Shown: positions 1 to 64,000 of the stretch, piece by piece | How positions within the stretch are numbered: the stretch's first letter is position 1 | How the letters are laid out: the number at the start of each line of letters is the position of its first letter | IMG/VR virus record: IMGVR_UViG_3300029922_000040 | Origin: a virus | Lineage: Duplodnaviria; Heunggongvirae; Uroviricota; Caudoviricetes | Length of the DNA stretch: 64,000 nt | Direction: 5' to 3' (one strand) | The notes under the pieces: model-generated | Seen by the model: only the letters and a program-made list of their open reading frames with translations | Databases searched by the model: none | What the model was told of the DNA's origin: nothing | Translations under genes and position numbers: made by a program

Positions 1-9271: not shown

Positions 9272-9511
9272 GTGAGACAGAAAATCGACAAAGCGTTGGA
9301 CAAGTTCGATGAGTTTTTGGCCGGTTTCGACCGGCTATGGAATCGACTCGACCCATTTGATGAAGAGTTACCCGAGTCTACCGTAGTCGATACAACCATT
9401 CGGGTCAGCCTGACTCGAAAGCAGTTAATGGGTTTGCTCCTCGGGGAGAAAAAGCGGTTACTGTTCAAAGTCAAGGACGGCGTAGCCATCCAAGTAGAAT
9501 TGAAGCCATGA
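9272..9511 (+). CDS. hypothetical protein (GTG start with aaggagg SD)
   Basis: ORF. Confidence 0.5.
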   Translation: MRQKIDKALDKFDEFLAGFDRLWNRLDPFDEELPESTVVDTTIRVSLTRKQLMGLLLGEKKRLLFKVKDGVAIQVELKP

Positions 9512-9705
9512 GTGAGTTCACCAACGAGCGGCTACTCGACCTTGTGCGGTACATGCGTTTCCCCCTGTATGAAGCGGGGGTCATCACCGATGAAGAGTAT
9601 GCGGCATTAGTCGCCGACAGCGAAAGTAGGCAACGTGTGGCTCGAATCGAAGAGTGGGACACCTTAAGAAAAAGGCTGGAGGCACAGCATGAGAAACAAC
9701 ATTGA
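9508..9705 (+). CDS. hypothetical protein (65 aa)
   Basis: ORF overlapping neighbouring stop and start. Confidence 0.45.
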   Translation: MSEFTNERLLDLVRYMRFPLYEAGVITDEEYAALVADSESRQRVARIEEWDTLRKRLEAQHEKQH

Positions 9706-10534
9706 ACAGAAATGGCCTAACCACTTCATCGTTATGCGTCACGGGCAATCGAAGAGGAACGTTGACCGTGAGGTTGCAAAGGCTGCTGGCGGGTACGCCG
9801 ACTTCTCTTCAGGCATCCGTGACCAAGACACGCCCCTGACGCCGCTAGGCGAAATGCAAGCTCTCAGCGCGGGGGTGGAGTTACGCAAGAGATTCCCCTT
9901 GAGGACAAGCCAAGTCAAGCATGACTTTGGCTGCGAGTTGGATATGGGGGGGAGCTTTTGCTCCTGCGGCTTGTTGGAAGATGAAACACGTCTCGGCAAA
10001 CCGATTGACGTTCTCTACGTCTCCCCCTACCTGCGTACCCGCCAGACCGCAAATAAATTCATTGAGGGTCTTGGTTATACGCCGGAGCATGTCATTGTGG
10101 ATGAGCGTATCCGCGAGATTGAGTTCGGCTTGTTGGATGGTCTCGAACACGCCGGTATCAAGGCCAAGTACCCGGAGGAGATTGCCCGTAAGGCTAAGGA
10201 AGGTAAGTATTGGTACCGGGCACCGGGTGGCGAGTCTCGCCCTGACGTTAAACTTCGCATCCGCTCGTTTCTTGACACGGTCGTACGGGACTGCCGAGGC
10301 TTGAATGTCATGGTGATATGTCATAGCGTAGTCGTTCTCAGCTTCCGTGCAACGCTGGAGAAGTGGGGCGAAGACGATTACCTTCAAGTCGATAAAGAGA
10401 ACGACGTGAAGAACGCCAGCATCACGCACTATGCCTACGAGCATGTGGGAGCATACCCCAACGGGCTCCCTCACTCGAAGCTGGTGCTCAAAGAATACAA
10501 CTCAATCTTCTACGCGGAGTATGCAACTAAATAG
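9689..10534 (+). CDS. histidine phosphatase superfamily (phosphoglycerate-mutase-like) protein
   Basis: N-terminal RHG motif (IVMRHGQSKRNV) characteristic of the family. Confidence 0.65.
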   Translation: MRNNIEQKWPNHFIVMRHGQSKRNVDREVAKAAGGYADFSSGIRDQDTPLTPLGEMQALSAGVELRKRFPLRTSQVKHDFGCELDMGGSFCSCGLLEDETRLGKPIDVLYVSPYLRTRQTANKFIEGLGYTPEHVIVDERIREIEFGLLDGLEHAGIKAKYPEEIARKAKEGKYWYRAPGGESRPDVKLRIRSFLDTVVRDCRGLNVMVICHSVVVLSFRATLEKWGEDDYLQVDKENDVKNASITHYAYEHVGAYPNGLPHSKLVLKEYNSIFYAEYATK

Positions 10535-10784
10535 ATTGTGAGGAAAGAATGGCGAAAGCAAAGGAAGCAACAAAAAAAAGGCCAGTACCGAGACTCAACA
10601 AGGCTGGTATTCGTGGATGAGTACGAATCTAACGGTCCGACGTGGCGTGTTATCGCCGCTTTGAAGGCACTTCAGCGGCTCCTCCCTGACGGCACCATTG
10701 ACAGCAACCCAAAGAAGGTTCACACTCGCCTTCCCCAACTGGCGGCTCTCTTGGCTACCGCAAAGCCTATGAAGAAGAAAATAG

Positions 10785-11135
10785 ATGAGTGAGAATCTCG
10801 ACCTACCCACTAACGGTTGTGCAGCATGGTCGGAGCCGCAGACTAAACTTGCGCGGCTCCGCGATTGTCTCAAGGCGGAACTGGTCGCTGAGAAGATTCC
10901 CGGCTGTGTGTTTGATGAGTCTATGGGAAAGCACATCGTGCATACCGTGGAGTGGCTCATAGATAAGCTCGTTGATGCTCAGGTAGAACTGCGTGTTGCT
11001 GACGAGGCCCTAAAACTGTTAGCCGATTGTGTTGTCAAAAATCAACCTCTCGGCTTGTTTATGGCCGATGAGTCCGCAACGGAGATTGTTCGCCTTTGGA
11101 AAAACCATGCTGAACTTGTAGTGAAAGGAAAGTGA
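10785..11135 (+). CDS. hypothetical protein (116 aa)
   Basis: ORF. Confidence 0.5.
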   Translation: MSENLDLPTNGCAAWSEPQTKLARLRDCLKAELVAEKIPGCVFDESMGKHIVHTVEWLIDKLVDAQVELRVADEALKLLADCVVKNQPLGLFMADESATEIVRLWKNHAELVVKGK

Positions 11136-11139
11136 TGAG

Positions 11140-11643
11140 ATGAGTTACACATCCCTGTATAAAGTCTTCAAGACCAAGAGGGTGGAGCTTGCAACGTTCC
11201 GTAATAGCTATGGCTCTTGTGTTCCTGTGTGGGATTGGCTCAGCCAACAATACCTGAACAAAGACTCTTGGTTCGGTGCAGATCGTGCTCTTTGGGATTT
11301 GGCTGAAGATCAACGGGTGCCGGTGGATGTTCGCCTGTGTCATGCCTTCACGTTCGACTATGCTGTGGTCAGGCCGGAGCACTTCGCCCGTATGAGCGCA
11401 GCCTGTGTGGAGATGAATCGCATCCTTGAAACATGGCCCAAATGGGTTGGCTGTGTGAATCACTGGGGCACGATGAGTGAGTTCTTCAAGAGTGTCAAGG
11501 AACGGCACAAGATCACCAAGCGGTGCCTCGGTGTTGGAATGAGAGGCACCTCAGTCAGTGACGTGTGGGACAACTACCCACGCTACGGCAAGGATAAGGT
11601 GTTCGATTGTGTTAGTCACGTTTTGAGCGGTGGAGAAAAGTAA
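11140..11643 (+). CDS. hypothetical protein (167 aa)
   Basis: ORF. Confidence 0.55.
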   Translation: MSYTSLYKVFKTKRVELATFRNSYGSCVPVWDWLSQQYLNKDSWFGADRALWDLAEDQRVPVDVRLCHAFTFDYAVVRPEHFARMSAACVEMNRILETWPKWVGCVNHWGTMSEFFKSVKERHKITKRCLGVGMRGTSVSDVWDNYPRYGKDKVFDCVSHVLSGGEK

Positions 11644-12197
11644 TGGGCTGCTGGGAAGAAACTTGTGCATTAACAAATACTCCAATTTATAACGGTGAAC
11701 GGTGCGTCATGTTGGAATTGGATGAACCTCAACTGGGTATCTACCTGAAGTTCTCCCCACTGTCTCCCATGGGTACCAAAGGCTCTGACCACCAATGGCG
11801 GATGTTCAAGGCGCTCCACCGAGGCACTTACAACGACTATGGGTGGCTTGAGGAACTCGATAGGCGGGACCGTTTCTGGCCCTGCATTTTCTTCCACGAG
11901 AAGGTATGGGATTGGGCGTTGAAAACTGCTAAACCCCTACCTGAATGGAAGTTTGAAAGCGACTTGTATCCCAGCCTGTCGTCGGGGCCGTCAGGGTTGG
12001 TTGTAACCGACTGGCTTCGCGACATAGCTCGGGTTTGTGACCTTGCATTCTGGCTGCGGAGAAATATCTTCAGCGGTCTTATGTTTCAAGGACATCAAGA
12101 GGGAGAAATCACGAAGCGGCAACGAGAGGAGTTCTTTTCGTTGCAAGCTGACATCACAACTTGCCAAGAGCAAAGATGGGCTGAGGGGGAGGAATGA
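11643..12197 (+). CDS. hypothetical protein (184 aa)
   Basis: ORF. Confidence 0.55.
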   Translation: MGCWEETCALTNTPIYNGERCVMLELDEPQLGIYLKFSPLSPMGTKGSDHQWRMFKALHRGTYNDYGWLEELDRRDRFWPCIFFHEKVWDWALKTAKPLPEWKFESDLYPSLSSGPSGLVVTDWLRDIARVCDLAFWLRRNIFSGLMFQGHQEGEITKRQREEFFSLQADITTCQEQRWAEGEE

Positions 12198-12388
12198 AGA
12201 CCAATTTTCTCATCGTGCAACATCGGGTATACGGTACCCGCACCATCGCCCGACGCGAGGACTACTCGCACTACTCCACGTACTTGATGGAGGGCAAGAT
12301 AGTACCCGATGCGGTTTTCAACGGCAACTGGGAAGTTGTAGCCGACATCAATGTGAACGAGGCTACTATAGACCTCAAAAAGAGGTAA
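12194..12388 (+). CDS. small hypothetical protein (64 aa)
   Basis: ORF. Confidence 0.4.
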   Translation: MKTNFLIVQHRVYGTRTIARREDYSHYSTYLMEGKIVPDAVFNGNWEVVADINVNEATIDLKKR

Positions 12389-12406
12389 AAACAGAAAGGA
12401 CAATAT

Positions 12407-13192
12407 ATGTCTCATTTTGCTGTAACCGTAATCGGCGAAGAACCGGAAAAACAGCTTGCTCCCTACCATGAATTTGAATGTACCGGCGTTGACAACGAGT
12501 ATGTTCAAAGTATAGATGAGGAAGCACGTGAAACGTGGAAGAGGGATGACGATGACTCCAAGAAACCCTTTTTAGAATTCCTTCAAGATTACTTAAAGAG
12601 CGGTCGGATAGGGCTTCATGGAACCCCCGGACTTCAAAGGTTAGACCCCAACTATGAACGGCCAAAGATTACGACCTGTTTGCCGATGTAGTCAAAGATA
12701 CGCCTGAAGCGTAAGATTCAGCGATTCTTCGCAGGGGAGGGGGTGAAGCCATTGACAAACCAATTCAGCCAATCACGATACTCGAAGGTGGATGGTCCCA
12801 AAATGATCTTATACCTGCTATTAGGTACAAGGTTACTTGCCCCGACGGATGGTACGAGTCAGCAAAAGACAACCTCTGTCACCTCTCAGGAGCCGAGAAC
12901 GGCGTTGATTGACGGCGCTCCGTAGGCACCGTATCGGAGGCCGCAACCAGCACGGTGCGACATCACCTGCACCCGTTCGGAATACATTGAAAGGGCACGG
13001 CGGAAAGCAATTACTACCTTTGCACTGGTAAAAGATGGCAAGTGGTATCAGAGGGGACGTATGGGTTGGTTTGCTTGTGTTTCAGATGAAAAGGATGAAG
13101 CCGTATGGCACCGCGAGTTCTCAGACCTGTTCGATGGCCTCCCAGATAACACGCTCATTACCATCGTTGATTGCCACATCTAAAAAGAATTT
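12407..13192 (+). pseudogene. apparently disrupted gene: protein-like segments in frame 2 (12407-12691), frame 1 (12658-12714, then 12715-12912 after an in-frame TAA) and frame 2 (12926-13192)
   Basis: Adjacent protein-like translations: ..LQRLDPNYERPKITTCLPM*, then TAKDYDLFADVVKDTPEA*DSAILRRGGGEAIDKPIQPITILEGGWSQNDLIPAIRYKVTCPDGWYESAKDNLCHLSGAENGVD*, then APYRRPQ..KWYQRGRMGWFACVSDEKDEAVWHREFSDLFDGLPDNTLITIVDCHI*. No single intact frame exists. Confidence 0.35.
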
Positions 13193-13239
13193 GCAAAAAC
13201 CAACTAAGACCGTCTATACTTCCTCGCAGGGGGAAGGAC

Positions 13240-13497
13240 ATGCCTCGTAGCAACAAAGCATTTGGGTCATACCAAAGTGGCAGCGGGTGTTCTATCGAAC
13301 CAGCGATACCGGCTCGGTGGGATGTTTTCCTTAAGGAACTCAACGTAACAGAAATGGAAGCTCTGACAATACTCAGGAGCCGGTCGGAATTGACACCCCG
13401 TATCCGGTCATGGGTAATGACAAACCACAGGTCAGCCTTTGTTCCTGAAGATTTCCTCATGACCTTGGGCATTCAAATGGAACTGTACGAAAACTAA
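13240..13497 (+). CDS. hypothetical protein (MPRSNKAF...)
   Basis: ATG 13240 with a gggaagga SD, inside ORF 13171..13497. Confidence 0.45.
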   Translation: MPRSNKAFGSYQSGSGCSIEPAIPARWDVFLKELNVTEMEALTILRSRSELTPRIRSWVMTNHRSAFVPEDFLMTLGIQMELYEN

Positions 13498-13505
13498 CGA
13501 GTGAT

Positions 13506-13769
13506 GTGATGAGCGACCAACTTCTAACCCGAGACGAGTTCCGCGAGGGCGTATTCGCTAGAGACAGGCACACGTGTGTGAATTGTCGCAAGCCGGGAGT
13601 TGACGCTCATCACATCATGGAACGCAGACTGTTTCCTGATGGAGGGTATTACCTTTGGGAGCAGGAGAAGTACCCCATCACGGTAGACCCTCTCAATGGA
13701 GCCGGGTGCGATTACAACGCCATCATCCAAGCGGAGGAGTCCAAGCGGACGTGTGGGGATTCTAAATAA
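13506..13769 (+). CDS. truncated HNH-like protein, paralogous to the N-terminus of the 14599 gene
   Basis: LLTRDEFREGVFARDRHTCVNCRKPGVDAHHIMERRLFPDGGY against LLTRDEFRGLVLARDHNTCAHCGSSGVRLDVHHIMERRLFEDGGY. Confidence 0.55.
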   Translation: MMSDQLLTRDEFREGVFARDRHTCVNCRKPGVDAHHIMERRLFPDGGYYLWEQEKYPITVDPLNGAGCDYNAIIQAEESKRTCGDSK

Positions 13770-13803
13770 ATACTAGCCAAAAGTAGGGCACTCCGGGTAT
13801 ACT
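13760..13803 (+). promoter_or_regulatory. conserved phage promoter copy 4
   Basis: TAGCCA 13774-13779, 18 nt, TATACT 13798-13803. Confidence 0.5.
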
Positions 13804-13885
13804 AGGAGTATGTTGATTGTTTCCTTTGGGTGGGTAGTTTAACAATATACCCATCTCAAGAAAACAAACTACCAAACCCATCTAC

Positions 13886-14617
13886 ATGAAAACAAAATGT
13901 GGATGTGTGGATACAGGGCAGTTTTTGCAGCTTTTTAATTCAGGGGCTCTACTTAACGAGATTGGCACAGAGCTTAATGTGAGCCAACGAACCCTGAGTC
14001 GAATCGTAAAACAACTAGGTTTGAACGCGAAGACACGCCCCAAATTTAAGGTGGCGAAGCCGTCATTAACCCGACAGGTGGGCAAAAAATATGCTTACCT
14101 CACTGTTGTTGGAACGGAGTACAACAGCCGGTTACATCAATGGGTGCTGACCATAAAGTGCGACTGTGGTCGTATTTCTACGGAGACGGCACCCAAGCTA
14201 GTCAACGGCGACCGTAAATCTTGCGGAGTTATCGGATGCTCCTATCGTGGAGTCGTACGTCAAGAAAACGGGAAGAAAGCAGGGTGGACGGGATGCGGGG
14301 AGATTTACGGATGTAGGTGGGATCAGTGGCGAATAGGTGCAGAAAAGCGAGGATTGGCGTTCGACATCAGCATTGAATACGCTTGGGAGTTGTTTGAAAA
14401 ACAAGGTCGTAAATGCGCGTTGACGGGAGAGCCGATAAGTTTTGGAAATTCGTGGAACCGAAAATGCACAGCTTCACTTGACCGAATTGACTCCGCTAAA
14501 CCTTACATTGAGGGCAATGTTCAATGGGTGCAGACGCGGGTCAATTTGATGAAACGTAGTATGGATGAGGCGGAGTTCATAGAACTCTGTGGATTGATAT
14601 GGAAGAACCGCTCCTAA
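13886..14617 (+). CDS. HTH + Cys-ribbon + HNH-like homing-endonuclease-type protein
   Basis: HTH-like segment LNEIGTELNVSQRTLSRIV. Cys module KCDCGRISTETAPKLVNGDRKSCG. C-terminal ASLDRIDSAKPYIEGNVQWV...VNLMK, which is typical of HNH homing endonucleases. Confidence 0.55.
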   Translation: MKTKCGCVDTGQFLQLFNSGALLNEIGTELNVSQRTLSRIVKQLGLNAKTRPKFKVAKPSLTRQVGKKYAYLTVVGTEYNSRLHQWVLTIKCDCGRISTETAPKLVNGDRKSCGVIGCSYRGVVRQENGKKAGWTGCGEIYGCRWDQWRIGAEKRGLAFDISIEYAWELFEKQGRKCALTGEPISFGNSWNRKCTASLDRIDSAKPYIEGNVQWVQTRVNLMKRSMDEAEFIELCGLIWKNRS

Positions 14618-15639
14618 CTCGCGACGAATTCAGGGGACTGGTTCTTGCCAGAGACCACAATACTTGTGCCCATTGCGGCTCGTCTGGTGTTCGGCTCGAT
14701 GTTCACCACATTATGGAAAGACGCCTTTTTGAAGATGGAGGGTATAGAATTTCAAATGGAATCTCACTTTGTTCAGACTGCCACGAAGCGGCGGAAGCAA
14801 CCACTATTGATTGTGCAACGCTTCGTGAACGAGCAGGAATCGCAGTTCCTTGCCTCCCTCCACACTTTGAAGCAGATGGTGTGTACGATAAGTGGGGTAA
14901 CGGAATCTTGCCTAACGGTCAACGACTTCAGGGAGAATTGTTTCTGGAGCCCGGAGTGCAGAAGGCTCTGCGGAACAAACTCTACCTATTCACCGACAAG
15001 GTGAAGTACCCTAAAACTTTTCATTGGCCTTCGTCCCCCGGTCTACAAAATGACGACCGGATGCACACGACCACCGACCAATGGGACGGGTTGGAAGTCA
15101 TCGTTACCGAGAAGCTTGATGGAGAGAATACCACCATGGCACGGGATTATATGCACGCCCGGTCGTTGGAATTTAGCACTCATCCATCTCGCACTTTCAT
15201 AAAAGCAATCTGGTCTCGGGTTGCCCACGACATCCCTGAAAATTTCAGAGTCTGCGGCGAAAATGTCACAGCGGTTCATTCCATCGAGTACCATGACCTC
15301 GCCTCCTACTTCTATGTGTTCAACATCTGGCATGGGCAGAACTGCCTGTCATGGGATGACACCGAGACCTATGCCGGTCTACTGGACCTGCCCACCGTGC
15401 CGGTTCTATACCGGGGTGTGTGGGAGGAAGGGCTGATAGATAGCATCGCCAGCGGTCTTGTACCTGAGCGGCAAGAAGGACTAGTCTTCCGTCCCACACG
15501 AGGATTTACTCTGAGGGAGTTCCCCCGGCTTATGGCTAAGTGGGTGAGGAAGGGACATGTGCAAACCGATGAGCATTGGATGAGCCAGCCTGTAAGGTTC
15601 AACCACCGCCCACACAGAGGAGGAAGTAGATGGGGATGA
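14599..15639 (+). CDS. HNH nuclease domain fused to an Rnl2-like RNA ligase (nucleotidyltransferase)
   Basis: N-terminal HNH (CxxC..HH..N..CSDCH). Ligase motif I TEKLDGEN, motif IV EGLVFRP, motif V AKWVRKG. Confidence 0.6.
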   Translation: MEEPLLTRDEFRGLVLARDHNTCAHCGSSGVRLDVHHIMERRLFEDGGYRISNGISLCSDCHEAAEATTIDCATLRERAGIAVPCLPPHFEADGVYDKWGNGILPNGQRLQGELFLEPGVQKALRNKLYLFTDKVKYPKTFHWPSSPGLQNDDRMHTTTDQWDGLEVIVTEKLDGENTTMARDYMHARSLEFSTHPSRTFIKAIWSRVAHDIPENFRVCGENVTAVHSIEYHDLASYFYVFNIWHGQNCLSWDDTETYAGLLDLPTVPVLYRGVWEEGLIDSIASGLVPERQEGLVFRPTRGFTLREFPRLMAKWVRKGHVQTDEHWMSQPVRFNHRPHRGGSRWG

Positions 15640-15818
15640 TTAGGCGACTCGATGAGTGGTGGGCTATCTGCTACAAAGACGGAGCTATAGCGTGCGATGA
15701 CCGAGGACAAGGTCATTTCTATTTCAGCAGACGCGAGGCTCGTATGGCGATGCGCGGTGCCGTAGAGGAGCATGGGGCGGTTCTGCATATTAAAAAGGTG
15801 GCTGTGGAGTTCAGGTAA
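15630..15818 (+). CDS. small hypothetical protein (62 aa)
   Basis: ORF. Confidence 0.35.
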   Translation: MGMIRRLDEWWAICYKDGAIACDDRGQGHFYFSRREARMAMRGAVEEHGAVLHIKKVAVEFR

Positions 15819-15856
15819 TCCTGCGCCCTCACCCAACCGCAGGCAGCACGATCTTT

Positions 15857-16099
15857 ATGGAGCATGGTCCGACGAAGGAAGCCGTGTTCTCAGCCGCCGC
15901 AGAGCCCACACGCCAGCGCGAACGCGAGATTGCGGAACTGCGGGAAGAGATCAAAGCTCTTGGAATTGCTATTAAAGGCGAGAGAATGCGCGACTTTGAG
16001 GCTACGGCGACGGTCTTAGAACGCACCCTAGCCCGCCTGCAACGCGACCTCGCCGTGCTGCTCAAGGGCTGGCGCGAACAGGATGGAGGCACAAAATGA
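15857..16099 (+). CDS. small coiled-coil protein
   Basis: ORF in a GC-rich stretch. Confidence 0.4.
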   Translation: MEHGPTKEAVFSAAAEPTRQREREIAELREEIKALGIAIKGERMRDFEATATVLERTLARLQRDLAVLLKGWREQDGGTK

Positions 16100-16731
16100 C
16101 CGACACAGCAAAGGGCGCGGGCGAGATAGTGGAAGACCTGCTGGATCATCTGCATCAATGGGCGCTGAAACTAGGCAATGAGTCCGAGCTTGGGCCGTTG
16201 AATACGTTCAAGAGAATGACTGCTACGCTGATTGAGCGCGTCTCCAAGGCCGAGCAGGCACTCGCACAGGCGCAGGCGGAGAACCAGAGGCTTACGGACC
16301 TAGTTCGCTACAGCCGCCACTATCTGCACGAAGAGCAACTGATCGACGACAAGGAGTTTGCGGGCTTGGTTGCTGATTCAGAGAACAGTATGCGGGTCCA
16401 GCGGTTGGAAGGCTACGACCGCATTCAAGAGAAAATCGCTGCCCTGCAAGCCGAGCGCGACACCCTCAAGGCGGAGGTTCTAACCCTCAAGAGCGCCAAC
16501 GAGGACGCGAGGCTGAATTACCAGACGCTTGAAGAATACGACAGCGGATTAGCCGATATAGTCAGCAACGATGCACCCGGCGCAGCGATGGCCACTCTTG
16601 AGCAGAAGCTGGCGACGGCGGATGCGCTGCTGAAGAAGCATGTTGACGGAGCGTGTTGCTGTGTGTGTTGCTGTGATGATAACTCTCGCTGTGACCTGTG
16701 CAAAATCACTCTGGCGCACCTTAACCCGTAG
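16096..16731 (+). CDS. coiled-coil protein with a C-terminal Cys cluster (CCCVCCCDD..CDLC)
   Basis: ORF. Confidence 0.55.
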   Translation: MTDTAKGAGEIVEDLLDHLHQWALKLGNESELGPLNTFKRMTATLIERVSKAEQALAQAQAENQRLTDLVRYSRHYLHEEQLIDDKEFAGLVADSENSMRVQRLEGYDRIQEKIAALQAERDTLKAEVLTLKSANEDARLNYQTLEEYDSGLADIVSNDAPGAAMATLEQKLATADALLKKHVDGACCCVCCCDDNSRCDLCKITLAHLNP

Positions 16732-16757
16732 CACCAACACGAAGCAGGAGGGAGCCA

Positions 16758-17063
16758 ATGGCAAACGAAGCGACTAAGCCGCAGGGAGCGGGGGATAAAT
16801 GCGAAGACTGCCACGGGACCGGCGAGGTAGATTTAATCGACGGTCATGAGCAGCCTTGCGCGGCCTGCATGAGTAGAGAATTTGCTGTCAAGTACGCCGC
16901 CCAGTCCGCCGATCTGGAGCAACTGCGGGCGCATTTGGTGTCCTGCATAGCATTTTCTGATTGCGAAGGAGATTGCACCGGGGAAGGAACTTGTGCTTTC
17001 AACATAGCTAAAAAGTATCTCGTATCCCGCGCAGCAACCAAGGGGGTGCAGAGTGCCGAGTGA
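16758..17063 (+). CDS. zinc-finger-like small protein (CEDCHGTG...CAAC)
   Basis: ORF. Confidence 0.5.
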   Translation: MANEATKPQGAGDKCEDCHGTGEVDLIDGHEQPCAACMSREFAVKYAAQSADLEQLRAHLVSCIAFSDCEGDCTGEGTCAFNIAKKYLVSRAATKGVQSAE

Positions 17064-17496
17064 ACTGAGGCCGTGCCCCCTATGCTTGGGGGAAGTGAAG
17101 TGGCACACATCCGAAGTTGCAGGCGAAGGCGGTAACGTGTATCACACGCATAATCTGCAATGCCCTGTGCGGGTTGAATCGCTCTTTCGGGACGATGACG
17201 AACGGATCATCGCCGCATGGAACACCCGCGCGTCGGACTGGCAGGAAATAACGCCGGAGAATCTGCCGAAGTGGGATGCAGAGGATGAGATATACGGGGT
17301 ATCGACCTATGAGGGCAATTCATGGAAGGTGGTAGCAACTGTGTCGAAGACTCACGAACGGTGGGATTACAAAGACTACTTGAATGCAGGCTGGACCCAC
17401 TTCCGCCCGATCAACGCACCCGAGCCCAGCGGCCACCGCATGAGGACCGGCCTGCCGTGCATAATCGGGAGCGGGTTGCCCGTGGTTAAACTATAA
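17053..17496 (+). CDS. hypothetical protein with CPLC..H..C motif
   Basis: ORF. Confidence 0.55.
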   Translation: MPSELRPCPLCLGEVKWHTSEVAGEGGNVYHTHNLQCPVRVESLFRDDDERIIAAWNTRASDWQEITPENLPKWDAEDEIYGVSTYEGNSWKVVATVSKTHERWDYKDYLNAGWTHFRPINAPEPSGHRMRTGLPCIIGSGLPVVKL

Positions 17497-17498
17497 CC

Positions 17499-17621
17499 AT
17501 GAAAAAACTACTGTACCTCTTTCTTGCCTTGCTTATTATATTTGGGATTTACCTAGTCGTGAACGCCGTTTATCATAGCGGAGATAAAGACTACACCACC
17601 GACCCGACTGTAAAGATATAA
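17499..17621 (+). CDS. small membrane peptide (40 aa)
   Basis: ATG 17499 to TAA 17619-17621; hydrophobic core LLYLFLALLIIFGIYLVV. Confidence 0.35.
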   Translation: MKKLLYLFLALLIIFGIYLVVNAVYHSGDKDYTTDPTVKI

Positions 17622-17631
17622 GGGAGCCATA

Positions 17632-18276
17632 ATGAAAATTACCAAGTGCATCTTGTGTCTGGATACCGACCACTATGCTGGCAACTTTGAACGTGAGACC
17701 ACTGCATACGCCACGGGTGTTATCGGTGACTGTGAGGTGGGTGATGAACAGGCCGCTCAGTTCATCGCGGAAACGGACGGGGTAAGCAAGGTCATTCTGG
17801 ATGAGATTTGGGGGAAGATTCTCCACGTCTCCAAAGATGGGTGTGCTCGTCCTTGTGACATTCAAATAACGCCGGGTTGGGTAAACGACGGCGGAGGTAT
17901 TCACTATCGCCAATCGTTTGATGAACCGCCGACCCCGGAGCAGCTTGAGGTCTGGCGTCAGAATAAGCGAGAATACTTTGAGCCTTGCTTGAAGAGCTAC
18001 CGGGAGTCCCTCAAAAAGGGAATAGGTGGTTGGACACCTGAGACACTTGAACGTGAAGAGCAGAGGATGCGGGACATCGACAACGAGGATATCCACTGGT
18101 ACCCGGCTTACTACTCTGTTGGCATCTTCTTCACTGAACCCCTGACCGAGGAAGCGACTTATTTTGTTGTCCAGCGTGCTAAGGCATACCTTACTTGGAA
18201 AGGTGTCACCCTTGAACAAGTACGTCTTATCACCGTGTTTTCCGAGGAGAAGTCGGAGGTTTTGGATGTGCTATGA
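17632..18276 (+). CDS. hypothetical protein (214 aa)
   Basis: ORF with a gggagcc SD. Confidence 0.6.
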   Translation: MKITKCILCLDTDHYAGNFERETTAYATGVIGDCEVGDEQAAQFIAETDGVSKVILDEIWGKILHVSKDGCARPCDIQITPGWVNDGGGIHYRQSFDEPPTPEQLEVWRQNKREYFEPCLKSYRESLKKGIGGWTPETLEREEQRMRDIDNEDIHWYPAYYSVGIFFTEPLTEEATYFVVQRAKAYLTWKGVTLEQVRLITVFSEEKSEVLDVL

Positions 18277-18581
18277 GCGGCATCACCAGAGGAGGGTCGT
18301 AGGGCTTGCCAAAAACCGGGTATTATAAAGACATGAGTAAGTGCCCCAGTTGCGGTCACGCGAGAAAGCCTCGCAGGAGACCTGAGCCATCGACTAACCG
18401 CGTGTTGTGGGTCGATGGTTCTTCGCTTTACGTCCGGGAATATTCGAACTCGGATGCTACGATGGCAGCGGCACATACGACCATTATAACGATGTAATAA
18501 CATGGGCTGAGGAAGTTCGTAAGATGCGAAAGGAACGTCGTGCCACCAAGACCGAAGCCCCAACCAGCACAGGAGAGTACA

Positions 18582-27402: not shown

Positions 27403-27768
27403 ATGAAGGTTTATGGCAACTTGATGAACCGGATTATGGAGTCGGCTAAACCAGCCCACCCTGAAGTTGGCATGGGAGCGACCATCACCATGTACAGCGA
27501 CCGCTATCCGGCAACCATCGTCGGCGTGGAACTATTCAAGAGCGGCCCGAACAAGGGCACCGCCAGCGTGATTCGGGTACAGGAAGATGACGCGGTACGC
27601 ACCGACAAGAACGGCATGAGCGAAGACCAAGACTATGACTACACCCCCAACACCAACAACCCCATCATCACTTTCACCCGACGCAAGAATGGCAGCTTCA
27701 CCGAGAAGGGCAGAACATCCGGACTCATCGTCGGCAGGCGCGACAAATACTATGACTTCAGCTTCTAA
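27403..27768 (+). CDS. hypothetical protein (121 aa)
   Basis: ORF with a ggagg SD. Confidence 0.55.
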   Translation: MKVYGNLMNRIMESAKPAHPEVGMGATITMYSDRYPATIVGVELFKSGPNKGTASVIRVQEDDAVRTDKNGMSEDQDYDYTPNTNNPIITFTRRKNGSFTEKGRTSGLIVGRRDKYYDFSF

Positions 27769-27902
27769 TCCGCCGAACATCCTCGACGTGATTAGGATGT
27801 ACCGGAGAGAGCGAGAGCTTAGCTTTGAACAGGCGAAGGCTCTCGCTATTCAGGAGTTCGACAAACGCGGCTGGCCGCATCCTTCTGTAAAGTGAGAAAC
27901 GC

Positions 27903-28361
27903 ATGATATTGGACGTTTACAACCAACTACCCGAAGCCACTCCCGAAACCGTCAAAGAGATGGGAGTAAAGTACGCTGAAATTTTTGGCTTGGCCGTCAA
28001 TCTAATTTTTGGCTTGGCCGTCAATCTACACCTTTTCGAGCAGGTCGTAGAGCGACTCATTGACAATGAGACCCATCAAATCCACGGCGGCGAAAGCCTT
28101 GCCGCGAGGGCTTGGCGTCTTTACCGGCTGGAGCAAAACCCCGGCTTGTTGGTGTTTCAGAATAACAACCTAGAGGTCATGATTTCCACACCCGGCATCG
28201 TGTGGACGACTCTTAAGGTCACCGGACATGAGACCACGCTGGCCGACTACCGGGAATTCATCGCCAGTCTCATCATCAAGCATGGTGCTGACACCCGGTT
28301 TTGTTTGACATCAGACCGTGGCGACGAATACTTCAATCTGCGAGTGCCGGGAGGCCAATGA
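27903..28361 (+). CDS. hypothetical protein containing a perfect 24-bp tandem duplication
   Basis: 27981-28004 equals 28005-28028 (atttttggcttggccgtcaatcta), giving IFGLAVNL twice. Confidence 0.55.
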   Translation: MILDVYNQLPEATPETVKEMGVKYAEIFGLAVNLIFGLAVNLHLFEQVVERLIDNETHQIHGGESLAARAWRLYRLEQNPGLLVFQNNNLEVMISTPGIVWTTLKVTGHETTLADYREFIASLIIKHGADTRFCLTSDRGDEYFNLRVPGGQ

Positions 28362-28588
28362 TGCCTTACTGCAATAAGCAAGTAATGACCACCGGCTTGA
28401 ATTTCAATCGCCTTCGACAATGCAAGAACCACGCCATCGAGGGCTCCAAATTATGCCACGCACATCAACCCAAACCCAAACCTGAGTACAAGCCTGACCC
28501 CTACAAGACCGCCCTATTTGTGGCTGGCCTACAGGCTAAAGCTAGGACTCGCCGGGGAAGAGCACCAAAAAATCCTTGGGAAACCTAG
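28358..28588 (+). CDS. small basic Cys/His-containing protein
   Basis: ATG 28358 within ORF 28301..28588. Confidence 0.45.
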   Translation: MMPYCNKQVMTTGLNFNRLRQCKNHAIEGSKLCHAHQPKPKPEYKPDPYKTALFVAGLQAKARTRRGRAPKNPWET

Positions 28589-28615
28589 CCAAAACACCTA
28601 CACTCCCGGTATACT
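28572..28615 (+). promoter_or_regulatory. conserved phage promoter copy 10 (leaderless configuration)
   Basis: TAGCCA 28586-28591, 18 nt, TATACT 28610-28615; ATG at 28622. Confidence 0.5.
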
Positions 28616-28621
28616 AGAGAC

Positions 28622-29896
28622 ATGGACATGAGAGAAGCCGCTGAATTCGTGTTGAACACCCTCCGCAAGGCAGGATTTGAAGCCTACTTTGCTGGTGGTT
28701 GTGTTCGTGACTTTGTGATGGGACGGACTCCTAAGGATTTTGATATCACAACCAATGCCCGTCCAGAGCAGGTCACTCCCCTGTTTGATAAGACCATACC
28801 AGTCGGTGCTGCATTCGGCGTCGTGGTGGTGATGGTGGGAGGGTTTCAGTTTGAGGTCGCCACCTATCGTGCTGACGGTGCCTACAGCGATGGCCGTCGC
28901 CCCGATGAGGTTACCTACAGCAATTCCGCCGAGGAAGATGTAAAGCGGCGGGACTTCACCATGAACGGGCTCCTGATAGCCAATCCGTTTGATGCCCTCA
29001 TGACCGATTACAGTCTCGGCGTCCTCGACTACGTGGGCGGCAGGGATGACATCGAAAACCGGGTCATCCGGTGTATCGGCAATGCCGACACGCGCTTCAA
29101 AGAAGATGCATTGCGGATGTTGCGTGCGGTTCGCTTCGTTGGTCAGTTAGGCTTCGAGATAGAGGCGGAAACCTTCAAGGCCCTACAGGCGAACGTGGAC
29201 AGCATAGTCAACGTCTCCCGCGAACGTGTTGCGGAGGAGTTGAAGAAGCTGACCACATCCAAGTTCGCTGCCAGAGGGTTGGCGGCGTTGGCGTCTACTG
29301 GTTTGCTGCGTCGTCTGCTGCCTGACGGTGTTTCCGATACGCGCTTCGCCTTTACACTGGAGCGGTTCGCTATGTTCCAAACAACCGACCCCGTGATGGG
29401 TCTGGCGATGTTGCTGGCTGATACTCAGACCAACGAGATGGCAGCGTTGACCTGCGACAGCTTCAAGCTGTCTACGGATGAACGTGACGCCATCTTGGGT
29501 GCGGTTAGAAATCAGGAAGCCATAGGTTCAATTGGCTCTCCGGCTGGTACCAAGCTGTTGGCTCGTGAGAAGGGTGTACTGCCGTATGCAGTAGACCTGT
29601 TCGAGCAGAACATAGGTTTGGGCTTTGCAAACGGTGTAGAGGCAGGGATGGATGCAGTACTGCGGTACAGGGCATTAACGCCGGAAGACATACGCCCATC
29701 ACCGTTTGTCTCTGGCCGGGATTTGATAGAGATGGGATTCACGCCGGGGCCGATGTTCACCACGGTTTTAAGGGCGGTGGAGTTCGGTCAATTAAACGGC
29801 ACATTGACCACCCGCGAACAGGCACTCGGCTTCGCTAAGTTCGAATCCGGGGTGCAGGAAACAGCAGCCTTCGTCAAGAGCGAAGCGGAAAGGTAA
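28622..29896 (+). CDS. cca: tRNA nucleotidyltransferase (CCA-adding enzyme) / poly(A) polymerase family
   Basis: The head-domain signature GGCVRDFVMGRTPKDFDITTNARPEQV and RRDFTMNG are present. Confidence 0.8.
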   Translation: MDMREAAEFVLNTLRKAGFEAYFAGGCVRDFVMGRTPKDFDITTNARPEQVTPLFDKTIPVGAAFGVVVVMVGGFQFEVATYRADGAYSDGRRPDEVTYSNSAEEDVKRRDFTMNGLLIANPFDALMTDYSLGVLDYVGGRDDIENRVIRCIGNADTRFKEDALRMLRAVRFVGQLGFEIEAETFKALQANVDSIVNVSRERVAEELKKLTTSKFAARGLAALASTGLLRRLLPDGVSDTRFAFTLERFAMFQTTDPVMGLAMLLADTQTNEMAALTCDSFKLSTDERDAILGAVRNQEAIGSIGSPAGTKLLAREKGVLPYAVDLFEQNIGLGFANGVEAGMDAVLRYRALTPEDIRPSPFVSGRDLIEMGFTPGPMFTTVLRAVEFGQLNGTLTTREQALGFAKFESGVQETAAFVKSEAER

Positions 29897-29898
29897 TC

Positions 29899-30258
29899 AT
29901 GGGTCTCTACAATTTGCTCTTCGGCCAGAACCCACGCGCTCATGTCTATCTGGCCTGTCTTGGTCTGAACCCCGGTGATGTCGGGCGATTCCGCGACTGC
30001 TACCTGAAGGATGGCACCATCGCGGTCTACACGCGCAACGGCGGCGGGAATCGGGAAGACTACATGCCCGATTTCTCCAACCATGCCAACTACCTGCGTG
30101 ACGAGGACGACGACTTCGACTGCACGTACGCAACCATCTACTTCTCTTATCCTACGGAGTATGTCGAGATTCTCAAGGCTCTGGAGAGTGGCGAAGGAAA
30201 TGCCCCTCCGAGTGAGAAGTGGACTAAGCTTTTGGAGTCGATGAACAATGACAAGTGA
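29899..30258 (+). CDS. hypothetical protein (119 aa)
   Basis: ORF. Confidence 0.5.
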   Translation: MGLYNLLFGQNPRAHVYLACLGLNPGDVGRFRDCYLKDGTIAVYTRNGGGNREDYMPDFSNHANYLRDEDDDFDCTYATIYFSYPTEYVEILKALESGEGNAPPSEKWTKLLESMNNDK

Positions 30259-30922
30259 AACCGAACTTCTTCTCACTCGCGGTCTCCCCAAATGGCCGGG
30301 GTTGCTCGTAGTGGGCGAACCCGTGACTCTTGAACAGGCGGAGGAGATTATCATCCGCACCGCGAGTCTCCACTTTTCCTCGAACGACAAGGCATTCCTG
30401 CGCGACCTGTACAAAGCAGCAGACATCGAACTTGAGGCCGATTACCCATGGCCGGAGTGGAAGTCCATGCAAGCGGCTGAGAGCAAGTACAAGGTACTTC
30501 CGCTTGACTACCTGCACAACTCACAGATTGTCTCTTCCTACATCGGCGGACCACACGGCTGGTGCGATTGGGAGGGACACATTGGATGCAACAACTACAA
30601 TATCGGCAAGTGGCCGTCTGTTGAGAATGTGTTCAATGAGTGGAGCCTTATCGCCGCTGCATTTTCTTTTCTGAAGTTAAAGAGTCAGCTTTTCAATGGG
30701 GAGACTTCTGAGAACGAGAATGGAGAACTCCAGCCTGTCGTTCAATTCAACATCAACGAGGGCGTGGTGGAGCTTGTAACGCCCGAGGCGGTAGGTGCTG
30801 CGGTTGCACCTGACTTCGAGGCATTTACCAGAAAGCTATTTGCTCCCGGTGGTGAACGCGGCTGCACGATTGCCAAATTCAAACACGCACTGGCAACAAC
30901 GCTGAAAGCGGTGACAAAGTGA
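30248..30922 (+). CDS. hypothetical protein (224 aa)
   Basis: ORF. Confidence 0.55.
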   Translation: MTSETELLLTRGLPKWPGLLVVGEPVTLEQAEEIIIRTASLHFSSNDKAFLRDLYKAADIELEADYPWPEWKSMQAAESKYKVLPLDYLHNSQIVSSYIGGPHGWCDWEGHIGCNNYNIGKWPSVENVFNEWSLIAAAFSFLKLKSQLFNGETSENENGELQPVVQFNINEGVVELVTPEAVGAAVAPDFEAFTRKLFAPGGERGCTIAKFKHALATTLKAVTK

Positions 30923-31287
30923 TTTACGACCAAATCAGAGTGAAGCTGGCTCCGACGCTGAAGCTTCTCGATGAGGAACTCACCGAGATTGTAAAATCCA
31001 TCGCTACACTGACCGAAGCCATCAAAGTGGAGGACAGCAAGAAGCATGAGGCTGAACTGCGGGAGGCGCGTAAAGTTCTCGAACGCCAACGTCGCGAGAT
31101 TTGGCACAAACAACAGGCGCTGGAAGTGGAGGAGTTCAAGAGGCTCATCGCCGAGGAGTATGACCTCCCTCAAACACACCCCAAATTCGCCAAAGCGTAC
31201 AGCATCGCATATCAGCACGGGTCCGGCTGCGGTTGGTCTGATGTGGAGAGTCTATTCGGTGAGCTTGTCGAGCTTGTGAAAGGATAA
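30919..31287 (+). CDS. hypothetical coiled-coil protein (122 aa)
   Basis: ORF. Confidence 0.5.
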   Translation: MIYDQIRVKLAPTLKLLDEELTEIVKSIATLTEAIKVEDSKKHEAELREARKVLERQRREIWHKQQALEVEEFKRLIAEEYDLPQTHPKFAKAYSIAYQHGSGCGWSDVESLFGELVELVKG

Positions 31288-31288
31288 C

Positions 31289-31567
31289 ATGAACATCGTA
31301 GAGAGTGCAGTTACCGCCCTCATCATCATGATATTTGTTACGTTCCTTCTCATGTGGGTGAGGGTTCTCCAAGCCGGTTTGCGCCTTCGCAAGAAGCGGC
31401 TGGAAGACGCCGTAGCCGCTCGAAAATCTGAGGCCCAGCGGAGACTGGCTGAGACGAATTTCCGCATTCAGGACTCGTGGTTGATTGCGTCTCCGGTGGA
31501 AGTGCCAGAATTTCCAAAGGAGGAACACAGTGATTATCGTCAAACAAAGGAAACCACAAGCACCTGA
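31289..31567 (+). CDS. small membrane-anchored protein
   Basis: ORF with an N-terminal hydrophobic helix. Confidence 0.45.
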   Translation: MNIVESAVTALIIMIFVTFLLMWVRVLQAGLRLRKKRLEDAVAARKSEAQRRLAETNFRIQDSWLIASPVEVPEFPKEEHSDYRQTKETTST

Positions 31568-31769
31568 GAAAATATACACACTTCAGTGCAAGTGTGGAAC
31601 CATAGTGTCCTTTAAGTACAGCGAGGGCACATCCCACCGGGACACCGAAGGTGCTGAGTTCCTCACATTACCCTGCCCGGTCTGTCATGAGGTCAACCGA
31701 ATCAATGTTGATCGAGGCACTAACAGGATCGTTATACCCGAGATGAGAATATGGCCGAAGCAAGAGTAG
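31485..31769 (+). CDS. zinc-ribbon protein (CKCG...CPVCH); start uncertain
   Basis: ORF. Confidence 0.4.
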   Translation: MRLRWKCQNFQRRNTVIIVKQRKPQAPEKIYTLQCKCGTIVSFKYSEGTSHRDTEGAEFLTLPCPVCHEVNRINVDRGTNRIVIPEMRIWPKQE

Positions 31770-31934
31770 TTCTCGAAGGACGCGATTTGAGGCAACTCCT
31801 CACGGGTGGGGTTGTCGTGAAGCTGGAGGGCAGCACAAAGGTTCGTATTACCCTTGCCGACATTGGCTACATGCAAATTGGTAGCATCGTTGCCAACGCA
31901 CTAGGACTGGAACTGAAAGCGAAGGAGCGTCTTG

Positions 31935-32108
31935 ATGAGATTAGTCTCCGATGAAGTAAGAGACCTGCGGCAACTGATTGAGAACTGCCTGACCGTTCTG
32001 CGTACGCTACGTGATGACCCAGCTATCACCAGTGGTAAAGTCAAACTCAACCCTGACGTTGTTAGTTTCGTCAACTCCGCCGAGAAAGCGTACAAGCTGA
32101 TTCGATGA
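31935..32108 (+). CDS. small hypothetical protein (57 aa)
   Basis: Unlisted ORF from ATG 31935 to TGA 32106-32108. Confidence 0.35.
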   Translation: MRLVSDEVRDLRQLIENCLTVLRTLRDDPAITSGKVKLNPDVVSFVNSAEKAYKLIR

Positions 32109-32548
32109 GCGACAAGCTGGTGATTTTGTACCAAAAAATGGCCGACTTGACCGCCCCGGAGTGTGCCGGTGTGGGCGAAGGTTCCTGTCGTGTGCCTCAC
32201 TCCTGCTGCGATCAGATGTCCTGTGACATCACTAAAAGCATTGCGAAGGACGTATGGGGTGTCACTGACCTTCCAGAGTACCCTCCAACGAATCACCGAG
32301 GGGCCTACTACCTCGATGGCGACAAAGGCTGCACGGTCGCGCCACACCTTCGTCCGCATTGTGCTATGCACACATGCGCCGTGAACGGGCTTGGCTTCAA
32401 GCACGCTAATGGCGTCATCGACAAGAAGTGGACTCGTGACTACTTCAAGCTTCGGGGCAAGATTGAACGACTTGAGGCTGAGGTTCATCCGATTGGGCAA
32501 TTGCTCTTGCTCGAAAAGAGGCTTAACGTGTTTGAGGACGAAAAATAA
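32105..32548 (+). CDS. Cys/His-rich hypothetical protein (147 aa)
   Basis: ORF. Confidence 0.5.
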   Translation: MSDKLVILYQKMADLTAPECAGVGEGSCRVPHSCCDQMSCDITKSIAKDVWGVTDLPEYPPTNHRGAYYLDGDKGCTVAPHLRPHCAMHTCAVNGLGFKHANGVIDKKWTRDYFKLRGKIERLEAEVHPIGQLLLLEKRLNVFEDEK

Positions 32549-32591
32549 TTACTAAAATCTACAGCCAAACTCCAGCGAGTTCAGGTACTAT
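32548..32591 (+). promoter_or_regulatory. variant copy 14 of the conserved promoter, upstream of the helicase-MTase gene
   Basis: cagcca 32562-32567, 18 nt, TACTAT 32586-32591; ATG at 32598. Confidence 0.4.
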
Positions 32592-32597
32592 AACGTA

Positions 32598-35500
32598 ATG
32601 GCATCGACTATTGTACGAATTGATAACCAAGTTTTGGTTCGCGACAAGGGTGAGGGTGAAATACTCCCGGTGGGAGCCCAAATTGGAAATTGGTTTGTCA
32701 AGGGGGATATTGAGTACACCTACGAAATCCCCACACAAACCCGACTTTGTTTTTGTGGAAGGTGTAAGGGGCTTAACTGGCATCATCCTCCGGGTTCAAC
32801 TTTGATTGAATGCGGTAGCGGATTCAATCCGGCGTTAGCTCCTGACTTAATACAGGATGGCAAAGCCCGATATGAAATGGGGGCACGAACGGAGGAGGAT
32901 TGCCTTCGTTTGTGGGATGAGAAAAAAGTAATCGCTGGAGCACTGCGTAACCCGAGTATTGAACACCCCGAGTGGGGCAACCGCTTCAACAGGTACAACA
33001 AATGGGGGCAGTATCTTGGAATTCCCGACTACATCACAACCGATGAGTTGTTGAATCTCCTCCATTCAAACTACATCGAAGAGCGGCTGGCGTGGACTCG
33101 GGAAGCTACGCACGCAGCAACAGTTGAAATACGTTCAGCTTTTCAAAATCTTTTGCTGGCTGTCATTGGCGACTACGGTGGTTGCTTGGATGCATGTGCG
33201 AAGAAACTGAACTTGTCGGTCGAAACTCTCATCCAACGTTTGTGCGACTGCAAGAACGACGATGAGCGGCGGCAACTACTAGAAACCCCTAAGGAGCCTG
33301 AGACCCCTAAGGTTAGCCCCCCCGATACATGCCCGAAACCTGAAGACATCCCCACGTCTATCAAAAAACTTGACAAATTGATGCGGACGTACCCCAGTGG
33401 ATACTATGGCACGGCTGCAAATATACCTGAGATGTTAATACAACAGATGAACCAGTTACTGTGGATGCATTTAGAATTCCACGGTCTCGAACGCTTACAA
33501 CAGTGCCTTGCTGAGTGCATGACTGATACTCGTAAGCAATTTACAACCCTCTTTGAACAGGTGAAACGTTACCGAACCGAGAATCGCAACTGGATGCAAG
33601 CGTATTGCGTTTATTGGTTCGCTCACAGCGGACATCTTCTTGGGTTCAATCTAAGCGAGGCCGGAGCCGGAAAAACCAGCACCGTATATGCAATTGCGAA
33701 GGAGTTGGAACTAGAGAATGTTCTTATCCTCGGTACAAAATCTACGATTGATAACGATAACGATAACGACAGTCAATGGAAGCTGATGGCAAAGAGGGAG
33801 AACGAGCACAGGCAAAACATCTTCAACTGCCGTGACGTATTCGACCTCAAGAAGTTGGAATCAAAGCGGCGTAATTATGTGCTAGTAACTGAGTACACGG
33901 TGCAGAACAACCCCGACCTAATTGACCAGCTTTCCAAGATTCGCTGGGATATGATTGTCACTGATGAGCCCCAAGTATTCTCCGGCTCTAATGATGATAT
34001 AGACAGTACCAAACGGCTGAATCATTACTGTCGTCTTATTAGTGCAGCAATACAACTTAACCCTCGGTGCTTGAGGTACCTCATGTCAGCCACCCCCATT
34101 CGGTGTGAGGCCGAAGAGCTTATTCGAGTATTGGAGATAGTCTCAGGTGATGAACTTAAGAACGCAACTGGCGAGGGTGTATCCGGCCTTTTGAAGCTCC
34201 GCTTGTTTCTGTTCCGCAATGGATTTCGCTTCTACATCAATCCTAACCTTCTACCCATTGTGAAGCCGATAACTCTTGGTGTATACGAAGAGGTTGAACT
34301 CTTCGAAGACCCAGTTGTGAACTGCGTCATTATGGCTCAGTATCAATCGAACATCCTTTCCGAGGGTCGCACGATACTGGACATGGAGGTTGAAATGCTG
34401 CCGAGGCAGTGTGAGATTATCGAATCCAATCCAGTGCTTAAAAAAGCGTTTGTAGAAGCTTCATGCCCCATTCTTTATACACAGTTCACCGACACAAAAA
34501 GCAATCGAATTGTCTTTGTGCTGAAAGAATGGGCTGAGAAAATGAGACCGGGGTACCCAGTGTACATCTACACTGGGATGCACAAGCAAGACAAGCTGCT
34601 CAAAATCATTAAGAGGCATAAAGGTAAATGTACCCTCATTGCCAGTGCCCCCCTATCGGTTGGTCTGGACGGTCTTCAGAATCTTTCTGACACCATGTTT
34701 ATCATGGGCTCTCCGTGGCATTACGCTAACTTCGAGCAACTTCATCGCCGTATACGCCGCATTGGCTCACCCTTCTTGAATTCTGGTGTGGCGTGCATCG
34801 TAATGCTGGCGAAGGATGCTGAGTATCACGAAAATCGTTGGTCACGGCTGTGTCAGCGGCGGCGAAGCAGCTTGGTTGTTTTAGATGGAACCATTGTCCC
34901 TATTAACCCAAAACGTATCGAACAGGAGTACCTCAGGAACAAGGATAACATCTTGCGGTTATCTGGAGTGGAAGTGACCCCCGCTGCCACCGTTGTGGAT
35001 ATTACCACGCCACTCAAGCCTCGGAAGTACACCCCACCTAGAACAGTAATGATGGATGTTCATCGGCTGTATGCGAACTCTCACTCAGCCACACTGCCAC
35101 CCAAACGGCAAGGTGACCTGCTTATCGCTACCACGGGTAGAACATATAATCTAGCTGAGTATCATGCTGCCAATGAACTCACCAGCAAAGCGTACAAGCT
35201 TGTGTATGATACCTTTGTAGTGAAGAGCACCAACCTACGTATTCTAAGCTTGGGCTGCGGTACAACTGAACCTAAGTATGCACAGGAACTTGGCCTCCAG
35301 AATGTAACTTTTGTGGACATGCTCTTGACAGAGGAAGCGTATATTGAGTACCCTCAAATTTTACGACTCGACCGAAATGCAACAAAACTTCCTGATGGTT
35401 CGTTCGACCTTATTGTGTCTGTCCTTTCAATATTCCGGTTGGATTACGAACGCAGCATCCGAGAAATGGCACGGCTATTAGCTCCTAAAGGCCGTGCCAT

Positions 35501-35654
35501 CATTATTGAATCCTACCAATCTGAGAAAGCTGGTGGTAAACTTTGGGTACGGGAGAATTTAACCAAAGCATTCAAACTCAACGGTCTGAAATTCAAAGAA
35601 CCAAAACAGATGCCTAACCGGCATCTCCTGTTTGAAATACGAAAGGGGAGGTAG
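32598..35654 (+). CDS. SF2 (Snf2/DExH-like) helicase fused to a C-terminal SAM-dependent methyltransferase
   Basis: Helicase motifs: Walker A AGAGKTS, DEPQ box, and motif VI QLHRRIRRIG. Methyltransferase motifs: ILSLGCGTT and LLAPKGRAII. Confidence 0.75.
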   Translation: MASTIVRIDNQVLVRDKGEGEILPVGAQIGNWFVKGDIEYTYEIPTQTRLCFCGRCKGLNWHHPPGSTLIECGSGFNPALAPDLIQDGKARYEMGARTEEDCLRLWDEKKVIAGALRNPSIEHPEWGNRFNRYNKWGQYLGIPDYITTDELLNLLHSNYIEERLAWTREATHAATVEIRSAFQNLLLAVIGDYGGCLDACAKKLNLSVETLIQRLCDCKNDDERRQLLETPKEPETPKVSPPDTCPKPEDIPTSIKKLDKLMRTYPSGYYGTAANIPEMLIQQMNQLLWMHLEFHGLERLQQCLAECMTDTRKQFTTLFEQVKRYRTENRNWMQAYCVYWFAHSGHLLGFNLSEAGAGKTSTVYAIAKELELENVLILGTKSTIDNDNDNDSQWKLMAKRENEHRQNIFNCRDVFDLKKLESKRRNYVLVTEYTVQNNPDLIDQLSKIRWDMIVTDEPQVFSGSNDDIDSTKRLNHYCRLISAAIQLNPRCLRYLMSATPIRCEAEELIRVLEIVSGDELKNATGEGVSGLLKLRLFLFRNGFRFYINPNLLPIVKPITLGVYEEVELFEDPVVNCVIMAQYQSNILSEGRTILDMEVEMLPRQCEIIESNPVLKKAFVEASCPILYTQFTDTKSNRIVFVLKEWAEKMRPGYPVYIYTGMHKQDKLLKIIKRHKGKCTLIASAPLSVGLDGLQNLSDTMFIMGSPWHYANFEQLHRRIRRIGSPFLNSGVACIVMLAKDAEYHENRWSRLCQRRRSSLVVLDGTIVPINPKRIEQEYLRNKDNILRLSGVEVTPAATVVDITTPLKPRKYTPPRTVMMDVHRLYANSHSATLPPKRQGDLLIATTGRTYNLAEYHAANELTSKAYKLVYDTFVVKSTNLRILSLGCGTTEPKYAQELGLQNVTFVDMLLTEEAYIEYPQILRLDRNATKLPDGSFDLIVSVLSIFRLDYERSIREMARLLAPKGRAIIIESYQSEKAGGKLWVRENLTKAFKLNGLKFKEPKQMPNRHLLFEIRKGR

Positions 35655-35658
35655 TAAC

Positions 35659-35958
35659 ATGGCAAAGTTAAAACTGGAATTGCAGCGTGGTGGGGTACAG
35701 TCTCTTGTGACCCCGAAGGGAACCAAAGTATTGACTGGAGTGCCGCGAGTTGTGGCAACCAAATTTGGTACATACTTTGTGTTTGCGAAGACAAACGAAC
35801 ATGCGGAGAGCCTCATCAAGGTCGAGGGAACCGGACACCGCGTGTTCGAAGAGTATACGGTTGATGGCGTCACTGTGTATCGTCAGACCAAGGACACACC
35901 CAACGGCCAACTTAAGAAGGGTGAGTGGCATGTTGACGCGGATACTGTAACCTTGTAG
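35659..35958 (+). CDS. small beta-rich hypothetical protein (99 aa)
   Basis: ATG 35659 with a ggggagg SD, 5 nt after the helicase stop. Confidence 0.5.
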   Translation: MAKLKLELQRGGVQSLVTPKGTKVLTGVPRVVATKFGTYFVFAKTNEHAESLIKVEGTGHRVFEEYTVDGVTVYRQTKDTPNGQLKKGEWHVDADTVTL

Positions 35959-36023
35959 AATTGTCTGAAGCGCCGATGATGGCTCGAACAAGATTCTGCA
36001 CAAGATTCTAAAGAAGGGACTCT

Positions 36024-38594
36024 ATGAATTTCTCAGAAGTAAAAGCACACAGTATCGACGGGGTGTTCTACCTGACGATGAGCACCCACCCCGAACTTGC
36101 CAAGAAGGGCCGTCCTTTGGCACTCGTCAAATCTGGAAGTATGACGTTCTCCGACAATCAAGTAGCATTCAAGGGAGAGTCTTATCCCTTGGGGCTCACT
36201 CTCGCTGAGAACACCCCTTTAACCATCATTTTCACCAACCACAACAGCCGAGTGTTCAACATCGAACGCGGTGTGCAAACCAAGAAGCTTGAGAACGGTG
36301 ACCTTTTCTTCCAAGGCGAGAACCGCAACCATGGTAACAAGACCAAGGAAGAAATAGCAGCCAAAGGGACCGGCTACCTCACCCTCAAGAACCGGCTGTT
36401 CTACCATCATCGTGGTGTGGAGACCTCCGGTGCAGTTTTACCCAAGTGGGCCGCAGATAAGAAGACCAACTGGCGCTTGGTATGGAATATTCTCGCCTTG
36501 TTACTCCAATGGACTTTGCAGAAGAGCGAGGATGTTGGAGACACAACAACAAACTGGACACCACACATCAAAAGTGTTGCCATGCTTCTAACCGACGATA
36601 GGGAGGTGTCTGCATACCGTCGCACGACGTTGTCAGCCGAATCCACGGCCATCATCGAGCGCATCCGCAAAGTGATTGTGGACTCCATGAACGCTCACTA
36701 TGCTACTCGTGGACGCGAGGCTAAGTTACCTCTCCCGAAAAATCTTCGCGACAACGCCAAATACCCAGCCAACTTTTCTGACCTTCGCTACTTCATATAC
36801 CGCCTCGACAAGTATGAGAAGGAAGAAAAGGTTAAGGTTCTCGTTTGTGGGGTGGCTGAGAGCGACCCGGAGACCCTTCTCGCTAATTATCTGAAAACAG
36901 AACTGGGTAAATTGAAACGCCACAAAGAGCCCCTCAAAGCACTCAAGGCGCTTTTCACCAATATAGAGGAAACCAACTGGGCCGATGGCATGGGGGAGGT
37001 CTGGATGAATGGTGCAAAGCCATGGAGCGGTAACCTCTTCAATTACATCGGCAAGATGCTGGCTGTCCCCCCCGCAGAAATGGGTGAAATATCCACTCGC
37101 TTTCAAGCTGTGTTGAAACAGCGTGAATCGAAGAATAGTCCTTACGACAAAGGCTGGCCGAAACACATCCGCATTGATGAGGACACATGGCAGGTCTCCT
37201 ACGACGTACGTGGAAAGAAAACCCTCCGGGAAGTGCTGGATAACAAGGTTCCGCATATCCAGTTCACCGCCCCGCTGGATTCAATCAACACTGGAAAAGC
37301 ATTTCGTCACACCGTAACGGCTGTTGGCGACGACTTTGTGGTCACACCTGAGTTCAAGCCTATGACACCGGGCTCCTGCGCTGCCAAGCGGTCATTGCAC
37401 GGCGTTTCACTCACCGATGGCAAGGGCACCGACCCCTTCAAGTTGGCCGTCCTAGTTCACCGTGATGATGTTGACCTGAACGCTAAGGTGAAAAAGGTCA
37501 TTGTGTCCTTCAAGACAGAGAAGCGCAAAGTGGTTAAATACGCCGACCAAAATGGTCGAAACTCTGGTCTTGCGGCACCAGCGACCAAGCAGGTGCCCCA
37601 GTGCTACCTCAACTTCTGCCTTGCAGAAGTCAAGACTAACGAGAAGTACGATACGCGGGGCACCGGGTCGGCAAAGCTCACCCTCGGATGGAAGCTGGCG
37701 AAAGACGACCAGTTGAAAATCGTTACCGAGTCTCTTCCGACCGGGCAGACAAACGACTACTACTTGCCTCTCGGCGAAGAGTGGAAGACCGAAGGACTCT
37801 TCGCTGAAGGATGTGACAGCACGAAGAAGGGCAACGTTTGGTCGCGCAAGTCGGGGTATACACTGGCATTCCGCACGTTATACGGATGGCCGGGTGAGGA
37901 AGCCATTAAAAATGCCCAGAAGGCAGAACTTCAGGCACACTTCCGCACAAATACTTTGACGTACAATTGGCTTAAGACTACCCTCTTGTCACTACCGGAG
38001 CAGCTTGACCTTCTGCTCAACGCGGCCAAGGATGAGGGGTACAAGCTTATGACTGAGGAGCAGCGGAACATTGTTGACGCGGCAGGTTGGCGTATGGTTC
38101 GCCAGTCTGGCATGGTTCGTTACATCAACGAACTCCGCATTGGTGCCGGGACGCTAACTACAACCTACAACACTAACCCAAGTCGTCAGAGCGAGAAGTC
38201 CAAACCGCTCGGCTCTAACCCCGAACTCCTTCGTCTCTGGCTTCGCTGGCTTGAGTTCAACGACCGCCTTCGCACTGTAGAGCGTATGGTGCGTGAGAAC
38301 CTGTTGGGACGCCGTAAAGCTTACTACTATGTTCTCGCACACCGCATCTGCGACCATGCGTCAACCATCTCTTACAAGAAATTGAACCTCAAGGACGCTT
38401 CAGAGAAAGAGACCCGCGCCAAGAAGAAGGACAAGGGCGACAAAATGGCTTCCGATGCTTCGCAGAAGTACCGCTCGTGGGCATCACTGGCCGAATTTAC
38501 AACCATCCTCAAGCACGTCGCATTCAAGCGTGGCGTGACGGTCGAGGAGGTTGTTGAAGCCCTTGTTGACAAAGCTCTGGCCGCGTCAGCTTAA
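36024..38594 (+). CDS. large hypothetical protein (856 aa) immediately upstream of the CRISPR array; candidate array-associated effector. The function assignment itself is low confidence.
   Basis: Clean ORF ending in a strong terminator 100 nt before the array. No HNH, HEPN pair or Zn finger is present. Weak RuvC-like D..E..D candidates lie in the C-terminal 200 aa: NIVDAAGWRMVRQSG, MVRENL and SDASQKY. Confidence 0.8.
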   Translation: MNFSEVKAHSIDGVFYLTMSTHPELAKKGRPLALVKSGSMTFSDNQVAFKGESYPLGLTLAENTPLTIIFTNHNSRVFNIERGVQTKKLENGDLFFQGENRNHGNKTKEEIAAKGTGYLTLKNRLFYHHRGVETSGAVLPKWAADKKTNWRLVWNILALLLQWTLQKSEDVGDTTTNWTPHIKSVAMLLTDDREVSAYRRTTLSAESTAIIERIRKVIVDSMNAHYATRGREAKLPLPKNLRDNAKYPANFSDLRYFIYRLDKYEKEEKVKVLVCGVAESDPETLLANYLKTELGKLKRHKEPLKALKALFTNIEETNWADGMGEVWMNGAKPWSGNLFNYIGKMLAVPPAEMGEISTRFQAVLKQRESKNSPYDKGWPKHIRIDEDTWQVSYDVRGKKTLREVLDNKVPHIQFTAPLDSINTGKAFRHTVTAVGDDFVVTPEFKPMTPGSCAAKRSLHGVSLTDGKGTDPFKLAVLVHRDDVDLNAKVKKVIVSFKTEKRKVVKYADQNGRNSGLAAPATKQVPQCYLNFCLAEVKTNEKYDTRGTGSAKLTLGWKLAKDDQLKIVTESLPTGQTNDYYLPLGEEWKTEGLFAEGCDSTKKGNVWSRKSGYTLAFRTLYGWPGEEAIKNAQKAELQAHFRTNTLTYNWLKTTLLSLPEQLDLLLNAAKDEGYKLMTEEQRNIVDAAGWRMVRQSGMVRYINELRIGAGTLTTTYNTNPSRQSEKSKPLGSNPELLRLWLRWLEFNDRLRTVERMVRENLLGRRKAYYYVLAHRICDHASTISYKKLNLKDASEKETRAKKKDKGDKMASDASQKYRSWASLAEFTTILKHVAFKRGVTVEEVVEALVDKALAASA

Positions 38595-38604
38595 AAACGA
38601 GAAA

Positions 38605-38638
38605 CGCGAGAGGATAATCAATACTCTTCTCGCGTTTT
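38605..38638 (+). terminator. rho-independent terminator after the 856-aa gene
   Basis: About 10-bp stem at 38605-38614 / 38625-38634, then TTTT 38635-38638. Confidence 0.55.
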
Positions 38639-38643
38639 CCTGA

Positions 38644-38672
38644 GGTTCTAGTTAAGGCAATTGGTGTATAAT
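38644..38672 (+). promoter_or_regulatory. extended -10 promoter (TGtTATAAT) for the CRISPR array leader
   Basis: TG 38665-38666 and TATAAT 38667-38672, about 20 nt upstream of the first repeat. Confidence 0.4.
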
Positions 38673-38692
38673 CTATGGGTTGGGGCTATCCT

Positions 38693-39468
38693 CCTGTAGA
38701 CTTACTGGATTTGAAGGCTGAATCCAACATAGCCGCCGATGCGTATATAGGTTCCTAACCTGTAGACTTACTGGATTTGAAGGCTGAATCCAACGGGAGA
38801 GCCCGAGGATAAAATCAATGGAGACCTGTAGACTTACTGGATTTGAAGGCTGAATCCAACAGAGATGATTGTTAATGAAAAGACATCAACCCTGTAGACT
38901 TACTGGATTTGAAGGCTGAATCCAACGTAACTTGGGTTGTGCCATAGGTGGCAACACCTGTAGACTTACTGGATTTGAAGGCTGAATCCAACCCAGCATA
39001 CTGAGGGCCGTCATTGGTTCTCCCTGTAGACTTACTGGATTTGAAGGCTGAATCCAACTAGATCAGGTATTCGGAGTCTGAGTAAAGCCCTGTAGACTTA
39101 CTGGATTTGAAGGCTGAATCCAACAGTCAGCTTTGGCACACCTGTAGATTTACTGGATTTGGAGGCTGAATCCAACGGAGGGATGTACCGTTGAACGTCG
39201 AAACCTGTATACTGGATTTGGAGGCTGAATCCAACATATTGCTGCACCGCTTACTGGATTTGAAGGCTGAATCCAACGAAGCTTGCCTTGGTACTGTCCC
39301 TGTAGACTTTACTGGATTTGAAGGCTAAATCCACCTACGGAACGCAGCCGTGATGTCTTTGGGTTGCCCGTATACCCACTGGATTTGAAGGCTGAATCCA
39401 ACCCTGATGGCACTCACGTGTGGATGGCGGAACCTGTAGACTTACTGGATTTGAAGGCTGAATCCAAC
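38693..39468 (+). CRISPR. CRISPR array: 13 repeats (6 intact, 1 intact with a truncated spacer, 5 degenerate or 5'-truncated, then a final intact repeat) with 12 spacers of mostly 30-31 nt
   Basis: Repeat CCTGTAGACTTACTGGATTTGAAGGCTGAATCCAAC has copies starting near 38693, 38759, 38825, 38891, 38957, 39023, 39089, 39141, 39205, 39249, 39299, 39377 and 39433. A 6-bp hairpin (TGGATT / AATCCA) sits near the repeat 3' end. Confidence 0.9.
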
Positions 39469-39540
39469 TTCGCTACGCTCACGGGAATTATGCTCTGCAA
39501 ATGGGTTTGTGGAACGAGCCCATCAAGAAGGGACTAAAAA

Positions 39541-39583
39541 AATCCCAAAAAACTATCCAAAACCTCGGAGTCTCCGATATACT
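39541..39583 (+). promoter_or_regulatory. conserved phage promoter copy 11, directly after the array
   Basis: TATCCA 39555-39560, 17 nt, TATACT 39578-39583; in-frame ATG at 39590. Confidence 0.5.
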
Positions 39584-39589
39584 ACATGT

Positions 39590-40003
39590 ATGAAGGAACT
39601 CCACATTACCTCATCGAAGATTGTGGTCTCGGCCAACAACCTGTGTAAGTCTGGGTACTCCGTCAGCCACAACGTGAAGGGTATCCTCCCCGGATGTCGT
39701 AAAGTTGCCATCCTTTTTGTTTCAACCAGCACAGGCTGTGTCTGGGTCAAAAATCTGTACAGCCACAACGGTGAGGCACACATCCATCCCGACCACTGGG
39801 CACAGCTTATCAAGGCCACGCCGGTCGTCTCCTCCACACTCAGGAACTTTGAGGTTACCCTGACCCCTGCGATTATCGCGGATGCTTACAACTACGTTAC
39901 GAGCATCACTGTTGAACCGGCCATCAGGAGCCAAGAGAAGTCCCCCAACTACATACCGAAGCTCGACCCTATGGTGGTCGTAGGAGATTCCAATGGCAAG
40001 TAA
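39590..40003 (+). CDS. hypothetical protein (MKELHITSS..., 137 aa)
   Basis: In frame with ORF 39509..40003; start placed downstream of the promoter. Confidence 0.5.
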   Translation: MKELHITSSKIVVSANNLCKSGYSVSHNVKGILPGCRKVAILFVSTSTGCVWVKNLYSHNGEAHIHPDHWAQLIKATPVVSSTLRNFEVTLTPAIIADAYNYVTSITVEPAIRSQEKSPNYIPKLDPMVVVGDSNGK

Positions 40004-40137
40004 GCGTCAAACAAAAAAGAAAGAGCCTGTGACCTACGAGGATTTTCTCGCTCACGAGTGGGAACAGTGGGGGTCGTCCCGCGCTCATGAACGTGTAAAC
40101 ATCCCTGAGCCGTCGTAAACCGTATGATGCCGGTCGA

Positions 40138-40713
40138 ATGCCGCGTCTTTGTTGGTGGACTGAGGCCAACCCTCTCGCACTCGAAAGCGACACAGCGTTC
40201 TCCCGGCCACGCCTCAACACCAACTACATCCAGACTTCGTTGGATAGCCTGATTCACATGGTGTACCACCGGGGTCTCATCGACAGCCCCGACTATCAGC
40301 GGGGCTATGTCTGGACTCTGGAAGACAAGCAGAAACTTATTCGGAGCATTTTCAACCGGGCTGACATTGGCAAGTTCGTTTTCCTTGAGGATGAGAACTA
40401 CCGTGAGTATCGGCTGGAAGTCATCGACGGCAAGCAACGGCTTCGGGCTATCACGGAATTTTACGAGGGTCGCTTCGAGTTTGAAGGTAAGACGTGGTAT
40501 CAGCTTTCACGGCGGGACAAATATGCGTTCTGCGACATCATGATTCAAGCGGCTACGCTACAACGTGGTAAAGTCAAGCGGTCGGATGTTCTCTGGCTGT
40601 TTCTCCAGTTGAACGCTGGCGGCGTCCCTCAGACCGAGGAGCACATCGCCTACGCTCGTAAGCTGTACGAGGCTGAAATTGCGAACGAGAAGGACATGGA
40701 AATAATTTCCTGA
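40138..40713 (+). CDS. DUF262 / ParB-like nuclease-domain (GmrSD N-terminal-type) protein
   Basis: DYQRGYVW and VIDGKQRL motifs. Confidence 0.6.
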   Translation: MPRLCWWTEANPLALESDTAFSRPRLNTNYIQTSLDSLIHMVYHRGLIDSPDYQRGYVWTLEDKQKLIRSIFNRADIGKFVFLEDENYREYRLEVIDGKQRLRAITEFYEGRFEFEGKTWYQLSRRDKYAFCDIMIQAATLQRGKVKRSDVLWLFLQLNAGGVPQTEEHIAYARKLYEAEIANEKDMEIIS

Positions 40714-40748
40714 AATAGTATCCAAAACGTTGGTGTCTCCGATATACT
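40705..40748 (+). promoter_or_regulatory. conserved phage promoter copy 12
   Basis: TATCCA 40719-40724, 18 nt, TATACT 40743-40748. Confidence 0.5.
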
Positions 40749-40768
40749 AATCATGTGGAGGAAACACC

Positions 40769-41017
40769 ATGAACGAGTTGAAAGCCCGGAAAGTCGCAAA
40801 CGAGAGGTTAGCTGCAATGCCGACCTACCACCCGTTCATCCCCATTGAAGACATCGACAGCATCCTGACCGCCGCAGGTTTCAACGGAATGGAACCCGCC
40901 ATCTTCTGCGGTCGCGAAGGTCGCAGCAATGAGCCGGTTGGTGAGAAGACTTGGCTGAGCATGACTTGGTACAAGATGCCCTCCGGTAACTACGAAATCG
41001 TCGCTTACGTTAGCTAG
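40769..41017 (+). CDS. hypothetical protein (82 aa)
   Basis: ORF with a ggagg SD. Confidence 0.5.
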   Translation: MNELKARKVANERLAAMPTYHPFIPIEDIDSILTAAGFNGMEPAIFCGREGRSNEPVGEKTWLSMTWYKMPSGNYEIVAYVS

Positions 41018-41033
41018 GAAAGGACACAGGATT

Positions 41034-41480
41034 ATGGGTCGGTTCTATGAAACACACGAAGACCGTCTTGAGGCTGAACTGAAGTATGAAATCTCTGTCC
41101 GTGACCTAGTTCCGGCGGGGCACTGGTGGTTCGCAGGATGGACAAACTGGTTCGACGCCCCACCTCCGGCCAATGTCGAGGTCGAGTACATGTATACCGA
41201 TGGACGCCGGTTTGGTATCAAAGTGTTTGAAGACCCGGCGAACACATGGTACTCCCCAGTTGCCTCTTGGTGGTGGCGTATCCCGCCTATCGGCCTGTAC
41301 TACAACCCTGACAACATGCCGCTGAAAACCTTCGTGCTGGTACGTGCCGACCTCGGACCACACTTCGCTACCGAGATGTGGGAACAGGCTCGCCGTCGCA
41401 TGGAATGGGCACCGACTCCACTGCCCTACAACTCCGCTCTGGCTCGTATTCAACGTGGAGAACTGGTGCCGTTGCAATGA
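41034..41480 (+). CDS. Trp-rich hypothetical protein (148 aa)
   Basis: ORF. Confidence 0.55.
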   Translation: MGRFYETHEDRLEAELKYEISVRDLVPAGHWWFAGWTNWFDAPPPANVEVEYMYTDGRRFGIKVFEDPANTWYSPVASWWWRIPPIGLYYNPDNMPLKTFVLVRADLGPHFATEMWEQARRRMEWAPTPLPYNSALARIQRGELVPLQ

Positions 41481-41510
41481 GGTTGCTTAACACCTTTAAG
41501 TTGAGACAAG

Positions 41511-41708
41511 ATGATTCGGAACATGGTTAACTTCCCTTTCCCTCAAGTCTGTGTCCACAATGTGGCCGGGAGTTTACTATCCATGCTGGAAGAGTACGGG
41601 GGCACCGATAATCTACCTCCTGAGGAACTGAAAGCGTTAGCCAGAGCCATCGTTAGGGCTGAGGACGATGAGTCGTATCGAATACTCACAGCCATCATTG
41701 GAGAATAA
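41511..41708 (+). CDS. small hypothetical protein
   Basis: ORF. Confidence 0.4.
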   Translation: MIRNMVNFPFPQVCVHNVAGSLLSMLEEYGGTDNLPPEELKALARAIVRAEDDESYRILTAIIGE

Positions 41709-41709
41709 C

Positions 41710-41886
41710 ATGCCAAATTCCTTTAGTCAGCGTCTCGAACTCGCCAAGAACATTCCAGCCAAGGTGCAGGAATTTCTGCACTCTTTGAACCGTCGCGAAG
41801 CCAGTGAACTATGGGATTGGCTGGACGCTGCCGGTACCGATGGTGGCCGTCTTCTCCAACATTTTGTCGAAAGGAAAATTATCTGA
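41710..41886 (+). CDS. small hypothetical protein (58 aa)
   Basis: ATG 41710 within ORF 41668..41886. Confidence 0.4.
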   Translation: MPNSFSQRLELAKNIPAKVQEFLHSLNRREASELWDWLDAAGTDGGRLLQHFVERKII

Positions 41887-42117
41887 TGCTGACATCGCAC
41901 ATGCAGATGTACGGTATGCGGCAATGAGGAGCTTTGTAAGCAGGAGTCTTGCGAAAGCCGCCCGGTCGCTTGGTTTTCATGGGCCGACAAGGCCCGGTGT
42001 AAGGCCCATGAAATACAAACTGAACCACCCGTCTGGCTGGATGTCTGGGAATTGCCAGAGAAACATCCACACTTCATGCACTAGCTTGGCATGTGAATGT
42101 GACTGCCATGGAAAAAT

Positions 42118-42161
42118 TATTCCGAAAAAAGTAGCCAAAAAACCTACGAGTTCGGTATACT
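42118..42161 (+). promoter_or_regulatory. conserved phage promoter copy 13 (leaderless configuration)
   Basis: TAGCCA 42132-42137, 18 nt, TATACT 42156-42161; ATG at 42168. Confidence 0.5.
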
Positions 42162-42167
42162 AAGGTC

Positions 42168-42500
42168 ATGGCAAAGATAACGGTACGTCCGGTAGGAGTT
42201 CGCAACGCAGATGTCGCCCACTGTGCAATCTGTGGTAGCAAGCGGTCAGCCGGATTTGGTACTTGCATCAACTTCTGCCACTGGCTGTTGCCGGGGTGGA
42301 TGGGCTGGAACGCCGTCCTCAAAGAAGTCGCCGTGAAGGACAATCGCGCTTTACCATTGGCCGCGATGCACAAGTGGGATGCTGAGAAGAGGCGCATTAA
42401 GGCTCCTTCCTTCCCGAAGCTGGTTGCCGCTGCTCGTTCGTTGGGCTGGGACGGTGACACCAACGCACCATCACAGCCGGTGTTTGTGGAGGCCGCATGA
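42168..42500 (+). CDS. hypothetical Cys-containing protein (110 aa)
   Basis: ORF. Confidence 0.5.
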   Translation: MAKITVRPVGVRNADVAHCAICGSKRSAGFGTCINFCHWLLPGWMGWNAVLKEVAVKDNRALPLAAMHKWDAEKRRIKAPSFPKLVAAARSLGWDGDTNAPSQPVFVEAA

Positions 42501-42618
42501 GATTCTTCATAATTCTCGCTATCAGCACCCTTGCCAGCGATGGGTACATATTAACGGCCAAAGGGTTTTCACCTCTGGTTTGCTTTTTCTGGAGCATCCT
42601 CAGAGACAGGAAGGCGAG

Positions 42619-42990
42619 ATGAAAACGACCGCAGAAATTATCGGCTGGCTCAAGCTCAAGACCCGACTTGGTCGGCTCGTTCATGCCGTCTGCGAGAAGG
42701 AGTCCTCCGAGTCATGGAACCCGAACCCTGAGTGGGAACCTACTGACATCTCGCTGGGCGACATCGTAAGCGATTTGGAGACCCTCCAAAAGCGTGAAAG
42801 CCCTGACTACGAGGCCAAGCGGTTGCTGGCGATGTCCGATGAGGAATTCAATGAACACCTTCGGTTCACCTTTCGCGTCGTGATGGCACGACACTCGTCA
42901 TTCCCGGCTGTCCGTGCGCTCATGGAAATGACTCGGTTGGAAGTTATGGCCGAGGTGAACGAGGCGTTTAACATTATGAAGGAAAGGTAA
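42619..42990 (+). CDS. hypothetical protein (MKTTAEII...)
   Basis: ATG 42619 with an aggaagg SD, within ORF 42379..42990. Confidence 0.5.
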   Translation: MKTTAEIIGWLKLKTRLGRLVHAVCEKESSESWNPNPEWEPTDISLGDIVSDLETLQKRESPDYEAKRLLAMSDEEFNEHLRFTFRVVMARHSSFPAVRALMEMTRLEVMAEVNEAFNIMKER

Positions 42991-43346
42991 TGACCTTGCG
43001 AATGGTATTGTCCATCATTCTTGCCGTCACTTTTGGGCTCCCGGCAGAAATCGGTTTCATCCGCTGGCCCGTTACCACGCTCATCGCTGTGTTGGTGGTA
43101 ACGACGACCTTGTATGTGCTGGGTCGTAAGCTTCAGATACGAGAACTGGGTTTGCATCTCACCGACACCTACACGGCGTATGCATTTCAGGCCGGTCGTC
43201 TCGGAATGCGTATCTGCCATCTGTGGGGTGGCAACTGGAACAAATGGGGACACAACCTCAAGTACCGTGTCACGTTTCAGTGGTTCCCAGCGTATACCGC
43301 AGACGTTGCGGCTGAAGGAGAGGTCGAGGATGGAAACTCTTTTTGA
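42990..43346 (+). CDS. membrane protein (118 aa)
   Basis: Hydrophobic ORF. Confidence 0.45.
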   Translation: MTLRMVLSIILAVTFGLPAEIGFIRWPVTTLIAVLVVTTTLYVLGRKLQIRELGLHLTDTYTAYAFQAGRLGMRICHLWGGNWNKWGHNLKYRVTFQWFPAYTADVAAEGEVEDGNSF

Positions 43347-43656
43347 AGTTCACTTTACTTCTGGTCTAATCGCAAAGGTTAATGCCGAGAAGACCACACC
43401 CAAGATGGTGTTTGTCGAACGTGGATTCAAGTGTATCCGCCGTGAACCATGGGTCAACGCCTACTCCGGCTTCTACCGCACCTTCCACGAGGCTCAGAAG
43501 GCCGGGAAGGATAGGTTTCAAACAGAGATTGATTCCTTGCTGGAGCGGTTGGCAAAGAAGATTATCCAGCACACCGCTATCACCAACCTCGAAGAGGATT
43601 ACGTTTACGACGCACCCGTGTTTCATAAACTGGACACTCGTGGCATCGAGATTTAG
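43330..43656 (+). CDS. hypothetical protein (METLFEV...)
   Basis: ATG 43330 in frame within ORF 43114..43656. Confidence 0.5.
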   Translation: METLFEVHFTSGLIAKVNAEKTTPKMVFVERGFKCIRREPWVNAYSGFYRTFHEAQKAGKDRFQTEIDSLLERLAKKIIQHTAITNLEEDYVYDAPVFHKLDTRGIEI

Positions 43657-43658
43657 CC

Positions 43659-43838
43659 ATGAAGACCAAGACCCTAAAGAAGACCGTCGTGACTATCGAA
43701 CTCACCTGTCCTCACTGTGAGGAAACCATTGTGGCTCCGGGTGGCTCTTTGTTTTGGATGGTAGCTGAGTTACCTTTGACCGGAACACTTTTAACCTGCT
43801 TCGACTGTGGCAAGCAGTCGAAGACACCGAGGGCATGA
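43659..43838 (+). CDS. small zinc-ribbon protein (CPHC...CFDCG)
   Basis: Unlisted 59-aa ORF. Confidence 0.4.
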   Translation: MKTKTLKKTVVTIELTCPHCEETIVAPGGSLFWMVAELPLTGTLLTCFDCGKQSKTPRA

Positions 43839-44269
43839 ATATGGATTTGGGACCGCTGAAATTCGTGGACAAGAACAAACCTGTAGACCTGTACGTTTTC
43901 ATCGACGCATGGTCTCTTTCCGAAAAGGCACAACACGCTTACAACGAAGGCGAAGCCGAACGCGCTGGAAGACAGGCCGAGAAGGCCGCTACCACCATCT
44001 TCAGGGCGTACCCGGAACTCCGTGAAGCTCCTACCTACGAGGAGTTGATGACCGTTCTTGAGTCGGCTGAGCACAGCAAGAAAGAAGTGGTCAACACCTC
44101 CCTTCAGTTGGCCTACGTTATGCTTATTGCGACCGGGGCGTACAAAGCTGACATCCAATCTGCTCGACTCATCTTGAATGCCATTCATACCTTCAACCCC
44201 ACGTTTTCGTATGGGTCGGAGCTTCTGGTTGTAAAGCCGGAGCCGGAGGCCGTTGATGCCACTGTCTAA
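43835..44269 (+). CDS. hypothetical protein (144 aa)
   Basis: ORF. Confidence 0.55.
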   Translation: MNMDLGPLKFVDKNKPVDLYVFIDAWSLSEKAQHAYNEGEAERAGRQAEKAATTIFRAYPELREAPTYEELMTVLESAEHSKKEVVNTSLQLAYVMLIATGAYKADIQSARLILNAIHTFNPTFSYGSELLVVKPEPEAVDATV

Positions 44270-44579
44270 CCTTATCAAGCCCAACTGGTTTGTAAACCTC
44301 TATGAGAAGCCCGGACAGACAGAGTATGAAATTGGACCCATCGGGTTCCCGGATGGCGTCGTCAAGGTTTTGCGTCAATTCGTCTTGAATATCCTTGTGG
44401 AGCAGCCGCAAGGCACCGACCTTCCCGGCCTGAGCGATGAGGATAAGCGGCAGATTGCCGAACTGGTCGTCCTCGCTCCGAAGATGTTTGAAACTCTGCT
44501 GGAGATTGACCAGCGGGGCATGACAAGTGACCTCGGCTATCGCATTGATGCGTTCCGCCGTCAAATTGGTGATGAATGA
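44253..44579 (+). CDS. hypothetical protein (108 aa)
   Basis: ORF. Confidence 0.5.
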   Translation: MMPLSNLIKPNWFVNLYEKPGQTEYEIGPIGFPDGVVKVLRQFVLNILVEQPQGTDLPGLSDEDKRQIAELVVLAPKMFETLLEIDQRGMTSDLGYRIDAFRRQIGDE

Positions 44580-44736
44580 ACCCACTGGAAGCTCTCAACT
44601 TCCCTGTGGTCTGCACCTACCCCGGCTGTGAGTCGGGGTTGCTCCACAATGCCATTGAAGTTGACGAGCACATCAGCGAGGAGCATCTGCTTGAGGCTGT
44701 CTGGACTTTCGCTCATGAACACATGGAAGGAAACGC

Positions 44737-45084
44737 ATGAATCAAGTTACGTTAAATCGTCAAGACCTGATTGCCAAACTCGAATGGATACTATGGGAGA
44801 ATGACCACCCCACAGTCGAGAAGCCTGACCTTGTGAGTGTAATCGCTGTCTCCCTGCCAACCGACAAGTACACCGATGAGGAATTGGTTAAGCTCGTGGA
44901 ATTTGCCGAGGAGCGCAACGCCATATACGACCGAATGTTTCGGTATCGTCGTGGTTGCAACATGATTGTCATCGACAAGCAGGGCGAGGATAGGTGGCTC
45001 CGCAAGCGTATGAGTTGGGAATATGGCCCAATGTTCTCGCCTTCATTGGATGAAGCCCTCGCAATATTCAGGAGAGGGATATGA
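44737..45084 (+). CDS. hypothetical protein (115 aa)
   Basis: ORF. Confidence 0.5.
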   Translation: MNQVTLNRQDLIAKLEWILWENDHPTVEKPDLVSVIAVSLPTDKYTDEELVKLVEFAEERNAIYDRMFRYRRGCNMIVIDKQGEDRWLRKRMSWEYGPMFSPSLDEALAIFRRGI

Positions 45085-45241
45085 TTTTCACTCCCGTGGA
45101 AAAGCAAATCATCATCGACGCTCTTAATGAGCAGATTGAATCCGACCGTAAGATTGCAAAAAAGAACCCCGGCACGGCTGGGTACGCCGCTCGAAATATT
45201 GAGCGTCGTGAGGAACTCATCAAGAAAGTGGAGAGTCTCTG

Positions 45242-45979
45242 ATGCCTAAAAAAGGGGACGAAGTTAAGGGCACGAAGAAAATGCCTCGGGTGCCTAAGAA
45301 GAAGGTTGTAACACCAGCCTCCATCGATGCAGAAATTGCTAAGCTTCAAGTGCAATGGGGTGAAGTCCGTGCTGCGTTGGCCCCGCTAGAAGAGAAGGCT
45401 TCCCGGCTGTACAACCGGGTAGCAAAGCTGACCGAACAGAGAGATAAACTGATACTTTCCAAGGGAAAGGGAATTGACTGGGCGTGGCTGCTTAATACCT
45501 ACCCCGAGTCCACCGCCAAGCACAATTTCCGTCGTGAGCAGTTCCGCAAGCTGGGTTTGATGGACCCATTCGGGCATTGGATGGACACCAAGCAAACTGC
45601 TGTGAAAATCGGTCTTGATAAACAGAACTCGAAGACATTCCATTGGCGCAACGATAAGCAGCTTAAGGCAGTCCAGAAGCTCCTGCCTTTCATCAAAGTT
45701 GGAGATAAAGGCTGCAAGAGGATTGACATCTTCGAGCACACCTTGTCGGCGAGCGGCAGCTACTGGCTGGAGTTCTACGAGGCTCCGCGTGATGTCAAGA
45801 GTAACCCCAAGGGGTATGAGTATTGCATCCAACTTGGACAGAGCTTCGGAAAGCCGGTGCGGTTTAACACCATCGAGGAAGCGTTCGAGTACGTGAGAAA
45901 GCACCACTGGTATGAGTCGAGCGACCCGGATGATTACGAACACGACCACGATTGTGATTGTTCACACTGCGAGGACTAA
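45242..45979 (+). CDS. hypothetical protein (245 aa) with a C-terminal HDHDCDCSHC motif
   Basis: ORF. Confidence 0.6.
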   Translation: MPKKGDEVKGTKKMPRVPKKKVVTPASIDAEIAKLQVQWGEVRAALAPLEEKASRLYNRVAKLTEQRDKLILSKGKGIDWAWLLNTYPESTAKHNFRREQFRKLGLMDPFGHWMDTKQTAVKIGLDKQNSKTFHWRNDKQLKAVQKLLPFIKVGDKGCKRIDIFEHTLSASGSYWLEFYEAPRDVKSNPKGYEYCIQLGQSFGKPVRFNTIEEAFEYVRKHHWYESSDPDDYEHDHDCDCSHCED

Positions 45980-46160
45980 TTCATGGAACAGAAAGGATAA
46001 CGTGGAAAACATCGCAATGGGGAGAGCACCGGAATATGGAAGACTTGGTTGTCCTTGCCCTCGGCCTGAAGTTGGGTGACTACCTACTACCCCGCGAGGT
46101 ATGGTCGTCGTTTCCGGGTAGGATGCCCTATGTTGTATTCGATGTCTCTCAGGAGTCCTG

Positions 46161-46370
46161 ATGAATGACGGTTGGGTTAGTGTGTATCAAGAAGTCCCTG
46201 CTGCCGGTCAAACGGTTGAGATTTGCGTTGGCAATAGCCCTACTGCCATCGAAGGAGGAATTCAGGGAGTGTGCAAAGTGAAGGTCTCTCCCCCTCTCGG
46301 GGAGGATTGGATATTCACAGGGCGAAGCGGTGAAAAACAGTACATTCTGTATTGGCGAAGAGTGCAGTAA
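46161..46370 (+). CDS. small hypothetical protein
   Basis: ORF. Confidence 0.4.
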   Translation: MNDGWVSVYQEVPAAGQTVEICVGNSPTAIEGGIQGVCKVKVSPPLGEDWIFTGRSGEKQYILYWRRVQ

Positions 46371-46385
46371 AAGAGGAGAAAACGA

Positions 46386-46754
46386 ATGTCAATGTCAACA
46401 CACATCGTAGGCTTTCGTCCACCGGACGAAAAATGGCATCAAATGAAAGCTATTTATGATGCTTGCACCAAAGCGGAAGTGAAAATACCTGATGAGGTCG
46501 ATGAATTCTTCAACTTCGAACCACCTGACCATCAAGGCGTGAAAGTGGATTTAGAAGTGGACGAGGTAGATGAGCCTCAGTTCACAATCAACGGCGGAGG
46601 TTTCAAGGTACCTGCCCCGCCATCAAACAAGCCCAAGAAAAAGAAGCTTGGTGCTGTGACACCGTGGCGTGATGACATGCAGGAGGGCTTCGAGGTCGAT
46701 GTGACCAAACTGCCCAAAAATATCACTGTCATTCGCTTCTACAACTCGTGGTGA
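46386..46754 (+). CDS. hypothetical protein (122 aa)
   Basis: ORF. Confidence 0.5.
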   Translation: MSMSTHIVGFRPPDEKWHQMKAIYDACTKAEVKIPDEVDEFFNFEPPDHQGVKVDLEVDEVDEPQFTINGGGFKVPAPPSNKPKKKKLGAVTPWRDDMQEGFEVDVTKLPKNITVIRFYNSW

Positions 46755-47045
46755 GGTCATGACCAAGAAAAAGAAAGGCACGTTCTCAAAAGTCACGCAG
46801 GTCAAAAAAATGTCCCGTGAGGCCATCGGAGTCGTGCCTTCCACCAAAGTGGTGCCTCAGGGAGTTGACCGGGCGACCAAGGGTATTGTAAAACATCCAA
46901 AGAGAGCGTTGGAGAAAGAGTTGGAATCATGAAAAAGACGGTGAAGAAATCGGCTGTGACACCACCACCAAGACCACAGCCGAAACCTGTTGACCTGCTT
47001 CACATCAAACCGAACCCACACCTGTCGTGCTTGTATCAGGGGTAG

Positions 47046-48056
47046 TTACCAGCGGTAGATGGTTAGTTGACGAGCATAAACAGTGATGGGAAGTCCTGTG
47101 CTTTGAGCCGGGTCGATCTGGAAATTTACCACCAAAGCACCCATTGCCCATTTCAAAGCCTGCTCCTCGAAGGTGGTCGTGTTGATTTCGTTGACCACGC
47201 CGTCGAATGCCACCCAGTGATAGGTCACACTCCCCAAATCATCACGAGACGTGTAAATCTGAACGTGATGCCATGTGTTGGCTGTCCAGTTCTTCACGTT
47301 GCACGGAAGCTTTGAGGGCACCCACTTCGGTGCCAACGCTCCGCCATTGTTGGAAACGTAGGAATAATCCCACGTGCTAGACCATTTAGAACACTGGAAC
47401 GCATAGATTACAGTGTTTCCGTTAGTTGTCACCTGATTCATGTCCAGTTCAAGGTTGCCGACCAGTGATGGTGTCGGAACCTGTATCCACACGTCATAGA
47501 TGAAATTGTGGCTGGAAGTGTCCTTGGCAAAGTTAATGGAGCAACGCTCTCCTCCATAATTTGAGTAGCTAGTGACCTCATACTTCTGCACATCGGTGTA
47601 CCCACCCTCCGTAACCGGGTAGGTCATGACTGCTGTGGATGAGCCACTGGTGCCTAAGTCGTGCTGACACTTCCATAACGAGTTTCCAGTAAGATTACCC
47701 GAAGAGATTGCATAAGACGGGATAAGAGAAACCGGAGGCTTGACCACGATGAGGTTGATGTCGTTAACGCATACGGTACCCTTGCCCCACGCTTTGATAC
47801 GCAGTGTATGGCTTCCCGCACTTATAGTTGCTTCTTCGTTCAGAGCTTGACCAGCTTTGGCCATCACGGTCGGCAATGAATCGAATGAGTAGCCCATCGA
47901 CACAACTGGCTTACCATTGCACGAGGTTGCAGTGGCTGCGATGGGGAATGTGGTCTGCACTGTGGCAGCGTTCTGTGGAGTGGATACTGAAACTGCCATT
48001 GTAGAAAGAGAGGATAGAAAAAGAGATACAACTGTAAACAACTTTAAGAACCGCAT
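47046..48056 (-). CDS. secreted (signal-peptide) protein, likely virion or host-interaction associated
   Basis: Start MRFLKLFTVVSLFLSSLSTMA with an aaggag SD; the ORF track's longer start at 48089 is rejected. Confidence 0.6.
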   Translation of the reverse strand: MRFLKLFTVVSLFLSSLSTMAVSVSTPQNAATVQTTFPIAATATSCNGKPVVSMGYSFDSLPTVMAKAGQALNEEATISAGSHTLRIKAWGKGTVCVNDINLIVVKPPVSLIPSYAISSGNLTGNSLWKCQHDLGTSGSSTAVMTYPVTEGGYTDVQKYEVTSYSNYGGERCSINFAKDTSSHNFIYDVWIQVPTPSLVGNLELDMNQVTTNGNTVIYAFQCSKWSSTWDYSYVSNNGGALAPKWVPSKLPCNVKNWTANTWHHVQIYTSRDDLGSVTYHWVAFDGVVNEINTTTFEEQALKWAMGALVVNFQIDPAQSTGLPITVYARQLTIYRW

Positions 48057-48111
48057 TTTTACTGCTCCTTGGGTCTTTCTATCGTTCACATATGAGTTCC
48101 GTATTTAGATG

Positions 48112-48648
48112 TTATAGTGGTTGTAGCCACAGCTTTATAGGGTGGTTGTAGCCACAGCTTTGAGTGTTGCCTGATTTTAGCGAACCCGTCCGGACAGTGG
48201 TGTACCGGCCACATACACAGCGGCACTTCCATTGCTTCTGGCTCCGGTAATGCTCAGCTTCTGACTCGACCGTGAGATGCCCAAAGGTCTGGCCGATGAG
48301 TTCTCGTTGAGCCCACCGCTGTTTACCAGCTTCGCTGATGAGACACCCACAGCTACGTATGTTTCCACTTTTGAGGGCAGAGGTTGTGACTCTAGATGTG
48401 TTGCCACACTCACACTGACAGTTCCAAAGCTTCTTACCCCTCCGCAAGGGTGCCTTGGATACGACCGTTAGTCGGTTGAATACTTGTCCGGGTGTAAGTT
48501 CTTGACTGTCCCAGTATCTCTTGTTACCGGCGTGCCATGCAGCCTTCATTGCATCGGTGAACAGGCCTGTATAACCTTCTCCACCCTTGCAGATGTTGTA
48601 GCCAACCTCGGTATCTTTTCGTTCATCAGCGGTTCGCACGCGACACAA
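48112..48648 (-). CDS. protein with two copies of a Cys module (W.C.C.CG...LKSGN..SCGC) related to the module in the 13886 gene; start uncertain
   Basis: LTVVSKAPLRRGKKLWNCQCECGNTSRVTTSALKSGNIRSCGCL and LTVESEAEHYRSQKQWKCRCVCGRYTTVRTGSLKSGNTQSCGY. Confidence 0.45.
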   Translation of the reverse strand: MCRVRTADERKDTEVGYNICKGGEGYTGLFTDAMKAAWHAGNKRYWDSQELTPGQVFNRLTVVSKAPLRRGKKLWNCQCECGNTSRVTTSALKSGNIRSCGCLISEAGKQRWAQRELIGQTFGHLTVESEAEHYRSQKQWKCRCVCGRYTTVRTGSLKSGNTQSCGYNHPIKLWLQPL

Positions 48649-49366
48649 ACATGTGGCCGAAGTTCGGGTCTTCTATGTCCATACGGAACTGGCCGAGGAT
48701 GCCGGGATCACTGCGATAAAGGTGACCCATCTTCTGCGCTTTGCGTTTAGAGAAGCCGACGCCGACCGCGCTCACCTTATCAATTAGACTATGCACCCAA
48801 GCTGCTGTAGCTGCTTCCTTGCCGTCCTTGGAGTCCATGAGGGCCTTGGATGCCCGTGACATCGCTCGACGCACGTCAGGTCGGTGTAGGCCGAAATGGA
48901 GGGCTACCTGTTGAAAGTTTCGGCACCTGACATACTCCATAATGACTTTAGATAGGGGAGCTTTATCCAGTGAATTTTCCAACCCCGCTTTGTCTAAAAC
49001 CTCATGCAGTAGTTCTTCGGTGGGCTCTCCGCCGACCAGCATAAACGTCCCCAAAGTTCTGACTGCCATCCTGATACGGAAGCTGCATACTGTTTGAGTT
49101 GACTTATGTATGATGGCTAGGGTGTTTTGCGTCTTGCTAAGAAGGTAGTAACTGAGCAATAACTCCTGATCCTCTCTTTTTAAGAATCTAAGTGTCTTTA
49201 AAAAACGGTCAAAGTTCTCTCCAATGAAACTCAAAATATCATCTTCGGCCAAGTCGGCCTGAGTTTCAAGACTAATAGTTGTAGCCCCTTCTAGCTGTTC
49301 GTCCTCGTCCAGAAGCATTGCCCGAATCGAAGTGATGCTTTCAAAATACGGTGTGTTTTCGCTCAT
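48626..49366 (-). CDS. sigma-70 region-4-like HTH protein (candidate phage sigma factor or transcription regulator)
   Basis: DQELLLSYYLLSKTQNTLAIIHKSTQTVCSFRIRMAVRTL matches the region-4 pattern. Confidence 0.45.
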   Translation of the reverse strand: MSENTPYFESITSIRAMLLDEDEQLEGATTISLETQADLAEDDILSFIGENFDRFLKTLRFLKREDQELLLSYYLLSKTQNTLAIIHKSTQTVCSFRIRMAVRTLGTFMLVGGEPTEELLHEVLDKAGLENSLDKAPLSKVIMEYVRCRNFQQVALHFGLHRPDVRRAMSRASKALMDSKDGKEAATAAWVHSLIDKVSAVGVGFSKRKAQKMGHLYRSDPGILGQFRMDIEDPNFGHMFVSRANR

Positions 49367-49485
49367 TTTCCCATTCTTATTGACAAATTTTAGATTTGTG
49401 GTAATCTACGTATAAGGCAGCGTGTGTCTTGAACCGCCTCGTACTGTACCTTAATACTGAGGTAAGAGTACCTTTGAGCAATAAA

Positions 49486-49512
49486 AAAGCGGCCTTGTGG
49501 GCCGCTTTTTTC
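49486..49512 (-). terminator. terminator hairpin (gcggcc-ttgtg-ggccgc) flanked by A and T runs; serves the minus-strand gene upstream
   Basis: aaaaaagcggccttgtgggccgcttttttc. Confidence 0.55.
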
Positions 49513-49531
49513 AGTTGTACCGTAGTGTGGT

Positions 49532-50512
49532 TTAGCTGTGCTTCAGAGCGAGGATGCTTACACCGATGTTGTAGCGACCCGGATTGACAAACCCCGGCTG
49601 GTAACCCCCTGTAGGGAGCAACGCTGGTCCGCCAACCGCAGTGCCTGTATCTACACCGCTGCTCACGTTAGCATGAGTGAAGGCTGCGGTAAAGGTTGAA
49701 CCAGTGGAACCTGTTACTGTCACAGTCTGGCCGTTCAGAAAGGTGTTCGTGGTAAGACCTGCAAGCAGGACTGTAGCCCCTGTCTGGAGGGTGTTAGTTC
49801 CAGTGACTGTCAACACATTTGAAGTGATAGCAATATCAGCAATGGTGACCGTCTGAGAAGCAATGGAGCCACCAGTAAGGAACCCGCTGACGTGGTAGTC
49901 ATTCGCAGTGCCGTTGATTCGACCGGAGTCAAGAAGGGTGAAACCAGAGGGAACAGAAATGGAACCTGTCTTACGAGCGTGCCCAACAAGGAAAACCAAA
50001 TCGCCAGTTGCAGTAGTAGTGATGGAGGGGGCTACGGCAGGGTTAGCATTAGACTCTTGACTGTTATGTCCGTCGAGAGGGCTGGTGGAGATGCCAGAGA
50101 ACTCATACACCTGAGCATTGAGCCCATGATTAAAGGTCGGTCTTCCTGTAACATCAGCAACAGTGACGTTGAAATACTGATTACCGCCAGCGACGTTTGC
50201 CGCATAGTAAAGATAGGTAGTCGAGTAGTAACCAAGGTCGCCGTCAAAATTGATGAGGCTGTCAATGATCGAGAATGTGTTGCCAAGGTTATCCTTAACA
50301 ACTGGAGGGGCGGTTACAAGAGTTGAACCGTCGATACGATCTGCCCCAGCAGCCATCTGAGTAACGCTGAAAGGATCGGTAACTTTAGCAGCCTCAATTG
50401 CGATGACGAGGCAGTTACCTGCCGTTGCCGTGGTAGGTAATGCCACCTGAAGTGCATTGGTAGCATAGACAACCGAGTTTTTGCCTTTTTGAACCAGTGT
50501 TGGAATTGCCAT
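49532..50512 (-). CDS. Thr/Gly/Asn-rich beta-rich structural protein (tail-fibre or receptor-binding-like)
   Basis: Start MAIPTLV with an aaggagac SD; composition typical of fibre proteins. Confidence 0.6.
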   Translation of the reverse strand: MAIPTLVQKGKNSVVYATNALQVALPTTATAGNCLVIAIEAAKVTDPFSVTQMAAGADRIDGSTLVTAPPVVKDNLGNTFSIIDSLINFDGDLGYYSTTYLYYAANVAGGNQYFNVTVADVTGRPTFNHGLNAQVYEFSGISTSPLDGHNSQESNANPAVAPSITTTATGDLVFLVGHARKTGSISVPSGFTLLDSGRINGTANDYHVSGFLTGGSIASQTVTIADIAITSNVLTVTGTNTLQTGATVLLAGLTTNTFLNGQTVTVTGSTGSTFTAAFTHANVSSGVDTGTAVGGPALLPTGGYQPGFVNPGRYNIGVSILALKHS

Positions 50513-50733
50513 AGTAGTCTCCTTACAGTGCCCAAACGGCACAGTCTCTATTTAGGTTTATGAAAGTTCAAATAGTGTATGGCCGATTGTAAATTATTGA
50601 TGCTTTCCTGCCTTAAGGCTACACTTGCCAAAATTATTAGGTGGCGACCCATGTTATTGATTCGCCGTCTGACCCGCCACCCTTAATACCTAAGCCGAAC
50701 ACGAGTCCGACTACATCAGTTGACCGGCGAAAC

Positions 50734-51525
50734 TTATGCACTCTGCCCGAACAGATAAGCCTTGGTGACCATGGTGTTAGCTGTACTGTCCTTGCAGACA
50801 CGAATGAAATTCCAGATAAGGCCAGAGGGATTGATGATAGCCCCGGCAGAAGTTACAAGCACCTGAGTTTGAGTTAGGGCTGATGGTGCTGAATAGCTCC
50901 CCGCAGCCAAGTTGCTAGTAAGGTTGATTCCCGACGCTGCTTGTGCCGATGTATTTGACCCCGGCAACGCTTTCCCGGCTGTGCTCAAACCCCAGTTTGT
51001 AAGAATGAAGCTTTGACCAAAGCCTCGCGGGGCGACGATCACATTGTCTTCCAGATTTTGTAAGGTCTCTGTACCCGAAGCTGTGCTGATGTAGGTGTTC
51101 CATCCAACCGATACCTTATTGGTGTCCTGAGCCGGTGGGGCAACTACCAAGAGGTTGCCAGCGGTAACGAGCAGACTTGTCTCTGTGCTGGCGGTGGTCT
51201 CGCCAGTCGTAGTCACAGTCGTCCCGCCCGTGGGATTAAGACTGTTAGGTGTTACAAAAGTGTTCTTCACATAATAAGTGGTGTTAGTCGGCACACCTAC
51301 AATGTGACTGTCTGTTGTCGGGGTGTACTGAGAAAGCACAGGAGCCGCAGGAGCCGAGATAGTGGCACCGTCAGTCAATACGTTGGGGTCGTTTGAAACT
51401 TCCACCCATACGTTTCCTTCCAGCCCGGTGACTTCCAGACTGAAGTTAATCCAGTTTTGAATATTTCTCCAGCTTCCGTTCAGTGCGGCTTGTGAGGAGA
51501 AAATTTGATTATTGGCCGTTAACAT
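50734..51525 (-). CDS. Thr/Gly/Asn-rich structural protein (tail-fibre-like)
   Basis: ORF; composition. Confidence 0.6.
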   Translation of the reverse strand: MLTANNQIFSSQAALNGSWRNIQNWINFSLEVTGLEGNVWVEVSNDPNVLTDGATISAPAAPVLSQYTPTTDSHIVGVPTNTTYYVKNTFVTPNSLNPTGGTTVTTTGETTASTETSLLVTAGNLLVVAPPAQDTNKVSVGWNTYISTASGTETLQNLEDNVIVAPRGFGQSFILTNWGLSTAGKALPGSNTSAQAASGINLTSNLAAGSYSAPSALTQTQVLVTSAGAIINPSGLIWNFIRVCKDSTANTMVTKAYLFGQSA

Positions 51526-51576
51526 AGAAATAAACCTCTACTGAGGTATGAATAGTTGAAAAACTGAGTTTGCAAT

Positions 51577-51948
51577 TTGGGGTTATTACAGAGAATTTCA
51601 ACTATCACTCCTCTAGATAGAGGTATACGAGAAATGAAACTTCGTGCTGGTACATCATTCGGACTGGGTGGCTCAAAGACTACCGATTCAGTTTTCTCCA
51701 AAAATCACTTTTCAGAAGCTAAACTGTCTCCCGAGGTTCGTCAGAAGATAGCCAGTCTTGGGCTCATTCGAGTCGCAGGAAACCAGTTCGTCTGCGAGAG
51801 CACAAAGGATTTCTGGGCCGTTAAAGGAAATAAAGTGGTACGCCTCGTAGTTGACGAGGTGGATAATGGGGAATCTTTGCAGGCCGCTCCCTCTAGTAAT
51901 CCAGCTTCATTTCTAGCTGACATACTCGGAGACCTTTCGTTCGATTAA
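51577..51948 (+). CDS. hypothetical protein (123 aa)
   Basis: ORF at the strand switch. Confidence 0.45.
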   Translation: MGLLQRISTITPLDRGIREMKLRAGTSFGLGGSKTTDSVFSKNHFSEAKLSPEVRQKIASLGLIRVAGNQFVCESTKDFWAVKGNKVVRLVVDEVDNGESLQAAPSSNPASFLADILGDLSFD

Positions 51949-52137
51949 CATGCTTATCCGGCGAGAGCAGTCTAGCATCTGTGAACCCCACCGCGAGTTG
52001 ATTGAAGACTTGGTATCAAAAAAGGTTAGAGTGGCAAAAATTTACAGGGCGCTCGTATCTAATGGATTTCCCGGAGAAGCCTCATCTGTATACCGCTTTA
52101 TTAAGAAGGAGAAAGCAGCTTCGGCTGCGGCATAACT

Positions 52138-54741
52138 ATGGCTGATACACCCAAGTACGCAAATATTTTGGACGAGTTTCTTGATTCACGTGAGCCTGAT
52201 TGGAAAGACCTCGGGCTTAAAGATGCCAAATCTTCTGGAGACGAGTGGCTCGACCGCACACACGGTGAGGACGATGGCCTTCTCGATGAACTGGCCGGTG
52301 CTTCCAAGCACACGAACGTCCCTCCGACATCGAAAGGGGCCACTTTAACTAATCGTCTCATCGACAAAGAGAATGCTGCCCCTCGCCTCGGTTCCGGTCG
52401 TGCCACGTCTACACGTAATGCTTCGCACGCTGAGGACTATAAGAGTGCCATTGGTGACGACAACTCACTTCTTGATGAGGTCACTGAGTCCCTTGAAGCT
52501 GCGGAGAAGAGTGGCAAGGTAGAAAAGAAACACCGCTCTGATGGTGAGATTAAGAATTACGTCAAGCAGCTTCTCAATCAGGGTGTGACCCCGGCTAAGG
52601 TTGCTGCCCAGTTAAATAAATTGGCAGAAATTGAGCTATTCAATAAGTCGATGGCGACCCGCTATCTTCAGGACAACGCCGGTCTGGTTGGTATGGCTTA
52701 CCTTGAACCCAATACATTTCTCGATAAGTCGAACCCGAGCTACGAACGTACAGCGTCTAAGGAATGGCAACGGGGTGCGCTTGATCCTGTTTCAAAGGAA
52801 GCCGCTGCGGGGGCACAAAATTTAATGTACCAAATTCAGTTCACTAATGGAAATAGCTCTTCAGGTAGTTGTTCTTCTAAAGAAGAGTGCCTTGCACTCA
52901 TCAACCAAACTATTCGGGCTAATCCCGGTAACTTTGGTCGTCCTTCTGTACAAGAGGCGTGGTATCTTGGGGTGCGTGAACCACAAATGGGAAGCTTCCC
53001 TGACGCACAAAAGATTTACCCCCCCTCTGGGCAAGACAAGAAAGCCTCGCCCACACCCCATGAGAATGGTGTCAATGAACTAGTCAAGCGCATTCAACAG
53101 AAGGTCAAGGAACTTAAGGCTGACGGAGTTGTTGGGATGTCGCGGGATAATTTGAGGCAAGTAACCAATATCCGAGGGTTGAATTTTGCAAATCCAAACC
53201 ACTTCTACCGTTCCTTTGATGAAGCCATCGACAAGGCGGGTGTGCGGTCATTCGTAATTCCCAAGTCAGCCGCACCTCAAGAAGGCCATGTCGCGGCTCA
53301 AAGCAGTGAAGAGGCCAACCGTCTTATGGAACAACAGCGTCTCGGAGATGATTACAGCGATGACATAACAGGCAGAGCCGAAGATGATCCACGGGATGAG
53401 TATACCCCCGATACACAGGAGAACTGGGGCAAGGATAAGCGTGGTTCTCAGGATTGTGTACGTCAAGCTAAAGCGTGGAAGTCCGCAGGTATCAAGGTTC
53501 GCGCAAAGTCAGTCAAGCAAATCTCCGCGTGCGAAGGCTGTTCATACTTCAAAAAGAATGGCGGCACCAAGTCCTGCGGACTCTACGGTCTGCCTGTTGT
53601 TGGTAATACTGCCGAACTATCTGCTGTGGTCAACAAAATGACCGCAGGAGTCCCTGCCGAATCGAAGAGGGCTGCGTTGGTACAGATTGCCAACCGCCTT
53701 CCAGAACAGAACATTCCCAAGGCTGCATCTATTGAGGCACCGTTTGTGCGTCAGGCGGCTTTCACTAAGGAACGTCAGTACGGGTTCGTTGAATCCGACC
53801 ATCTTAGTGGTGAGCGTATTCAAAAGTTCCACGCCGCTGGTCACAGCCTGAAGACCATCTGTGCTGCGGCTGAAAAGAAGTTTGGAGCCCTTGAAACTTC
53901 GAAGGCTGTTCGCGAGTTTGTCGCCTCGCTCAGCAAAGAGAAGGGTAAGATTATTGTAGCTAAGGATGATGCTGACTACCTCAATAAAATTGGTATTCAC
54001 AATGAGGCCATCGTTGGTGCCGTCAAGTGTGCGTCTTGCAAGGTTCACAAGAATGCAGTGAAGGAGTTTGGCTGCAAAAATTGTGAACATGAAATGCGAG
54101 AACACAAAAACGGTAAGTGTGTACACTCTCCCAAAAACTGCAAATGCACAAGCTGGGAAAAAGTAGCTTCCACACCAAACGGGGTCACACGTGCTCCTGA
54201 TACTTTCGTTCAGGAGACACCGGCTCACGTTCGTTCCACACAGAAGCAAGCTGTTGCCAGCTTCGACTCCAGTAAAGTGGCTAAGCTGCACACAGCAGGG
54301 CACAGCGTAGAAACAATCTATAAGGCTGCAAGTAGTAAGTACGGTTCAGCACAAGCCAGCAAGGCAATTCGTGACTGGGCACACAACCTGAAGAACACCA
54401 ACACCAAGATTGCGTTGTCACAGATTGATTGCACAACGTTGAAGAAGATGGGGGTAAAGCTTTCAAGCCAAAATGCCATCATTGGTGCGGAGAAGTGTGG
54501 ATCATGCAGCTTCCGTAACGGTATGCATTGCGGGATGACTGGCGGAACGTTGCTCAGCTTCCCCGGCATGAACCAAATTACTTCTAACAAGAAAGTTGCC
54601 TCGGGTGCCCCGGAAGACGGTCGCTCGATGTTGAATGAATACGACCTGATGGGTAAATCCGCTCAGGCCGACATTGATATAACGGAACCTGAACGGGCTG
54701 AAATTCAAATGGGCTCGAAGATGGACGCAGGAGACATTTAA
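52138..54741 (+). CDS. large repeat-containing protein (867 aa), likely a virion internal or structural protein
   Basis: Three internal repeats of an approximately 90-aa unit (..HTAGHS.ETIYKAASSKYG..KAIRDW..). Confidence 0.7.
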   Translation: MADTPKYANILDEFLDSREPDWKDLGLKDAKSSGDEWLDRTHGEDDGLLDELAGASKHTNVPPTSKGATLTNRLIDKENAAPRLGSGRATSTRNASHAEDYKSAIGDDNSLLDEVTESLEAAEKSGKVEKKHRSDGEIKNYVKQLLNQGVTPAKVAAQLNKLAEIELFNKSMATRYLQDNAGLVGMAYLEPNTFLDKSNPSYERTASKEWQRGALDPVSKEAAAGAQNLMYQIQFTNGNSSSGSCSSKEECLALINQTIRANPGNFGRPSVQEAWYLGVREPQMGSFPDAQKIYPPSGQDKKASPTPHENGVNELVKRIQQKVKELKADGVVGMSRDNLRQVTNIRGLNFANPNHFYRSFDEAIDKAGVRSFVIPKSAAPQEGHVAAQSSEEANRLMEQQRLGDDYSDDITGRAEDDPRDEYTPDTQENWGKDKRGSQDCVRQAKAWKSAGIKVRAKSVKQISACEGCSYFKKNGGTKSCGLYGLPVVGNTAELSAVVNKMTAGVPAESKRAALVQIANRLPEQNIPKAASIEAPFVRQAAFTKERQYGFVESDHLSGERIQKFHAAGHSLKTICAAAEKKFGALETSKAVREFVASLSKEKGKIIVAKDDADYLNKIGIHNEAIVGAVKCASCKVHKNAVKEFGCKNCEHEMREHKNGKCVHSPKNCKCTSWEKVASTPNGVTRAPDTFVQETPAHVRSTQKQAVASFDSSKVAKLHTAGHSVETIYKAASSKYGSAQASKAIRDWAHNLKNTNTKIALSQIDCTTLKKMGVKLSSQNAIIGAEKCGSCSFRNGMHCGMTGGTLLSFPGMNQITSNKKVASGAPEDGRSMLNEYDLMGKSAQADIDITEPERAEIQMGSKMDAGDI

Positions 54742-64000: not shown

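Follow-up and report, generated by a model that had tools for sequence, protein, structure and literature searches.

The fusion gene at the centre of a 64,000-nucleotide stretch of phage DNA (the window) joins an HNH domain to an Rnl2-type RNA ligase in a single polypeptide, and the history proposed for its surroundings, to which a probability of roughly 0.7 is assigned, is that an ordinary fusion gene underwent gene conversion driven by a neighbouring free-standing homing endonuclease gene (HEG), which replaced the 5' end of the ligase gene and left the old one stranded upstream. The original prediction treated the space before the fusion gene as an 830-bp gap separating it from a truncated HNH paralogue; this space in fact holds a 243-aa open reading frame which was overlooked, and it is this separate gene, and not the HNH part of the ligase, that is the predicted mobile endonuclease. 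The features of the locus are collected in Table 1.

Table 1. Features of the ligase locus, in window coordinates
Feature	Position	Strand	Basis or remark
Promoter-like site upstream of the 85-aa gene	13191-13220		Motif scan
85-aa gene directly upstream of the stub; marks the presumed old order (85-aa gene, then ligase gene)	13240-13497	+	Open reading frame; homologue in locus L014
Apparent stranded 5' stub of the HNH-RNA ligase gene	13506-13769	+	Codons 1-50 (nt 13509-13655) homologous; 13656-13769 unrelated read-through
Spacer between stub and HEG	13656-13885	+	Holds a copy of the phage promoter motif
Predicted free-standing HEG, 243 aa	13886-14617	+	N-terminal HTH; CxC...C...C zinc cluster; C-terminal HNH/beta-beta-alpha-metal nuclease (ASLDRID...N...N..K)
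HNH-RNA ligase fusion gene, 346 aa	14599-15639	+	First 19 nt shared with the end of the HEG
5' segment of the ligase gene next to the HEG, of foreign type, aa 1-94	14599-14880	+	Identity pattern among homologues
HNH domain of the ligase gene, aa 8-70	14620-14808	+	
Nucleotidyltransferase (ligase) domain, aa 133-335	14995-15603	+	
Motif I lysine, K172	15112-15114	+	
Motif IV	15475-15495	+	
Motif V	15538-15555	+	

The fusion protein and its family

The HNH domain and the ligase motifs I, IV and V named in the original prediction are all present. The Pfam HNH model PF01844 matches residues 23-65 with 33.0 bits (threshold 21.4) and the RNA_ligase model PF09414 matches residues 166-316 with 109.8 bits (threshold 27); the HNH residues are C23xxC26, H36H37, N53 and C58xxC61H62, and the ligase motifs are K172LDGEN (I), E293GLVFRP (IV) and K314WVRKG (V), motif III being present as well. 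In an alignment of 63 homologues the HNH residues C23, C26, H36, H37, N53, C58, C61 and H62 are invariant or at least 90% conserved, and the ligase residues K172, D174, G175, E221, E293, G294, K314 and R317 are invariant. The N-terminal domain, which is of the Cas9/McrA/IscB type, has the characteristics of the beta-beta-alpha-metal fold, and a PDB sequence search with the protein returned the HNH domain of IscB at E=7.5e-4, the remainder being noise. Because the domain keeps its HNH residues across the family it looks catalytic, contrary to the possibility that it might be a bare zinc ribbon, and it is probably an active metal-dependent nuclease. The two-domain AlphaFold (AF2) model of the protein is confident and compact (pLDDT 91, pTM 0.83). 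The locus is identical base for base on 22 independent contigs from several metagenomes, and the open reading frame is therefore not an assembly artefact or a frameshift joining two genes.

The adenylyltransferase domain is nearest to that of Rnl2. T4 Rnl2 carries a signature C-terminal domain after motif V, while the protein of the window ends 28 residues past K318, about 25 past motif V (its homologues end near residue 335), and lacks the C-terminal helical domain; its alignment with the full-length structure of T4 Rnl2 (2hvq) spans only 179 residues. It also lacks the dimerisation domains of Rnl3, and in comparison with Rnl5 (DraRnl/NgrRnl) it has an N-terminal HNH domain in place of the OB-like domain, so that the lack of a C-domain is the sole feature which the two have in common. 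What distinguishes it from the nick-sealing ligases Rnl2, Rnl3 and Rnl5 alike is the N-terminal HNH domain followed by a linker of about 60 residues. The nucleotidyltransferase domain is of the ATP-dependent kind, and the protein would be expected to become adenylylated at K172 and to seal RNA breaks with 3'-OH and 5'-phosphate ends as part of a phage RNA-repair kit; elsewhere in the window the RNA-repair genes include those for a CCA-adding-type nucleotidyltransferase, a histidine phosphatase, a second small ligase and a PARP-domain protein.

The combination of nuclease and ligase, which had been considered unusual, proves to be common. A single PHROG covers the full length of the protein (the phrog_24030 profile matches at E=5.3e-105, with residues 5-335 aligned to profile positions 3-338 of 342), and the fusion is conserved at 41-51% identity in the jumbo phages Salicola SCTP-2, Ralstonia RsoM2USA, Caulobacter CcrSC/CcrBL9 and Acinetobacter ME3, and is present in the archaeal virus HGTV-1 as well. 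At E<=1e-5 the protein matches 5983 metagenomic proteins, and among the 120 metagenomic matches listed every full-length one covers 94-100% of the query. Because one PHROG extends over the full length and the homologues are so widely spread, the fusion appears to be old and widespread and not the product of a recent capture of a mobile HNH domain. The HNH-Rnl2 architecture has moreover already been noted in giant phages (Iyer, Anantharaman, Krishnan, Burroughs & Aravind 2021, Viruses 13:63, PMC7824862, citing Burroughs & Aravind 2016 NAR). By domain order and length, in which it is the same as the jumbo-phage fusions of PHROG 24030 with nothing architectural setting it apart, the gene of the window can be classed as an ordinary member of this family and not as a new architecture; it differs from the other members in that its first 51 residues are unusually diverged, with a two-residue insertion (R32 L33). 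The phage itself is uncultured, and a megablast search of positions 13000-16500 against 50,697 phage records gave zero matches.

The upstream stub

The open reading frame at 13506, which encodes 87 aa, exists as originally described: it ends 830 bp before the start of the fusion gene and lacks the second CxxCH. Its resemblance to the start of the fusion gene is beyond chance (BLASTP E=3e-18) but is far from the nearly exact repeat that had been reported, since 32 of 49 residues (65%) and about 64-70% of the DNA are identical. Residues 5-50 match positions 2-48 of phrog_24030 (E=4.7e-15), and the homology ends sharply after ...DGGYYL, so that N53 and C58xxC61H62, amounting to half of the HNH motif, are missing. 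The remaining 37 codons have no match, and this read-through tail is conserved at none of the loci compared. A search with the 86-aa stub found mostly full genes truncated at contig ends and no independent small-protein family.

Within the homologous part the stub is a typical N-terminus of the family, 84-89% identical to many members; its codons 1-50 are intact, with no stop and no frameshift, and its sequence is identical on at least 15 contigs. The 5'-most 130 nt of locus L001, one of the nearest relatives of the ligase gene, match the stub at 13525-13654 (78.5% in blastn) and not the functional gene, and in this comparison pN is 0.11 and pS is 0.71. Because the divergence of the stub from its relatives is mostly synonymous, it probably belonged to a functional gene up to a fairly recent time. 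The open reading frame is thus apparently not the truncated paralogue that was proposed; it appears to be the left-over front end of the same ligase gene, stranded beside the HEG.

The neighbours of the stub are consistent with this. The 85-aa gene before it has a homologue in L014 (36% amino acid identity) in the same place, directly before an 8-codon ligase remnant, and two further loci, L178 and L179, also have stubs, whose breakpoints lie 5 codons short of, and 4 codons beyond, that of the window. After the stub, the spacer carries the promoter motif ACTAGCCAAAA-N14-GGGTATACTA at about 13771-13805 (13774-13803 in a consensus scan), which recurs at no fewer than 13 plus-strand sites in the window, several of which immediately precede the start of an open reading frame; apart from this motif the spacer has no homologue in the other HEG loci.

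The homing endonuclease gene and its distribution

On its nuclease family and predicted fold, the gene between the stub and the ligase gene is classed as a PacI-like, HNH-type free-standing HEG. Both a nuclease domain and a separate DNA-binding module are present, and the gene has its own phage promoter motif. It differs from the PacI-like and HNH nucleases in having a phage-type variant of the active-site motif, in which Asp-Arg replaces the His of HNH, and in carrying HTH and zinc-cluster modules in addition. None of the Pfam HNH models matches the protein, and a search of viral contigs with this single protein found no relatives. Position 216, which is His in 84% of the relatives, is Gln in the window, and this substitution may have weakened the enzyme; the suggestion that the enzyme is dead was rejected, there being no evidence of inactivation and all invariant residues being intact.

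Relatives of the HEG occupy the same junction in seven other phage loci. The gene is intact in L015, L016, L152 and L165, as it is in the window, and decayed in L014 (truncated at the N-terminus), L097 (where the C-terminal 110 aa remain) and L128 (about 76 aa), and it is absent from the P0002 contig, L001 and L096. The nearest relatives of the ligase gene, on the P0002 contig and in L001, have neither the HEG nor a ligase fragment, and only 3 of 80 ligase loci in IMG/VR are occupied. The HEG is thus present sporadically at a single genomic position, with degenerate copies. In the window and L014 the DNA sequence is conserved across the junction at which the 3' end of the HEG runs into the ligase start, and in L097 the two reading frames overlap as well. 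Stubs accompany the HEG in two of the eight occupied loci, the window (50 codons) and L014 (8 codons, behind the same upstream gene); L016, L097, L128, L152 and L165 showed none, and the upstream sequence of L015 is too short to tell. No true empty-site allele of the same phage was found, the HEG-less comparators being only 79-84% identical.

The mosaic structure of the ligase gene

The ligase gene itself is a mosaic, and the identity pattern among its homologues resolves it into what appear to be three pieces, with a breakpoint near residue 94. In comparison with the HEG-less protein P0002, residues 1-94 are 62% identical and residues 95-335 are 94% identical (Fisher p=7e-12), and in a sliding window the identity rises from 57-69% to 90-100% near residues 91-106; the blastn match of L001 to the ligase gene likewise resumes only at 14854. 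Residues 52-94 are 70-74% identical to the clade of P0008, P0010, P0011 and P0015, which includes a HEG-bearing locus, as against 56-62% to the clade to which the 3' part of the gene belongs. Residues 5-51 stand apart from the whole family, and 114 of 115 homologues are nearer to the stub than to this segment.

The breakpoint near residue 94 is the form in which sequence exchange (co-conversion) is seen in the ligase gene flanking the HEG, in a region which is variable throughout the clade. In the P0002-P0006 clade the N-terminal 94 residues are generally less conserved (65% versus 85% between P0003 and P0004, for example), so that part of the drop in identity is a property of the region, although the drop in the window is the most extreme. 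No donor in the database matches residues 1-51 closely, and the divergence of this segment could reflect either accelerated evolution or import. Because dS is saturated in all comparisons of the 5' end, a date for the insertion cannot be obtained.

Proposed history of the locus

The anatomy of the locus and its conservation, the patchy distribution of the HEG, its conserved junction with the ligase gene and the mosaic structure of that gene are matters of observation, and from them we infer an order of events, a cut site and the enzymatic activities involved. The HEG would have arrived through double-strand-break repair, after a break at about codon 50 of the resident ligase gene, inside the conserved stretch that codes for the HNH domain. 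At the right-hand end, repair would have copied the ligase 5' end of the donor together with the HEG and its promoter, with a crossover back to the resident gene close to codon 94, at about nt 14880. Joining at the left-hand end would have taken place without homology, leaving codons 1-50 of the resident gene as a dead stub.

A putative cut site near codons 45-55 is suggested by the stub breakpoints in the window, L178 and L179 and by allele differences at the YYL residues. It was predicted that alleles deviating from YYL at codons 49-51 (YRI, YIV or YRV) would be linked to the HEG, and the prediction held for three of four deviants (L097, with YRV, has a HEG remnant; L096, with YRI, has none). 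The HEG-linked loci L016, L128 and L152 retain YYL or YFL, contrary to what is predicted for a cleavage site, and the rule was set aside as a general one, the allele differences being kept as a weak indication.

Several other explanations of the locus have to be weighed against HEG-driven conversion. The original proposal, according to which either the ligase gene recently captured a homing endonuclease as its HNH domain or the fusion serves as a dedicated enzyme for breaking and sealing (RNA editing), with a truncated paralogous gene at 13506, draws on the fact that HNH cleavage leaves 3'-OH and 5'-phosphate ends, which are those required by Rnl2-type ligases and hence direct substrates for them, as well as on the retention of catalytic residues in both domains and the compactness of the structural model. 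It is judged quite unlikely, because the age and spread of the fusion and the existence of a separate mobile endonuclease gene speak against capture, nothing indicates that cutting and resealing are coupled, and the supposed paralogue is confined to 50 codons with an incomplete motif and belongs to no family of its own. A tandem duplication of the ligase 5' end followed by divergence, with the HEG lying between the copies by coincidence, would account for two same-strand copies about 1.1 kb apart. The two copies are not each other's closest relatives, however: the stub is nearest to L001 (76% of nucleotides) and the functional 5' end to L096 (74%), while stub and functional copy share 64% of nucleotides and are saturated at synonymous sites. 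Together with the greater nearness of almost all homologues to the stub, the change of clade within the functional gene and the conservation of the HEG-ligase junction in other phages, this makes duplication very unlikely.

That the open reading frame at 13506 has been kept because it is useful, either as a left homology arm for the homing of a cassette of promoter, HEG and 5' end into naive genomes in which the 85-aa gene is followed by the ligase gene, in the manner of the yeast WHO elements, or as a small zinc-knuckle protein, is unlikely. The intact codons, the mostly synonymous divergence, the identity across contigs, the remnant in the same place in L014 and the WHO precedent of a gene fragment, a HEG and a chimeric resistant gene all favour such a role; against it, stubs are rare among the occupied loci, the L014 remnant is too short to count as maintained there, the tail is not conserved, and half an HNH motif would hardly be expected to fold. 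The proposal with the least to recommend it, whose likelihood is close to negligible, is that a HEG-bearing group I intron or intein splits a ligase gene whose exon 1 or N-extein is the stub. Phage HNH endonuclease genes are often borne by introns, which is what makes the idea worth considering, but a scan of positions 12500-16500 against Rfam for introns (groups I and II included) or other RNAs gave no match at E<=1, the downstream ligase gene has a complete conserved N-terminus and its own start codon, and the HEG occupies another frame, comes with a promoter motif of its own and contains no intein blocks.

Relation to known homing systems

HEG-driven conversion of the kind proposed has parallels. 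SegF/SegG and MobE of phage T4 are free-standing HEGs which lie beside their target genes and bring about localised gene conversion, a process known as intronless homing. The locus in the window resembles those of free-standing phage HEGs in having a promoter-equipped endonuclease open reading frame between genes, a patchy presence, decayed copies and a divergent tract in the adjacent conserved gene. It differs from classical intronless homing, in which sequence is replaced and no stub remains, in that the invasion left a duplicated and stranded 5' gene end. HEGs have also been described at recombination boundaries in phages (Barth et al. 2023, PMC10448857).

A further parallel is offered by the yeast WHO elements, which consist of a target gene, an endonuclease gene and a fragment of the target gene, and in which the functional copy is chimeric, with a proposed resistance to cleavage at the end nearest the HEG (Coughlan et al. 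2020 eLife; Insight PMC7282806). Like them, the window has a target-gene fragment (13509-13655) beyond the HEG and a chimeric functional gene. In the WHO elements it is the 3' end of FBA1 that is replaced, the nuclease is an intein-derived LAGLIDADG enzyme and the elements form arrays, whereas in the window it is the 5' end of a phage gene that is concerned and the nuclease is of the HNH type; the fragment, moreover, is seen in only two of the eight HEG-occupied loci, and the resistance of the ligase gene of the window is putative. It is conceivable, though on balance doubtful, that the promoter, the HEG and a replacement 5' end for the ligase gene that resists cleavage together form a self-propagating homing cassette for gene-end replacement, a phage counterpart of WHO, which would cut naive HNH-RNA ligase genes within the conserved part that codes for the HNH domain (about codons 45-55), supply them with a new start and N-terminus and leave the old one stranded.

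Implications

The fusion has already been catalogued, and the window adds one member to its family and not a discovery. What the locus provides is a probable example of a free-standing HEG remodelling a phage gene, in which the old 5' end survives as a stub indicating where the cut was probably made, and several uncultured jumbo phages, unrelated to one another, carry the same HEG clade at the same junction in varied stages of decay. If the cassette does bring along a replacement gene end of its own, it would extend the homing strategy of the yeast WHO elements to phages, and it would also account for the orphan 5' stubs in other jumbo phages (L014, L178 and L179) and provide a testable target site for a new clade of HNH-type endonucleases.

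Layout of the locus

Three ORFs occupy 13506-15639, all on the same strand. The original prediction had described the first and the last of these, an 87-aa ORF (here the stub) and an HNH-RNA ligase fusion, and it missed the 243-aa ORF that lies between them and in whose 3' end, at a depth of 19 nt, the ATG of the ligase gene sits. The in-frame fusion is genuine and not an assembly artefact, because several metagenomes have yielded the same locus sequence, without any difference, on many contigs that were assembled independently. The strain-variant contigs L005, L006 and L008 agree with the window base for base up to 15833, and from 15834 they are unrelated to it; this sharp recombination boundary comes just past a 62-aa gene that follows the ligase gene. 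One public gene call (P0001) gives a 308-aa ligase starting at Met39, presumably chosen to dodge the overlap with the endonuclease ORF; this start would remove half of the HNH domain, and other gene callers give 346 aa.

Coordinates of the features discussed (window positions unless a contig is named)
Feature	Position	Strand	Remarks
Stub ORF	13506-13769	+	87 aa
Homing endonuclease ORF	13886-14617	+	243 aa
HNH-RNA ligase fusion ORF	14599-15639	+	346 aa
JGI gene call P0001	L002 574-1500		equals window 14713-15639
Bipartite motif upstream of the endonuclease ORF	13771-13805		ACTAGCCAAAA-N14-GGGTATACTA
GGTATACTA-type core	3858, 5265, 6330, 13796, 22344, 22703, 23078, 23458, 27378, 28608, 39576, 40741, 42154	+	
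Orphan stub, contig L178	3501-3674		breaks after ...FPDGG, 5 codons before window breakpoint
Orphan stub, contig L179	1675-1842		breaks after ...DGGYYMENGA, 4 codons after window breakpoint
NAD synthase-like ORF	8475-8696	+	73 aa
Conflict/RNA-repair gene set	23472-24977, 28622-29896, 6652-7545, 9689-10534, 17053-17496, 19269-20516	+	
Vault-protein-like ORF	2-2557	+	cut by window start
TnpB/Cas12f-like ORF	20973-22181	+	

A bipartite motif lies 80 nt upstream of the 243-aa ORF, and its general form, AAAAACTAGCCAAAA-N13/14-CGGTATACTA, is conserved at no fewer than 13 sites on the + strand of the window, several of them directly upstream of ORF starts; it is presumably a promoter class specific to this phage. 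Intergenic stretches of contig L014 contain similar matches as well.

The HNH-RNA ligase fusion

The fusion protein combines an HNH domain (Pfam, residues 23-65, scoring 33 bits where the cut-off is 21.4) with an RNA_ligase domain (PF09414, residues 166-316, scoring 109.8 bits where the cut-off is 27), and all of the motifs originally quoted for it are present: C23xxC26, H36H37, N53, C58xxC61H62, K172LDGEN, E293GLVFRP and K314WVRKG. In a 63-sequence family alignment the zinc ligands, H37, N53, K172, D174, G175, E176, E221, N222, E293, G294, K314 and R317 are invariant and conservation reaches at least 90% at H36, C61 and H62, and the AlphaFold2 model built from this alignment is confident (pLDDT 91, pTM 0.83). 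Only in its catalytic domain can the ligase be called Rnl2-like: the protein ends approximately 25 residues past motif V, and it is therefore without the C-terminal domain that T4 Rnl2 possesses.

PHROG 24030 ("RNA ligase") covers residues 5-335 over 336 of its 342 profile positions (E=5e-105), and tblastn finds full-length fusion homologues at 41-51% identity in Salicola phage SCTP-2, Ralstonia phage RsoM2USA, the Caulobacter CcrSC/CcrBL9/RB23 group and Acinetobacter phage ME3, a 29% match in the archaeal virus HGTV-1, and versions with the ligase only in XacN1, Atu_ph07 and Phosso. With a full-length profile and homologues this widespread, the fusion is no recent accident; it is conserved in related phages, and a large protein database yields 5983 relatives. 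The architecture has already been described by Iyer et al. (PMC7824862), who suggest that the HNH domain attacks competitor or host DNA and that the ligase repairs RNA; a literature search found no biochemical study of an HNH-RNA ligase fusion. The earlier proposal, in which the protein is either an unusual enzyme for breaking and sealing or the product of a ligase gene that captured a mobile HNH, thus survives only in part, since the fusion is ordinary for jumbo phages, as a member of a described family, and the real homing endonuclease is a separate gene.

The window also holds a PARP-domain protein, a nucleotidyltransferase of the CCA-adding/poly(A)-polymerase type, a second small ATP-dependent ligase and a histidine phosphatase, which fit an RNA-repair/conflict toolkit; a Lar-like restriction-alleviation protein and a ClpB-like AAA+ ATPase belong to the same set. 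There are no tRNA genes in the window. A large ORF matching the shoulder domain of the major vault protein (PF11978, 4e-23) as well as a vault repeat (PF17795, 4e-10) is unexpected on a phage-like contig, and a further ORF carries a Cas12f1-like TNB domain (4e-9) and OrfB_IS605 (8e-7).

The intervening homing endonuclease gene

The PHROG matches of the 243-aa protein (1e-21 to 1e-15) are to families annotated as endonuclease, HNH endonuclease and endonuclease VII; no Pfam model is significant. Its family, whose members are scattered over many phages under the annotations "HNH endonuclease" or "endonuclease", has three conserved parts: an N-terminal helix-turn-helix, a CxC...C...C zinc cluster and a C-terminal ASLDRID...Y...N..W....N..K motif. 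All family-invariant residues are intact in the window's copy, in which H216Q affects a position that is only 84% His in the family.

The closest relatives with DNA available all lie directly upstream of an HNH-RNA ligase gene. Those on contigs L014 (N-terminally truncated), L015 and L016 are 61%, 48% and 42% identical, respectively, and L097 has the C-terminal 110 residues only, at the same junction and overlapping the ligase start; between the window and L014 this junction can be aligned as DNA. Among 80 sampled IMG/VR ligase loci, three are directly preceded by a member of the endonuclease family (L152, L165 and, as a remnant, L128). A further 76 endonuclease homologues, more distantly related, occur in other contexts. 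Of the ligase relatives whose context is known, the nearest two, P0002 (84% identical) and P0004 on contig L001 (79%), have neither the endonuclease nor the stub. Homing endonuclease genes (HEGs) are expected to occupy their sites patchily, with intact, truncated and vestigial copies, and the occupancy of this one site fits that life cycle. The overlooked gene thus appears, from sequence comparison, to be a homing endonuclease gene that is sporadically tied to the HNH-RNA ligase gene.

Origin of the stub and of the ligase gene

The stub had been read as a truncated paralogue repeating the fusion's N-terminus almost exactly. The likeness is real (E=3e-18) and was overstated: the stub aligns only with residues 1-49, of which 32 are identical, DNA identity is about 64-70%, and homology stops abruptly at nt 13655, after ...FPDGGYYL. 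Such a likeness could be produced by a simple local duplication of the ligase 5' end, but the two copies are not sister sequences, which argues against this origin: at the nucleotide level the stub is nearer to the L001 gene (76%) and the functional 5' end nearer to that of locus L096 (74%) than they are to each other (64%).

The evidence points instead to the stub being the former 5' end of a ligase gene that is now a mosaic. As a family N-terminus the stub is typical, with 84-89% identity to the homologues P0002, P0004, P0006, P0008 and P0010, and residues 5-51 of the functional copy are the outlier, with 114 of 115 homologues nearer to the stub (means 74.6% versus 60.0%). The HEG-less L001 gene matches the stub over its first 130 nt (window 13525-13654, 78.5%) and window 14854-15603 over its last 750 nt (75.7%), and blastn gives no match whatever between it and the functional 5' end. 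Divergence between stub and L001 is mostly synonymous (pN 0.11, pS 0.71), so the stub belonged to a working gene until fairly recently.

Compared with P0002, the ligase is 57-69% identical in 30-residue windows starting at residues 1-76 and 90-100% from residue 91 on (overall 62% for residues 1-94 and 94% for 95-335, Fisher p=7e-12), part of this contrast being a regional property or the result of repeated exchange, since in the P0002-P0006 clade conservation is generally lower over residues 1-94 than over the rest. Residues 95-335 fall in that clade (80-94% identity versus 57-60% to others), and residues 52-94 most resemble the P0008/P0010/P0011/P0015 clade (70-74% versus 56-62% to the clade of the gene's own 3' part); P0015 is the ligase of the HEG-bearing L014.

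Proposed history and cut site

The ancestral order would have been an 85-aa gene with the ligase gene directly next to it, an order kept in L014, where the 85-aa homologue is followed by an 8-codon ligase remnant (MSNQLLTR). A double-strand break at about codon 50, within the conserved stretch that codes for the HNH domain, would have been repaired from a donor whose own ligase gene was preceded by the endonuclease. At the right end, recombination would have taken place close to codon 94 of the ligase gene (about nt 14880), and the left end would have been joined without homology, so that codons 1-50 were kept and ran into unrelated sequence up to the stop at 13769.

Orphan stubs of the HNH-ligase N-terminus, 55-57 aa long, are present on other jumbo-phage contigs (L178 and L179, also L180 and L181), and those of L178 and L179, which have neither a ligase domain nor a HEG nearby, support a break-prone site. 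At the YYL position, HEG-linked alleles read YRI (window), YIV (L014) and YRV (L097), YYL being found in 87 of approximately 120 members compared. The link is incomplete, since L096 deviates without a HEG and the HEG-linked L016, L128 and L152 keep YYL or YFL, and a cut site in the YYL region near codon 50 is accordingly offered as a hypothesis only.

The first approximately 50 residues of the NAD synthase-like ORF match the N-terminus of a 610-aa NAD synthase (CN_hydrolase plus NAD_synthase), which gives this region a second example of a stranded 5' gene end; in L001 the NAD synthase gene is directly upstream of the HNH-ligase gene.

Relation to known systems

In T-even phages, free-standing HEGs cleave a conserved gene beside them and so bring about local gene conversion, and the window's HEG, next to a conserved gene, would behave in the same way. 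It likewise agrees with a recent study in which nuclease genes marked the boundaries of recombination in phages (PMC10448857). The combination of a stranded gene end and a chimeric functional copy is most like that of the WHO elements of yeast, where the 3' end of FBA1 is replaced and fragments stay behind (PMC7282806); unlike in WHO, it is the 5' end that would have been replaced here, the nuclease is of the HNH type, and only two of the eight HEG-occupied loci show a stub, which may be either an intrinsic part of a cassette or a one-off repair accident. There is a modest chance that the locus represents a WHO-like homing strategy in phages. What the HEG adds is an explanation of both the "paralogue" and the mosaic gene, and the locus would then be a tidy, unsurprising example of HEG-driven phage mosaicism.

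Follow-up and report, generated by a model that had tools for sequence, protein, structure and literature searches.

Cas12m, the effector of type V-M (formerly V-U1) systems, binds DNA but leaves it uncut, and its pre-crRNA processing does not depend on RuvC (PMC11013384). Precedents that have been reported include Cas12m-Cas3, CasMu-V, in which RuvC-III is lost, and a dCas9 encoded by a phage next to an SNF2 helicase (PMC10910872). We analyzed a stretch of 64,000 nucleotides from a tailed-phage record (IMGVR_UViG_3300029922_000040), hereafter the window, in which three tightly packed plus-strand genes encoding proteins of 1018, 99, and 856 aa are followed by a terminator hairpin and then by a CRISPR array of 13 repeats (Table 1). 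An inactivated ("dead") effector, a helicase-methyltransferase, a small protein, and an array occur together in the window and in three other phage-like metagenomic lineages (L001, L010, and L021; GC 41–61%). On balance we lean toward reading the locus as a phage-borne, conserved four-part CRISPR module in which a non-cutting effector offers the helicase-methyltransferase and the small protein a platform to dock on. A literature search found no description of this module, which we regard as a novel form of type V CRISPR-Cas.

Among described systems, Cas12m gave the best profile and fold matches. V-M systems and the present locus share a single effector with an array and a structured 3′ part of the repeat beside the spacer, no candidate tracrRNA was seen, and binding without cleavage would be the expected mode of both. 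In contrast to the compact Cas12m of about 600 aa, which retains a TNB zinc ribbon, the effector here has 856 aa, has lost both that ribbon and RuvC-III by deletion, and carries T and K at its catalytic positions in place of D-E-D, H-D-D, or N-D-D; moreover, the locus is phage-borne and always accompanied by the helicase-methyltransferase and the 99-aa protein. The Cas12m-Cas3 hybrids and other multicomponent Cas12 systems (Altae-Tran et al. 2023, PMC10910872) likewise combine a non-cleaving Cas12 with an SF2 helicase, which could add interference beyond binding. However, the partner found here has neither an HD nuclease nor a Cas3 profile match, a SAM methyltransferase replaces the nuclease, and an additional small protein is conserved. 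Type IV-A systems with DinG resemble the locus in nuclease-free interference, an accessory helicase, carriage on mobile elements, the usual absence of an adaptation module, and a role thought to lie in competition between elements, but they use a class 1 multi-subunit effector instead of a single Cas12, and DinG belongs to another SF2 helicase family and carries no methyltransferase. Cas12k (V-K CAST) and CasMu-V are also naturally inactivated Cas12 proteins, the latter by loss of RuvC-III, that work via recruited enzymes, whereas the present module contains no transposition genes.

Table 1. Features of the locus (nucleotide positions in the window) and sequence motifs of the 1018-aa protein (residue numbers).
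Feature	Position	Strand	Remarks
Promoter variant	32541-32592	+	A/T-rich stretch; -35-like CTACAGCCAAAC (32559-32570); -10-like GGTACTATA (32584-32592)
Helicase-methyltransferase gene	32598-35654	+	ORF, 1018 aa
Small-protein gene	35659-35958	+	ORF, 99 aa
Direct repeat ACAAGATTCT x2	35988-36009	+	period 12; within the 65-nt spacer ahead of the effector gene
Cas12m-like effector gene	36024-38594	+	ORF, 856 aa
Terminator-like hairpin	38602-38639	+	AAACGCGAG...CTCGCGTTT and T run; immediately past the stop codon of the effector gene
Array leader	38640-38692	+	TATAAT -10 at 38667-38672, consensus match only
CRISPR array	38693-39468	+	13 copies of the 36-nt repeat CCTGTAGACTTACTGGATTTGAAGGCTGAATCCAAC; begins 98 nt past the effector stop codon
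Helicase motifs	residues 356-360, 456-459, 497-499		Walker A GAGKT, DEPQ, SAT
Further helicase motifs	residues 689-694, 714-723		GLDGLQ, QLHRRIRRIG
Methyltransferase motifs	residues 883-888, 905-907, 937-942		LSLGCG, FVD, DLIVSV

The preliminary description of this DNA had proposed an operon of the three genes behind a variant of a conserved promoter. The single upstream promoter, the tight spacing, and the hairpin after the 856-aa gene support the operon well, and the promoter motif proved real. The repeated phage promoter reads ACTAGCCAAAAC-N12-TCGGTATACTA-N5-ATG, and at least 13 other copies occur in the window with fixed geometry, all on the plus strand and each 5–6 nt before an ATG. In the variant ahead of the trio, the ATG of the helicase gene (32598) lies 5 nt past the -10-like element, a position that fits a leaderless or near-leaderless mRNA. 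A motif scan of the window found no copy ahead of the 99-aa or the 856-aa gene, and the next copy lies past the array (39556–39584). The intergenic distances had been given as 5 and 66 nt; the spacing is indeed tight, but the exact values are 4 nt between the 1018-aa and 99-aa genes and 65 nt between the 99-aa and 856-aa genes. The terminator hairpin is retained in L001 via compensatory changes, and an equivalent hairpin is present in L010. The TATAAT in the leader, which also occurs between hairpin and first repeat in L001, is likely the promoter of the array itself; given this apparent -10 element, the array is probably transcribed separately from the trio.

Comparison of sequence profiles and folds identified the 856-aa protein as a divergent Cas12m-like (type V-M-related) effector. 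As is typical of type V, it is a single large protein whose C-terminal part has a RuvC (RNase H) fold with homology to TnpB. The effector-family profile matches Cas12m in the PDB (E = 1e-40), and in the fold comparison Cas12m2 ranks first, while the window protein alone matches no PDB chain; the effector may belong to a sister clade and not to V-M itself. The aspartate of RuvC-I is replaced by T553 (codon 37680–37682) and the glutamate of RuvC-II by K790 (38391–38393), and the protein stops about 13 residues past the last RuvC beta-strand, with the TNB zinc ribbon and RuvC-III absent. These observations rule out an intact D-E-D triad with a TNB/zinc-ribbon insert. The corresponding positions read K/K/absent in L001 and D/K/T in L021, where the zinc ribbon is retained, and the L010 effector has lost the RuvC-I aspartate and carries Y at RuvC-III. 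For seven context-free relatives the catalytic columns were read from the alignment, and six of them carry D-E-D. One relative, P0086, has a degraded N-P-D triad and no helicase-methyltransferase nearby, though its contig spans only 5.6 kb. As judged from its sequence, the 856-aa protein is an inactivated type V derivative, as are Cas12k, CasMu-V, and some Cas12m. Because the RuvC active site is lost, here together with the zinc ribbon and RuvC-III, the effector would bind its target but not cut it, and the destruction and truncation of this domain make an accessory enzyme plausible.

The array repeat ends in a 3′ hairpin (UGGAUU...AAUCCA) followed by AC, and the leader-proximal spacers are 30 nt long. 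Units 7–11 are degenerate or truncated with the 3′ hairpin retained. This hairpin and the lost catalytic residues of the effector would fit crRNA-only guidance and PAM-dependent dsDNA binding without cleavage, as in V-M. A 36-nt repeat with a 3′ hairpin and AC also accompanies the relatives in L001, L011, L015, and L021, and arrays adjoin the effector gene in the window, L001, L010, and L021. Protospacer searches returned no match for any spacer.

The 1018-aa protein consists of an SF2 helicase and a C-terminal class I SAM methyltransferase with all catalytic motifs intact. It had been described as a Snf2-like helicase-methyltransferase fusion; both domains were confirmed, but the Snf2-like match is weak (SNF2-rel_dom, E = 0.045). 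Comparison with Pfam, PHROG, and PADLOC gave ResIII, Helicase_C, phrog_62, and C-terminal Methyltransf_11/8 matches, and only the Helicase_C part matched phrog_62, a long phage helicase profile. In Pfam, NCBIfam, and PADLOC the matches were limited to ResIII, Helicase_C, a weak BrxH, and a Mad2-type methyltransferase; no Cas3, HD, or DinG match was obtained, which rules out membership in the Cas3 or DinG family. The resemblance to Cas3 and DinG that an SF2 helicase beside an array had suggested is functional only. No helicase or methyltransferase motif varies among the orthologues of L001 and L010, and this invariance extends to the L021 orthologue (34% identical over 791 aa). No DPPY/NPPY-type or C5-type DNA methyltransferase motif was found in the sequence, and since the domain is of the Methyltransf_11/8 class and lacks such motifs, DNA may not be its substrate. 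That it modifies target or self nucleic acid, as the preliminary description had suggested, is conjectural.

DarB of phage P1 is likewise a large phage protein (about 2255 aa) with a methyltransferase and an SF2 helicase; it is packaged in the virion, and its methyltransferase is an N-terminal N6-adenine DNA methyltransferase. With its reversed domain order, a methyltransferase of the Methyltransf_11/8 class, and no DPPY/NPPY, the 1018-aa protein is not DarB-like in these respects. It does have the architecture of the generic ResIII-Helicase_C-Methyltransf_8 fusions of phages, giant-virus-like contigs, and cyanobacteria, in which a class I SAM methyltransferase domain comes after an SF2 helicase core and which are 22–26% identical over about 61% of the protein. 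These fusions are widespread: one search yielded about 80 homologues in cyanobacteria, Methylopumilus, and viral-like contigs, although it did not recover the L001 and L010 orthologues, so that this survey of orthologues is not exhaustive. The two closest generic homologues, which we inspected, lie in phage-like contigs with no Cas12-sized gene alongside. The preliminary description had counted a DarB-like family found without arrays against its own reading; this applies in part, as the generic fusion does occur in phage-like contigs away from Cas12-sized genes, but the 1018-aa protein is not DarB-like in domain order or methyltransferase class. Unlike the generic fusions, the 1018-aa protein carries about 340 aa ahead of the helicase core, with CxCGxCxG at residues 51–58, and this region matches none of the recovered generic homologues. 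Sequence ahead of the core is common to the Cas12-linked orthologues, which in this non-exhaustive search were seen only beside a dead Cas12. The Cas12-linked helicase-methyltransferases form a subgroup with this extra upstream region.

The 99-aa protein contains no cysteines and is the best conserved of the trio (72%, 40%, and 47% identity in L001, L010, and L021, respectively). Its gene lies directly downstream of the helicase-methyltransferase gene in all four lineages. The sole family match is a weak one to DUF7352 (E = 0.005), and the protein has no PDB match.

The co-occurrence check suggested in the preliminary description found homologues of all three genes together with an array in four lineages, once reordered. 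This sample comprises only these four lineages, all of them phage-like. L001–L006 have the gene order of the window and a large array. L010 also has this order; a mini-array precedes its helicase gene, and a further array lies downstream. In L021, an IMG/VR contig of 157.6 kb with a GC content of 61%, the effector gene is followed by the helicase-methyltransferase gene, the small-protein gene, and an array of 25 repeats. The flanks are rearranged in L001 and the module block is intact. Between the window and L010, the helicase-methyltransferase, 99-aa protein, and effector are 31%, 40%, and 27% identical, versus 61% and 59% for the flanking PARP and PolyA polymerase, which suggests that the trio diverges or is exchanged together. 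The D-E-D relatives with a readable context (P0083 in L011 and P0091 in L015) have arrays and no adjoining helicase-methyltransferase or small-protein gene. The presence of the quartet in four lineages, one of them reordered, and the absence of the helicase-methyltransferase beside D-E-D relatives argue for one conserved module and not for chance adjacency.

In the mechanism that we propose, the trio would be co-transcribed from the phage promoter to the hairpin and the array would be transcribed from its own promoter. The crRNA would consist of a handle from the 3′ end of the repeat (hairpin, then AC) followed by the guide. The effector, which is predicted to keep the RNA- and DNA-binding architecture of Cas12, would locate a DNA target, either in the host or in a mobile element that is a competitor, form an R-loop, and block transcription or replication in the manner of Cas12m. 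It would double as a landing platform, with the helicase-methyltransferase and the small protein as the enzymatic arm. Starting at the R-loop, these partners would translocate and unwind, and would methylate a substrate that becomes accessible at this site, a role analogous to that of Cas3 in type I, DinG in type IV-A, and the reported Cas12m-Cas3 hybrids. The parts of the mechanism that we infer are the non-cleaving binding of DNA, the physical recruitment, the substrate of methylation, and the biological targets. A more specific version, RNA-guided modification, in which the nuclease-dead Cas12 delivers to a selected locus a helicase-coupled SAM methyltransferase that methylates strands unwound at the R-loop or beyond it, nascent RNA, or a bound protein, is speculative and we consider it doubtful. 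If true, the phage could act on a rival element or host gene without cutting it, by silencing, marking, or poisoning it, and the module would be a natural counterpart of the engineered dCas-methyltransferase fusions.

The three genes might instead be neighbors by descent, with an ordinary phage helicase-methyltransferase and 99-aa gene, serving for example to modify RNA or DNA, take over the host, or counter restriction, lying beside a self-sufficient Cas12m-like silencer in the inherited synteny of one phage group. We regard this as rather unlikely, although Cas12m acts alone as a roadblock and needs no partner (PMC11013384), the generic fusion lives in phage-like contigs without a Cas12-sized neighbor, the surrounding genes concern RNA metabolism (PolyA/CCA polymerase, RNA ligase, and PARP), and L010 shares the upstream PARP and PolyA polymerase genes. 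Inherited synteny does not readily account for a quartet that outlasts the flank rearrangement in L001, the reordering in L021, and a GC range of 41–61%, or for a trio that has diverged in L010 as a unit and about twice as far as its flanks. The sequence ahead of the helicase core, found only in Cas12-linked orthologues, the arrays on both sides of the three-gene block in L010, and the D-E-D relatives that lack both partner genes also speak against it.

Two further readings assign the dead effector another task. As a decoy or regulator, it would sequester crRNAs of the host or a rival, or repress phage or host genes with a timing of its own, and the helicase-methyltransferase would serve unrelated counter-defense from the same early operon. 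A phage Cas9 with an inactive RuvC and a neighboring SNF2 helicase has been proposed as an anti-CRISPR mimic (PMC10910872), nuclease-less CRISPR systems of huge phages have been suggested to repress transcription (PMC7162821), and there are no adaptation genes near the module. However, unlike the dCas9 case, large arrays of the matching repeat type (13 to at least 35 repeats) are always present; together with spacer content that differs between lineages, they point to real guide use and make this reading improbable. RNA-guided mobility or homing, in which insertion or recombination would be guided by the dead Cas12 and driven by the helicase as motor, in a manner comparable to CAST (Cas12k) or CasMu-V, is very improbable. 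Inactivated Cas12, including loss of RuvC-III, is typical of CRISPR-associated transposons (PMC10910872, PMC11656645), and the position of the module relative to shared genes differs among the window, L001, and L021, but no transposase, TniQ/TnsC, or Mu genes lie in or beside the module in any lineage, and the only TnpB gene of the window is 11 kb away (20973–22181).

Beyond the quartet, the window has the PARP and PolyA polymerase genes in common with L010 and a DUF7249-type gene in common with L021. The short direct repeat noted earlier before the 856-aa gene does exist, but it is probably insignificant; we gave it no weight because the related loci (L001 and L010) do not conserve it and the rest of the window contains about 10 short repeats of a comparable kind.

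A direct search with the 856-aa protein gave neither a Pfam match nor a PDB sequence match, and its last 100 residues weakly matched the PADLOC Cas12u1/Cas12f profiles. The sole clear homologue among 5.8 billion proteins was P0001, encoded in the phage-like metagenomic locus L001 (53% identity). A profile built from these two sequences gave 27 matches among 1.84 billion representative proteins, including a set of 690–860-aa proteins that scored as Cas12 and aligned with the effector over its full length; only two relatives in this collection were closer than about 25% identity. The relatives with context carried arrays of 36-nt repeats of the same design, with a 3' hairpin and then AC. Taken together, the Cas12 scores, the full-length alignments and the matching repeat design indicate that the 856-aa protein is, as judged from sequence, genuinely a type V effector, from a Cas12m-like clade. 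The AlphaFold model of the effector reached a pLDDT of 72.5 from a 13-sequence alignment and of 35 from two sequences.

In non-exhaustive searches for orthologues, 50,697 phage records gave no BLAST match to the region or to the effector. IMG/VR was scanned with the repeat pattern and with the alignments of effector and helicase, and GTDB genomes with the helicase alignment, likewise with no match. When metagenomes were scanned for the repeat pattern, only already known samples were recovered, and the protein homologue search with the effector family alignment recovered P0001 only.

The usual pattern of the family, seen in most members, consists of D in G(L/F)DIGWR (RuvC-I), E in LN(V/I)E (RuvC-II), D in DQDxNAA (RuvC-III) and a CxxC...CxxC zinc ribbon. 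The window effector has T553 (KLTLGWK) at RuvC-I and K790 (KLNLK) at RuvC-II, lacks both RuvC-III and the zinc ribbon, and ends about 13 residues past the last RuvC strand. P0001 has K at both RuvC-I and RuvC-II and is truncated in the same way. P0084, the effector homologue of locus L010, has lost the RuvC-I D and carries Y at RuvC-III (IDRYENRA), and its RuvC-II E is possibly kept, the alignment being ambiguous there. The effector of locus L021 has D at RuvC-I, K at RuvC-II and T at RuvC-III (KKTENAA) and retains the zinc ribbon. A further relative, P0086, shows a degraded triad (N-P-D), and no partner genes were seen on its contig of only 5.6 kb. Because Cas12m binds DNA without cutting even with an intact triad, and processes pre-crRNA independently of RuvC (PMC11013384), the RuvC loss is consistent with the protein being a working guide-dependent DNA binder.

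In the 1018-aa protein, an SF2 helicase core (ResIII, Helicase_C, phrog_62) is followed at the C-terminus by a class I SAM methyltransferase (Methyltransf_11/8). Its Walker A, DExQ, SAT, motif V, motif VI and SAM-binding motifs are all intact and invariant in the orthologues. The helicase is neither Cas3 nor DinG. The methyltransferase domain lacks the motifs of DPPY-type and C5-type DNA methyltransferases, and the solved structures nearest to it are those of generic small-molecule or lipid methyltransferases. About 80 distant homologues (22–26% identity) from cyanobacteria, Methylopumilus and viral-like contigs share the helicase-then-methyltransferase order and are missing the stretch of about 340 aa that precedes the helicase core and contains CxCGxCxG. 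The two closest of them lie on phage-like contigs, where inspection of gene sizes found no Cas12-sized neighbouring gene. In domain order and methyltransferase class, the protein differs from the DarB-like anti-restriction family, a match to which the preliminary description had named as a possible refutation.

The preliminary description had proposed co-occurrence across genomes as the check on whether the helicase-methyltransferase belongs with the 856-aa protein, and the two do co-occur. The quartet of effector, helicase-methyltransferase, 99-aa protein and array was found in four lineages (the window, L001–L006, L010 and L021), a sample of four only, all of them phages with at least a few other shared genes. 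In L001–L006, the gene order is that of the window and the array is very large. The flanks of L001 are rearranged: the GmrSD/NsnA-like gene and two small genes follow the array in the window and precede the helicase gene in L001. The stretch between the start of the helicase and the end of the array is unbroken. L010 also has the gene order of the window, and its second array begins past the effector terminator. Upstream of its helicase-methyltransferase gene, L010 further carries three degenerate repeats that form a mini-array, plus a repeat remnant, so that its three-gene block has repeat arrays on both sides. The flanking PARP and PolyA-polymerase of L010 share 61% and 59% identity with those of the window, whereas the trio shares only 31%, 40% and 27%, so that divergence rises stepwise at the trio, the helicase-methyltransferase included. 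L021, an IMG/VR contig of 157.6 kb found via the 99-aa protein, has the order effector, helicase-methyltransferase, small protein and 25-repeat array; its GC content is 61%, versus 51%, 48% and 41% in the other three lineages.

P0083 (L011) and P0091 (L015), which have an intact triad and readable context, are accompanied by arrays but by neither the helicase-methyltransferase nor the small protein. The quartet thus persists through rearrangement, permutation and a wide range of GC content, and only alongside inactivated effectors, as would be expected of a functional module, and it is probably one conserved module of this kind. In L015, an uncharacterised ORF of 844–876 aa between the P0091 gene and the array could be a different accessory gene of that branch.

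In all four lineages, the 99-aa gene lies directly 3' of the helicase-methyltransferase gene, and its product is the best conserved of the three proteins (72%, 40% and 47% identity in L001, L010 and L021, respectively). The 99-aa protein was ruled out as a source in trans of the missing zinc ribbon and RuvC-III, as it contains no cysteines and its 'DAD' is unconserved. The small ORFs that precede the genes of the active relatives P0088 and P0105 were judged by eye not to be its homologues.

The three module ORFs are separated by 4 and 65 nt. The conserved promoter claimed in the preliminary description is real: a fixed motif, consisting of an A/T-rich stretch and ACTAGCCAAAAC-N12-TCGGTATACTA-N5-ATG, occurs at 13 or more other sites in the window, all on the + strand, and a variant precedes the helicase-methyltransferase gene. 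The ATG of every copy lies just 5–6 nt past the -10-like element, a spacing which implies that the mRNAs would be leaderless or nearly so; a sigma factor or RNA polymerase specific to the phage would perhaps act on the repeated motif. No copy lies upstream of the 99-aa or 856-aa gene, and the next one, at 39556–39584, is found past the array. The hairpin that follows the effector gene retains its pairing in L001 through compensatory changes and has an equivalent in L010; a TATAAT element lies between this hairpin and the first array repeat. Given the single upstream motif variant, the hairpin and the TATAAT element, the best reading of the sequence is a predicted three-gene operon followed by an array with its own promoter. 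The direct repeat noted earlier in the spacer before the effector gene, CAAGATTCT, is present but unconserved, and comparable repeats are common in the window; it was therefore ruled out as a regulatory site. In L021, a GGTATACTA element lies on the opposite strand directly upstream of the effector gene.

Positions of features in the window and in related loci
Feature	Locus	Position	Strand	Remark
Helicase-methyltransferase ORF, 1018 aa	window	32598-35654	+	
99-aa ORF	window	35659-35958	+	
Effector ORF, 856 aa	window	36024-38594	+	
CRISPR array	window	38693-39468		36-nt repeat, 13 copies
Motif variant	window	32559-32592		directly upstream of 1018-aa gene
Example motif copies	window	3838-3866, 13776-13804, 22324-22352, 23438-23466, 28588-28616, 39556-39584, 42134-42162	+	
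Direct repeat	window	35988-36009		
Terminator-like hairpin	window	38602-38639		G+C-rich, then T run; directly after 856-aa stop codon
Shortened array units	window	39125-39335		
Shortened array units	L001	12635-14950		
Shortened array units	L021	9336-10067		
Mini-array	L010	3631-3790		orientation as genes
Repeat remnant	L010	about 4063-4090		orientation as genes
GGTATACTA element	L021	about 2200-2215		
844-876-aa ORF	L015	10489-13023		
Major vault protein-like ORF, 851 aa	window	2-2557		from window edge
RNA/NAD-related cluster	window	14599-15639, 23472-24977, 28622-29896		HNH-RNA ligase fusion, PARP catalytic-domain protein, PolyA/CCA-adding polymerase
TnpB, 402 aa	window	20973-22181		OrfB_IS605 + Cas12f1-like TNB domain
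GmrSD_N / NsnA-like gene	window	40138-40713		directly downstream of array
NsnA-like homologue	L001	2995-3834	-	upstream of module, inverted
1325-aa ORF	window	55300-59277		internal Xre/MbcA/ParS-type antitoxin domain
911-aa ORF	window	59280-62015		N-terminal DUF7249 domain

Many array units are shortened, with a spacing of 42–59 nt versus 66 nt. In the shortest, deletions have taken the 3' portion of a spacer and the 5' portion of the repeat that follows, and the 3' repeat hairpin is always retained, which suggests that a handle of about 24 nt and a short guide (13–16 nt or more) may be sufficient. No cas1, cas2 or cas4 was found among 10 neighbouring ORFs. With no cas1 or cas2 nearby, the shortened units also suggest that the arrays change through deletion and duplication, not through acquisition. 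The L021 spacers at 9138–9167 and 9634–9663 nearly duplicate each other, with 2 differences over 30 positions, and the spacers of another pair (9336 and 9401) have a core in common; either parts of the array underwent segmental duplication or these guides are directed at variant targets. No spacer target was found in the window, the retrieved loci, the phage collection or, with three guide patterns, IMG/VR, the sole match (16/18) being expected by chance. Solitary repeat-like elements that could serve as autoregulatory guides were not found elsewhere in the window.

In the mechanism that we propose, one promoter would drive the three module proteins and the array would supply crRNAs. The Cas12m-like protein would bind its target without cutting, and the helicase-methyltransferase and the small protein would be recruited to the bound site as the enzymatic arm, providing unwinding or translocation together with methylation. 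We lean slightly towards the helicase-methyltransferase acting together with the effector at the effector's targets; guide-directed methylation as the output seems unlikely. Among known systems, Cas12m (V-M) comes nearest, together with the loci described by Altae-Tran et al. (PMC10910872), namely Cas12m-Cas3 hybrids, CasMu-V and phage dCas9-SNF2. In functional terms, the best analogue is type IV-A with DinG (PMC11656645). No description of the module arrangement was found in the full-text literature combining Cas12 or Cas12m with a helicase and a methyltransferase. CRISPR systems without a nuclease act by roadblocking, as in Cas12m and type IV, or by recruiting a transposase, as in CAST; if the helicase-methyltransferase is the working arm, guided enzymatic modification would be a third mode. 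Cas12 would then also tolerate losing the whole zinc ribbon and RuvC-III segment while still being selected with large arrays. In regards to practical use, the module would offer a naturally dead, putatively crRNA-only Cas12 scaffold plus a native partner enzyme. Even conservatively, a rare phage-specific branch of Cas12m-like effectors is documented.

The window resembles a section of a huge phage genome. Nearly all of its long ORFs lie on the + strand, and its genes include a ClpB-like AAA protein and a homologue of major vault protein alongside a TnpB, a PARP, a PolyA/CCA polymerase and an HNH-RNA ligase. Rfam and tRNA scans of the window gave no match. The 851-aa ORF contains the shoulder and repeat domains of major vault protein (Pfam E = 4e-23 and 4e-10), an uncommon feature in phage-like genomes. 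L010 shows synteny with the window at the PARP and polymerase genes (about 60% identity), and the TnpB gene lies 11 kb upstream of the module. The NsnA-like gene (PADLOC NsnA, E = 1e-18) is of the DUF262-type and defence-associated. The C-terminal part of the 911-aa ORF shares 52–65% identity with an L021 ORF located 1.3 kb upstream of the effector gene.

Follow-up and report, generated by a model that had tools for sequence, protein, structure and literature searches.

A putative naturally nuclease-dead Cas12 effector with its own CRISPR array in a large jumbo-type phage

The window analyzed here, a 64-kb stretch of viral DNA, carries a single large effector gene, which ends at position 38594 and adjoins a CRISPR array starting at 38693. 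The features of the locus are listed in Table 1. The effector ORF is preceded by a ribosome-binding site (AGAAGGGA). Its promoter candidate, called solely by a two-hexamer consensus scan, falls within the 3' end of the 99-aa gene upstream.

Table 1. Positions of the effector gene, the array and associated features in the window.
Feature	Position	Strand	Description
1018-aa neighbor, possible partner	32598..35654	+	C-terminal SAM-methyltransferase domain, weak SF2-helicase (ResIII) match
99-aa neighbor, possible partner	35659..35958	+	Directly upstream of the effector gene in all five lineages
Sigma-70-like promoter candidate, effector gene	35933..35961	+	TTGACG-17-TAGAAT, 10/12 consensus matches
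Effector gene	36024..38594	+	ATG start, 856 aa; nuclease-dead, TNB-less Cas12 of a V-U1/Cas12m-related large family
RuvC-I remnant KLTLGWK	37674..37694	+	aa 551-557; Thr553 in place of the catalytic Asp in G(L/I/F)D(I/L)GWR
RuvC-II remnant ISYKKLNLKD	38367..38396	+	aa 782-791; Lys790 at the catalytic Glu position
C-terminal end of the effector	38535..38594	+	aa 838-856 plus stop
Hairpin past the effector stop codon	38601..38638	+	14-bp stem, -19.5 kcal/mol, z = -3.2; likely terminator or attenuator
Array-leader -10 element TGTATAAT	38665..38672	+	Read from the sequence; predicted promoter
Regular array part	38693..39124	+	7 identical 36-nt repeats, 6 unique 30-nt spacers
Eroded array part	39125..39432	+	5 degenerate repeats, 5' parts truncated, 3' hairpin retained
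Terminal repeat	39433..39468	+	Perfect copy

The array (38693-39468) has 13 repeats, as the preliminary description of this DNA had it; the 36-nt unit is CCTGTAGACTTACTGGATTTGAAGGCTGAATCCAAC, and every copy lies on the + strand. Such a repeat array occurred in 0 of 100 shuffles, and none is expected by chance. In the eroded part, several repeats are just 6-23 nt apart, and the unit with spacer 8 is missing from contig L037. The phage-borne gene-then-array layout, which had also been pointed out, recurs in four other lineages and in catalytically active relatives: arrays or first repeats lie directly downstream of the gene in L001/L002 (approximately 35 repeats), L010 (approximately 20), and L011 and L012, whose contigs both end inside repeat 1. 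Between gene and array, a strong terminator had been proposed. The hairpin is indeed there, but its strength was overstated, because its U-tract is short and lies partly within the stem. L001/L002, L010, L011, and L012 have comparable G+C-rich hairpins past the gene, that of L001 being a textbook terminator (-29.7 kcal/mol, then UUUUU). The extended -10 promoter of the array likewise stands in part: a TATAAT with a directly adjacent TG is present at 38667-38672, 21 nt upstream of repeat 1, but its register is one base off TGnTATAAT. The two-hexamer consensus scan left this element uncalled; at the equivalent place, L001/L002 and L012 have TGcTATAAT, and L011 has TAATAT.

The repeat folds into a 6-bp hairpin ending two bases before the spacer. 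Across the repeats compared, 98.7% of the cells of this hairpin were paired, vs 69% in shuffles, and double (compensatory) changes occurred at 6/6 pairs (covariation 0.80 vs 0.29). The one-sided changes comprised 10 G.U vs 2 A.C when read on the + strand (p = 0.039). A tracrRNA-like anti-repeat with up to 3 mismatches to the 25-nt repeat core was not found in the 64-kb window, and Rfam and tRNA scans across the window were empty.

Searches of the effector protein against Pfam, NCBIfam, and PDB sequences gave zero matches at E <= 10, and PDB sequences searched with either the protein or its profile (phmmer/hmmsearch) yielded no match, including no Cas12m. The claim that the protein is of no recognizable family thus holds for the curated families (Pfam, NCBIfam), but not for the PADLOC models Cas12u1 (E = 1.3e-5) and Cas12f (E = 5.4e-5), which match residues 742-844, nor for a TnpB-type "transposase" family of PHROG, which matches residues 763-845. 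Cas12u1 was the best-scoring sequence model, with a match spanning 98 of its 533 positions. An exhaustive profile search returned 27 relatives with E-values down to 1.6e-14, and the large ones among them match the Cas12u1 model almost end to end (e.g., P0014, 7-526 of 533, E = 4e-30). A word-indexed homolog search with a 13-sequence alignment recovered P0001 alone, and P0004 queried against IMG/VR gave no match. An hhalign comparison with the catalytically intact family (A1 vs A7) gave a probability of 99.94% and E = 3.4e-37 over 629 columns; the effector is homologous over its full length to array-linked, virus-encoded Cas12 proteins of 690-850 aa with an intact catalytic triad. Moreover, its structure model was of the Cas12/RNase-H fold, with Cas12m2 as the top fold match (pTM 0.48, medium confidence), and in this predicted model the TnpB-derived bilobed fold and the C-terminal RuvC (RNase-H-like) domain are both present. 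The RNase-H-like fold and the array linkage of the homologs, both of which had been proposed as checks, were therefore found, and the assignments to a single-protein CRISPR effector and to the RuvC/Cas12 (type V) lineage are borne out. The 856-aa gene is a genuine CRISPR effector of the Cas12 family borne by a large phage. The window also encodes a TnpB (20973-22178); since it shares no significant similarity with the effector, a recent derivation of the latter from it was ruled out.

The catalytic RuvC site is lost in all three motifs of the Asp-Glu-Asp triad. The RuvC-I position, assigned from MAFFT alignments and hhalign column mapping, is occupied by Thr553 in the effector, by Lys in its ortholog P0001, and by Val or Ser in the P0004 clade. 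In RuvC-II, hhalign places Lys790 on the family Glu, while the alternative MAFFT register gives K785, likewise a Lys; in the predicted structure, the corresponding beta-strand (786-790) comes after a long helix (733-782). The adjoining Asp791 is kept in the ortholog. Motif III is absent altogether. The chain ends just past a RuvC beta-strand that is followed, in the relatives, by the Zn ribbon (TNB) and by the DxDxNAA helix of RuvC-III, and because the chain stops there, this whole segment is missing. The hhalign alignments stop at template column 688 of 745, and the MAFFT C-terminal blocks agree. P0001 (55% identical) ends at the same point and is in the same nuclease-dead state, whereas in the sister clade P0004/P0028/P0029, the Asp residues of RuvC-I and RuvC-III are gone and the Zn ribbon is kept. 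Six Cys residues are present in the effector and no CxxC, so the reported lack of a CxxC zinc finger, and specifically of a target-nucleic-acid-binding one, was confirmed by both the motif count and the truncation point. RuvC-III supplied in trans was rejected, as a strict DxDxNAA pattern was absent from all frames of the 64-kb window. With Thr553, Lys790, and the missing RuvC-III and Zn ribbon, the protein is therefore an inactivated, C-terminally truncated Cas12 and not the divergent but active RuvC effector without a Zn finger that had been suggested. The triad loss marks it as a derived, inactivated type V member, as with Cas12k and Cas12m, and its membership in the lineage stands. The only RxxxxH motif, correctly counted as one, is located at R124; it belongs to the family-wide FRAYxTHxGV motif and was rejected as a HEPN remnant.

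Despite the loss of the active site, full-length effector ORFs were found in five lineages with 80 invariant residues, and the exact window protein is present on 19 contigs. No part of the protein is better conserved than the degenerate RuvC region, with an identity of 64-70% over residues 701-850 vs 55% overall. Judged from these intact ORFs, invariant residues, and conserved RuvC remnant, the effector is no pseudogene.

The spacers of the window are unrelated to one another. No credible protospacer was found for the 32 distinct pooled spacers in the window, all loci, INPHARED phages, and PLSDB plasmids, nor for three 22-nt seeds in IMG/VR and one in the species genomes. Two partial matches of 17/18 nt (an L001 spacer to L012:566-583 and an L010 spacer to L010:4021-4038) were discarded, since matches of this length are expected by chance with so many queries. 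The repeat core had no match in IMG/VR and 185,579 species genomes, and in metagenomes it hit only contigs of samples already containing P0001. Cas1, Cas2, and Cas4 were sought in the window, and none was present. The L001 and L002 arrays differ exclusively at the leader-proximal end; since differential deletion explains these differences equally well, they were not accepted as proof of acquisition and are only suggestive of it. The only variation seen in the window's own lineage is the loss of a single array unit, and with half of the array eroded, any present adaptive use would be hypothetical.

Among the known systems, the closest predicted fold is that of Cas12m (subtype V-M, formerly V-U1 clade 2), e.g., Cas12m2 of Mycolicibacterium mucogenicum (PDB 8HHL). 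Cas12m proteins are approximately 600 aa in length, have HDD, HEK/HQK, DED, NED, or DND triads, and, as is known for Cas12m2, silence through binding (PMC10442227). In comparison, the window effector has 856 aa, Thr and Lys in place of the first two triad residues, and no RuvC-III; it also lacks the TNB, which in Cas12m2 carries an HCCC Zn finger and is inserted in RuvC, and direct sequence similarity is limited to about 100 effector residues. A 36-nt repeat, a covariation-supported hairpin, and no anti-repeat are shared with Cas12m, which would point to a crRNA-only guide. Another close family is that of the virus-encoded Cas12 proteins of 690-850 aa (P0003, P0005, P0011, P0014, and P0021 among others, with loci L013-L015), found on viral contigs of 55-133 kb. 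No name was found for it, and the source annotations read "hypothetical protein" or "transposase." The window effector shares with this family the N-terminal motifs FRAYxTHxGVETD and GWP and the gene-then-array order, and in L013-L015, the arrays have 36-37-nt repeats with the 3' hairpin followed by AAC, as in the window. However, identity is only 19-22%, and the family keeps Asp-Glu-Asp and the CxxC...CxxC Zn ribbon with DQDxNAA, which the window effector has lost.

A similar course of decay is known from TldR (TnpB-like nuclease-dead repressors) and the CRISPR-associated dCas12f, in which RuvC decayed and the C-terminus was truncated, while the RNA interface stayed intact and RNA-guided DNA binding was retained; some of them are phage-encoded (PMC10705468, PMC13472631). 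As in these proteins, triad residues were lost in the window effector, and the Zn finger and RuvC-III were removed by truncation, with the rest of the fold intact. TldR and dCas12f are, however, of TnpB/Cas12f size, use a single omega-RNA-type guide, have lost array association, and have a fixed partner or target gene (fliC, oppF, rpoE), whereas the window effector has 856 aa and no adjacent sigma factor or flagellin, and the arrays comprise 13 to approximately 35 units with diverse spacers. Cas12k (V-K CAST) needs a tracrRNA and the Tn7-like TnsB/TnsC/TniQ; the window locus has no anti-repeat, and no Tn7-type genes were seen in the Pfam scan of the effector neighbors or among the best 25 of 59 PHROG families (89 ORFs). 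Cas12c, unlike the window effector, processes its crRNA with a RuvC site that has stayed active. CasPhi (Cas12j) and Cas-lambda resemble the locus in being phage-borne lone effectors with an array, no adaptation genes, 36-nt repeats, and no tracrRNA, but they are active nucleases whose RuvC also processes pre-crRNA (PMC12141684). Cas-lambda2 and CasPhi were among the fold matches, ranked below Cas12m2, and have no detectable sequence similarity to the effector.

Since all three cutting residues and the zinc-finger tail are lost, the effector most likely uses RNAs of its adjacent array to bind DNA and does not cut it. Cas12m2, TldR, and dCas12f set a precedent for DNA binding with such an anatomy. 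We propose, with a probability of about 0.68, that the locus is a minimal type V system of a large jumbo-type phage, built on a naturally nuclease-dead, RNA-guided DNA binder with a mechanism similar to that of Cas12m and TldR. The array would be transcribed on the + strand from its own leader, and in each crRNA, the repeat hairpin would form a 5' handle in front of the guide, an arrangement known from Cas12a, Cas12i, Cas12j, Cas12m, and Cas-lambda. The effector would bind the handle, locate PAM-flanked complementary double-stranded DNA, form an R-loop, and stay bound to the uncut target, where the complex would block transcription or replication. The target, presumed to be DNA and not RNA, would most likely belong to a competitor, either a mobile element or a phage, or be a gene of the host, and the spacers would need to come from adaptation proteins encoded elsewhere, either by the host or in the remaining phage genome. 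It is plausible that a lytic phage could interfere with a competitor through binding alone.

That selection favors RNA-guided DNA binding without cutting in itself is shown most clearly by natural "dCas" proteins. The known cases are Cas12k in transposons, the mostly plasmid-borne Cas12m, and TldR and dCas12f in bacteria and prophages. The locus adds a large jumbo-type-phage Cas12 from which all catalytic residues and the entire TNB/RuvC-III segment are gone. Even so, its array still has multiple spacers, the crRNA hairpin covaries, and the dead RuvC scaffold is strongly constrained. Together with its relatives, it forms a decay series from an intact triad with a Zn ribbon, through a dead site with the Zn ribbon (the sister clade), to a dead site without it. 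Three questions become testable: whether phages use CRISPR-type silencing against rivals or hosts, how a crRNA matures without RuvC, and whether R-loops can form without a TNB domain. CRISPRi or effector fusions could also be built on such a natural binder, although at 856 aa, it is not especially compact.

An active, highly divergent RuvC nuclease with relocated residues (e.g., D685, E753, and D811), cutting DNA without a Zn finger, is extremely unlikely. The RNase-H/RuvC fold is kept and well conserved, conservation extends to D/E811 and D791 close to the former site, and some TnpB/Fanzor proteins do have moved catalytic residues (PMC10705468). However, the residues of the proposed split triad (beta1-D, hhhhE[DN]L, and SDASQKY) do not lie at RuvC positions. 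In the sole ortholog, 55% identical as it is, D685 is replaced by Thr and E758 by Gly; E753 and E758 are situated within the helix preceding the RuvC-II strand, beyond the active-site strands; and D811 aligns with Lys or variable residues in the catalytically intact relatives. No conserved acidic substitute for the triad was found across the lineages: in the C-terminal half, D484, E703, D747, and D/E811 alone are acidic in all five, and of these, D747 is invariant in the active relatives too, as a structural residue of the whole family. With 3/3 canonical positions lost, a relocated triad was thus rejected, the conserved acidic residues being too few. Moreover, triad decay combined with truncation of the Zn finger and RuvC-III yields binders, not nucleases (PMC10705468, PMC13472631). 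A non-canonical one-metal site is a remote possibility, since Asp791 adjoins the RuvC-II position and D/E811 is conserved. It is also very unlikely that the locus is a decaying relic of a Cas12 system out of use, or, as a variant, that the protein is a decoy titrating crRNAs from a related system. In favor of a relic are the erosion of half the array, the absence of adaptation genes, the lack of targets found for the spacers, and a unit deletion as the only variation in the window lineage. Against this stand intact full-length ORFs in lineages with only 22-25% identity and the invariant residues shared by them, a RuvC remnant more conserved than any other region, and compensatory and G.U-only changes that maintain the hairpin even in eroded repeats. 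The leader hairpin and the -10 element are conserved, and leader-proximal spacers vary between otherwise identical arrays. As for the decoy, no system with a compatible repeat was found in the species genomes searched.

The dead Cas12 might instead be a targeting module that recruits the 99-aa protein, the 1018-aa protein, or both, or else a host factor, to the target, with modification, remodeling, degradation, or transcriptional activation as the outcome and not simple roadblock repression; Cas12k with Tn7 proteins and dCas12f with sigma-E would be the analogs. We consider this unlikely compared with a DNA binder acting by itself. Both neighbors lie directly upstream on the same strand in all five lineages, and the 99-aa protein, whose only match (DUF7352) is below threshold, shows higher identity between clades than the effector does (37-46% vs 22-25%). 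The 1018-aa protein (Pfam Methyltransf_11, E = 2e-7; ResIII, E = 1e-3, below the ResIII cutoff) is encoded syntenically in all lineages at 28-55% identity. Neither neighbor was found near the active relatives L013-L036, so their association with the effector coincides with nuclease loss, a pattern also reported for dCas12f and rpoE (PMC13472631). A more specific version, rather speculative and doubtful, is that in this jumbo-phage group, the loss of Cas12 nuclease activity coincided with capture into a module in which the array and the dead Cas12 are joined by the 99-aa protein and the helicase/methyltransferase-like 1018-aa protein, for crRNA-guided delivery of the partner enzyme to chosen sequences. 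If true, the three-gene module would represent RNA-guided DNA (or RNA) methylation or remodeling, or a transcription switch, during viral infection. However, the wider region, including a PARP and a CCA-adding enzyme, is likewise syntenic, and the conserved adjacency may thus simply reflect a shared phage backbone. Furthermore, no sigma factor, TniQ/TnsC, or Cas3 was found among the neighbors, the effector may have its own promoter-like site, and in contig L037, two ORFs are called in place of the 1018-aa gene.

The 856-codon ORF and the CRISPR array directly downstream of it were both found where the preliminary description had placed them (see the table). A 25-nt core of the repeat occurs in 13 copies, all on the + strand; 100 shuffles contained none. 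In the window array, the 36-nt repeat (CCTGTAGACTTACTGGATTTGAAGGCTGAATCCAAC) is identical in copies 1-7, which are separated by six unique 30-nt spacers; copies 8-12 are eroded in their 5′ part, several of them lying only 6-23 nt apart, and the 13th, final copy is perfect. The stretch between gene and array had been described as a strong terminator followed by an extended -10 promoter. Both the hairpin and a TATAAT with TG before it are indeed present, but the U-tract behind the hairpin is short and a two-hexamer scan gave no call at the -10 element, so that "strong" and "extended" are generous words for the window. Relatives have a clearer version, in which a hairpin of -29.7 kcal/mol is followed by UUUUU and the -10 element reads TGcTATAAT.

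Features of the effector locus and of the phage genome around it
Feature	Position	Strand	Detail
ORF at left edge of window	2-2557	+	851 aa listed; may run past window
HNH endonuclease-RNA ligase fusion	14599-15639	+	346 aa
TnpB	20973-22178	+	402 aa
PARP catalytic-domain protein	23472-24977	+	
Perfect tandem duplication	27980-28028	+	24-nt unit AATTTTTGGCTTGGCCGTCAATCT
CCA-adding enzyme / poly(A) polymerase	28622-29896	+	
1018-aa gene	32598-35654	+	
99-aa gene	35659-35958	+	
Effector ORF	36024-38594	+	856 codons; ORF call
Hairpin between effector and array	38601-38638		14 bp, -19.5 kcal/mol, z = -3.2
-10 element	38665-38672		downstream of hairpin
CRISPR array	38693-39468	+	13 direct repeats; repeat search; starts 99 bases past effector end
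63-nt element, first copy	39536-39598	+	
GmrSD N-terminal (DUF262) protein	40138-40713	+	191 aa, E = 2.8e-19; ~670 nt past array
63-nt element, second copy	40701-40763	+	

An identical copy of the window protein is encoded on 19 contigs, which come from several samples. Among 5.8 billion proteins, one close homologue was found, the orthologue P0001 (844 aa, 53-55% identity), which occurs on six metagenomic contigs with an array of ~35 repeats behind it; the repeats of its lineage share the 3′ two-thirds with the window repeat, the 5′ third being different. An exhaustive profile search (1.8 billion representatives) yielded 27 relatives, the nearest being P0004, of which P0028 and P0029 are two further relatives. 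This clade has only 22-25% identity to the window protein and the same gene order as the window: PARP, CCA-adding enzyme, ~1060-aa protein, ~95-aa protein, effector. About 20 repeats lie downstream of P0029, and the contigs of P0004 and P0028 end ~130 nt past the gene, within a first repeat almost identical to that of the window. Since it recurs in the P0001 and P0004-clade loci, the layout of effector, hairpin, usually a -10 element and then an array or first repeat is common to five lineages. The homologues are thus array-linked, as the proposal of a CRISPR effector had it, and the effector-array link is conserved and no coincidence.

Curated libraries gave weak local matches only, all to the TnpB/Cas12 superfamily and all at residues 742-845 of the effector. 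Relatives of 690-854 aa match the PADLOC Cas12u1/Cas12f models nearly full length; for P0014, a catalytically intact relative, the match covers positions 7-526 of 533 of its Cas12 model (E = 4e-30), and the best solved relative of P0003, another intact protein, is "UnCas12m4a". When a profile of the window protein and its orthologue was compared with one of ten of these larger relatives, the probability was 99.94% (E = 3.4e-37) over 629 columns and residues 35-846, and the homology therefore extends beyond the RuvC region to the N-terminal WED/REC parts. An AlphaFold model built from the two-sequence alignment was not usable (pLDDT 35), and one built from 13 sequences was (pLDDT 72, pTM 0.48); with the latter, the top 37 Foldseek hits in the PDB were all Cas12/TnpB structures, and Cas12m2 ranked first (8hhl, E = 2e-9). 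The nuclease fold that the preliminary description had proposed to look for is thus found in the predicted model as a Cas12/TnpB fold, and it is near-certain that the effector is a Cas12.

An active, divergent RuvC domain had also been proposed, with D685, E753 or E758, and D811 as its triad; the accompanying motif counts (no CxxC, one RxxxxH) were correct, and the catalytic assignments failed. In alignments, canonical relatives have the RuvC-I motif G(L/I/F)D(I/L)GWR, a RuvC-II β-strand ending in Glu (e.g. RLNVE or IIIEN), and CxxC...CxxC...DQDxNAA in the third motif region. RuvC-I of the window protein reads KLTLGWK, with Thr553 at the Asp position (Lys in the orthologue), and RuvC-II reads KLNLK, with Lys790 at the Glu position; in the model, this β-strand (786-790) comes directly after a long helix (733-782), and an alternative alignment register again gives a Lys, K785. 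The chain ends 12 residues past the last matched position, and the profile alignment reaches only template column 688 of 745, leaving the Zn ribbon and RuvC-III without counterpart. The orthologue has its C-terminus at the same place, and the missing tail is therefore no sequencing artefact; DxDxNAA is absent from every frame of the 64-kb window. The sister clade (P0004/P0028/P0029) is intermediate, with Val/Ser at RuvC-I, Tyr at RuvC-III and the Zn ribbon kept. As to the proposed triad, D685 and E758 are replaced in the orthologue by Thr and Gly, respectively, E753 lies within the helix before the RuvC-II strand, and active proteins have Lys or variable residues where the effector has D811. 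Relocated catalytic triads occur in the TnpB/Cas12 superfamily (PMC10705468). Such a triad was considered here and rejected: the C-terminal half is acidic in all five dead lineages only at D484, E703, D747 and D/E811, and D747 is equally invariant in active relatives. We are confident that canonical nuclease activity is absent, and the description that fits the effector best is a truncated, inactivated offshoot of a family of large virus-encoded Cas12 proteins, which is related to V-U1/V-M and apparently has no name, its members carrying the source labels "hypothetical protein" or "transposase". Two shorter profile relatives, P0010 (486 aa) and P0022 (455 aa), are also without Zn ribbon and RuvC-III, with non-acidic residues at RuvC-I (Arg and Asn, respectively) and Ser at RuvC-II of P0022; each may represent another, independent nuclease-dead truncation within the superfamily, or a fragment.

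Judged by its conservation, the effector is not a decaying gene. Full-length ORFs are kept down to 22% identity between lineages, 80 residues are invariant, with Trp, Gly and Arg frequent among them, and the dead RuvC region (701-850) is the part most conserved relative to the orthologue (64-70% versus 55% overall). In its 3′ part, the repeat can fold into a hairpin (6-bp stem, 9-nt loop) that stops two bases short of the spacer. In a count over three arrays, with 38 distinct repeat copies, the stem cells are paired in 98.7% (69% in shuffles, at most 60% with the partners slid), changes on both sides occur at 6 of 6 pairs, and the covariation score is 0.80 versus 0.29. Between the window and the sister-clade locus L010, the stem is nearly all rewritten (UGGAUU/AAUCCA versus CUCAAC/GUUGAG), with the loop ends UG...UG kept. 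One-sided stem changes, read on the + strand, comprise 10 G·U and 2 A·C (p = 0.039); this excess, the leader elements and the distal erosion jointly argue for transcription of the array on the + strand, in which case the crRNA would be a repeat-derived 5′ handle and then the guide. Such a handle before the guide is the design of the crRNA-only Cas12 types, and no anti-repeat was found in the window. The arrays of active relatives on viral contigs are of like design, with 36-37-nt repeats ending in a hairpin and AAC, and the Cas12m2 scaffold is likewise 36 nt long and repeat-derived (PMC10442227).

The 32 distinct full-length spacers of three lineages show no mutual relatedness and no match to the window, the fetched loci, INPHARED phages or PLSDB plasmids, nor did the 22-nt seeds run against IMG/VR and the species-genome collection yield a match. 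Two partial matches of 17/18 nt were rejected as targets, E of ~0.02 each being chance level for the number of queries: an L001 spacer (12807-12835, P0001 lineage) to a helicase/MTase-like gene of a related phage (L012 566-583), and an L010 spacer (5420-5451) to the effector gene on the same contig (4021-4038). They would be of interest if mismatch-tolerant binding plays a role. Across samples, P0001-lineage arrays are identical save for the leader-proximal end, with two private spacers in L001 and one in L002/L008, which fits polarised acquisition or, equally well, differential deletion. Window-lineage arrays are the same in four contigs, and one contig is missing one internal unit. On that contig, L037, which carries the identical effector, the 1018-aa gene is called as two ORFs of 649 and 364 aa (2225-5281), which may reflect true variation or a misassembly. 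Neither Cas1, Cas2, Cas4 nor other Cas proteins were detected among the window's 89 ORFs, and arrays with the window repeat core were absent from 185,579 species genomes, so that no candidate host adaptation system was identified there.

Four features describe the anatomy: the Cas12 scaffold is intact, the crRNA handle covaries, all catalytic residues are lost and the ZnF/RuvC-III tail is deleted. TldR and dCas12f share this state, and both keep specific RNA-guided DNA binding (PMC10705468, PMC13472631). Cas12m2, which the window system would resemble in function, guards its carrier through binding and silencing, not cutting (PMC10442227, PMC11656645). On this anatomy and these precedents, we interpret the locus as a binding-only type V system carried by a phage: the effector, guided by array crRNAs, would bind its target without cutting it, and binding alone would silence a rival element or a host gene. 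The main rival is that the dead Cas12 recruits a partner, for which the products of the 99-aa gene and the 1018-aa gene (methyltransferase and weak helicase match) are candidates, both genes lying directly upstream of the effector in five of five dead lineages and being absent next to active relatives. The wider phage backbone is syntenic too, however, and adjacency by itself is therefore no proof of partnership. By analogy with the known binders, silencing through binding alone is the output that we propose, with moderate confidence.

Cas12m has a TNB Zn finger, which the window protein lacks; the latter is also ~250 residues longer, and its active-site residues match no described Cas12m clade triad. 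Its size, its multi-spacer array and the lack of a fixed partner set it apart from TldR/dCas12f. Published work already covers the general ideas: CRISPR loci lacking adaptation genes or nucleases are known from jumbo phages (PMC11656645), and RuvC motifs are possibly absent in viral Cas12m-like ORFs (PMC12607003; survey up to 800 aa). We found no published description of the family of large virus-encoded Cas12 proteins to which the relatives belong, or of a TNB-less dead Cas12 keeping a full array.

The window comes from a phage genome, with a gene content typical of very large phages. Its ORFs match 59 PHROG families, nearly all genes lie on one strand, and they include a ClpB-type AAA protein, PARP, a CCA-adding enzyme, RNA ligase, many HNH genes and TnpB; the INPHARED phage collection gave no match to the window, and no tRNA genes were detected within the 64 kb. 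The TnpB, 14 kb upstream of the dead Cas12 on the same phage, matches Pfam OrfB_IS605 and Cas12f1-like TNB and the PADLOC Cas12f models (E down to 1e-13), and its similarity to the effector is not significant. The ORF at the left edge carries major-vault-protein "shoulder" (E = 4e-23) and vault-repeat (4e-10) domains, unusual for a phage genome. Upstream of the effector, synteny of the PARP and CCA-adding enzyme genes extends to the sister-clade locus L011. HNH endonuclease and RNA ligase domains are fused in one ORF, and two ORFs of the window share a match to one PHROG RNA ligase family. The orthologous phage has its GmrSD_N protein at another site (L001 2995-3834, - strand). In the window, the GmrSD_N gene is flanked by the two copies of the 63-nt intergenic element (75% identity, exact common core TATCCAAAAC..GTCTCCGATATACTA), each of which ends in an RBS-like GGAA just before a gene; the element may be a phage-specific promoter or 5′-UTR motif.

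Follow-up and report, generated by a model that had tools for sequence, protein, structure and literature searches.

A CRISPR array on a large phage-like element beside the gene of a Cas12m-like, probably nuclease-dead effector

The DNA analysed here (IMG/VR record IMGVR_UViG_3300029922_000040; 64,000 nt, referred to in its entirety as the window) contains a genuine CRISPR array at positions 38693-39468. The array is most likely not an orphan and belongs to the 856-residue gene located just upstream, the product of which is nearest, by sequence search, profile and fold, to Cas12m (type V-M) and probably represents a very rare and distant relative of it. Judging from its motifs, this effector is probably nuclease-dead and unable to cut DNA. 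By analogy with non-cutting effectors already described, the locus probably encodes an RNA-guided binder that would prevent a competing element, or genes of the host, from being transcribed or replicated.

Results

CRISPR array and repeat structure

The earlier note had placed 13 repeats and 12 spacers at 38693-39468, and both the location and the count could be confirmed, with about one-third of the units being irregular. The 24-nt repeat core, CTGGATTTGAAGGCTGAATCCAAC, was present in 13 copies at ≤3 mismatches (38705-39468), all on the forward strand; the rest of the window contained no copies, and none appeared over 100 shuffles. The regular part of the array (38693..39124, forward strand) consisted of repeats 1-7 as perfect 36-mers and spacers 1-6 of 30 nt, with a period of 66. 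The irregular part (39125..39468, forward strand) comprised repeats 8-13. Repeats 8-12 carried substitutions or 5' truncations and had shortened spacers, giving start-to-start distances of 52, 59, 42, 58 and 67, while repeat 13 was a perfect copy. The handle-to-handle gaps in this part were 28, 35, 18, 34, 43 and 42 nt, compared to 42 nt in a regular unit, and several 5' halves of the repeat were deleted or mutated with the 24-nt 3' handle near-unchanged. Seven units were thus regular (36-nt repeat plus 30-nt spacer) and five had a shortened spacer or a damaged 5' half. A handle without a recognisable 5' half was found in 3 of 13 cases in the window array, whereas a 5' half without a handle was found in 0 of 10; the corresponding counts in the array of the related locus L001 were 12 of 38 and 1 of 26. 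Such one-sided erosion fits selection acting on the handle only, with the 3' end of the repeat constrained, and fits a predicted guide RNA made of the 3'-repeat handle plus a short guide, the remainder of the unit being dispensable.

The repeat was found to fold as previously proposed, into a 6-bp stem (TGGATT/AATCCA) 2 nt ahead of the spacer. The single-sequence folding energy of the repeat was unremarkable (z -1.0), and support for the stem came from full compensatory change over four repeat families. When stems were tabulated from the 3' end of the repeat, all four complete repeat types were 36 nt long and had a perfect 6-bp stem, a 3' arm at -8..-3 and an AC end, with the fully compensated variants UGGAUU/AAUCCA, UGCAGU/ACUGCA and UUCACC/GGUGAA. 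Covariation counting on a MAFFT repeat alignment was dropped because unequal loop lengths misalign the stems. The solved Cas12m2 crRNA has a 36-nt scaffold with a 6-bp helix (-22..-17/-8..-3) and an A(-2)C(-1) end; its C(-1) is read base-specifically, and the guide-target heteroduplex is just 17 bp. The window repeat matches this geometry in its 36-nt length, in its 6-bp helix ending at -3 and in A(-2)C(-1), the RNA ends being predicted in our case. No anti-repeat or tracrRNA candidate could be found near the locus, and a search of 35000-41000 against Rfam gave no family match.

Transcription signals of the array

A terminator-like hairpin ending in a U-run (38601..38638, forward strand; -19.5 kcal/mol) was located directly 3' of the effector stop, with a z-score of -5.2 and none of 200 shuffles being as good. 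Hairpins with a U-run also follow the stop in L001 and L015 (z -4.2 and -6.6, respectively), and a weaker one was seen in L013 (z -2.9). A candidate -10 box of the array, TG plus TATAAT, could be read from the sequence at 38665..38672 (forward strand), 20 nt ahead of the first repeat; the accompanying -35 is weak. In L001 (TGCTATAAT), L015 (TGGTAATAT) and L013 (TTTATAAT), a box of the TGnTATAAT type likewise lies downstream of the hairpin and ahead of repeat 1, and the distance from the box to repeat 1 ranged from 8 to 40 nt over the window and the related loci. The proposal that the array has its own promoter is thus based on the hairpin/-10 layout being conserved across loci; the consensus scan did not report the -10 box. 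The promoter that the scan reported instead, at 38591-38618, was set aside, since it runs into the terminator hairpin and shows no conservation.

Two extended -10 boxes (TGGTATAAT) were observed within the L001 array (13236-13257 and 14262-14282), in both cases with a handle about 9 nt further on. Transcripts from these putative promoters would start at the handle, and 5' processing would be unneeded. In contig L017, from bog sample Ga0181529, a solitary L001-type repeat with guide-like sequence (1279-1349) lies far from any array; by eye, it is placed about 70 nt upstream of two apparent tRNA genes and has a promoter-like TTTACA-N17-TAGAGT just upstream. The solitary guide and the terminal guides had no match among the local sequences.

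Identification of the effector

The effector gene (36024..38594, forward strand) stops 99 nt before repeat 1, and its 856-aa product had no match in Pfam, NCBIfam, PHROGs or the PDB sequences. When 5.8 billion protein clusters were searched by word index, one homologue emerged, P0001 (844 aa, 53% identical), and neither the single protein nor a profile retrieved any further relative. The phage reference collection yielded no match at either the protein or the DNA level, and no relatives of the effector were found in IMG/VR or in the species genomes. An exhaustive HMMER search of 1.84 billion representatives yielded ten matches, which, other than P0001 and a fragment, were weak and extended over the C-terminal 100-230 residues of the window protein; most of these distant proteins carry the Cas12f1-like TNB zinc-ribbon domain of TnpB/Cas12. 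Full-length alignment with the window protein was obtained for P0003, P0004 and P0005 (731-860 aa), with P0004 being 22-26% identical to it. The exact window protein was present on 19 contigs from several data sources, and contigs of 50-200 kb are among those with this protein.

The best PADLOC model for the window protein was Cas12u1 (E 1.3e-5, residues 742-844), with Cas12f also matched, and P0003 and P0005 matched Cas12u1 at about 1e-22. V-U1 is the former name of subtype V-M. A profile of five full-length relatives matched the solved Cas12m at 1.7e-20, above Fanzor2, Cas12n and TnpB. The AlphaFold model of the effector was of moderate quality (pLDDT 69.8, pTM 0.48, from 10 sequences); its top four Foldseek matches were Cas12m/Cas12m2 (E 1.5e-10 to 1.3e-8), and the best fold matches were all Cas12, TnpB or Fanzor structures. 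The locus also has the hallmark of type V, a single large effector with a RuvC-like fold beside an array, here at a distance of 99 nt. The likeness to Cas12a and Cas12j that had been suggested for the repeat hairpin did not extend to the effector, which is closest neither to Cas12a nor to CasPhi.

Loss of the nuclease site

The RuvC catalytic triad, in its D-E-D form or in a known rearrangement, is absent from the window protein. The RuvC-I Asp position is occupied by T553, and by K in P0001 and V in P0004, whereas the Asp is retained in P0003, P0005, P0007 and P0010. The canonical RuvC-II Glu position is K785 in the window protein and T in P0001, and the alternate Glu position used by the clade (LNVE, LNIE, PDLE) is K790 in the window protein. 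In both the window protein and P0001, the chain stops about 13 residues past the last RuvC strand; both lack the CxxC...CxxC ribbon and DQDxNAA and are about 45 profile positions short, and the PADLOC match ends at profile position 487 of 533. The ribbon and DQDxNAA are both present in P0003, P0005, P0007 and P0010, P0004 keeps the ribbon with DRYENRA replacing DQDxNAA, and the L020 effector is intact (GIDVGW, FAEKLNL, ribbon and DQDENAA). These motif differences therefore place the relatives in a graded series from intact, through dead and full-length, to dead and truncated. Full-length ORFs (856, 844 and 860 aa) persist in three lineages with a dead site, and blocks of conservation run from end to end.

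Pairing of effector and array across lineages

An array follows the effector gene in every relative for which downstream DNA was available. P0001 is followed by a 38-unit array, the repeat of which has its last 24-26 nt in common with that of the window and differs in the first 10 nt, and the P0004 contig ends within a first repeat near-identical to the window's. P0003 is followed by nine repeats in one sample and two in another, and the L020 effector by seven; the architecture of these arrays is as in the window.

Adaptation genes, spacer turnover and targets

The reported absence of cas1 and cas2 held for the window, in which Cas1, Cas2 and Cas4 were not found among the 90 ORFs. The earlier note had considered that the array depends either on host Cas proteins or on adjacent ORFs. 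The second possibility gained from the finding that the adjacent ORF is a Cas12-fold protein, while no host copy of the repeat was found: the 24-nt core was unmatched in 185,579 species genomes (one each), a collection outside which the host may lie, so that identity with a known host repeat found no support. The core was also absent from IMG/VR, and in metagenomes it occurred only on three contigs from two bog samples that also gave P0001 contigs.

The array of the window lineage was the same in five samples save for one deleted unit, so that turnover is not seen in this lineage itself. Samples of the P0001 lineage vary in their leader-proximal spacers and have the older ones in common. Such variation would suit polarised acquisition in trans, but may also have arisen by differential loss of units from a longer ancestral array.

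Spacer searches revealed no protospacer among the local sequences, the phage and plasmid references or, for spacer prefixes, IMG/VR. Local BLAST of 61 spacers gave chance-level matches only; the best, 17/18 nt at window positions 26326-26343, became 17/22 once extended and was rejected. Against the phage and plasmid references, the window array was unmatched and the arrays of relatives reached only E 0.5-0.7, which is chance level; a search of IMG/VR with six 20-nt spacer prefixes was also negative. Spacer 2 of L020 (12974-13010) agreed at 31/37 nt with a hypothetical gene of >100 Mycobacterium phages (E 0.5, not significant), a weak lead that fits an actinobacterial host for the L020 relative.

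Upstream cassette and genome context

The conserved first gene of the cassette (32598..35654, forward strand) encodes a 1018-aa fusion of an SF2 helicase (ResIII/Helicase_C, weak) and a SAM-dependent methyltransferase, as identified with Pfam, NCBIfam and PADLOC. Homologues were found at the same position in L001 (55%), L015 (25%), L020 (about 35%) and L021/L022. A conserved small ORF of 99 aa with an all-beta domain (35659..35958, forward strand), possibly an accessory protein, lies between the helicase-methyltransferase and the effector. The order of these two genes is kept in at least four lineages of 41-67% GC, including L020; since the RuvC site is intact in L020, the cassette is not tied to nuclease loss. 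The conservation of the upstream genes may reflect either a functional module or an inherited gene order.

The window further contains non-structural genes of phage type, namely endonuclease VII, homing HNH endonucleases, RNA and DNA ligases and a CCA-adding enzyme; among the matches listed (25 of 51 matching families) there were no capsid or terminase genes. A 402-aa TnpB (20973-22181, forward strand) with OrfB_IS605 and Cas12f1-like TNB domains, best matched in PADLOC by Cas12f/Cas14b, belongs to a lineage separate from the 856-aa protein. An ORF running off the left end (2-2557, forward strand) matched the Major Vault Protein shoulder (E 4e-23) and vault repeat (4e-10), which is unusual on a phage-like element. 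Other forward-strand ORFs encode 501 aa with poly(ADP-ribose) polymerase catalytic and regulatory domains (23472-24977) and 1325 aa with an Xre/MbcA/ParS-type antitoxin C-terminal domain at residues 938-986 (55300-59277). A 191-aa ORF 3' of the array (40138-40713, forward strand) has only the N-terminal domain of GmrSD restriction endonucleases; such an ORF is found in L001 too, on the opposite side of the effector. The 211-kb contig of P0003, L013, carries a PRTRC-like set 5' of the effector (1-5200; Prok_Ub, Prok-E2_D, ThiF and PRTRC_E), a SNF2-like helicase as well, and SSB, DnaB and ScpA downstream, and could represent either a megaplasmid or a phage of very large size.

Discussion

Among known systems, the closest in HMM, profile and fold comparisons is Cas12m of type V-M (for example MmCas12m2, GoCas12m and PmCas12m). 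The likeness includes the 36-nt repeat with its 6-bp helix at -8..-3 and A(-2)C(-1), the lack of a tracrRNA candidate, the location on a mobile element and the absence of adaptation genes. However, Cas12m is compact at about 600 aa, the solved chains being 577-614 aa long compared to 856 aa here, and they keep the whole RuvC fold, the TNB zinc finger and the third motif (DED, HDD and NDD triads), whereas the window protein has none of the three catalytic residues, no TNB and no RuvC-III segment. Direct sequence similarity to Cas12m covers only about 100 C-terminal residues (E 1e-5). Gradual RuvC inactivation within V-M is documented, and non-cutting type V effectors are known.

TldR proteins are similar in their progressive loss of RuvC residues, in the C-terminal truncation of the ZnF and a RuvC segment, and in being carried by phages, but they are TnpB-like and use one adjacent guide RNA of the omega-RNA type, with a fixed guide and no CRISPR array. 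The window effector is much larger, is Cas12m-like and has a multi-spacer array, the content of which is variable in the sister lineage. Cas12k, Cas12c and nuclease-dead Cas12f homologues are also non-cutting but are not closest by fold or sequence, and no Tn7 genes or sigma factor were seen beside the effector. CasPhi (Cas12j) and CasLambda share the phage-borne single effector, the crRNA-only guide and the 3' repeat hairpin. Type IV-A, which is plasmid-borne, resembles the locus as a mobile-element system without an acquisition module or nuclease that encodes a helicase (DinG), but its class 1 multi-subunit effector is unrelated in sequence and structure; the title of a preprint on type IV-A3 states spacer acquisition in trans. 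Among the systems compared, no description of a phage-borne, enlarged, TNB-less Cas12m-like protein with an array could be found; the family may lie within V-M or be a sister group to it, or may coincide with one of the newly named inactivated subtypes, V-O and V-P.

The locus can be pictured as a self-contained type V system that would operate without an adaptation module on a large phage-like element. The array would be transcribed from its own promoter, apart from the effector gene, and the guide RNA would consist of a 5' handle, formed by the last ~24-26 nt of the repeat (the 6-bp hairpin plus AC), to which a guide of roughly 16-20 nt or longer is joined. The 856-aa protein would bind the handle and pair the guide with complementary double-stranded DNA, and the bound effector may stand as a roadblock in the way of transcription or replication at the target, as Cas12m and TldR do. 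Since the protein is without the RuvC catalytic residues, the zinc ribbon and the RuvC-III segment, it should be unable to cut, and silencing by binding is the most likely function because Cas12m and the truncated TldR act by non-cutting binding. Cas12m binds double-stranded DNA in a PAM-dependent way and silences transcription without cleavage, and processes its pre-crRNA independently of RuvC; TldR has a mutated RuvC and a truncated C-terminal ZnF/RuvC and retains RNA-guided DNA binding and transcription repression. Removal of the TNB domain by engineering left PmCas12m with reduced activity or none, and a natural TNB-less protein may therefore need compensating features. As no spacer target was found, the function is inferred, which applies alike to expression, guide processing, DNA binding, silencing and the identity of the targets.

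Other explanations of the locus could be considered. The dead effector may be a targeting module that recruits the helicase-methyltransferase, possibly with the small all-beta protein, for methylation, remodelling or translocation. This seems unlikely to us, since L020 has the cassette together with an effector whose RuvC site is intact, the helicase-methyltransferase has no homologue at the P0003 locus, and other genes are common to the loci as well (the CCA-adding enzyme in L015), so that shared ancestry could explain the linkage; the methyltransferase matches are generic and lend no support to DNA as the substrate. A bolder version, in which the four-part cassette is one machine and the binder delivers the helicase-methyltransferase for guide-directed methylation or remodelling in a large phage, is slightly less likely still; the dead lineages would then have given up nuclease function in favour of the helicase-methyltransferase partner. 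A related and similarly unlikely reading takes the internal -10 boxes of L001 and the solitary unit of L017 as signs that the array is turning into hard-wired guide genes with transcription of their own; this would be an intermediate stage between CRISPR arrays and regulators with a single guide, such as TldR. We also doubt that the locus is a decaying relic, in which an effector that has lost its nuclease and C-terminus stands beside an eroding array and both are inactive. Damage to about one-third of the window units, the failure to find spacer targets, the absence of adaptation genes from the window and an array unchanged across five samples would all suit such decay. However, the three dead lineages keep a full-length ORF with conserved blocks throughout, and the exact window protein recurs on 19 contigs from several sources. 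The erosion, moreover, is one-sided, removing the parts expected to be trimmed and leaving the handles, the terminator and -10 layout is conserved, and the leader-end spacers of the sister lineage vary between samples. Taken together, these observations make a relic improbable.

Host-dependent viral mini-arrays are known, and a window without adaptation genes could accordingly hold an array served by a host Cas effector, with the adjacent ORF unrelated. This is very improbable, as the repeat core is missing from the 185,579 species genomes and from IMG/VR, the array always lies beside a member of the effector family with a repeat that changes along with the protein, and the adjacent ORF itself has a Cas12 fold. 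An equally remote explanation is an anti-CRISPR decoy, in which the dead effector or the repeat RNAs sequester guides or act as competitors of a related type V system in the host, without targeting DNA themselves. The one solitary repeat-plus-guide unit of the related contig L017 would suit a decoy, but 12 to 38 different spacers and their leader-end variation would be superfluous for it, and a host system with the window repeat is not known.

If the non-cutting binder is the correct reading, no other Cas12m-type effector seen so far with a CRISPR array would be as reduced as the window protein, which has neither catalytic residues nor a zinc ribbon nor a third RuvC motif. One small clade would then repeat the nuclease-to-binder decay that made TldR from TnpB, with the array kept in this case. 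The clade would also bear on the extent of RuvC-lobe trimming that RNA-guided DNA binding can tolerate, and hence on compact tools for CRISPRi and epigenome editing, and the conserved helicase-methyltransferase neighbour offers a concrete candidate partner. For the biology of such elements, the finding would add a large phage-like element with a non-cutting CRISPR system, the spacers of which must be supplied from elsewhere.
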